A stretch of DNA of 63,412 nt, counting the filler, from Collodictyon triciliatum (lineage: Eukaryota), in the NCBI GenBank assembly GCA_043381765.1. It is 24 parts of 24 records of this genome, joined end to end, with 100 filler letters (N's around TTAATTAATTAA, not from the genome) between each part and the next. Parts side by side here need not be neighbours in the genome. Positions count along the whole stretch, not along the records: positions 15,931 to 18,482 come from JBHJMP010008683.1; 23 more parts are not named here. One strand, given 5' to 3'. Both the position numbers and the translations under genes were made by a program. The notes below the pieces were generated by a model, which ran no database searches, was not told where the DNA came from, and worked only from the letters and a program-made list of their open reading frames with translations. This document shows positions 1 to 63,412 of this stretch, piece by piece (within the stretch, counting starts at the first letter, position 1; each line of letters begins with the position of its first letter).

Positions 1-124
1 CAGAAAAAACAGAAAAAACAGAAAAAACAGAAAAAACAGAAAAAACAGAAAAAACAGAAAAAACAGAAAAAACAGAAAAAACAGAAAAAACAGAAAAAAA
101 CAGAAAAAAACAGAAAAAACAAAA
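1..124 (+). repeat. (CAGAAAAAA)n tandem repeat at scaffold end
   Basis: Directly visible. Confidence 0.95.
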
Positions 125-264
125 GAAATTATAAGCATTATTCTATGATTGTTACTGGGACACCATAATTTTTTTTATCTCTTTGAACGAAATTATAACT
201 ATAATTATCAAAAGTCATTTCATAAAATCAAAAATTTGTCATTTTTGCATATTTATCACATATA

Positions 265-2290
265 GCACGCGGACAGCCCCAGGGGTGATATTCCGGGTTA
301 ATGTTGACACTTTTCAATCAGAAAGTAGTGATGTGGTTGTCTTTCCAAATAAAGAAGATGCTGTAAATACCGTTGCTTTTGTACCCGAGTACGAGCTCGC
401 AATTTGGGGCTGTAGTGGATTCGAAAGTCTAGACCCAATATCGATTCCGTTTGTTGTTATAGTCTCCGCAACTTCGCCCAAGATTGATGGTCTGATTTAG
501 TACAATTACATTATCTTGCATTGATTACACGCCACTTATTATTTTTTTGTAAAAAAATTCATGGATGTAAATACGATGAATTGAGTAACTAATATAGTGT
601 GCAATTTGTATGCCAAATTTATTGCACCGTCTTAACCCCATCCTGTCTCCTTCATCACATTATTATGCAAATCTTAGTGTCTCCCATCACGCCAACGCCG
701 GGGCAACAAGACGACAAAGGTGATGATGGCGATTCTGTTGCTGCCATACCAGTTCCCATATTCGTGGCCACGTTATTCTTATCTGTTGGTGCTGTTTCAA
801 TCGGATCCATCATATACTATCGGAGAAAAGTGTCTCGTTCAGGGTTGCTCAGCGATGTAGACCCAGGTGGTTGTCCATATATTTACACTATTTCAGATAT
901 GATTTTTTTCCCCTTCAAAATTGTATTTTAGTTCATACTAGATTTTAATGGGAAATATAATCAATAAATATTGTTTAATGAAAAATGGGTGATTTAGTGC
1001 CGTATTCTGGACCCAGTCTCCCTGTTGATTCAAACGTGAAAAAGATAGACTTTAACGAAATCGAGCTGGGTACTTGCATCGGTGTGGGGGGAATGGGGGA
1101 AGTGTACAGAGGTGTTTGGAACGGGACTGAAATAGCTGTGAAGAAACTTCACATGTCTTATCAAAGCTTGAATAACACTGCTTGTAACGATATTGCGGAA
1201 GAGATGCTTCTGCATAGGTCCTTTTGAATGCTATGATTACTGAATCTAATTTTGATATTTATGTTGATACGGACATTTTATCTTTTTACTTTATGACGTC
1301 TCTTATTGATTTGTTTGATTAACCCATGATTAGTTCGCTGAGGCATCCAAACATAATAACATTTCTGGGTGCCTGTGTATACCCACCAAACATATGCATC
1401 TGCCTAGAATATATGCCTCGGCACAGTTTGTACGAAGTGCTCCATAACCAGGTTAATTTTTTTTNNNNNNNNNNNNNNNNNNNNNNNNNNNNNNNNNNNN
1501 NNNNNNNNNNNNNNNNNNNNNNNNNNNNNNNNNNNNNNNNNNNNNNNNNNNNNNNNNNNNNNNNNNNNNNNNNNNNNNNNNNNNNNNNNNNNNNNNNNNN
1601 NNNNNNNNNNNNNNNNNNNNNNNNNNNNNNNNNNNNNNNNNNNNNNNNNNNNNNNNNNNNNNNNNNNNNNNNNNNNNNNNNNNNNNNNNNNNNNNNNNNN
1701 NNNNNNNNNNNNNNNNNNNNNNNNNNNNNNNNNNNNNNNNNNNNNNNNNNNNNNNNCCTTTCCTTTCCTTTCCTTTCCTTTCCTTTCCTTTCCTTTCCTT
1801 TCCTTTCCTTTCCTTTCCTTTCCTTTCCTTTCCTTTCCTTTCCTTTCCAATTCTATTCTGATTTATCAGCTGCCAAGATAATACTCCCTTTTTTTTTTTT
1901 AAAAAAAAAGCAACAACAACAACAATAATAATATATGGGCATTTCTTCTTTTCGTGGACTAGGCTTATTTTGCGAATTCCAAGTTTCCCTAATGAAGGCG
2001 ATTAAGGCATACCATACTCTAAACAGGTTGACAGCAACTGGAATGTAAAGGTGACTGACTTTGGAAGTGCTCGAATCAAGCAGCACTTTGCATACACGAT
2101 GACATGCATCGGAACACCGCAATGGTAGGGTTTGATGGGAATGCGAATTTGCAATAGTCTGATATATCTCTGCCGGGTATCTCAATATCCTCAAATTAAA
2201 AATGGTTAATTCAAATCGCAAAGGATGGCACCAGAGGTTATTCGTGGTGAACACTATTCGGAAAAATGTGACGTGTTCAGTTTTGGAATT
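265..2290 (+). CDS. Receptor-like tyrosine-kinase-like (TKL) protein kinase, multi-exon, partial
   Basis: Spliced exons give a TM helix (VAAIPVPIFVATLFLSVGAVSIGSIIYYRRK), then IGVGGMGEVYRG, AVKK, LRHPNIITFLGAC, VKVTDFG, GTPQW/MAPE and KCDVFSFGI. An N-gap interrupts the catalytic loop. Confidence 0.9.
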
Positions 2291-2460
2291 GTATGCGTGC
2301 CTCTCTCTTTACGATTCCAAATACGTATCGGGCAAATAATACATGCAACTCATATACTACGTTTTTAACTATAATTTTTTTACTATCCAATCTATTTATG
2401 TACTCTTTTAAGATTTTACAATTGCGGCATATCAAACATACAAGACACAAATTCACGACA

Positions 2461-2556
<96 letters not shown>

Positions 2557-2656
2557 NNNNNNNNNNNNNNNNNNNNNNNNNNNNNNNNNNNNNNNNNNNN
2601 TTAATTAATTAANNNNNNNNNNNNNNNNNNNNNNNNNNNNNNNNNNNNNNNNNNNN
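2557..2656. other. Artificial scaffold linker (N44-TTAATTAATTAA-N44); first of 23, spaced about every 2.65 kb
   Basis: An identical 100-bp spacer with stops in all six frames recurs at 2557, 5213, 7869, 10524, 13178, 15831, 18483, 21133, 23782 and onward to 60774. Scaffold lengths fall from about 2556 to 2539 bp. Confidence 0.98.
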
Positions 2657-4574
2657 TGATTATTATGATTATGATTATGATTATGATTATGATTATGATT
2701 ATGATTATGATTATGATTATGATTATGATTATGATTATGATTATGATTATGATTATTATTAGTGTGGAATATTCCCTTACTTAATGTATCAATTAGAAAT
2801 CATTTCAAGTTAAGATTTATTCTGAATTTAACCTTTCCTTTCCGACTTTTTCATAGCTACCTTTTGTCCTTCACATACTCTTTCCACCGCAACTTTCCGT
2901 TCAGCACTTACGGAGAAAACGTCTCGATTTTCTTCCAAAGTATGCTCCCACCAATTATCACAGATTGCATTTCCAACATGCTGCATACAATTTGCGATTC
3001 TTCGATTTACTATCAAATACAATTTGATATGTTCTTCTGCTAAGCCTCAACAACTCACTAGAATATATGCCTCTTTTATTTCATCTTTTGTCGTGATTCT
3101 GCGAGTGTAACTCCTTTTTTCCCTCCATCCTCTACTAGATGCCATTATCCTCCTTTTGTTTGCTCACTACGATGGAAAACAACGTGCCTATGCTCTTTTC
3201 TGGCTTTTCTTATATCCAGAAAACTTATGAACCAGTTACCTCAAGCACTTGCTTTTTTAATCAGCTTTGATAGATATTTATTCACAATCGTTTGTATCAA
3301 CGATTGAAAACTTAACAAGTATACAATCTCCGCCTCGTCCGGATTTTTGATTCTGAGCAACCCTGGACCTCTTCTTGATTATTTGAAAGTAAGAGTTCTA
3401 AACTCACTTAGTTTGTGGTTTTATAGTGGTTCTATTATATCATGATATGAATTTTTTTCTTGACCTGTAACGATCTTATTTAATTCGTAATAATGTATCC
3501 CACCATGAAATAATAACTAAAAGATGCCCATCAAACGGCCATGCTACCATCAATAGATTACCACGATTGCCATCTTCACGATGAGCAAACTGCCCCAAAT
3601 CATCACAAACTTTAGGGTACTTGCTCACTGATTTTTTTATTTCTTGATTTTATAAAGGCAATATGTGTACATATATGGGAAAACATCTTCAGGATGATTG
3701 TAATTGCGACCTGCCTCCTAACTTAAATCTATACAGAACAAAGACACCGGACAACTCAGCGCCATCACCTCTGCCATGAATCTTTCAGGGTCTCTTGGTG
3801 AGCATTGCCGCTCAAATGTTTGACTATTACAAAGCCAACAAAGGACATGCCGAATGAAAACTCTCGCACTCATTTTTTTTTTTATAAGTTGCAAAACATA
3901 AATTATCTAAAATGTAGCACGAGTCTTCACCACCATCCAAGAGGTACAGGATAGCAAAGGTGGGTGACTTTTTTTCTTTTCATGTCTCTTTTATTCTTAT
4001 TTTGAATTAGTCTTGCCCAAAAGGAATACTCAAACGCCCTTCTTGCATTAGAACTCGCTGGTTATGTCCTTGCTTCCTTCTTCAATTTTATTCTGGTAAG
4101 CATCGCCTTCCTTTTTCCTTTTCCTTTTTTTTTGAAAAGCTATGAGTTGTAACACACCAGGCAATAAATATCGACTAACAAACGTGGCAATGCTCTTCTT
4201 CAGATGCTCCAAATCATCTTATACTGGACCAAAGTTGCAAAGAAGACACACCAAAAAAGCGATTAAAGAGCCCCAACCAAGCCAAAGCTGAACCGGACAA
4301 AATTAACAAGCCATTCTTTTTTTCAGAATAAAGTGCAACGATTCAGCAAATAATGATACTTTTTATACTTTTTTTTAACGTAGCAGTCACACGAAAACAA
4401 CATCAAAAACAAACAACAAACAACAAACAACAAACCACCGATGGTCTTGAGTTGCCTCTGCTTTCTTGATTCTTTTCTTGATTTTTTTTTTATTAGACTC
4501 CAACTCACCTTGCTCTTTCCTTCTTTTTTTTTTTTTGACGAGTGCGCTGACTTTTGGAAGCATAATGGGTGCGA

Positions 4575-5092
4575 TTAGAGGCTCGATTTTGGTGCAAGTT
4601 TCTTCTTCATGGAGCTGTACTCCATCAGTGCAATCGCCTGGCGGTGAACCTATAATCATTTCTCCCAATCAATTATAACCTTACACCAATAGCAATAATC
4701 ACCCTGATATCATCGTATATTCCTGATTCTGTTCCTTCTGTCCAATACAGAAGCGGCGAATATACATTCATGAATAAACTCAACTCAACTCCACGATATA
4801 ATCTAAAAGAGAGAAACGAAATGAAATAAACCTCGTCTGGTCCATCAGCAATGCGAAGTGTGCGTGCTCCTGCGTAGGCTCGAGCGAGGAAAAAGTCGTC
4901 GGAGACTCCTATGAAAAAAACGAAAAAACGGCGATGGGAATGATTGCGAGAACTGAGATTTCGACATGCGTTTTAATAGTTCATACCGGCTCCTCCGTGG
5001 GCTTGAATGGCTCGGTCAATCACTTGTGTTGTCATGAATGGTGCAACCACCTTTATCATCGCGATTTCCTTACGCGCAAGTTTATTGCCAAC
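4575..5092 (-). CDS. Acyl-CoA dehydrogenase (ACAD10/ACAD11-like), last three exons
   Basis: [58 protein letters not shown]...PKSSL* across GT-AG introns. Confidence 0.9.
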
Positions 5093-5442
5093 CTGAAAAG
5101 ACAAAAAAGGAATAAAAAAGGAATAAAAAAAGGAATAAAAAAAGGAATAAAAAAAGGAATAAAAAAAGGAATAAAAAAAGGAATAAAAAAAGGAATAAAA
5201 AAAGGAATAAAANNNNNNNNNNNNNNNNNNNNNNNNNNNNNNNNNNNNNNNNNNNNTTAATTAATTAANNNNNNNNNNNNNNNNNNNNNNNNNNNNNNNN
5301 NNNNNNNNNNNNTAATCAGTTATCCGGACATAGCTTAACATATTTGTATTGTTTATAACATTACTTGATGAGCTCTACTCGTCCGCCATTATTATTTTAC
5401 ACAGTGTAGTTCATTTTCCATATTGCTTCCATATATATTTAG

Positions 5443-7045
5443 GGTTCACTACGATATTGCAGTCTGGGAGTCCACCAAGGCCATAAATTGAGTCGTAGAG
5501 ACGATATCGAGTCTCTGTGTTATGTTTTGCTTTTCTTGTATACAGGGCATTTACCCTGGCAGTCCCGACCAAGTAAGAATTACAAAGCTAACCTATCAAA
5601 TGTCGGTAAAATGAAAAGCACAGTCGACTTTAAGAAAATCTGCCAAGGAATGCCCGTTTTATCAGAGTATAAATACATCATGATTATGATACATACATAC
5701 GTACGTATATATATATATTTAGGTATAATGATTGCGTTTTTCATAAAGAAAGATTGAAATAATCTTACGTACAACGCTGTCAAATTCACAGGACTATCTA
5801 TCAAATGAGGAACTTATCATTCAACGAAACACCTCCATATGATGAAATCGTTGCCAAGTTTGACAAGGTTCGAAAAGCATCACGTTCGTATCAATTACAC
5901 GAATTTCGAGAAAGTAAGATACTGTATTTGTGGATTTGATAGAGTTGTATGTTTTTGTCAATATTTTTTAATATTTTTTTCATAGGAGTTAAATAACCAT
6001 GGATATGTGGATGACGGTCGGTTTGATTGGGCAGATTCGCTAGATATACAGCAAAATATTGCCTCCAGCAAAGCCAAATGGAGTGATTCATACAATAAAA
6101 TATGCCGTAGGAAATGGTTAGGTTCCATAGATAACCTATGCCCACCAAATATCATGGAAAACAATGGCATGGTTGATATAATCGGAAAAGTGGAAAGTAC
6201 GTTCAACAATACCAACAAACAGTTCTTCAGTTGGGAAAGGATGGTGGAGTTTCTCATACAGAGAGAGAAGAGCAGTTACCATAGATTAATCGGGTCGATT
6301 GCTTTGGCGGACCCTCATTCAACCCCATTAACTAGCTCAGACTTGGCAGATGTTCGAATAGATGTGCAGATGAGCCAAAATCCATACAAGTTGCAACAAA
6401 AATACGTCTTGTTGAGAAATCGGGGGGATTACATGGTCAAGCAGGTTCGAAAGGAATATCTGCAAGGGTTCGTACCAGTTTATAGTTTCTCCCTTTCCAT
6501 TTCCCATCCTTGCAAGAAAGATTATGTCTACTGAAACAAGGAACCATTTTATCACGAATGACTGAGATTTTTTAAGTGTTAACCAGACTAAATATTTTTA
6601 CACAATCACAAATAATCTTTCACGTGATAATAAATCCTGCAGGTTTATCCTATCAACGATGGTAGCATTTCCGCTCAACGAAACCGTCATCAGTGTCTTT
6701 TCCGAAAACCTGATAAATCGCAAAAGCAGTTTTATTCACTCAAGAGTATTTCCTTTCATCTGGGTTGAGTGCCAATGGCGTCGGAAAAGGTTTGTTACGG
6801 CGATGACGGGAAACAGCCAAGGATTCTATATTTCAATGACCAACTACCCATGCATCCAGCAGCAATTTATTATCGAGTCCAAAAAGGCCCTGCACCAATC
6901 CGATATACAATCTACTCTGCCAGCAACTGCGATTCTAACACACAGAGTGTTTTCGAACGGTGTATTTGTGCATGTATACTCCGAACCAAAGAAATGCAAG
7001 AATCATGTAGCTTTAGCTTCGATATTAACCATTCTTCCGTTCTAA
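5443..7045 (+). CDS. Casein kinase 1 family kinase (C-lobe) with long C-terminal extension, partial
   Basis: GSLRYCS..H....SRRDDIESLCYVLLFLYTGHLPWQ, YQMRNLSFNETPPYD and GYVDDGRFDW are CK1 signatures. The 3' exon structure is uncertain. Confidence 0.8.
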
Positions 7046-7692
7046 TTTTTCTTCATAGCTATTTCAGACACCAAAGAAATATTTCGATAATGTAAAATTG
7101 ATTTTTGCGCCGTATTGGAAATTATAATGTTTATTACTTTTTTATTTTATTTTATTACAGGAGGCTATGCCGTGGAGGTTGTTTTCATGAGTGCGTTCAA
7201 ACCAGCTTCATTCGGAAGTATTCCAGGCAAATATGCAAACATAAAAGATTGCCCTTGCCGCAACTGAAAAGTTGTGGGCGATTCTGTCAACGAGTCAAAA
7301 CAAATCAAAAGGCAGAAAACATACCATAAAATCAGAATAATACTGCTTATTCATGTCTCACTTGATCAGATCCGATGCATTTATTTTGTTTTGAAGAACA
7401 GCAGGTTCTGTGTTTAATCTCTCAAGGAAAAAAAAGAAGAAAAAAACAGCAGTAAAAAAAAAAAAATAATCCTTTGGTAAAGTAACAGCATTACGACCCG
7501 AATATCAAATCCTCTTCGTTGAATGACGCCGAAGCAGTCGATGGAGGATTTGAGGAAACATGAGAGTGTGAGCTCTCTAATGATTGAGATGTGTTTCTCT
7601 GTGTCTTTTGAGAGCGCTTGGCATTTCTACTTTGCTGGCCTGTATGCAGCAGGATTTTAGGGATAGACATTCAAAGATAGGTATACGTAACA

Positions 7693-7790
7693 CAAAAGAC
7701 AAAAGACAAAAGACAAAAGACAAAAGACAAAAGACAAAAGACAAAAGACAAAAGACAAAAGACAAAAGACAAAAGACAAAAGACAAAAGA
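7693..7790 (+). repeat. (CAAAAGA)n tandem repeat
   Basis: Directly visible. Confidence 0.95.
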
Positions 7791-7968
7791 AAAAAGAAGA
7801 AAAAGAAGGGGATAATAAGATAAGAAAGCAAAAGAAGAATTGGATGGTTTCATTTGCTTCACCTGGCGNNNNNNNNNNNNNNNNNNNNNNNNNNNNNNNN
7901 NNNNNNNNNNNNTTAATTAATTAANNNNNNNNNNNNNNNNNNNNNNNNNNNNNNNNNNNNNNNNNNNN

Positions 7969-10290
7969 ACATGGGCCTGCTGAATCATGCTGACGTCGTT
8001 TCCTCCATCGCCGATGGCAAGGGTCATGCATCCTATATCTTTCATCAAAAGCACAACCTAAAGCACACAAACGTAGATAAATATTTGGCTCTTTAGATGA
8101 AAGTGGTTGAGTAGAGACTAGCGTTTGATAATTCGCATAATTTATGTCCTTTTCTTCTTTTCTTTTTTTTCTTTTTTTCCTTTTTGGTGATATCATTATT
8201 CATATCAACAAAAAAAACTATCTTTACTTGTATCTTAACCATTCAAATATATGTCTTTTATTAAATACCTCTGCTTTTTGCTTTGGAGTGACTCTGCAGC
8301 ATATGACCGCATTAGCACTCACACACACTTGAAGAAAGATAGATTTCATGCTCACATCGTGCAACACAAATTGGAGGGATGTGCCGTCAATAACAATTCC
8401 ATAATCCTTCAATAAAGAGAAATAGAAATTTTATCAGACATTTGCTACTTTCACGAATGAGATGAGGTATTCAAGATAAATGCACATTAATCAATTGTAA
8501 ATGTGACAGTTTGCTATAGAATGAGAATATGCTGATTTGAAGATGGAATACATTCAGTTCTGAATTCCTCTTATCAAATTGGCTTTCAAGAATCGTGCGG
8601 ATTTCGTCTTGTGATTGCCCCGATATTATAATAGCTCTTTCACCTGTCGATAGAAAATCGAAAAAGATGTAGCATCAATGAGGTGAAAAGTAAAAATCGA
8701 GAACGCAACGAAAGCCGGGGGGAAAAAGGAGAGTAATATCCAAGTCTGTATGTGTGTATAATAAAAAAATCATCGAGGAGAACAAGGATTTATTGTCATG
8801 AGCGAATAAAAATCATGAGTCAAACTCTGGTTCAAGAGGGAGCATGATTTCGCAATCTGCAGAGCCGTGGACAATTTGTCCCCTGTGAGCATCCAAAAGA
8901 CTAATCCCGCTTCTCGCATGGAGTGTATTGTATCTGCAACTCCATCCTGCAGCTTATCTTCAATTGCAGTCACACCATCCAAGACCAAATCCCTCTCAAT
9001 TTCAAACCGTGATTCCTGAATTGCCTCCTAAAAAAATTGATATAAAAATAATGAAGGTGCGAGTTCCGTAATATACTAGTAATAATCATATGGAACCCCT
9101 CGCAAAGTAAAAGAAATGAGCAAGAGAGCTAGTACCATTGGGAGCGGTTATATTAGAAGAACGAAAAGGGTAGTGATGGAAAATGAAAATGATATCACAG
9201 TCACGTTGACAGGATCTACAGATTAGAGGCAACCTTGATAAAAAGCGAATCAATTGCAAAATACTCACGTCACGGTTTTCCATTTGTGAATTTCTCAGAA
9301 CAAATCGAGGAAACCATTGGTCATACTCCTCCAAAGAAATAATTCGATGTGCAACACACAAAGTGCGCAACCCGTGCTCTGCAAAACTGTTGAGGACAGT
9401 CCGGGCAGGGTCAACAAACTGTATTTGATCTACGATACACAATTTTTAATGATTTGTATTTAATCCTTTCATCCATTACAAAATGTGTGTATCCGACAAA
9501 CTTGTAAGTGAGAGTAGGGATAAAGAAGACAAGAAAGAAACACAAGGAATTTAAGCTATTTTTTTTTGAAACCTTTGCTTAAAAGTTTAAAGATGGCTTC
9601 ATCGGCCCCCTTCGTAAACATGCGAATGGCATTTGTCCTTGTGTCCCTCAATATCACTGACATGCGCTTCAAGTCAGAATTGAAGTCGAATATGTGCAAA
9701 AGTTCATACTTCTGAATGGAACCATGGACGGATATATCTGTCCGATATGATTTGGAATATAGATGTATATATGAATTTAGTCAAGAATTAATTGGAATAA
9801 TTTCTATTCTTCTAACGCTACGATTCGTGTACTCAAACAATGCACAAAACATTAGTTCATTTTTTAATCATCGCATTTTTTCTTCAAATTTAAATAATAA
9901 AGCCATAAGAAAAAATCGAGTGGAGGGTGATAGGAAAATAATATGGAATGTGTCAGCATTTCTGGTTTACCCATGCTTTGGTTCGTTCTAGCTTCAAGCG
10001 AAATTCCAAACTTCGCGGCTGTTTGAACCAACTCCTCTTCATCTGGTGATGATGCACAATAAAGCACTCGACCATCTCTATGGAAATGAATGCGATAAAA
10101 AAAACTTAGTGATATAGTATGAGTCCTGGCAAGCTTGAAAAGATCATTTTGGAAAAAAAAAATTACTTGATACTATTCAGTTTACAAAATAAATGGATAT
10201 CAGGATAAATACTATTCATTTACTTTCTTTCAGGAATGACTGAATTGCACGTTGCGAGTGCCAGAAAAAGGTCAGTTAATTTTTGATTTT
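7969..10290 (-). CDS. P4-type ATPase phospholipid flippase (ALA2-like), internal exons
   Basis: YCASSPDEEELV, FNSDLKRMSV, FTKGADEAI, GLRTLCVA, TAIEDKLQDGV, FWMLTGDK, CCRVTPKQKA, LAIGDGGNDVSMIQQAHV. Confidence 0.93.
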
Positions 10291-10875
10291 GTGTTATCAA
10301 ATCAATAGAAAGCGGTAATGGTAAAGATAGTTAAGGGGACATAAACAGAGAATGAAAAAATAACAGCTACATATGCTTTTTTTCTTTCGTTTTGTATGCA
10401 TGTATGAATGTATGTATGTATGTATGTATGTATGTATGTATGTATGTATGTATGTATGTATGTATGTATGTATGTATGTATGTATGTATGTATGTATGTA
10501 TGTATGTATGTATGTATGTATGTNNNNNNNNNNNNNNNNNNNNNNNNNNNNNNNNNNNNNNNNNNNNTTAATTAATTAANNNNNNNNNNNNNNNNNNNNN
10601 NNNNNNNNNNNNNNNNNNNNNNNTTTGGCATCCAAATGATACTTCCACTAATCAACACTCAACTGTTACAAGTTTGAATCTTACTTTCTTTATTCTTTGT
10701 TTCTTTGTTTCTTTGTTTCTTTGTTTCTTTGTTTCTTTGTTTCTTTGTTTCTTTGTTTCTTTGTTTCTTTGTTTCTTTGTTTCTTTGTTCCTTTGTTCCT
10801 TTGTTTCTTTGTTCCTTTGTTTCTTTGTTCCTTTGTTCCTTTGTTTCTCTTATTGAACTCATCAAATTGTCATAG

Positions 10876-12452
10876 TACCGAAAGGTATGTGAAAAATTCT
10901 TCAGTATCATAACTTGTGCCTTGGAAATCTACCCCGAAAGAGTTGCTACACTGCCCATCGGCTTATTTGATGGAATCGTCTCGGCAATTGAGTTCGGATT
11001 ACAAATGTAAATGGTTGATTCTGAAAGTCCAATGTCCCGTCTATTCTTGCTCGCCTGAATTTTACATTGGCTATATCTACCATGTTTATGGTGATTTAGG
11101 AAAGACCCCGAGCCAGTCATGCGTTGCATGGAATCCATTTCTGGTCTGGCACGGTATGCGTTTATATCCAAGACACCAGGTTTGACTGAATTCCTCGTTT
11201 TGTTTTGTTTTTCTTCGAATGATTATTAATACTGGCTTTTATTTGTTCTCTTGTTGTCTTTTTTTCCTATATTTTTTTGTTGGAACTGTTGGAATTGTTG
11301 GAAGTAACTGGTGTTGCAGTTACTCATAAAACGTGGTATATATATATTCAAATTCATAATTAACTGCAGATGGAACGCATGGGTTGCAGACGCAACTATC
11401 CGCAAAGCCGAATGTAATATATACATGATTGTTGAATATAACTATTCTGCAAGCATAGTTTCTCAATCTTGTAATTACAAAACACGCAGGGGAGATGCCT
11501 AATTTTTTTTCTTTATTGAAACCCAGCTTTTCTCCTCCATGCTACATTTTTTGGTGAATCATATGCTTTACAGAGGTATACCTTTTCTTGCGCAATATTT
11601 TTTTTTTACAGCTGGTGTGTAATTTGAAGAGAAAAGAAAACCGGAGTTGATTTTCTTCTCCACACAACCCAGTTCTCTTTAAAATGATAAAAATGTGTGA
11701 AGGCGAGACTATGTTTTTTGCACATAATTTAATTGTAGTAACCAAATGCAAACACATAGATTTCTCAGAGGAAGTGAATGATACAGCATCAGACGCTATA
11801 TTTTTGCTTATTTGTTGCGAGCAGGTCATTGCAACCATTTTTTTATCTTTCTCGTATTCGCTTGTTTTGTTGTTTTGTTTTTTGCTTGCTTGCTTGCTTG
11901 TTTGTTTGTTTGTTTGTTTGTTTGTTTGTTTGCTTGCTTGCTTGTTTGTTTGTTTGTTTGTTTGTTTGTTTGTTTGTTTGTTTGTTTGTTTGTTTGTTTG
12001 TTTGTTTGTTTGTTTTCATTTTTCACGAGTACCTTGACAAAGAAAGATAAAAGAAGCAAGAAACAAGAAACCCCACTCATCACGCCAACAGGAAACCTTC
12101 AAGGTCATTTCAAGCCAGCTTATCCTACAGCAACCAACACCAGACCTCCAGCAACGCCTGTCCATGGCTTTTGCTGCTTTGATGGACGTCGGCATCTTCA
12201 GTCCGGTACGACTTTCCATTCTGCAGGCGAATAGACGCCAACATTGCGCATGTACACTTGATTGATTCTCGCATGTTTTCTCGCATCTGCTTCGTACAAA
12301 CAGTGCGCTTTAAAAGAAGGGTAGAGATGCAGTCTAATCGAACCTATCAACCCCTTCTTCACCAGGCATCCGAGCGTCAGGGCCGAATGAAGTTCCGCAC
12401 AAACATGATGCGGTTCCTGGTCGAAGTCCGCAGCTTCCTCAATTACAAATAA
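10876..12452 (+). CDS. XPO4: Exportin-4-like, C-terminal exons
   Basis: Spliced translation YRKVCEKFFSIITCALEIYPERV..IEFGLQ..DFSEEVNDTASDAIFLLICCEQ..LQQRLSMAFAAL..KFRTNMMRFLVEVRSFLNYK* follows the exportin-4 C-terminus as I recall it. Confidence 0.8.
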
Positions 12453-12694
12453 ATTACAAATAAATTACAAATAAAAGTAAACTAAAAAAAATAAAAAAAC
12501 GATGCAAAACAAGCAAAGAAGGAAGCAGGAGGAGGGAAGAAAGAAGATGTCTCCCTTCCTTTCCTCTCTGCGCTGCCCTGGCATTCAATTCAGAATGTAT
12601 TCAGAAAAAGAGAAGGAAGAAAATCACACTATTTATAAACGTCAAAACGGAGGGTAGCAAAGAAATCAAGGCGAAAGGTTAGTGTGACAGGTGT

Positions 12695-13105
12695 TCAATT
12701 CGACGAGCCGAAGTGGGCCAAATCCTCACAAACAAAGTTGAAAGCCTTTTTTTTGATCGAGTCTGTGAGTGAAGAAGAGGAAGAAGATGGAGGAGGAGGA
12801 TTTGTGTTTGTGTTTGTGTTTGTGTTTGTGTTTGTGTTTGTGTTTGTGTTTGGTTGAATAACAGAGGCGAAGGAGTGGGCCGAAGCAGAACCGGAGGCTC
12901 TGCGCAGAAGACTCGGCGGAAGCGATGATGAGTTGAACGAGCCGTGCGGAGAACCGACGGGTGAGGACGGATGCGAGTGGGCTCCTTCGCTTGCAGAGCC
13001 TGATCGGTTGCGTGTGTGTTGCGAGCCGCTGGGAATCGGGACGGGTGCGGCGGGGGCTGCGTTGCTGATTATTGTGTTGGCTGAGAGTGGTAATTGGAGT
13101 TTTCG
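12695..13105 (-). CDS. 3' terminal exon of an unknown protein (Ser/Pro/Asn-rich low complexity)
   Basis: Stop-free GC-richer frame LPLSANTIISNAAPAAPVP...NTNTNT...KKAFNFVCEDLAHFGSSN*, convergent with XPO4. Confidence 0.45.
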   Translation of the reverse strand, partial: RKLQLPLSANTIISNAAPAAPVPIPSGSQHTRNRSGSASEGAHSHPSSPVGSPHGSFNSSSLPPSLLRRASGSASAHSFASVIQPNTNTNTNTNTNTNTNTNPPPPSSSSSSLTDSIKKKAFNFVCEDLAHFGSSN

Positions 13106-13277
13106 TATACTCTTTTTTTTTTTTTTTTGGCTTTTTTTTTTTTGGGTTTTTTTTTTTGGGGGGTTTGTTTTTCCGTTNNNNNNNNNNNNNNNNNNNNNNN
13201 NNNNNNNNNNNNNNNNNNNNNTTAATTAATTAANNNNNNNNNNNNNNNNNNNNNNNNNNNNNNNNNNNNNNNNNNNN

Positions 13278-13834
13278 ACACTTCCCGGATACACAAACAG
13301 CCTGCAGCGGTTGGCAATCGAAGCGATCTTGCTCTCATCCGTGGTAGAGCCATGCCAATTCACGCGATCCGACAGGCCAAGACGCTCAGCAAGTGATCGC
13401 AAATGCGGTTCCATTTCGCCGCTTCCAACGATATCGAGCGAAACGCCGACGCAGTTTGGGGTTGCCAGCGCCTCGAGGAGGAGATCTAGCCCAGCCTTTG
13501 GCGTCAGCCGGCCAATGAAAAACAGATCACGTGTACGCCGCTCAAAAAGATATGCTTCCCTCAAACGAACAATGTCATCGGTTTCGATGCCATTATCGAG
13601 AGCAAAGACTGACTGAGGGTGCGTGCGCTGTATACGCCGATACTCGGTTATCTCATCGTTTGTGTAAAACAGGATCGCATCAGGCAAGCGCATCAACAGC
13701 AATCGCAGCCTGGCACGCCACGGCTTGCTTGTCGCTGTCCAGAGGTGTCCCCACCAGACCGTGCGAACCCCTAAGAGCTTCGCCTTCAAAAGCAGGAGTA
13801 TGTTCGTCAGGCTTCGGGGAGCGCCGGAAATGAC
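13278..13834 (-). CDS. Bacterial GT4 family glycosyltransferase, partial
   Basis: Intronless; LFFIGRLTPKAGLDLLLEA, LDIVGSG, LGLSDRVNWHG, LFVYPG. Confidence 0.88.
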
Positions 13835-14561
13835 NNNNNNNNNNNNNNNNNNNNNNNNNNNNNNNNNNNNNNNNNNNNNNNNNNNNNNNNNNNNNNNNNN
13901 NNNNNNNNNNNNNNNNNNNNNNNNNNNNNNNNNNNNNNNNNNNNNNNNNNNNNNNNNNNNNNNNNNNNNNNNNNNNNNNNNNNNNNNNNNNNNNNNNNNN
14001 NNNNNNNNNNNNNNNNNNNNNNNNNNNNNNNNNNNNNNNNNNNNNNNNNNNNNNNNNNNNNNNNNNNNNNNNNNNNNNNNNNNNNNNNNNNNNNNNNNNN
14101 NNNNNNNNNNNNNNNNNNNNNNNNNNNNNNNNNNNNNNNNNNNNNNNNNNNNNNNNNNNNNNNNNNNNNNNNNNNNNNNNNNNNNNNNNNNNNNNNNNNN
14201 NNNNNNNNNNNNNNNNNNNNNNNNNNNNNNNNNNNNNNNNNNNNNNNNNNNNNNNNNNNNNNNNNNNNNNNNNNNNNNNNNNNNNNNNNNNNNNNNNNNN
14301 NNNNNNNNNNNNNNNNNNNNNNNNNNNNNNNNNNNNNNNNNNNNNNNNNNNNNNNNNNNNNNNNNNNNNNNNNNNNNNNNNNNNNNNNNNNNNNNNNNNN
14401 NNNNNNNNNNNNNNNNNNNNNNNNNNNNNNNNNNNNNNNNNNNNNNNNNNNNNNNNNNNNNNNNNNNNNNNNNNNNNNNNNNNNNNNNNNNNNNNNNNNN
14501 NNNNNNNNNNNNNNNNNNNNNNNNNNNNNNNNNNNNNNNNNNNNNNNNNNNNNNNNNNNNN

Positions 14562-15269
14562 CAATATCTGATCGAACCACGAAGCAGCCGGCGACGATGA
14601 GCTAAATTTTGAATTAAACAGCTCTTGCGTCACCTCTAAATGATGGGAAGCAGACCCTCCAAAAAGGAGACTTAAACTCTCAACATCACCGCCATACCGA
14701 GATGCCTGCGCCAAAAGTAGCGCAATTGGGGACACTAAGACCAAATGCCAAAATTGCAGTCGACCGGGATAATAGTAGTAAATAAGAGATAATGGAATAA
14801 TTAAATACACTCCAATTAGAAGTCTCCCGAATCCACTCCACTGAAATATCAAATATATCGCTACTGTTGCAAAAAACATCAGTATATATGCATAATTCTC
14901 CTTGTTTCCTGTTTTAAATTGTAGTAACTTCTCCAGAATTGCCACGGATACACCAAAAGGAGCAAGAAACGTAACGAAGCCCTTAAAGTTAGATTCCGGA
15001 ACTACAAATGCCGACAGAGACGACCATAATAGGGAAATCGCCAAGTAGGCCCTAAGTCTCACCTTCGATGTGTCATCTCTTCGAAATATTCGACGCCGAG
15101 GCTGGTGTTTAACAAAGTTGAAGCCGAGCGCGTCCGTAAACATTATGTAGATCGCCAACGTGAGCGAGGTATCTAATCCGCTTACCTCCATAAGTGTCGC
15201 GGCCGGCAGAGCAAATAAAAAGAGGAACGTTACCGAAAATATGAGATCAAATGATTTGTCAAGAGGCAC
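14562..15269 (-). CDS. Bacterial O-antigen/capsule polymerase (Wzy-like) multipass membrane protein, partial
   Basis: Low-GC, intronless ORF with many TM segments, lying between a flippase-like gene and a GT4. Confidence 0.6.
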
Positions 15270-15438
15270 TGTTAGTAATCTTAAAGATTGAGCAATAATC
15301 AGGATAAATATTGCGTTTTCAGAGACGGTTCATATTTCCCAATTAATACAGAAAACAAAGAAGAATAAGCAGCAATTGTGAGGGGCAGCTTTGCACGATG
15401 GATTGCCGGGCTTATCTCAGAATAAAGAAACTCTGACC

Positions 15439-15830
15439 TCATACCGCATATCTCCGAGACACAATCAATGCACCCGCACAAATGACGAGTATAACAGATG
15501 TGCTCCCCGCGATAGGCCACCGAAGACTCCGGAGAGCGTCGACCATATGAAGATCATAAGCGTTGCCAATCCCGACAATTCCACTGCCTCCTATATGCCC
15601 CATCATAATGGCGACGATGACGCCGGCGCCTCCCATCGAAGGTCCCAGAACCTGCGCGCCCACTATGACGCACACCGCCATCCAGACTTGAGCCAATATG
15701 TTCCAACGCATTACGCCGTGGCCCATTGCGGAAAAATACAAAGGAACTGAAAAGAGGTTGATGGCTAGACTGAAAGATAAGGCAATGACAATTGACACTA
15801 TCTCTTCGTTAATGTGGTTTGTCATTACCT
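15439..15830 (-). CDS. Bacterial polysaccharide flippase (Wzx/MOP-like), C-terminal part
   Basis: Hydrophobic helices ending LGPSMGGAGVIVAIMMG; operon context. Confidence 0.55.
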
Positions 15831-16037
15831 NNNNNNNNNNNNNNNNNNNNNNNNNNNNNNNNNNNNNNNNNNNNTTAATTAATTAANNNNNNNNNNNNNN
15901 NNNNNNNNNNNNNNNNNNNNNNNNNNNNNNTCGATCAAACAACAGCCAATTGCGTGAAACCGTTTATCCCTATGTGGAAATTATATTTATTTCTCTGCCG
16001 AGTGTGCCAATTGCCGACGTGGTTGTCATCCAGCCGG

Positions 16038-16604
16038 CTAAACCCTCAACCGAATCACCTCCAAATCCTGCTTGATGGCCAGGGCGTAGAACTCGTCATC
16101 TTTCAGCGGCTGTGCATTCTGCCCACGATTAGCCGTTAGTGCAAGCCACACCTGGATGTCCTCGAGCGTGACCCGCTTGGGGAAGGCGTGAGTCGGGGCG
16201 TAGACAAAGTAGCAGGCGTCTTCGTTTGTGGCAAAGCGACCGGGCAGCTTGAACGAGACGGATTCGTGCGGCTCGAGCGGCTGGATGCGGCGATAGCGAT
16301 TGTAGAAGATATCTGCGGATTGGGGGGTTTTGCCAGAAAGCTGATCGGGCTGATCAGCTCGCGGCCCACACATGACGTTTCCGTGATAAGACTTGCGCGT
16401 AGAGTTGACCACTTGGATGGACGGCATATATCCGAGCCACGCAGACACGTAGTACATGGCTATGGTGAAGAGCACAAGGCCTGCAAGGAAGATCAGCGGG
16501 CCGTATCTGCTTGTTCTCTGCTCGAAGGCTTCCACCGGGTCAGGCTCGGCTGCGTCCACAACAAGTCCCTCGCGCGGGTTGCGGCGCTGATGTAGTTGAT
16601 TCAT
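16038..16604 (-). CDS. Single-pass membrane protein of unknown function (intronless; likely start MNQLHQ)
   Basis: GC-rich ORF with TM segment PLIFLAGLVLFTIAMYYVSAWLGY. Confidence 0.6.
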   Translation of the reverse strand: MNQLHQRRNPREGLVVDAAEPDPVEAFEQRTSRYGPLIFLAGLVLFTIAMYYVSAWLGYMPSIQVVNSTRKSYHGNVMCGPRADQPDQLSGKTPQSADIFYNRYRRIQPLEPHESVSFKLPGRFATNEDACYFVYAPTHAFPKRVTLEDIQVWLALTANRGQNAQPLKDDEFYALAIKQDLEVIRLRV

Positions 16605-16815
16605 GTTTGGCGGCTTCTGTGCGTTTCTCCGCGTCTCTATCGTTTGTGTGAGTGGATAAAAGAAGCAGCTCTGGGCGATAATGACGGGGCAGATTTGTTT
16701 CGTTTGAGATTCATCTGCGAAAGTCTGGCGTGTGGTACCGTACAAGTAGTAAAGGATATAATGTGCAGATTAATACGTCACCACTTTTGATATTCAGAAG
16801 AATTGTCGTAAATGA

Positions 16816-16930
16816 AACGAGGAGTATGCCAATCGAAAGATTGGTAAACCTGGTGCGCTAGTATCCAAGGTCTCACCACTTTTTCACAAAGGCCGTGTAG
16901 AGGTGAAGGCTGCCAGGAAAGACCCGACAG
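16816..16930 (-). ncRNA. Putative Fanzor omegaRNA scaffold, copy A
   Basis: 3' segment shared with copy B; stems TTCAC/GTGAA, GGTGAGACCTTGG/CCAGGTTTACC and CCAATC/GATTGG. Confidence 0.55.
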
Positions 16931-17538
16931 CCTGTTTTTTAGAGGAAGGTGTAGGCTATTTTGAATGATTAAAAGAACTTTCTTGAGTGTATTTTTAGCG
17001 CTGTTAAAGTCCCTTGTCAAGAATACACTTTGTTTGCTTTCTGAGCGATTGCATTCTTAACATATGAGACGTCTATACATCTTTTTTGAATTTCCTCTCA
17101 GTTTCATATATTCCAGTTCTTATTCGCAGTTACAGCACATCTTGGATGTTTTAAATTCACCTACACTAACTGTTTCAAAACGTTTGGATAGTATTTTTTG
17201 TAATCCTCTTCCGATTATTGGCGTAAAATGGTTCATATGACATTTTCTGCTCCAGTATCCATACGCTAGTACAACATCCTTGCCAAATGTCTTTTCGATT
17301 CGGTTCATAAACAATTGCTCAATTCTTTTTGTATTAAAATACTGCCTCCATATCATCTTTGGAAAAGTCCCTTGTTCATAAAATATGGATAATTCTATCT
17401 GGTATCTTGATTTCATTCATACATATTTTCGAAATATTTCATAATCGACCGTGCATGAATAACGTTTACTCAGTTTTGTCTCTAAATCGATTAAAGATGC
17501 TCTTGATGTCTCAAACCGCTGATTCTCTTCAAAAGTCC

Positions 17539-17639
17539 TGAGACCAAAAGAAAAAAAAAATTTTTTTGGTTTCTTTTCAACAGTTTATTGAGAGAAAACA
17601 AAGCCGAGGAAACCGCCTTCGCAGTGAGACCAAAAGAAA
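17539..17639 (-). mobile_element. Short retroposed insertion (71 bp) with 15-bp target-site duplication
   Basis: TGAGACCAAAAGAAA occurs at 17539-53 and 17625-39. The insert has AATAAA and an A-rich tail on the minus strand and is absent from copy B. Confidence 0.75.
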
Positions 17640-18903
17640 TAGCACTTTGTAAACCTGTTGCAATCCATACCTCTGAAGCATTGTACTTTTTCTTTCTTTC
17701 TCGCGCAAGAGTATTTTGTGATTTTTAATAGATTTGCTATCGTGTCTTCTTTTGTTGTGTCGTGCAACGTACTTTCTTACCTGTCTCATCCACCATGTAA
17801 ACCAAATAAACTTGCCTGCGTCCACTCCAACTATATATTTTTTTCGCTAATAAAGATAACTGCTCTTCGGAAAGTTCATATATATATAAACACATTCTCG
17901 GTACTTTTGATTATATTTGAATTTTGAATTTGAAATACCTTTCTTTTCAAACAATAATGACAACGCCAAGCCGTCTGTTTGTATCATGTATTCAAAACTG
18001 TAGTCCCTTTGACGAAAGACCTTCTCTTCATTTCAAAGAAATTATCCCATAGGGTCTCTTTGCATCCTATTATATTCTTCATTAATGATGTTTTCCTAGA
18101 TAATACTAATATCTATCAAACATGCAGTATCTAGAGTAATATGACATTATATTGTTAGTTACTTATAGAGATTGATTGAAGCAGTTTGGCTTCAATGTCC
18201 TCAAAAAATGCGATTCATGTAAATAAGACATGGAATGTACTTATTTGGATTGACTTTGACGTCATATTCGATACCTTTCACAACATCGCTGAAAATGACA
18301 CGATGCAAATGCATTTTAGCCCATCCTTTATGTTGTTCCGGTATACCGAGTTTCTCGAAGATGGCTTTATTTTTTCCTTTATTCGATTCAAAGTGCAGCG
18401 AGGTTATGCCATACAAAGGGGCGGGATGGGAGCGCATGGGAGAGAGCAAACGCGAGTAGGAGAAGACACTACCGTGGAGAGGNNNNNNNNNNNNNNNNNN
18501 NNNNNNNNNNNNNNNNNNNNNNNNNNTTAATTAATTAANNNNNNNNNNNNNNNNNNNNNNNNNNNNNNNNNNNNNNNNNNNNAGAGTGAGAGAGTGAGAG
18601 AGTGAGAGAGTGAGAGAGTGAGAGAGTGAGAGAGTGAGAGAGTGAGAGAGTGAGAGAGTGAGAGAGTGAGAGAGTAAGAGGAAAGGTATATTTAACAAGA
18701 AATAATTTTCATTCTTTTTATAAAAAAAGAAGCATTTTCAAATGAACGTATATTATAAGACACATCATTTTTTAAAACTAGACATATAATTTATCGATTG
18801 TAAAATGTAGACATAAGTACACTTAAAGCTATTCATTAAATGAAACAAAAAAAAAAAAAAAAAAAAAAAACAGAAGGGAATGGCCATGCTAATAAAAATT
18901 TAC

Positions 18904-19812
18904 CGAAACCAATTTGTCAGTTCGAATGGACGCTGGGGATGTCATGCAAGCTGTAATAGCTGTAGTAAGGCTATTCTGCGCACCTAAGTGATATTCATTC
19001 GTTTGATGGGATTTTACAAAAAAAAATTATGTCAGTGTGAATCAATTATTTCAAAGAAAAATGCGAATGCTAACACCAAGTAATAGCATTATATAGTTTG
19101 CCAAGATATCCTCATAAAAAAAAGACAAAGAAAAAGAAAAAGAAAAAGAAAAGAAAGTAAAACGATTAAAATCCTCCAAAAAAATATCGTTCTAACGGTA
19201 TGATAGATAAAGTAGCATCCCAATACGAATATACAGAAAGACTTACAATTGTACGGACCGCCGGCAAAGACAACAGCACCTGAGATCTGAGCCGAGAATG
19301 CAACATGAGCCTATTGGACAGTACCATAAAATTATGAAAAAGAAATCCTTCTACTCACATTAATGAACTCTGGTGCAACTGAGAGTAAATAGATTTTCAT
19401 GTTAACTATTTTTTCCTGGTTCCTTTTGTACATTCAATTCAGAAGTTGACGTGATTTTTTTCATAGTCTTCACCTGGACAGCCATGTAACCTCCCGCACT
19501 TAACCCAGACACGCTGGTGTACTTCGGGTCTGCCACGCCTCGAGGCACTAATATAAGCACATATAATAGAGTGTCTCCAGCAAACAATAGAGTCCATCTT
19601 CAGTTCCTTTTTCCTTTTTCCTTTTTCCTTTTTCCTTTTTCCTTTTTCCTTTTTCCTTTTTCCTTTTTCCTTTTTCCTTTTGGGACACAAGTCTCAAATA
19701 AACTCAGCAGCTCAATGAATAATCACATACATTCAGCAGCACGAAGCCCAGAGAGAAGCGACAGAGCAACAGCAGCAAGCATGCAGAGAACGAGAGAGTC
19801 CTTGCGTGTCAT
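18904..19812 (-). CDS. Secreted PHB depolymerase-family esterase, 5' exons
   Basis: Signal peptide, then [40 protein letters not shown] (GxSxG lipase box) over four exons. Confidence 0.85.
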
Positions 19813-20960
19813 GATTCCTTCAAGAGGAAAGGTTAGTCAAAGAGGCTTGAACTCCGAGACGCATTCGCCTATGAAAACACAACGGGAAAGCGTGGCGTGG
19901 TTCCCGTGAAGGATGGCCCGCTGAGTCGATGCAACACAGGTACTTCTCACGACAAGACAAGAGGACTTCAAGTATATGTATAAATAAATCGCTCAAAACT
20001 TGATTCAGGGCGGTGCTGCAAAGAGCAGAGATATTGCCTCGCTCAAGAGACAGCCGTCACCATAGCAGACGCGACTTCAGCAAGGGCATTGAGAAGGAAG
20101 GCACGCGGAGAAGGAACACTGACTCAGTTGCTGTCGTCCAAAACCGCACTTGCAATTGGGCTGCGAAGGCGCGAAACCCAAACGCAAGCGATTGGGAGAG
20201 GCCCAATAATTCGCGCACATCGTGCCCGTGTCGCTTGTGGAATTTGGAAGATCAAGGCGCCATTACTGTTGACCGGACCCACAAGCCGGTATTGGACATT
20301 ATAATGTTAATTATACATATATGGAATATATAATTATTTGCTTTTCTTGCCTTAATCATCCAGTAAGAGTGTATATCAATTGCAGCCTGTGCTTGATTTT
20401 GGTGCAAGTTGACAGAATTGGACTCCGCTTTGCAGAACATGTTATTGTGTCTTGCTTGCTTGGTAGACCGAGCGTTCGCGGAAGGGAAAGAAGTCGGTCG
20501 GAGATTGCATCCCGCATTTCGGCATGAGGCCATGGGTCTTGTGTTTGCATGGATGAGGAAAGGGGAGGTTTAGTCTCTTCCTCAGCCCCTTCCCATAGGT
20601 CTCTTCTCACAGGATCTGTGTGGTAGAGAATGCGAAGGTGGCAAGATAGCCTTTGAGGAAGTAAACCAACAGAGACCTTGGTGATGCTCTGTCAACTACC
20701 GCTGGATATATGACTGCAGCTCCTTCGTGAGGAGCTGAAGCTGTTCAGACCGACCCACGCGGAAATCAAAAAGGACAAAGGCTTTTTCACAGACACGGCC
20801 ATGGCGAAGCTTCTCTTTCACAAGAACCAGCTCCTGCAAAGGTTTACGGTTATGGGTATGAAGTGTCCGAAGCGCATCTTCAAAGAGCATCTGCCAGCTG
20901 CGAACAACTAACGACAAGCAAAAACCCCCGCAAAAGAATACACCTACCAAGCAGACAAGC

Positions 20961-21132
20961 AGCAACAGTGTCTTCAGAGATCAAGACTGGAAAGGACTAA
21001 CACAAATTGGAGGTGGTTCTAAAAAAGATGACCCAGAGAAGATTGGCAGATATGGCCTCGGGTTTAACAGCTGCTATAATATCACAGACACACCCATTAT
21101 TTTGAGTAATAACACTTTGCAAATATTCGACC
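20961..21132 (+). CDS. Sacsin-like HATPase (SIRPT) domain fragment
   Basis: NSVFRDQDWKGLTQIGGGSKKDDPEKIGRYGLGFNSCYNITDTPIILSNNTLQIFD; the upstream part of the domain is not visible. Confidence 0.75.
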
Positions 21133-23881
21133 NNNNNNNNNNNNNNNNNNNNNNNNNNNNNNNNNNNNNNNNNNNNTTAATTAATTAANNNNNNNNNNNN
21201 NNNNNNNNNNNNNNNNNNNNNNNNNNNNNNNNCGATACTATCTGGCGAATGTTCTGGTTCTATCACCTTATCGTCAACAATTCAAGAAGGTTGTCCAAAT
21301 ATAGAATCACTTTCAGCTTATCGGATAAGATTGGATTGCGCCGAAAATGGACGAGTTTCAGCATGTGCGTTACTAATTTGTACAAAGGCTTCAGTATGAC
21401 GTCATCCCACGACCATGGAAATCCGTTATGGAATATAGTAGGAAGTGGTGCATTTGTTTGTCCTTAACGCGGTCAAATGTTGCATTTATGGTATATTCAG
21501 TAAAAGAAAATATCCTTATTTGATATATTGATATAAATGTGGAAATACATATGTGGAAATACTTTTCTGGAGAGAGGGTGCAAATTGTCTCTGTATCTCG
21601 CTGATTTCAAAGCACAAAGCTGATTGCTCAATTGTTCATGAGCCGTGTGAGGGAATCGCAAGAGTGGGTGTCGAATTCCAAGCTTTTATCTCCCGACTGT
21701 CATTATTGAAAACCCCACTTGTTTCACGCAGTTGTGAGAGGTTTAAAAAGAAGAGAAAATAAAAAGAGGAAGAAAATCGTGTAGTCTTCCTCATAATTCG
21801 GGGTCAGTCTGTTCCTTCCGCCTCTGATTGTTAGTAAATGCTCATGCAGTACTTCCGAAAGGCAGATATCTCACTTATTAACTCGAGCTTTGCAACAAAG
21901 TCCGTGGAAGGATTCACTTAGTGAATGCGTTTTTCATGTCCACTGTGTCTGTTAATCACATATTCCATTGCAGAATCTGCACCAAAGTATGATTCATGAA
22001 TTGTTTTACAATATTTTTAAAAGAACGGGTCATGAAATTAAATCGTGTGCAAGTCGATAAAAGTGACATATTTATATTTAAACGAAATTTACACAGTCTT
22101 GACATATACACCAACTTTTTTGGTAGAAGGTATCTAGATACATTCGGTGGACTTATACCTTCAAACCGTTCATTCGTGATGCACTGTTGTACGAGTTTAT
22201 CTATTTCCAATCCCATACATATACATTGCTCGGTTTAGCCATCAACAAACATCCATAAACCAAACTACCGCCCTCTTGAGTCTCAATTTTTTTCCTATCG
22301 TGATACCATTCATTAAAAAAAGAGCGCTTATTATTGGCAGCAAGAAATCGCAAAAGAAGCGTGTTGTATCAAGGGCTATTATCTCAAATGAAGTAAAATA
22401 TATTTTGTAAAAAAAAAAAAAAGTAGATGTTCGTAAAACCATTTTATTCGTTGTTTCTTTTTTTGTTTTCTTGATTCGACGTTAAAGCTACAAGCGCACT
22501 TCCTTGCCTGCTTAATCAATGCATATATCTTTTTTTTTTCAAGCATCAAGTATCATCCTTAAAAGTATTTCATTATAATTGGAAAGCTTTGATACAAGGA
22601 AAATCCAAATCAATGGAACATTTGAATTTTAGCAAGGCGGGCGATTTAAGTTTTCAAGATACTCAGTCACGAACCGAAAAGAATTTCTAAGCAAACGACC
22701 TATCGATTTTCTTTTTTACCTTTGAGTTCTCGTAGTTTCTTTAAATATGTTGGAAGAGCCTCCAGACTCCTCCATTTGTTCCATGAGGCAAGCTCATCTA
22801 TCAAAATTATTCACTAAATGCCAATCAGCTATAAATTGCAACGTCTGGCAAGATTTTCAGCTTTTTTTTCTCGGGAGACATGTGTATTCTTTGATTTTAG
22901 GTACCTCGAGAAGTCCGGATATCATAAACCAAAACATAAATCTATGATAATATGTTTGGCTTTAAGATTGGCTAAAATGAAATGCTGCAAAACTCAGCCA
23001 CCATTCGCAACCCATGGCATTCTACAATTCACAATCAAACATATATAAAATCCTGACAATGCTGCATACGATTGCTTATGCACTTCTTGTCGCCTCAATT
23101 AGCACACAGACAACGAGGTGTTCCCTGCAACTATGTTCCAGACCGTTTCATCATTCTTGTTTGCATCATATTTACGACTTGTAGTGACCCGATAAGTTTT
23201 CCCTATCGGTTATTCTTTGATACGCATCTATGCTCATCGATTTAAGTTTTCTATCCAGGGGAAAAAACAGCTAGGAATACATAACCTGACGCCTTCAAAT
23301 TGCCGATATCTCAGTACCCCCTTTTGAGATATGTTTTCTGCCTTGATGAGGTATTTGTGTCTCACTTCAATCTAACTTGATGGCAGCGCACCCTCGCGGA
23401 TGCGTTGATATGTGTCTATGGCTCAATAGCCTCTTGTTTGCTTGCAATATTCGCTCTCAGTAATAGACTAAAATTAAAAAAATGCGTATGAAGAGAGATG
23501 GTGCCATTTCCCACCAAGCTCTTCTCGACCATGCCAAATAAACTGAAATGAACCCGAAAAAAAATGGAGATGATGGTTTGGATTCGGGTTGACGATAGCA
23601 GCAGGAATGTGTGTAGAAAGTTTAGTCTAGGAGCTGAGTTTCAAGCACTTTCTACCACGTCACCCCAGAAATGTCCAGCACAGTAATGGTTACGGACAGC
23701 ACAAAAGAGATTCCCCCAAACGCTACCAATGCTGTCGGCCAAAAGCGGGCTTTCCTGTCCTCCTGTAATGATGTAGTATTCNNNNNNNNNNNNNNNNNNN
23801 NNNNNNNNNNNNNNNNNNNNNNNNNTTAATTAATTAANNNNNNNNNNNNNNNNNNNNNNNNNNNNNNNNNNNNNNNNNNNN

Positions 23882-24012
23882 AAAACGAAAACAAAAAGGA
23901 AAAGGAAAACGAAAACGAAAACGAAAACGAAAAGGAAAAGGAAAACGAAAACGAAAAGGAAAAGGAAAAGGAAAAGGAAAAAAAAAACGAAAAAGAAAAC
24001 GATAACGAAAAG

Positions 24013-24083
<71 letters not shown>

Positions 24084-24121
24084 GGAAAAGGAAAAGGAAA
24101 AGGAAAAAGAAAAAGAAAAGG

Positions 24122-24172
<51 letters not shown>

Positions 24173-24203
24173 GGAAAAGGAAAACGAAAACGAAAACGAA
24201 AAG

Positions 24204-24250
<47 letters not shown>

Positions 24251-24254
24251 GGAA
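23882..24254 (+). repeat. (GAAAAC/GAAAAG)n hexamer repeat
   Basis: Directly visible. Confidence 0.95.
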
Positions 24255-24756
24255 ATATTCAATTCTTACTCTTTTCCGTGATTTCGACGAGATCCCTCAA
24301 AGGACACGGTGTGCTGCCAGCGATCGGCTCGAACAGTTGCTGGGAAAGCCCGAGGTTGGCCACGCAGTCGACGACAGTTTCTTCTCCGTCGTATTTCACT
24401 GCGCAGTAAAGAGAGTATTTATGCTGCTGTTATTTGGGGCTCTTCACAACACGCTTGCTTTGAAAACATATACGCAGAGATTCTGTCTGCTTCATCTCGG
24501 GCTTTCCTGCCTTGTGAGTTGCTGCGATTCTCTGTTTGATTGTTTGTGATTCTGCTTGATCGAAGAAATCCGTTCGATCTGGAAAGACTGAAGATTCATG
24601 GAAATACATCCTATTCGGTTAATTGAGATTCGTTATATAAGGGAGAAAGTGCATCTGCAACGCCACTAAATCTTCCATTTTTCTATTTCTCTTTCTTTTA
24701 TTTCTGGTTTTTGTATGAGTGTTTGCTAGCTCTCATACTGGTAGATGCAATAGTGT

Positions 24757-25752
24757 TTACTTGGGATTGAGGACGGCGATGCATTCCATATCAACATGGG
24801 CATCACGAGGAAGACCGACGGCTGCGTAACAGGCGCGGGCGGGAGGTTTCTTGGTGAAGATTAGGAATGGCAGTTATATGCTGTGTAAAGTTTTTGCCAT
24901 CTCCTGATTCCCAAGAACACAAGATACATCGGTAGAAAAATAATAAGGTATCAGATACGCTATACACGATAAATGATATACATGAAATGACTGCAAAGGA
25001 TGAGATTTGGATTCAAGCTTTTCTGGTGATGGCATGTGTCAATAATCTATCCAGTGAATGATTATACATGAAACGTGGATTTCGTTAATCGCCGCAAAGT
25101 CTTTGTTTCACGGAGGACAGCGGTTTGACAGCATTTGCAAGATACATCTGCCAGTCTCCAGAATAACCTTCATATTCTCCAAACCAGGCTGAGTGTCTGT
25201 TGAGTGGCGTGAAAGTGACTCGGCACAGTATACGCACACACAGATAGCCCAAATTGTATTATGTCATGATGAGGAGCTATATTGAAAACAACATAAAGTC
25301 ATGTCTTTGGGCAATTGATTGTTTGTGATAAACCCTGGTGAGCTTGAACTTTGGACATCGGCTGCAAGCTCCGTGTTCTGCGATGATAAAAATATTTTCT
25401 TTCAGTTTGGCTTTTTGAGTGAGGGATTTTGTTGAGTTTGTGAGAAATACTTTTATGCAACATGTTTTTCTTACTGCATTTGATAAACAAGAAAGTGAAG
25501 GAGTACTTGGTTGTGGAGCATCCACCGAGGGATTCATTCCGCTTTGCCCAGAGGCGAAGATGAAGCCCTTTGCTGTTGTCGCTTGGCTAAGAATAATATG
25601 CGACTTTGTTATGCGCAAAAGTACTTTAGTCAAAAGAGAACTTGTGCAGCAAGTATTGGGATAATACAATGCCTTTAAGGGCCGATCGCTTTGGGGACAT
25701 ATTCCGTGTGGATGATGTCCTTCGTAGAGCGTCTCTTTTGGGAGTCAACCAT
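24757..25752 (-). pseudogene. RidA/YjgF/UK114 enamine deaminase pseudogene
   Basis: IHTEYVPKAIGP*SQATTAKGFIFASGQSGMNP, LENMKVILE, DFAAINEI and PARACYAAVGLPRDA..VDMECIAV*, with an in-frame stop and several frameshifts; introns retained. Confidence 0.85.
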
Positions 25753-26528
25753 TATTTTGGCTGGGGCGGTGTTTTTTATTTTGTGAAAAGTCTGCTCACC
25801 CAACAAAAAGCAAATCTTTAAAATCAATAAGGAGTTCTATTGTGCGGTGGTGTATACTCACGCTAAAACAAGACCAAAAATACAACAAAAGTGAACCAAA
25901 AAAACTATTGGAAAAGGAAAACAAAAGGTAAATGCTCAATAGAATTTCCTTTCTTAAAAAACGCTAGATAAGCTGAAAGCGAAAGGATTATGCTTGCAGC
26001 GCCTTCCTTGATTTGCGTGCGAAAAAAAGGTATGAACTTCTCCCATGCACATAATAGAGGACAATGGTTATGTCCGCAGGCTATTGCTGTAAGTGAAAAT
26101 ATCTTCGTGTCTCTTCATCTATACATTCACTTTTTCTCTTCTTTTATTTCTCTATCTTTTTTTTCGTTGTTCCAATATTTTGCTAACACGTCGATGCCAG
26201 GAAAAAGTGGCCATCAAGAGACCAAAAACAATCAGGGTGTCTGCAGAGAATGCTTCTTCCATTTGGTTGAGACAGATACACCAAACGACTGTCATCAACA
26301 GGTCTTGAAATTGAGAAAAGCGTGACTATTCTTGTTCAGTTTATTGTTTCTTGCATCATTCCTACATTATACGACTCAATAGAAGTCACCAAGTCTCATC
26401 CAACTTTTCAAATGTTGCTTATTCGACANNNNNNNNNNNNNNNNNNNNNNNNNNNNNNNNNNNNNNNNNNNNTTAATTAATTAANNNNNNNNNNNNNNNN
26501 NNNNNNNNNNNNNNNNNNNNNNNNNNNN

Positions 26529-26669
26529 CTTTCTTGCACACGAGTTTCTGCTAAGAAACAGAGCATAGTCCATCCTATTTGTGGTTTGGGTGGACAAAGA
26601 AGCGCTTCGGAGAAGATTCGTCGCTGGGTTGCGGCTGAGCGAGCTGAGACTGCGGATTGCGTGGTTCAT
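26529..26669 (-). CDS. Possible kynurenine/2-aminoadipate aminotransferase N-terminus with mitochondrial transit peptide
   Basis: An Arg/Ser/Leu-rich leader is followed by MDYALFLSRNSCARK, which resembles the AADAT start; truncated by the scaffold end. Confidence 0.45.
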
Positions 26670-26847
26670 CGCAGGCGGCGTTCACAAGCAGACAGAAACA
26701 CAGGCGAAGTTCTTTTGAGAAGAAGTGGGAAGAGAGAGAGTAGAATAGAATGGGAGTCATTTGGCACATGTCTGATCACGCGCACTCGCCTTTTTTTTGG
26801 AAAGGAAAGGCGAAAATGGTATTGAAAGAAGAAAAAAGTGATTTGCT

Positions 26848-27015
26848 GATTTGATGTGATTTAATGTGATTTAATGTGATTTAATGTGATTTAATGTGAT
26901 TTAATGTGATTTAATGTGATTTAATGCGATTTAATGTGATTTAATGTGATTTAATGTGATTTAATGTGATTTAATGTGATTTAATGTGATTTAATGTGAT
27001 TTGATGTGATTTGAT
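26848..27015 (+). repeat. (GATTTAATGT)n decamer tandem repeat
   Basis: Directly visible. Confidence 0.95.
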
Positions 27016-29309
27016 GAGAAACGAAGCGACATTTTCCACAATTGTAGTATTGACACGCAGACAACAAACCCATACAAAGGGTGAATATTTTGTTCTGGAA
27101 TTTATTGTTTTTTCATATGCATGAATTCAAAATTTCGGCTGTGGTATCTGATAATTTTAAAAATATTTTCGAATATATATTTTTGTTACCAGCATATTAG
27201 AGTGGTTGTGAACAAACGAGACACCATGCCAATCTCGAGACTAATGCGTAGAGACACCATAGTGACATATAATCCTGAGGGTTGAAGCAACATTCCCGTA
27301 ATAACGCATCCAAGGCGCTTCTATCGCGGTAGCATGGCCCTATTCTCTCTTCATCACGAGATGCGGTGTCCCTGAAGGACTCGTTGCAGCAGAACCATCC
27401 ACCCAAATCCTTTTCTGCGTTCTTGTATTTTTTTTTATTTTTATATTTGATCATTTGTTGATTCTTTCCTCACATCCGCGGCTGGGTGCATCCGAAATAA
27501 AACGCCACGAGTACCACAAGGCGAAAGTCACATGGCCGACAACCAAAACACATAATTCTGTTCCCTCACACACCCAAACACACATGCACACTCAAGCAGA
27601 AAAAAAAGAAAAAAAAGAAAAAAAGAGTGCTCTGCTGGTATCGGACCAGCCAATCATTTGGTGCGGCTCCTGCAGAACCAAAGAACGCCCTCCGGCAGAC
27701 TCGCCACAGCAAAAGGCAAGGCAAAGCACCGAAGGCGCAGAAGGGCTCGATCGAATGAGGAATCTCGCCACACTTGGGATGGAAGGCCAAAGAGTCAATT
27801 AACAACTCGGTAATCCTTTTGCAAGTCCGCCCTCTATTCCCTTTTTTCTTCTTTTATTCTAGTTTCTCGATCCTTTTCCAAAACGAAATTCCCGATTTCG
27901 AAGTTCGTCTGCGCTGTTTTTCTGATTCGTTGATTGAAGCATTCCTTTCCTTTTCCTTTCTTCCCTTTCCTTTCCCACAACTTTCTTTTCATTTTTTTTT
28001 AATCCAAAACCTCGAATCATATAAAAAAATCAAGAACCAAAAATGTAAAAAAAAGAAAAAAAAGCAGATTCAAATAAAATAATAGATGATTATGGCACTT
28101 TGTTTGGTCCGGCTAGGTTTGGTTCGAATTGGGCTCTGCCTTTGTCTGAGGGCGCTGCGAATGATTTCTGCTCGGCATGAACGCCCAGGCCAGACGAAAT
28201 TCCTTAATAATACGAGCCCTTTGCATCCTTTCGTTTTATTATAATGGTTTTTTTCTCGCTGGTTAGCTTGCTCGTCACCTTGGAGAAAACCACTCGATCA
28301 ACGCACGTGTATCACCCAATCATCCTATTTGATTAGATCTGCTTAAAGTAACAATCTTTTATAATCGATTAAGTCCAATCAACCGGACGGAATCTAGAAC
28401 TGGGCTCGGTTTTCTCGCCTCGGCTGATGCCCGCTCTTGTGAGACCACTTTCATCAACCACCGACAACCACCTCTAACAATTATAATAAATATGCTGATT
28501 CATTTCGATCACCTGGCTCCATCATGTGCTATTGAGATTCTGTTTTTTGAAGAAATCATCGCACGTTATGCAAAGTTGGATGCTTGTGCACATCTCCCTC
28601 TCAAAAGCTCAAAGGGAAATAGATATGTTCCATGCAGCTTCCTTTAATGCCTCCATAGCGTAGTGCTTCGGTGCATCATACCCACCTGATCGTAACGACC
28701 TGCCTCGCATTGTCTTGCGGTCCAACTAAATTCCTTTTTCATCTGTTCTTCTGCACCCTTTTTCCTTCTTCCCATACTTGACTTTTTTGAAAGAGGGTAA
28801 TTACTTGACGCGACCTAAGAAAGAATTGAAGTTTTATATAATTCCTTAAAAAAACGCAATTTGCCTATTTGATTCTATATTCTGCAAACTAAACCATCTT
28901 CTTTTCTTCTTCTTATACGTACCCTTCAGCAAAGTCATGGCTGTAACGCGGGTCGAAAATAATCAACAAATTACCATTTACCTGGTTCCTATGAAATCTT
29001 TTTTTTTTCAACCATCTCTTCATTTTTCAGTTTGCATATTTTTGTCCCATATGAAAAGATATCAGCAAGCTTTGTCNNNNNNNNNNNNNNNNNNNNNNNN
29101 NNNNNNNNNNNNNNNNNNNNTTAATTAATTAANNNNNNNNNNNNNNNNNNNNNNNNNNNNNNNNNNNNNNNNNNNNAAAGAAATAAAAAAGAAATAAAAA
29201 AGAAATAAAAAAGAAATAAAAAAGAAATAAAAAAGAAATAAAAAAGAAATAAAAAGAAATAAAAAGAAATAAAAAGAAATAAAAAAGAAATAAAAAGAAA
29301 TAAAAAAGA

Positions 29310-29356
<47 letters not shown>

Positions 29357-29937
29357 NNNNNNNNNNNNNNNNNNNNNNNNNNNNNNNNNNNNNNNNNNNN
29401 NNNNNNNNNNNNNNNNNNNNNNNNNNNNNNNNNNNNNNNNNNNNNNNNNNNNNNNNNNNNNNNNNNNNNNNNNNNNNNNNNNNNNNNNNNNNNNNNNNNN
29501 NNNNNNNNNNNNNNNNNNNNNNNNNNNNNNNNNNNNNNNNNNNNNNNNNNNNNNNNNNNNNNNNNNNNNNNNNNNNNNNNNNNNNNNNNNNNNNNNNNNN
29601 NNNNNNNNNNNNNNNNNNNNNNNNNNNNNNNNNNNNNNNNNNNNNNNNNNNNNNNNNNNNNNNNNNNNNNNNNNNNNNNNNNNNNNNNNNNNNNNNNNNN
29701 NNNNNNNNNNNNNNNNNNNNNNNNNNNNNNNNNNNNNNNNNNNNNNNNNNNNNNNNNNNNNNNNNNNNNNNNNNNNNNNNNNNNNNNNNNNNNNNNNNNN
29801 NNNNNNNNNNNNNNNNNNNNNNNNNNNNNNNNNNNNNNNNNNNNNNNNNNNNNNNNNTCGTGGCTTGTGTAGGAGCCGCCGACTCTATGATACCATATTT
29901 GTCCGCTTGCTTGGTTATTCCCTTTCTCACGTTTACT

Positions 29938-30050
29938 AACTAGGAATATAACATCTTTCGATTGGTAAACTTGGTGCGCTAGTATCCAAGGTCTCAACAC
30001 TTTTTTCACAAAGGTTACGTAGTGGTGAAGGCTGCCAGGAAAGACCCAAA
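29938..30050 (-). ncRNA. Putative Fanzor omegaRNA scaffold, copy B
   Basis: Homologous to 16816-16930; stems TTCAC/GTGAA, CTTGG/CCAAG and ATC-GAAA-GAT. Confidence 0.55.
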
Positions 30051-31721
30051 AGCATGATTTTCTAGAGGAAGGTGTATACTTTTTATTAAAGGATTAAAAT
30101 AACTTACTTGAGTATATTATTAGCGCTGTTAAAGTCCCTTTATCAAGAATACACTTTGTTTGCTTTCTGAGCGATTGCATTCTTTACTCATGAGACATAT
30201 ATACAACTTTTTTTTGAATTTCCTTTCAGTATCATATATTCCAGTTCTTTTTCGCAGTTACAATACATATTGAGGTTCTAAATTCATACACGCTAACTGT
30301 TTCAAAACGTTTGGATAGTATTTTTCGTAATCCTCTTCTGATTGTTGGCCTATAATTGTTCATCGGACATTTTCTGCTCCAGTCTCCTTACGTCAGTACA
30401 GCATCCTTGCCAAATGCCTTATCGATTCGGTCCATAATCAACTGTTCACTTCCTTTTTGTATTAACATACTGTCTCCATATCATCTTTCGAAAAGGCACT
30501 TGTTCTTAAAATCTGGATAATTCTATCTGGCATCTTGATTTCAGATACATATTTTCGAAATTTTTCATAATCGACCGTGCATGAATTTGTTTACTCAGTT
30601 CTGTCTCTAAATCGATTAAAGATATTCTTAATGTCTCAAACTGTTGATTCTCTTCAAAGTCCTGTGACCAAAAGAAACAGCACTTTGTAAATCTGTTGCC
30701 ATCCATATCCCTGTATCGTTGTACTTTTCTTTTTGCGCAAGAGTATTTTGTGATTTTTAAGAGATTCACTATCATGTCTTCTTTGGTATGCCATGTAGCG
30801 TAATTTCTTACCTGTCTCATCCACCATGTAAACCAAATTAAACCTGTCTGCGTCCAGTCAAACTATTTTTTTTGTCACTAATAAAGATAACTGCTCTTCG
30901 GAAAGCTTATCTGTATAAACATTTTTTTTTTGGTCTTTTGATCATATTTTGGATTTTGAATATGAAATACCTTTCTTTTCAAACAATAATGACACCGCCA
31001 AGCCGTCTGTTTGTATCATGTATTTAAAATTGCAGTCTCTTTGATGAAATACCCTCTTCTTCATTTCAAAGAAATTATCACATAGTTTCTCATTACATCC
31101 TGATATATTCTTCATTAATGATGTTTTTCTAGTTGATACTAATAGACCTATCAAACATGCAGTATCTAGAGTAATATGACACGGTATATTGTTAATTCTT
31201 ATAGAGATTGGTTGAAACAGTTTGGTTCCAATGTCCTCAAAAATGCGATTCATGTAAATCAGACATGGAATGTACTTATTTGGATTGACTTTGGCGTCAT
31301 ATTCGATACCATTTACACTATCCCTGGTCATAATATGATTCAAATGCGGTGTAGTCCATTCTTTATATTGTTCCGGTATTTCAAGTTTGTTGAAGATGGC
31401 TTATTTTTTTAACTTTCGTAGCTCTGCCTTTTTAGTAGCTTCCGTCATATTCTCATCTTTAGGAACTGTTTGATTTATAAAGCGCAGTGACCTCTATACA
31501 AAATGTTCCTTAATGTTATTATGATAAGTTGTTAACATTTGCTCCGCCAAGCGCGGTAATACATGAGACAGTCCAACCAACGGAAAGCGTTCTTCTCGGG
31601 ACAAAAGGAATCGAAAATCAATGAGATACAAAAATCATTATGTCATCTCTCATTTCTGGTTTTTTTTTTTTTAATCTTGCGTGTCTATCTTGTGAAACTA
31701 TTTCCGACTGTCTTTGAAGCG
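29938..31721 (-). mobile_element. Fanzor1-like element, copy B, decayed, running off the scaffold end
   Basis: QMLTTYHNNIKEHF, PCHITLDTACL, MIQTDGLAVSLLF, LDADRFNLVYMVD (RuvC-I Asp at 30852-54), GDWS, YEFRTS (Glu at 30283-85), RDFNSANNIL (Asp at 30134-36). Confidence 0.9.
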
Positions 31722-32060
31722 NNNNNNNNNNNNNNNNNNNNNNNNNNNNNNNNNNNNNNNNNNNNTTAATTAATTAANNNNNNNNNNNNNNNNNNNNNNN
31801 NNNNNNNNNNNNNNNNNNNNNAATACAATACAATACAATACAATACAATACAATACAATACAATACAATACAATACAATACAATACAATACAATACAATA
31901 CAATACAATACAATACAATGCAATCCAAAACTCGCGCTGGTATGATCTTGATAGGATCGACATAGAATGTACAACCATATTGTGTACTCACTCGTTTTTT
32001 TTTTTCAACATCAAATTTTCAACATTTTCAAAAAGCATTTATATATTTAAGCAAATAAAC

Positions 32061-34200
32061 CTGAGCAAGTTTCCGACAAGCATCTACACCGTCATAAAAA
32101 TTTTCAAATGTCACTGTGGTTGACGCACGAAATCGAGGTCTGTTTTGCACATACAAACTTAGACGTGATAGTTTAATTACTTGTCGAAAAGAACTTGACC
32201 ATTCTGATTGATTATATAGAGCTATTGAGTCACAAATAATCACCTCTCCAGACACTTAAGCCATACTTGAGTGATGAATCCAAAAATCCCCTCTGAGCCT
32301 GCCATGAGCCTATCTAAGCTGGGCCCAGCACCACTTGCTGGCAGATGGCGCGACTGAAAAATTGCACCTGGCGAAACAACTCTCACTGGAGAATTGAGAG
32401 ATTATTAAAGAAATCAGTAAACAACAACAATATATATGACAAAAAAATGAGCCTAAAAAAGGAATAAAATTATAAAAGGCAGAGAAAAGGTACCCAAAGG
32501 ATTATTCAGGGATATAAAAAGAGGATTGCTTTGACTTATATAGAAAATTATGTCAGAAATACTCAGTAGAAATATGAGTATCACACCTCCTTCAACAAAG
32601 TCGTCAATATGTGTATGAGCTGTTGCAAAGTGCCCCTGTCCCCGCGTTGCCACCCACCCGCCCACCGTCTTAAAATGCAAACAAGGATCATGAAATAAAA
32701 GAGAAAAGTTACCATCCAACCACCTTAAAGGCTATATCTAATCCAAAGGGATCTGTGTGTAACGAATATATGGCGGATAGTGATCAATGGTGATTTTGGA
32801 ACTCAATTACCGAAAATTCAAAGCTTTGAGGGAAATGCCTTAAAGTCAGATTGTATTCCTTCAAAACAGCCTCCAAATCTGCAGACCAGAAAATATCATC
32901 GAAAAAAATATCTTTGCAAACTTACATGAATTCTGTAGTTACGAATAATGGTAAGTGATTAAAAAAACCTGGTCCGTACAGTCCACCTTCCACGTGAATC
33001 CAACGAGACTCTTTGTTAACCTATATGTTATTAGATATTTTTGAATAATGAACTGATTAAAATAGATTTGTAGATACTTTCAACCATGGCCAAATATGAA
33101 TTTCTTTTGTGTCTAAAATTGTACTTAAAGAACAATATTAAAACTATCGAAATGAAATAAAAAATTAATTATTAGAGATATGGTATAATAGTAAGATAGT
33201 CCGATTAAATGATCAAAAACATTATACCATAAGCGATTTTTTTCATCAGTTAAATGATGATGTTTGTATATTATTATTATTATTATTTTTAAAAAAAGAG
33301 CCTAAGACAAAGATTACATCACAACCAAACCTCGATGACACGGTTAAATCTTGACATGTCGACAGAGATGAATCCGAGGTAATGCCTACTAATAGGACCT
33401 TCGACTCCGCGAGCCACGCTACTTCCTCCTCCATACGGGACTAAAGCAACTTTCCTCGTAGAGGCAAAGCGTACAAGTATTTGCAGATCATCTTCGTCCT
33501 TGGGGAAGGCAACGTAATCTGATGCAAATGAATTGAATTGGAACAAGATAAACTAAATCTTTGGGACAAATAGACCACCAAAATAAAAAATGGTGTAATA
33601 ATACATATAAGGGCAAAAAAAATATAATTTGTCCAACGATTTATATTGCATGATAATATGTGAATGCAGTATAAAATAATTTTTCAGGTGGATCTATAAT
33701 TATTGTATATAGTGCGTAATGTTTTTAGTTCTAATAAAATATGAAAAAAGATAGTCAAATATATGTACATAATAATATTGCAATACCTGGTGGATTATCA
33801 AATTGGCCAAGTAATCCCTTCACAATATCAATAAAGCATTTTCCATATGTGTGAGACAGTCGATGATATTTTTCCTGTGAGCAAAATGAAACCTTCACGC
33901 AGATAAATGATTTATTAAAACTGTTTTTGCGTGCGTACCCATATATCATATGCTTTTTTTTTTTGTTGTAGTTTCTAAAAGTTTTCTCGACTAAATTAAG
34001 TGCCAGTGTAATTTCAAGAAAGAAAGAAAAAGACCCAGTATGTGAAGAAAATAGGGACATGTGAAAATGGAAGTATATACTTACAATTTCATGAGTGATT
34101 GCGAACCTTGGCGGACGGAGAATAATGTTTTCAGACAAAGGTGGCTCAGTCGGGTGATATTCGGGTGCACAGTCAAGGCCAAGTAAGAAGGGCAATGCAG
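32061..34200 (-). CDS. FAD-linked oxidase, bacterial-type alkyl-DHAP synthase-like, multi-exon, partial
   Basis: VPYGGGSSV, LTLRHFPQSFEFSTVGGWVATRGQGHFATAHTHIDDFVE, LPASGAGPSLDRLMAGSEGIFGFIT and VQNRPRFRAS over about eight exons. Confidence 0.9.
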
Positions 34201-34272
34201 CTATCTCAGAAAAAGGTTTTGGCTATCAATTAGCAAAGACTGTTCTGATTATTTCTAGTTTTAAGCCCAAAC

Positions 34273-34366
<94 letters not shown>

Positions 34367-34466
34367 NNNNNNNNNNNNNNNNNNNNNNNNNNNNNNNNNN
34401 NNNNNNNNNNTTAATTAATTAANNNNNNNNNNNNNNNNNNNNNNNNNNNNNNNNNNNNNNNNNNNN

Positions 34467-34561
<95 letters not shown>

Positions 34562-34569
34562 CGATCAGT

Positions 34570-36370
34570 AAATAACGAAAGGCTAGTACGAAAGTCGCTG
34601 TTTCGTAGGGCAACGCTGCGAGAGCGTAGTTAAAGGCTGCTAGTACTATGAGGCTCAAGTAATTACAAGCGAATAGTGTCTATGTGTGTTTTATCAAGGC
34701 ATTAATATAATCCGTGGTACGGATCAATTAACAGATTATGAAAAAAAAAACATAATTATCAACGATGATTAATTGAGCTGTACATACATGCCCTTTTTTG
34801 ATAGCATCCAATATTGTCTTTTCTTCAAGAAGATAAAAAGACGAAGTGATGGAAATGCACAAAGCGCAAATTAGTGGAGGAACCAAGAGAAGATAAACCA
34901 TATCAGTTAAGTCAACACCAATATCGTTATTTTCCTAAAATGAGGAAAAAAGAAAGGTTTGCTTTCAAACATCAGCAATGCCATAACTTTAATCTTTGGT
35001 ATATACTTTTAAATCAAACGCCTGTCCGATGTTTGTAGCTAGTATGCCATTTTGTGAACCGAGGTATGCTTTGTCTGTATTTTTACAATTATGCCAAATA
35101 ACTATTTATGAACAATATGATTTTTATTTCAATTTTGGCAGCTGATTAGTAAAAGAGGAAAAATAACCTTTTAACACGTAAGAAAATATTTCATATACCA
35201 ACACGGGTTGGTTGAGAAGGGAAAAGATGAAAGTGGCGACTGGATTAGTAAACCCCCAGGCGAGACCAACAATATCAAATTTCTAGTAAATAATATTAGC
35301 CAGAAACCATGTCTTAGGTTATTGGGTTTCCTTTCTAATTGGCAAAAACATGCAAAACAAGGCAGACTATTTTCAGAAGAAAGAATACCTCCTCATCTTT
35401 CTGGATAACAAGCTTTATCATACCTTAAAGGAAAAATTAGAAAGTTATGTCATTACAGATAGAGACTAGGTCATTTTATAGTTGAATAGTTCAAGCAGTT
35501 CTTTAAGAGGAGAATTTACCAGCAACAAAGAATCCACCAAAGAGCACATGGAACACTTGGTAGAGATATCTCATATCTTTATTATCTAGCAGATTATATG
35601 TCAAAACCATATATACATTGCGAAATTGACGGTATACAAAGTTTGAAAGAGAGATAATAGCATATTAACCATAACTCACCCAGTAGATTGGACAAAAACC
35701 AACCCAACGATAAGGCCCATACGACAGCACCGAGAATAGTGCCAATAAACTGAACAGAGAACACAAACTCGGCCCTGCATATTTATGATATTTATAATTT
35801 TGATCTATAAAGGATGATTGATAATTGGTTGCCAACTTTGTCACTTACAAAAATTTAATGGACACTGTAATGTATGACCATGGATAAGATGATGCGCCTT
35901 TATCAGTTATTGTATCTGGGATAGGATGAGGCTCTTCCACAGGGGTATGACTTCCAGGAGGCTCTGATATCTCAGCAGCCCCAACCTCTTCAAGGTCATC
36001 GTTTGGTTCACTGATTGCTTCTGAAGGGTTTACTGGGGACCTTTCTCTAGAGAATTCACCCGGTGAAAATGTTTGTGAAAAATCAGAGAATGAAGGCACC
36101 ACTTGGTCAATACTACGACGACCATCAGTCTTAGGATTTCCTCTTAGATTAGGACGCAGACTGGTATATTGTAGTGGTACTGAGTCTTGCCCATCAAACA
36201 ATACTGCGATTGCATTTTGTAAGGATTAGCAGCGAACTCACGGGACATGCAACAAGAAATAAAATAATTAGTATTGAATATCCCAATTGTTTGGTCTCCA
36301 ACACATGTGAAAAAAGAAATGTAAGAATTTGAATAAAAAGATAAATAATTACTTCTTCTGAGGGCTCCAT
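34570..36370 (-). CDS. Multipass membrane protein, possibly drug/metabolite transporter superfamily, 5' part
   Basis: MEPSEE start exon and acidic N-terminal region, then hydrophobic exons including LAAFNYALAALPYETATFVLAFR. Confidence 0.45.
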
Positions 36371-36821
36371 TTCTTTGGGTTCGTTTTATTTTTATTCAGT
36401 CAGAAATATATGCAATTTTTTTTTTATTGTGATGAGAGGAGTTTTCTTTCAATTTTTAAGAATGCAATCATTCAAAAGTAGCAAGACTGTATAGGGTATT
36501 TCTAAAGACCTTTCAGGAGGGCTATGTGCTGTGGCTCGTCCATCAGTATTGGGAACTTGGTCATATCTCGCTATAATTTGTATTTTTTAAAAGAAGACCG
36601 TATCTTTCCCTTCAAGTCAAAGTCATTAAGATAATGTTGCGTGGATGATAGGAATGCCGTTTTATTGCATATCATGATTTAAAGCTAAAACTAAGAGCCA
36701 CTTAGTTAGGTTGGGATCAAATATAATAAAAGGGTACTAAAACCACATGAAAACCCTTATTAGGTTCAAAAAAAATTATTATTATTTTATAATTACATAC
36801 AACGAAAAGGACCGAAGAGGA

Positions 36822-36936
36822 AATAACAAGAAATAACAAGAAATAACAAGAAATAACAAGAAATAACAAGAAATAACAAGAAATAACAAGAAATAACAAG
36901 AAATAACAAGAAATAACAAGAAATAACAAGAAATAA
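36822..36936 (+). repeat. (AAATAACAAG)n decamer repeat
   Basis: Directly visible. Confidence 0.95.
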
Positions 36937-37113
36937 ATAATAAAGAGGAACGTCATGTTAGGAGGTGTCTGATAGTTGATTCATACATATTTGAGAATTG
37001 TGAACTTTATGGGNNNNNNNNNNNNNNNNNNNNNNNNNNNNNNNNNNNNNNNNNNNNTTAATTAATTAANNNNNNNNNNNNNNNNNNNNNNNNNNNNNNN
37101 NNNNNNNNNNNNN

Positions 37114-37209
<96 letters not shown>

Positions 37210-37232
37210 ATCTGAGTCCTATAAATTCACAG

Positions 37233-63412: not shown

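Follow-up and report, generated by a model that had tools for sequence, protein, structure and literature searches.

The minus-strand segment at 16820-16935 of the window, the 63,412-nt stretch of Collodictyon triciliatum DNA that was analyzed, is probably the 3' terminus of a multi-copy, Fanzor1-type element and the place where the omegaRNA of an ancestral member would have been templated, with the two copies in the window (A and B) now dead relics. Read along the minus strand of copy A, this terminus would comprise the final ~17 nuclease codons (16935-16884) and a 64-nt non-coding right end (16883-16820), beyond which unique host DNA would begin. By analogy with Fanzor1 and TnpB systems, a transcript running through the right end of working members would be processed into an omegaRNA; its scaffold would be the conserved terminal sequence, which often overlaps the ORF end, and its guide of 14-21 nt would be whatever sits just outside the element. 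The same analogy makes it plausible that the right end was once an omegaRNA template in the ancestor. Since A and B are dead and drifting neutrally, their flanks would be at most fossil guides.

The window is a chain of unplaced contigs, with parts of ~2.55 kb each that slowly decrease in size. In each linker between parts, two runs of 44 N enclose the 12-mer TTAATTAATTAA; the linkers carry a stop in every frame (the 12-mer reads L-I-N-stop); because unplaced contigs are joined in this way, ‘genes’ on either side of a linker are not genomic neighbors. GC content ranges from 25-55% per 2 kb across the window and microsatellites are frequent, in keeping with a eukaryotic source. Copy A (16820-18375, minus strand) lies on contig A (15931-18482), which provides ~900 nt of context beyond the end of the copy; its ORF part (16884..18375) is 5'-truncated. 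Copy B of the same element (29942-31721, minus strand; tail at 29942-30056) lies on contig B (29177-31721) and runs off it at 31721; this contig is interrupted by a gap at 29357-29857. The two copies have ~1.5 kb in common, both on the minus strand, including the ~115 nt past RuvC-III reported in the original prediction, which blastn and MAFFT both recover. A blastn search of the window with contig A aligned 16839-17553 to 29960-30677 at 87.4% identity and 17625-18375 to 30663-31409 at 85.4%; apart from these matches to contig B and the self-match, it returned a single 43-nt match at 61159-61201. With MAFFT, the A/B match crosses a loop that differs in four bases and runs on to ...TCCT, at 16820 in A and at 29942 in B. 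The likeness of the two ends is far above chance because it belongs to this 1.5-kb repeat. Copy A also carries ~70 nt (17553-17625) that are missing from B.

Past ...TCCT the two copies diverge, with 11 of 30 aligned bases identical over 16790-16819. The locus-specific flanks that would serve as guides if an omegaRNA ran through the end lie on the minus strand at 16800..16819 for A and 29922..29941 for B, where the assembly gap starts 84 nt further on, at 29857. Of 22 public runs found, the contigs of four (X1, X2, X3 and X6) were compared with contig A, which is matched at graded identity by 361 contigs from X1 (54, 106, 121 and 80 in the identity bands 99+, 95-99, 90-95 and <90%, respectively) and by 149 from X2. 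Parts of contig A that have no cover in the metagenome and RNA runs are not taken as a sign of absence. The summed X1 depth, which is not to be read as copy number because it comes from contigs, some of them metagenomic, is 20.8 over the flank at 15931-16618 (one 949-nt contig), 0 over 16705-16790, 50 over 16791-16876, 141 in the next bin and 131-374 in most element bins. X2 contigs that are clipped at 16839 carry a GAAA loop, then ...TATACTCCT, and then a third flank, while an X3 contig aligns up to 16820 and continues into a fourth. Four copies (A, B, X2 and X3) thus have four different flanks after ...TCCT, and the divergence of A from B marks the real end of a high-copy repeat.

These results agree with earlier claims that the flanks differ past the end and that the stretch is the right end of an element, the latter being supported by depth, loose ends and the Fanzor1 ORF. 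Homology was also checked for continuation far past the end, and it stops there: X1 depth is 0 just outside, and the two further copies break at the same place. The end was originally put near 16816 and 29938, where similarity was said to fade; the end itself is real, but its position is 16820 / 29942, four bases away. The 16816 placement depends on 3 of the next 4 bases, which are common to A and B only and are absent from the two further copies. The same data bear on whether the A/B similarity reflects a segmental duplication or assembly redundancy instead of the end of a mobile element. Such an origin might be suspected in a chain of short unplaced contigs, a kind that is often redundant, but A and B differ by 12-15% and by the 70-nt indel, hundreds of X1 contigs of graded identity fall on the element, and four copies have four different flanks. 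These findings already contradict a duplication or redundancy, which we regard as highly improbable.

Two features near the ends of individual copies were also recorded. The B flank at 29928-29939 is complementary at 10 of 12 positions to the scaffold segment 29962-29973 around GTTTAC, and the flank of the X2 copy contains TAGTAA 2 nt from the end. They may be due to chance, to a target preference or to a slightly longer end in some copies. Neither a left end, a partner for a terminal inverted repeat (TIR), a target-site duplication nor a TAM is visible in the window, where a blastn-short search with the terminal 71 nt for a left-end or inverted partner matched only A, B and the hairpin itself. 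Since both contigs stop within the Fanzor ORF or just upstream of it, with no room for an upstream gene, the absence of TIRs and a transposase from the window is uninformative.

The host sequence beyond the end of copy A contains an open frame of 243 codons (16038-16769, minus strand; first ATG near 16604), which is oriented like the element and lies 51 nt past it. In the runs compared it appears to be single-copy, and the X1 contig that covers it stops matching at 16641. Identical 151-nt contigs are present in the freshwater metatranscriptome X6 at 16187-16337 and 16356-16506, and a Pfam search with the frame recovered no family (best E 0.095).

On its truncated 5' side, copy A is cut off at 18375, where an unrelated repeat starts. 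This different and far more abundant repeat (18370..18482), which is not Fanzor, has a summed X1 depth of 1828-2581, roughly tenfold that of most element bins; each of the four runs compared has loose ends precisely at 18370, and the 43-nt match at 61159-61201, on the opposite strand, belongs to it. Within the element, several X1 and X3 contigs depart from the alignment at 17619-17622 into other sequence that is common to them, and joints that skip 231-243 nt are present (16931/17175 and 16940/17172). The joints and departures indicate that the family includes deletion or rearranged derivatives.

Protein comparisons identify the ORF of A and B as Fanzor1-like. A read-through translation of A (16931-17584, with X placed at three stops) matched Fanzor1 proteins of Parasitella (E 9.3e-8), Guillardia (4.9e-5) and Spizellomyces (SpuFz1, 0.0024) in a phmmer search of the PDB, these being three of the five structures listed. 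The Pfam family Cas12f1-like_TNB was found on the same read-through with E 0.0012 and 19.4 bits, under the curated cut-off of 26.3 bits, while single ORF fragments of A gave no relevant Pfam family. A search of a large protein database for an intact ORF of the exact subfamily found none; the single longer protein returned was P0002, an intact 648-aa relative that is 62% identical to the A read-through over 90% of the query. The sole matches of P0002 to solved structures at E ≤0.01 are the Guillardia (GtFz1, 2.1e-28), Parasitella (PpFz1, 2.7e-24) and Spizellomyces (SpuFz1, 8gkh, 3.7e-23) Fanzor1 proteins. Pfam returned nothing for P0002 at E ≤0.01, and a precomputed assignment to PF26935 is listed for it in the database.

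Both copies in the window are pseudogenes, relics of Fanzor1 members and not functional members. In tblastn searches with P0002, copy A spans residues ~182-620 and is without the first ~181 residues, and copy B spans residues 107-620. Three-frame translation of A requires all three frames and meets several in-frame stops, while B has in-frame stops and more frameshifts than A. The motifs VGVDAGK, GEFKTSK and TRDFNSA are retained in A and align to the same motifs of P0002; we take the corresponding patterns (VGVD.GK,.EF.TSK and RDFNSA) to represent the RuvC acidic, catalytic residues. The putative zinc ribbon of A has one stop within the second CxxC and another after the first. A ciliate-type code, with TAA read as a residue, was considered for the stops and rejected, since frameshifts are needed as well, TGA stops are present, and B has AAA where A has TAA.

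Comparison with P0002 also places the end of the ORF inside the presumed scaffold. In A, the match to the P0002 C-terminus (KKQAVG...) lies at 16940-16896 and is in a different frame from RuvC-III; copy B stays in one frame through the corresponding point. Half of the contig depth in X1 has one extra base at 16934, as would be expected if A alone had lost a base there. The ancestral-frame stop is a TGA at 16886-16884 in A and a TAA four codons earlier in B. The C-terminal frame of the intact relative therefore makes the first ~50 nt of the presumed scaffold (16935-16884, ~17 codons) coding, including an 11-bp hairpin, and leaves a non-coding tail of only 64 nt (16883-16820). This coding overlap is no argument against an omegaRNA, since overlap with the ORF end is described for Fanzors (PMC10432273, in a figure legend; PMC10530073).

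Several potential structures, all on the minus strand, lie along the tail. Hairpin 1 (16907..16933), an inverted repeat of 11 bp with a 5-nt loop in the RNAfold structure of A, lies inside the C-terminal coding tail; B has three changes in it, all on the 5' arm, and two of these break pairs of the 11. The TTCAC/GTGAA hairpin (16883..16907; 5 bp, 15-nt loop) was read directly from the sequence. Its arms (TTCAC at 16907-16903 and GTGAA at 16887-16883) are identical in A and B, with 5 substitutions between them, and the ancestral TGA stop lies in the 3' arm, while the TAA stop of B lies in the loop. The original prediction of a kept stem with a varying loop holds for the arms and the loop substitutions, but neither RNAfold on A nor RNAalifold on A and B picks the stem, and the loop is largely altered by private changes in A, which differs at 16893 and 16901 from all other covering contigs (4 and 8, respectively, in X1). 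The non-coding right-end tail (16820..16883) has a 5-bp stem, a terminal hairpin and the 9-nt end ...CATACTCCT. Its stem (16869-16865 with 16853-16849) comes from RNAalifold and, at 5 bp, falls short of the ‘second long stem’ that had been described. The expected terminal hairpin is present, with CCAATC/GATTGG pairing over 6 bp at 16844-16829 and a TTTC loop in A; B (29947-29965) and the further X2 copy have a GAAA loop and a weaker 3' arm. The inverted loop (TTTC vs. GAAA) and more perfect 3' arm of A may be the signature of a template-switch inversion in a quasi-palindrome.

Conservation of the tail is that of the repeat as a whole. Over 16820-16935, A and B are identical at 98 of 115 positions (85.2%; 85.7% in the non-coding part), compared with 88.1% and 86.5% in the two blocks of decayed ORF. 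The tail has thus drifted like the dead gene, and the ‘conserved’ 3' end of the original prediction reduces to plain repeat identity. Covariation was examined with RNAalifold on A and B, which gave 22 pairs, 0 of them with a compensatory change, from an alignment of only two sequences. The tail of A folds at -40.4 kcal/mol (z -2.5, with 4 of 200 shuffles as good), whereas that of B folds at -17.7 kcal/mol (z +1.6, with 194 of 200 shuffles as good). Rfam found nothing at gathering score in the window; the only three matches in contig A are at chance level (E 0.84-4.7) and lie off the tail. Neither the viral nor the metagenome contigs searched gave an exact match to a 20-nt pattern taken from the most conserved stretch of the tail. 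X6, the sole run recorded as RNA (that X1 is one too is only a guess), has no contig over 16533-17650, in assembled contigs that cannot show small RNA anyway; it does contain contigs ~90% like parts of the ORF.

With both ORFs broken, no covariation and a tail kept no better than the dead gene, the earlier claim that these loci make omegaRNAs with their flanks as guides is not supported for A and B themselves. Both loci might still be live if each produced an omegaRNA whose flank guided a Fanzor that an intact copy elsewhere in the genome provided in trans. The folding of the A tail, better than most shuffles, would fit such an arrangement, as would the X1 contigs that are at least 99% like contig A (54 of 361), which hint at recent copies, and the retention of the omegaRNA region by SpuFz1 ‘ghost’ loci without an ORF, as described in PMC10432273. 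Against this, B has lost two pairs of hairpin 1 and its tail folds no better than shuffles, A differs privately at 16893 and 16901 and has its terminal hairpin loop inverted, and the tail has no RNA cover among the X6 contigs, limited as these are for small RNA. We consider live loci very unlikely, and the reading of A and B as dead relics is retained below.

More distant relatives were also examined. With the 98-aa ORF at 17120-17416 as the query, a protein-pattern scan of metagenome contigs yielded 47 loci (L001-L047) on low-GC contigs of up to 236 kb, encoding proteins 31-43% identical over the RuvC region. We read these freshwater contigs as giant-virus-like because the wider family includes a UniRef entry with the label ‘viral metagenome’. 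Among the 28 loci, out of 47, whose ORFs were extracted, L036 and L043 have broken frames, L044 (740 aa) is divergent, and the other 25 have open frames of 597-642 codons, one of which runs off its locus. The proteins of this Fanzor family are typically ~612-615 aa. In an alignment of these 25 loci, column agreement is 0.83-0.98 through the stop codon up to one point and then drops to 0.43. A common end motif occurs 97-123 nt past the stop in 27 of the 28 loci (42 of 47 overall), the tail ends sharply at ...GGTGTAAT, and unrelated flanks follow. At the sequence level, the relatives show the layout proposed for A and B, with a conserved tail past the stop, a sharp end and unrelated flanks.

For the 24 distinct sequences of the relatives, RNAalifold predicted a hairpin over the stop codon in which one pair shows a compensatory change (C-G in 17 sequences, U-A in 7); the seven U-A sequences may form one clade, and the change would then be one event. 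A long stem was also predicted, the 3' arm of which is the terminal repeat. In L007, the same ~33 nt are found inverted 4.2 kb upstream, delimiting an element of ~4.3 kb (L007:372-4638) that also carries a transposase with DDE_3 (E 3e-17) and HTH domains, plus a 305-aa ORF belonging to no known family. The inverted terminal repeats and the DDE_3 transposase identify the L007 element as a Tc1/IS630-type transposon, and these features were seen only in this distant relative.

The L007 transposase and 305-aa ORF gave nothing in tblastn against the window (best E 1.1-2.3; transposase, 2.3). When the 47 loci were searched by blastn with both tails and with the complete elements of A and B, the sole similarity was a coding stretch of 33-51 nt near RuvC-II, and the tail matched nothing. 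A covariance model built from the 3' ends of the 24 relatives had 16 hits in the window with E 0.16-9.4, none of them on the A or B tail, and of 36 pattern matches between P0002 and viral contigs, 0 were confirmed.

The relatives bring out the strongest rival reading, in which the tail would be only a transposon terminus (a TIR, a subterminal transposase-binding sequence and a 3' UTR) that was kept for mobilization and had no guide-RNA role in this lineage. The last ~33 nt of L007 are indeed a TIR arm of a transposon with DDE_3, the tails of A and B are no better conserved than the dead ORF and hold 0 covarying stems, and many copies are deletion derivatives (the 16931/17175 and 16940/17172 joints and the loose ends at 17619-17622), which fits mobilization in trans. 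The roles of terminus and omegaRNA are compatible, however: the omegaRNA region of SpuFz1 takes in the 3' inverted repeat (IR), according to the description in PMC10432273, and each Fz1 reported as tested in PMC10432273, PMC11423790 and PMC10530073 binds RNA from the right end. The hairpin at the stop codon of the relatives, with its one compensatory change, also argues for a role in RNA. We therefore consider a terminus without any guide-RNA function unlikely, though less so than live loci, and continue to favor a right end that served as an omegaRNA template in the ancestor.

As it stands, the locus adds one more decayed, high-copy Fanzor1 family with a fixed right end, in a low-GC host whose DNA is also found in freshwater metagenomes. 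The fixed boundary would allow all copies to be collected, the structure of the omegaRNA to be tested and P0002 to be paired with its own RNA. A more speculative extension, which we put forward tentatively and hold to be doubtful, is that intact members such as the 648-aa P0002 use a short right-end omegaRNA (~65-115 nt) with its first hairpin over the stop codon, in common with the Tc1/IS630-borne Fanzors of giant-virus-like contigs at ~40% protein identity. If true, this ‘stop-codon hairpin’ would be an old, conserved module, and Fanzor1 transposons would have been exchanged between giant viruses and a freshwater eukaryote, where the element then reached hundreds of copies.

This kind of locus has been thoroughly described before (Saito 2023, Jiang 2023, Xu 2024), and nothing here departs from the known pattern. 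As in SpuFz1 (Saito et al. 2023, PMC10432273), the right end of a multi-copy element holds the nuclease ORF and is directly followed by variable sequence, and the likeness extends to the protein level, as seen in the match of P0002 to 8gkh. According to the account of SpuFz1 in PMC10432273, a 75-nt conserved region separates the stop from the 3' IR, which is included in the omegaRNA region, and the RNAs are 88-90 nt long, extending 14-15 nt into variable sequence. SpuFz1 is described there with small RNAs, terminal IRs, a CATA TAM and cleavage, whereas A and B are pseudogenes. The Fanzor1 proteins of Guillardia theta and Parasitella parasitica are the best solved matches of the ORF, and their omegaRNAs of 150 and 75 nt (Xu et al. 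2024, PMC11423790) bracket the 64-115 nt here. In the comparison of Fz1 omegaRNAs given in PMC11423790 (150, 90 and 75 nt), the first stem-loop has 7 bp and the remainder is variable; the candidate first stem-loop has 11 bp in A and is degraded in B. A 64-nt tail, or 115 nt with the coding overlap, would fit within this known range. An association of Fanzor1 with Mariner/Tc1 elements is likewise in print (PMC10530073).

In the 47 metagenome loci, as in copy A, the stop codon sits in the 3' arm of a hairpin built around a ..TCAC/GTGA.. core; in A it is the TGA of the GTGAA arm. Their conserved tails of ~100-120 nt also end sharply before locus-specific flanks, but have no nucleotide likeness to the tails of A and B, and the TIRs and DDE_3 visible in L007 are not seen for A and B, whose contigs end inside or just upstream of the ORF. 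In TnpB systems of the IS200/IS605 type (ISDra2), the omegaRNA scaffold comes from the right end, overlapping the 3' end of the ORF, and the guide comes from the flank; ISDra2 is prokaryotic, with a TnpA Y1 transposase and no TIRs. The element described here shares this right-end and flank logic with ISDra2 TnpB, but among solved structures its protein matches eukaryotic Fz1 and not TnpB.

Follow-up and report, generated by a model that had tools for sequence, protein, structure and literature searches.

Remnants of a Fanzor1 element family on two scaffolds of the protist Collodictyon triciliatum

Fanzor1 is known from protists, fungi, arthropods, plants and giant viruses, and the sections of the Fanzor reports on which we draw describe up to 122 copies per genome, an association with Mariner/Tc1 elements, a relocated glutamate and N-terminal nuclear signals. 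A first-pass annotation of DNA from Collodictyon triciliatum (assembly GCA_043381765.1) proposed that two scaffolds carry homologous, intronless, minus-strand remnants of a Fanzor1-like nuclease gene, roughly 85% identical, and that these belong to an expanded and possibly uncharacterised lineage. What are these two stretches, to which family of nucleases do they belong, and did they reach their present places as parts of a transposon? To answer these questions we analyzed the window, a stretch of 63,412 nucleotides made of 24 scaffolds of ~2.54-2.56 kb each with N spacers between them.

Extent and decay of the two copies

Copy A lies on the scaffold at 15931-18482 and copy B on the scaffold at 29177-31721, both on the minus strand. 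A 152-aa fragment of copy B (30942-31400, minus strand) has three relatives at 57-59% identity, including an intact protein of 648 aa, P0001, to which the residue numbers below refer. The two copies and an ORF flanking one of them are as follows.

16812..18375, minus strand: copy A, Fanzor1 pseudogene equivalent to P0001 residues 180-642, 5'-truncated within its own scaffold
29940..31721, minus strand: copy B, Fanzor1 pseudogene equivalent to P0001 residues 80-642, 5' side cut by the scaffold end
16038..16769, minus strand: ORF flanking copy A, 243 codons, in DNA of 52% G+C, outside the element and absent beside copy B

When P0001 was run against the window with tblastn, copy A (E 1e-77) and copy B (E 1.6e-104) were the only matches, at a level that chance cannot explain, and a blastn search for a third copy found none in the window. 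Both copies are colinear with P0001 save for one insertion of 86 bp in copy A, bounded by a 15-bp direct repeat; in this sense the description of the remnants as intronless holds. The mean column identity of the two minus-strand stretches in a MAFFT alignment is 84%; in blastn the identity is 87.4% along one stretch of 723 bp and 85.3% along another of 761 bp, close to what had been estimated by eye. At the 3' side the homology ends sharply, at ~16812 in copy A and at ~29940 in copy B, and the DNA beyond is unrelated between the copies. A contig of a sequencing run, X2, departs from the copy B stretch at 29942, which confirms this right-end boundary, defined by two copies and one foreign contig. 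At the other side, copy B reaches the scaffold end at 31721, with the equivalent of P0001 residues 1-79 beyond that end, while in copy A homology is lost at ~18375, roughly 107 bp short of the scaffold end, and residues 1-179 are missing. This remaining stretch upstream of copy A (18376-18482) has a high G+C content and no alignment with copy B. The flanking ORF matched no Pfam family and had no credible neighbour in the Atlas (best 0.84). Elsewhere the window carries eukaryotic genes, for instance one with an ANKRD13 C-terminal domain (E 4e-46), for which just two relatives were found, both in protist transcriptomes.

In frameshift-aware alignments with P0001, 280 of the 457 codons matched in copy A (61.3%) and 326 of the 556 matched in copy B (58.6%) are identical. 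These alignments also reveal 12 frameshifts and 5 stops in copy A, and 11 frameshifts and 6 in-frame stops in copy B. Each copy thus carries ~17 lesions relative to P0001, none of them at a common position, as expected from the earlier remark that the lesions are copy-specific. The 237 nucleotide differences between the copies are distributed over the three codon positions as 77/75/85 (chi-square p 0.70), with a dN/dS of 0.76 over 443 codons. This even distribution and the dN/dS value point to neutral decay, and hence to two pseudogenes that are long dead and have diverged neutrally. Judged by its reading frames, neither copy could produce the protein today; an open frame for an active nuclease is absent in both, and their membership in Fanzor1 is by descent only.

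Assignment to Fanzor1 and the catalytic residues

Fold prediction was run on the intact relative P0001, which also served for the searches in place of a consensus. Among PDB sequences, P0001 matched the solved Fanzor1 proteins, namely GtFz1 of Guillardia theta (9cer; E 2.1e-28), PpFz1 of Parasitella parasitica (9cf0/9cf1; E 2.7e-24) and SpuFz1 of Spizellomyces punctatus (8gkh/9cey; E 3.7e-23), the next matches being myoglobins at E>0.3. The alignment with GtFz1 covers query residues 17-272 and 309-569, that is, both the N-terminal and the RuvC parts. Fragments of the window itself had PpFz1 as best match (E 9e-4 and 1.2e-5), and at E<=1 they retrieved nothing from the PDB other than GtFz1, PpFz1 and SpuFz1. 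For P0001 an AlphaFold model (pLDDT 83.5, pTM 0.81) was compared with the PDB by Foldseek, and the top seven matches were all Fanzor1, with E from 2.6e-28 to 1.2e-24 and TM scores of 0.66-0.75 by query and 0.61-0.80 by target. The eighth was Cas12X (E 5e-7, TM 0.34). Further down came the Fanzor2 structure 9b0l (E 6.2e-5, TM 0.21/0.28) and the TnpB structures 8iaz (E 1.3e-4) and 8h1j of ISDra2 (E 4.3e-4, TM 0.20/0.33); TnpB, Cas12f and Fanzor2 all stayed at TM <=0.36. On sequence and on predicted fold, both remnants are therefore Fanzor1, as first proposed, and neither TnpB nor Fanzor2; the structural comparison recommended at that time, with SpuFz1, TnpB and Cas12f, places the P0001 model, used in place of the consensus, closest to Fanzor1.

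In profile libraries, eight window fragments gave nothing relevant in Pfam, and P0001-P0003 gave no family in Pfam and NCBIfam, in the case of Pfam because PF26935 was not among the models searched. The PF26935 (DUF8286) label used below is precomputed in the databases for P0001-P0003 and nearly all of their relatives.

The catalytic codons were located in both copies as listed here.

17820..17822, minus strand: copy A RuvC-I Asp codon, D of IVGVDAGKF in ORF 17577..17846, aligned with P0001 D364
17156..17158, minus strand: copy A relocated RuvC-II Glu codon, E of GEFKTSKMCCNC in ORF 17120..17416, aligned with P0001 E555
17009..17011, minus strand: copy A RuvC-III Asp codon, D of RDFNSAKN in ORF 16778..17056, aligned with P0001 D604
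30852..30854, minus strand: copy B RuvC-I Asp codon, first D of '*LDADRFNLVY' in ORF 30654..30857
30283..30285, minus strand: copy B relocated RuvC-II Glu codon, E of YEFRTS in ORF 30232..30387
30134..30136, minus strand: copy B RuvC-III Asp codon, D of RDFNSANN, by alignment to P0001

All three catalytic codons (D/E/D) thus survive in copies A and B. The residues that the first-pass annotation had taken to be catalytic are the invariant positions of the family: D364, E555 and D604 of P0001 are identical in 42/42 aligned relatives, as are G521, R603, N606 and N610. The motif strings on which it relied were also recovered in the translations (HNNIKEHF, IQTDGLA(V/L)SLLF, IVGVDAGKF in A and FNLVY in B, YGYWS in A and GDWS in B, EFKTSKMCCNC in A, and RDFNSAKN in A and RDFNSANN in B). 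The Glu codon of copy A lies directly before the zinc-ribbon CxxC and its residue aligns with the E of PpFz1 'DEFRTS', and E555 aligns with the E of 'DEFRTS' and 'DEYKTS' in PpFz1 and SpuFz1; the E of EFKTS is the relocated Fanzor glutamate. G521 of P0001 ('YGDWS') aligns with the 'GNW/GDW' of the three solved Fanzor1 proteins, and its site reads GDWS in copy B and GYWS in copy A. From a passage in a Fanzor paper we infer that the GDWS position marks the place of the lost canonical RuvC-II glutamate. Of the zinc-ribbon cysteines, C562 is identical in all relatives, while the other three (C565, C587, C590) are >=90% conserved. The ribbon is damaged in each copy, as CCNC plus C*EC in copy A, where a stop interrupts the second pair, and by a frameshift inside the first Cys pair, after the relocated Glu codon, in copy B. 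Copy B has in addition a stop in place of the glycine two codons ahead of the RuvC-I Asp.

P0001 resembles the solved Fanzor1 proteins in domain order and predicted fold, in the Glu immediately ahead of the zinc ribbon and in the 'G(D/N)W' where RuvC-II formerly had its site, and its third catalytic residue is an Asp, as reported for D606 of SpuFz1. It differs from them in being only ~18-21% identical, and from PpFz1 in having no evident FRI insertion (648 aa as against 722-726 modelled PpFz1 residues), and unlike the solved proteins the window copies are pseudogenes. At its N-terminus P0001 has a basic, disordered MKKRKR stretch, with pLDDT below 50 for residues 1-10. Prokaryotic TnpB (ISDra2, 8h1j; ISFba1, 8iaz) and Cas12f likewise have a RuvC core with a zinc-ribbon TNB domain, whereas their N-terminal half is much shorter than here. 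According to the published sections used, most TnpBs keep the canonical RuvC-II glutamate, which is relocated in the window family, and Fanzor2 (ApmFz2 of mimivirus, 9b0l), a TnpB descendant of eukaryotes and viruses, has a relocated glutamate likewise, without the long REC/RuvC extensions of Fanzor1. The family does not have the compact TnpB/Fanzor2 architecture (~400-480 aa, no Fanzor1 REC/RuvC extensions).

Copy number, transposon context and origin

The first-pass annotation derived an expanded family from the presence of two copies among 24 small scaffolds. This basis does not stand: it is not a fair sample, because repeats are plausibly over-represented among short scaffolds when an assembly is fragmented. 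The expansion itself is supported by other data. Thirteen sequencing runs share words with the window (shares <=0.12; no RNA run among them), and in three of these we recovered contigs that match the 1784 bp of copy B at 80-100% likeness, 311 in X1, 307 in X3 and 136 in X2; the raw reads of a fourth run, X14, gave nothing that matched copy B. All 30 depth bins of copy B are covered, with up to 19 different contigs per variant place, although contig depths are not copy numbers and the organisms of X1 and X3 may differ from the window's own. The longest listed contig pieces are ~87-91% alike. The stops of copy B at 30388, 30506 and 31496 are sense codons (TAT, TAT and AAG) in those contigs, and many contigs have a single base absent or added at, or a few bases from, its frameshifts at 30141/30142, 30452, 30271/30272 and 30585/30587. 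So many diverged versions, together with the absence there of several lesions of copy B, support an expanded, multi-copy Fanzor1 element family, as read from the contig sequences of related organisms, and the diverged contigs of two organism-labelled runs bear out the expansion originally claimed.

Closest to this family among large groups is a clade of Fanzor1 proteins from giant-virus-like metagenomic contigs, labelled PF26935 (DUF8286) and often found in a 3.3-kb element with terminal inverted repeats (TIR), beside a DDE_3 transposase. This clade comprises 3147 relatives at E<=0.001. A word-indexed search returned 104 proteins at E<=0.001, the best of which, self-matches aside, are 41-46% identical to P0001; among metagenome stretches there were 596 candidates, and 488 of them proved to be relatives. 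The window family agrees with the clade in protein length and in the invariant residues, and the distance from RuvC-III to the element end is ~200 nt in the window copies and 215 nt in the metagenomic locus L002. It differs in forming, with P0001-P0003, a subgroup of its own (~60% mutual identity versus ~45% to the rest), and in its scaffolds, which have neither a DDE_3 gene nor a similar TIR. Loci L001-L003 are such 3.3-kb elements, with inverted ends of 32-39 bp and a DDE_3 gene, and a gene of this kind (Tc1/mariner-IS630 DDE) is present at 20 of 80 metagenomic relative loci. In the window, tblastn with two DDE_3 proteins gave nothing below E 3, and neither scaffold has a transposase or left end.

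The sharp 3' end common to both copies, followed by unrelated flanks, is the mark of separate insertions. In our view both stretches are very probably dead relics of one DNA transposon family carrying Fanzor1, at two unrelated places of the genome. The intact gene would have encoded a protein of ~650 residues with a basic tail at its N-terminus, WED/REC parts and a split RuvC, in which the Fanzor-type relocated glutamate would adjoin the CxxC...CxxC zinc ribbon. If it worked as the solved Fanzor1 enzymes do, this protein would have bound an RNA whose template spans the 3' part of the gene and the right end of the element, and the 3' guide of this RNA would have directed the cutting of matching DNA beside a short motif. 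Such cutting is thought to help the transposon persist. Cutting activity, the type of transposase partner and the biological role are what we infer for the intact element.

Several other explanations were considered. If the lesions were sequencing or assembly errors, both loci could be working Fanzor1 genes, and it is true that the assembly is highly fragmented (~2.55 kb scaffolds, N gaps) and that some frameshifts fall in A/T runs. Sequencing errors would nevertheless have to account for 11 in-frame stops that arose by substitution in the two copies together, for a catalytic-loop glycine replaced by a stop in copy B, for changed residues in key motifs (GYWS in A, LDAD in B), for the loss of the first 179 codons of copy A, and for differences spread equally over the codon positions at the dN/dS given above, and we regard this as very improbable. 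Still less credible, indeed close to negligible, is that the stretches derive from a prokaryotic TnpB (IS200/605 or IS607), for example in contaminating bacterial DNA, or from a Fanzor2. The RuvC and zinc-ribbon core is common to all these proteins and PF07282, the Cas12f1-like_TNB domain of Pfam, occurs in some relatives, but the fold matches on that side are weak (TM 0.20-0.36, E 6e-5 to 4e-4 against <=1e-24 for Fanzor1), P0001 aligns over its first 400 residues with the N-terminal parts of Fanzor1, NCBIfam, a library for naming prokaryotic proteins, gives nothing, and other scaffolds of the window hold eukaryotic genes, the ANKRD13-like one among them.

Of somewhat more weight, yet improbable, is that the stretches are debris of integrated giant-virus (Nucleocytoviricota) DNA and not a transposon multiplied in the cell. 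The ten Atlas clusters nearest to P0001 are 92-100% viral, mostly Nucleocytoviricota, so that the origin of the family may be viral rather than cellular. One relative (P0172) is named 'Transposase, viral metagenome', and metagenomic relatives lie on contigs of up to 255 kb. The neighbourhood of L002 comprises a ribonucleotide reductase small chain, a 2-cysteine adaptor domain, DUF5755 and four tRNA genes, which we take to be giant-virus-like. Against this, both copies stop at one sharp 3' boundary with unrelated flanks beyond; the hundreds of contigs with graded 80-100% likeness in organism-labelled runs are in keeping with a repeat family of long standing, the two scaffolds showed no other viral gene, the viral relatives are just ~44-47% identical to P0001, and the viral gene itself sits within a 3.3-kb TIR transposon. 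A scan of viral contigs with P0001 gave 36 pattern matches, none of which was confirmed.

The family may still live in this sparsely sampled lineage of freshwater protists, since several lesions of copy B are absent in sister copies and public data contain an intact 648-aa relative, ~60% identical. It is possible, if rather doubtful, that an intact Fanzor1 persists, ~20% identical to the characterised ones, with its own guide-RNA scaffold and target motif, and that gene traffic between giant viruses and protist hosts lies behind its kinship with the giant-virus clade. Were an intact member recovered, it would provide a compact RNA-guided nuclease remote in sequence from the tested ones and a reason to study how such elements pass between viruses and hosts. 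The earlier notion of an uncharacterised lineage can be kept in part: the proteins are ~18-21% identical to the studied Fanzor1, but they fall within the large, catalogued PF26935/DUF8286 clade. That Fanzor1 can be multi-copy in protists and giant viruses has already been published. Our data confirm the published picture of Fanzor1 as a multi-copy gene that is carried by transposons and widespread among protists and the viruses of protists, and raise no new question; they add to a microbial eukaryote that has been little sampled a decayed, probable transposon family of Fanzor1 that is clearly multi-copy, and tie it to the large clade of giant-virus-like metagenomic contigs.

The 3' tail and a candidate guide RNA

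According to the literature, TnpB genes encode the RNA guide at their 3' end, and the guide RNA of GtFz1 overlaps the final 17 codons. Here too a guide RNA is predicted, in the 3' tails listed below.

16812..16932, minus strand: copy A 3' tail, last ORF codons plus ~60 nt of non-coding DNA to the right end, candidate omegaRNA scaffold
29940..30056, minus strand: copy B 3' tail, equivalent to that of copy A, with private mutations that break the hairpins

Rfam produced no match at the gathering score on the whole window. Of 80 metagenomic loci, 74 had a usable 3' region, and the 43 regions kept after dereplication were the basis of a covariance model, R1 (L004 and L015 were excluded as being without the search motif, L068 as being without a stop on the locus, and others as too short). 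Its structure is well supported, the 3' RNA of the metagenomic relatives being strongly covarying. With filters off, R1 matched neither window copy; all 16 matches (E 0.69-9.8) lie elsewhere. In this respect too the window copies differ from the metagenomic clade, and an identity of the window tail with the 3' RNA of that clade is unsupported. RNAalifold proposed hairpins shared by the window tails and L001-L003 (13 of 35 pairs with double changes), on which we do not rely because the result amounts to one comparison of two groups on a MAFFT alignment.

The tail common to both copies runs ~60 nt past the expected stop, up to the sharp boundary. Three hairpins are predicted in the tail of copy A, and the RNA fold of 16812-17010 has a z of -2.6, with 2 of 200 shuffles as good. 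The fold of the copy B tail is no better than shuffles (z 0.17). At hairpin positions 30054, 30050 and 29997, nearly all contigs from other copies carry the letter of copy A.

Two decayed Fanzor1 genes and their catalytic residues

The 24 scaffolds of the window, each about 2.54-2.56 kb and separated by N spacers, include two that carry homologous stretches:

16812-18375, minus strand: copy A, homologous to copy B, on its own scaffold
29940-31721, minus strand: copy B, homologous to copy A, on another scaffold

The first-pass annotation had put their likeness at roughly 85%, and alignment bore this out, with a mean column identity of 84% by MAFFT and 87.4% over 723 bp plus 85.3% over 761 bp by blastn. 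No third copy or fragment was found in the window by blastn. The homology ends at the same point on the 3' side of both copies (about 16812 in A and 29940 in B), and the flanks beyond it are unrelated; one contig of the freshwater metagenome run X2 departs from the copy B stretch at 29942. On the 5' side the homology of copy A is lost at about 18375, within the scaffold, while in copy B a shifted frame runs on to the very scaffold end and therefore this side was cut by the assembly.

Pfam matched nothing in the window fragments of the copies. A fragment of 152 amino acids (30942-31400, minus strand) matches three proteins at 57-59% identity with the precomputed label PF26935, named DUF8286 in the Atlas. 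Compared by sequence with solved structures, the nearest intact relative, P0001 (648 aa), matches the Fanzor1 proteins GtFz1 (2.1e-28), PpFz1 (2.7e-24) and SpuFz1 (3.7e-23), the next match having E>0.3. The window's own fragments match these three alone at E<=1, the best at 9e-4 and 1.2e-5. An AlphaFold model of P0001 built from 42 aligned relatives (pLDDT 83.5, pTM 0.81) was searched with Foldseek, and the best seven matches are all Fanzor1 (E 2.6e-28 to 1.2e-24, TM up to 0.75/0.80). After a gap follow Cas12X (5e-7), then Cas12f, Fanzor2 (6e-5) and TnpB (4e-4); that the copies are themselves TnpB or Fanzor2 is barely credible. Fanzor1 is a kind already known, to which the window family adds one further member.

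All motif strings quoted in the first-pass annotation were found in the translations of the two copies. In the 42-sequence alignment, numbered after P0001, D364 (GVDPGK), G521 (YGDWS), E555 (NEFRTS) and R603, D604, N606 and N610 (RDxNSAxN) are invariant, as is C562 of the zinc ribbon, whose other three cysteines are kept at 90% or more. All three catalytic codons are retained in both copies, so that the proposed D-E-D triad and RuvC fold, checked on P0001, hold with a Fanzor1 match. In Fanzors, Gly or Pro has replaced the canonical RuvC-II glutamate, and a different glutamate, some tens of residues further along the chain, serves instead (Jiang et al. 2023, PMC10530073). Xu et al. (2024, PMC11423790) place the Fanzor1 glutamate on a loop preceding the TNB domain and give the third catalytic residue as D606 in SpuFz1 and N658 in GtFz1. 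P0001 shows the Fanzor pattern: the old site is G521, E555 follows 34 residues later immediately before CxxC, and the third site is Asp. The catalytic residues named earlier thus stand and the motif roles are refined: we infer that 'GDWS' is positionally the degenerate old RuvC-II site and that 'EFKTS' holds the relocated glutamate. Of note, the RuvC-III motif of one metagenomic relative (L004, match 191-2050) reads RNLNSA, with Asn replacing the catalytic Asp; GtFz1 has this non-canonical residue too (Xu et al. 2024, PMC11423790).

Relatives and their transposon setting

Among 1.84 billion representatives, a full HMMER scan found 3147 relatives at E<=0.001, of which 537 reach E<=1e-30; leaving fragments aside, the best match is 48% identical. 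A word-indexed search listed 104 relatives, nearly all PF26935, one of them named transposase and from a viral metagenome. Viral members make up 92-100% of the Atlas clusters nearest to P0001, most of them from Nucleocytoviricota. Of 596 candidate stretches in JGI metagenomes, 488 code for relatives, some on contigs of 157-255 kb, and the best 80 of these 488 were retained as loci L001-L080. Three hold a complete 3.3-kb mobile unit with terminal inverted repeats of 32-39 bp:

L001:4626-7950, 3.3-kb mobile unit
L002:4635-7952, 3.3-kb mobile unit
L003:173-3503, 3.3-kb mobile unit

In these units, 73-80% identical among the three contigs, a DDE_3+HTH transposase (Tc1/mariner-IS630 type) lies back to back with Fanzor1 on opposite strands; the DDE_3 transposase was present in 20 of the best 80 loci. 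The L002 unit lies on a 254-kb contig and adjoins four tRNA genes, in surroundings with a ribonucleotide reductase small chain, a 2-cysteine adaptor domain and DUF5755, which we take to be giant-virus-like. Fanzor1 has been described from fungi, protists, arthropods, plants and giant viruses (Saito et al. 2023, PMC10432273). Jiang et al. (2023, PMC10530073) report as many as 122 Fanzor copies in one genome and link them with transposons that include Mariner/Tc1. Family size, viral relatives and transposon link are all in line with the published Fanzor1 picture. The 2013 work of Bao and Jurka reportedly agrees with it.

Decay, sister copies and alternative origins

Each copy was aligned to P0001 with a frameshift-aware routine. 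In copy A the alignment spans residues 180-642, with 457 codons at 61.3% identity, and is broken by 12 frameshifts and 5 stops; in copy B it spans residues 80-642, with 556 codons at 58.6% identity, and is broken by 11 frameshifts and 6 stops. These counts vary somewhat with gap penalties. The lesions had been described as copy-specific, and indeed none is common to A and B. The 237 nucleotide differences over the 451 codons present in both copies split 77/75/85 over the first, second and third codon positions (chi-square p 0.70). Over 443 codons dN/dS is 0.76, not clearly below 1 by rough standard errors. The ancestor of the two copies therefore had an open frame; each copy was disabled on its own, and the two then drifted apart as junk. 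Copy A also has an insertion of 86 bp that copy B and P0001 lack (17539-17639). A perfect 15-bp direct repeat, TGAGACCAAAAGAAA, marks its two edges (17539-17553 and 17625-17639), the result either of duplication by slippage or of a tiny insertion that duplicated its target.

Words sampled from copy B reach at most 12% in any one public run. Contigs were placed on 1784 bp of copy B at 80% likeness or more: 311 in run X1 (30/61/119/101 in the bands 99+, 95-99, 90-95 and under 90) and 307 in X3 (39/73/99/96), two small organism-labelled runs of one study, 136 in X2, and none in X14. In X1, X2 and X3 all 30 bins are covered, with up to 19 different contigs over one variant place, a depth that is not copy number. 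The longest pieces listed are only about 87-91% like copy B, so that the contigs stem from sisters of copy B, in its own organism or in related ones, rather than from copy B. Three stops of copy B read as sense throughout the contig depth (30388 TAT, 30506 TAT, 31496 AAG), and many contigs have single bases missing or added at or a few bases from its frameshifts at 30141/30142, 30452, 30271/30272 and 30585/30587; several copy B lesions are absent from the sister copies. These contigs of 150-450 bp, too short to reveal one copy as intact throughout, support a many-membered family with less damaged members. The expanded family proposed earlier is thus upheld as to many members in the same or related organisms; depth gives no copy number for it.

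Assembly errors over live Fanzor1 genes would be a very improbable source of the lesions. Debris of an integrated giant virus is somewhat less remote and still unlikely, since the homology of both copies breaks off sharply at a common 3' boundary, beyond which the flanks are unrelated, and the many-copy picture is graded. We consider it very likely that A and B are what is left of two members of a DNA transposon family bearing Fanzor1, each decayed independently.

The 3' end and neighbouring genes

The guide RNA of Fanzor and TnpB is encoded at the gene 3' end and extends to the element right end (Saito et al. 2023, PMC10432273; Xu et al. 2024, PMC11423790), and that of GtFz1 overlaps the last 17 codons (Saito et al. 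2023, PMC10432273). Copies A and B have in common a tail of about 60 nt past the expected stop, preceded by codons for the C-terminal stretch that is disordered in the P0001 model (residues 629-648, pLDDT <50). The last 199 nt of copy A fold into three hairpins (z -2.6, 2 of 200 shuffles as good), and the copy B 3' end folds no better than shuffles (z 0.17). At 30054, 30050 and 29997 nearly all contigs placed on copy B carry the letter of copy A; as we read them, these letters restore pairs in two hairpins.

In the metagenomic clade, a 3' RNA overlapping the ORF end (e.g. L007:7768-7859 and L002:7824-7899; alignment A6, covariance model R1) has three helices of 17 pairs, 96.4% paired, 15 with double (compensatory) changes. 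None of 500 shuffles reached the observed values, and slid controls were 33-56% paired. A conserved UAUUGAUUUUACA box follows, and no Rfam 15 family matched in three of the loci. This RNA is probably the omegaRNA scaffold of that clade. R1 matches neither copy A nor copy B, and therefore the window tail is not detectably the same RNA as that of the viral-type clade. By analogy, we reasonably infer that the ancestral element of the window family would have had a guide RNA.

Other open frames lie beside copy A or on other scaffolds:

16038-16769, minus strand: 243 codons in 52% G+C DNA, beside the copy A right end
39874-41025, minus strand: ANKRD13 C-terminal domain, 383 codons uninterrupted, E 4e-46
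56155-57255, minus strand: NHL repeat and six-bladed beta-propeller, 366 codons, NHL E 2.3e-13

For the 243-codon frame neither a Pfam family nor a credible Atlas neighbour was found; it may be a host gene, specific to the lineage, with a single hydrophobic segment. The ANKRD13-like frame has two relatives alone among 5.8 billion clusters, both EukProt transcriptome proteins (57% and 39% identity). Eukaryotic genes on other scaffolds and these EukProt-only relatives make a protist source plausible and point to a poorly sampled lineage. Some scaffold ends are simple repeats, at 29177-29356 ((AAAGAAATAAAA)n), 31822-31945 (a 10-mer, 'YCIVL' frames) and 18583-18690 ('SLTLSLSH' frames), which fits an assembly breaking at repeats. 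Finally, 45969-47396 has 71% G+C against an average of about 35% elsewhere in the window, with long open frames overlapping on both strands and a weak PP2C-like match, under threshold (E 0.003), in a 475-codon minus frame; it may represent a gene of high G+C or else DNA of foreign origin.
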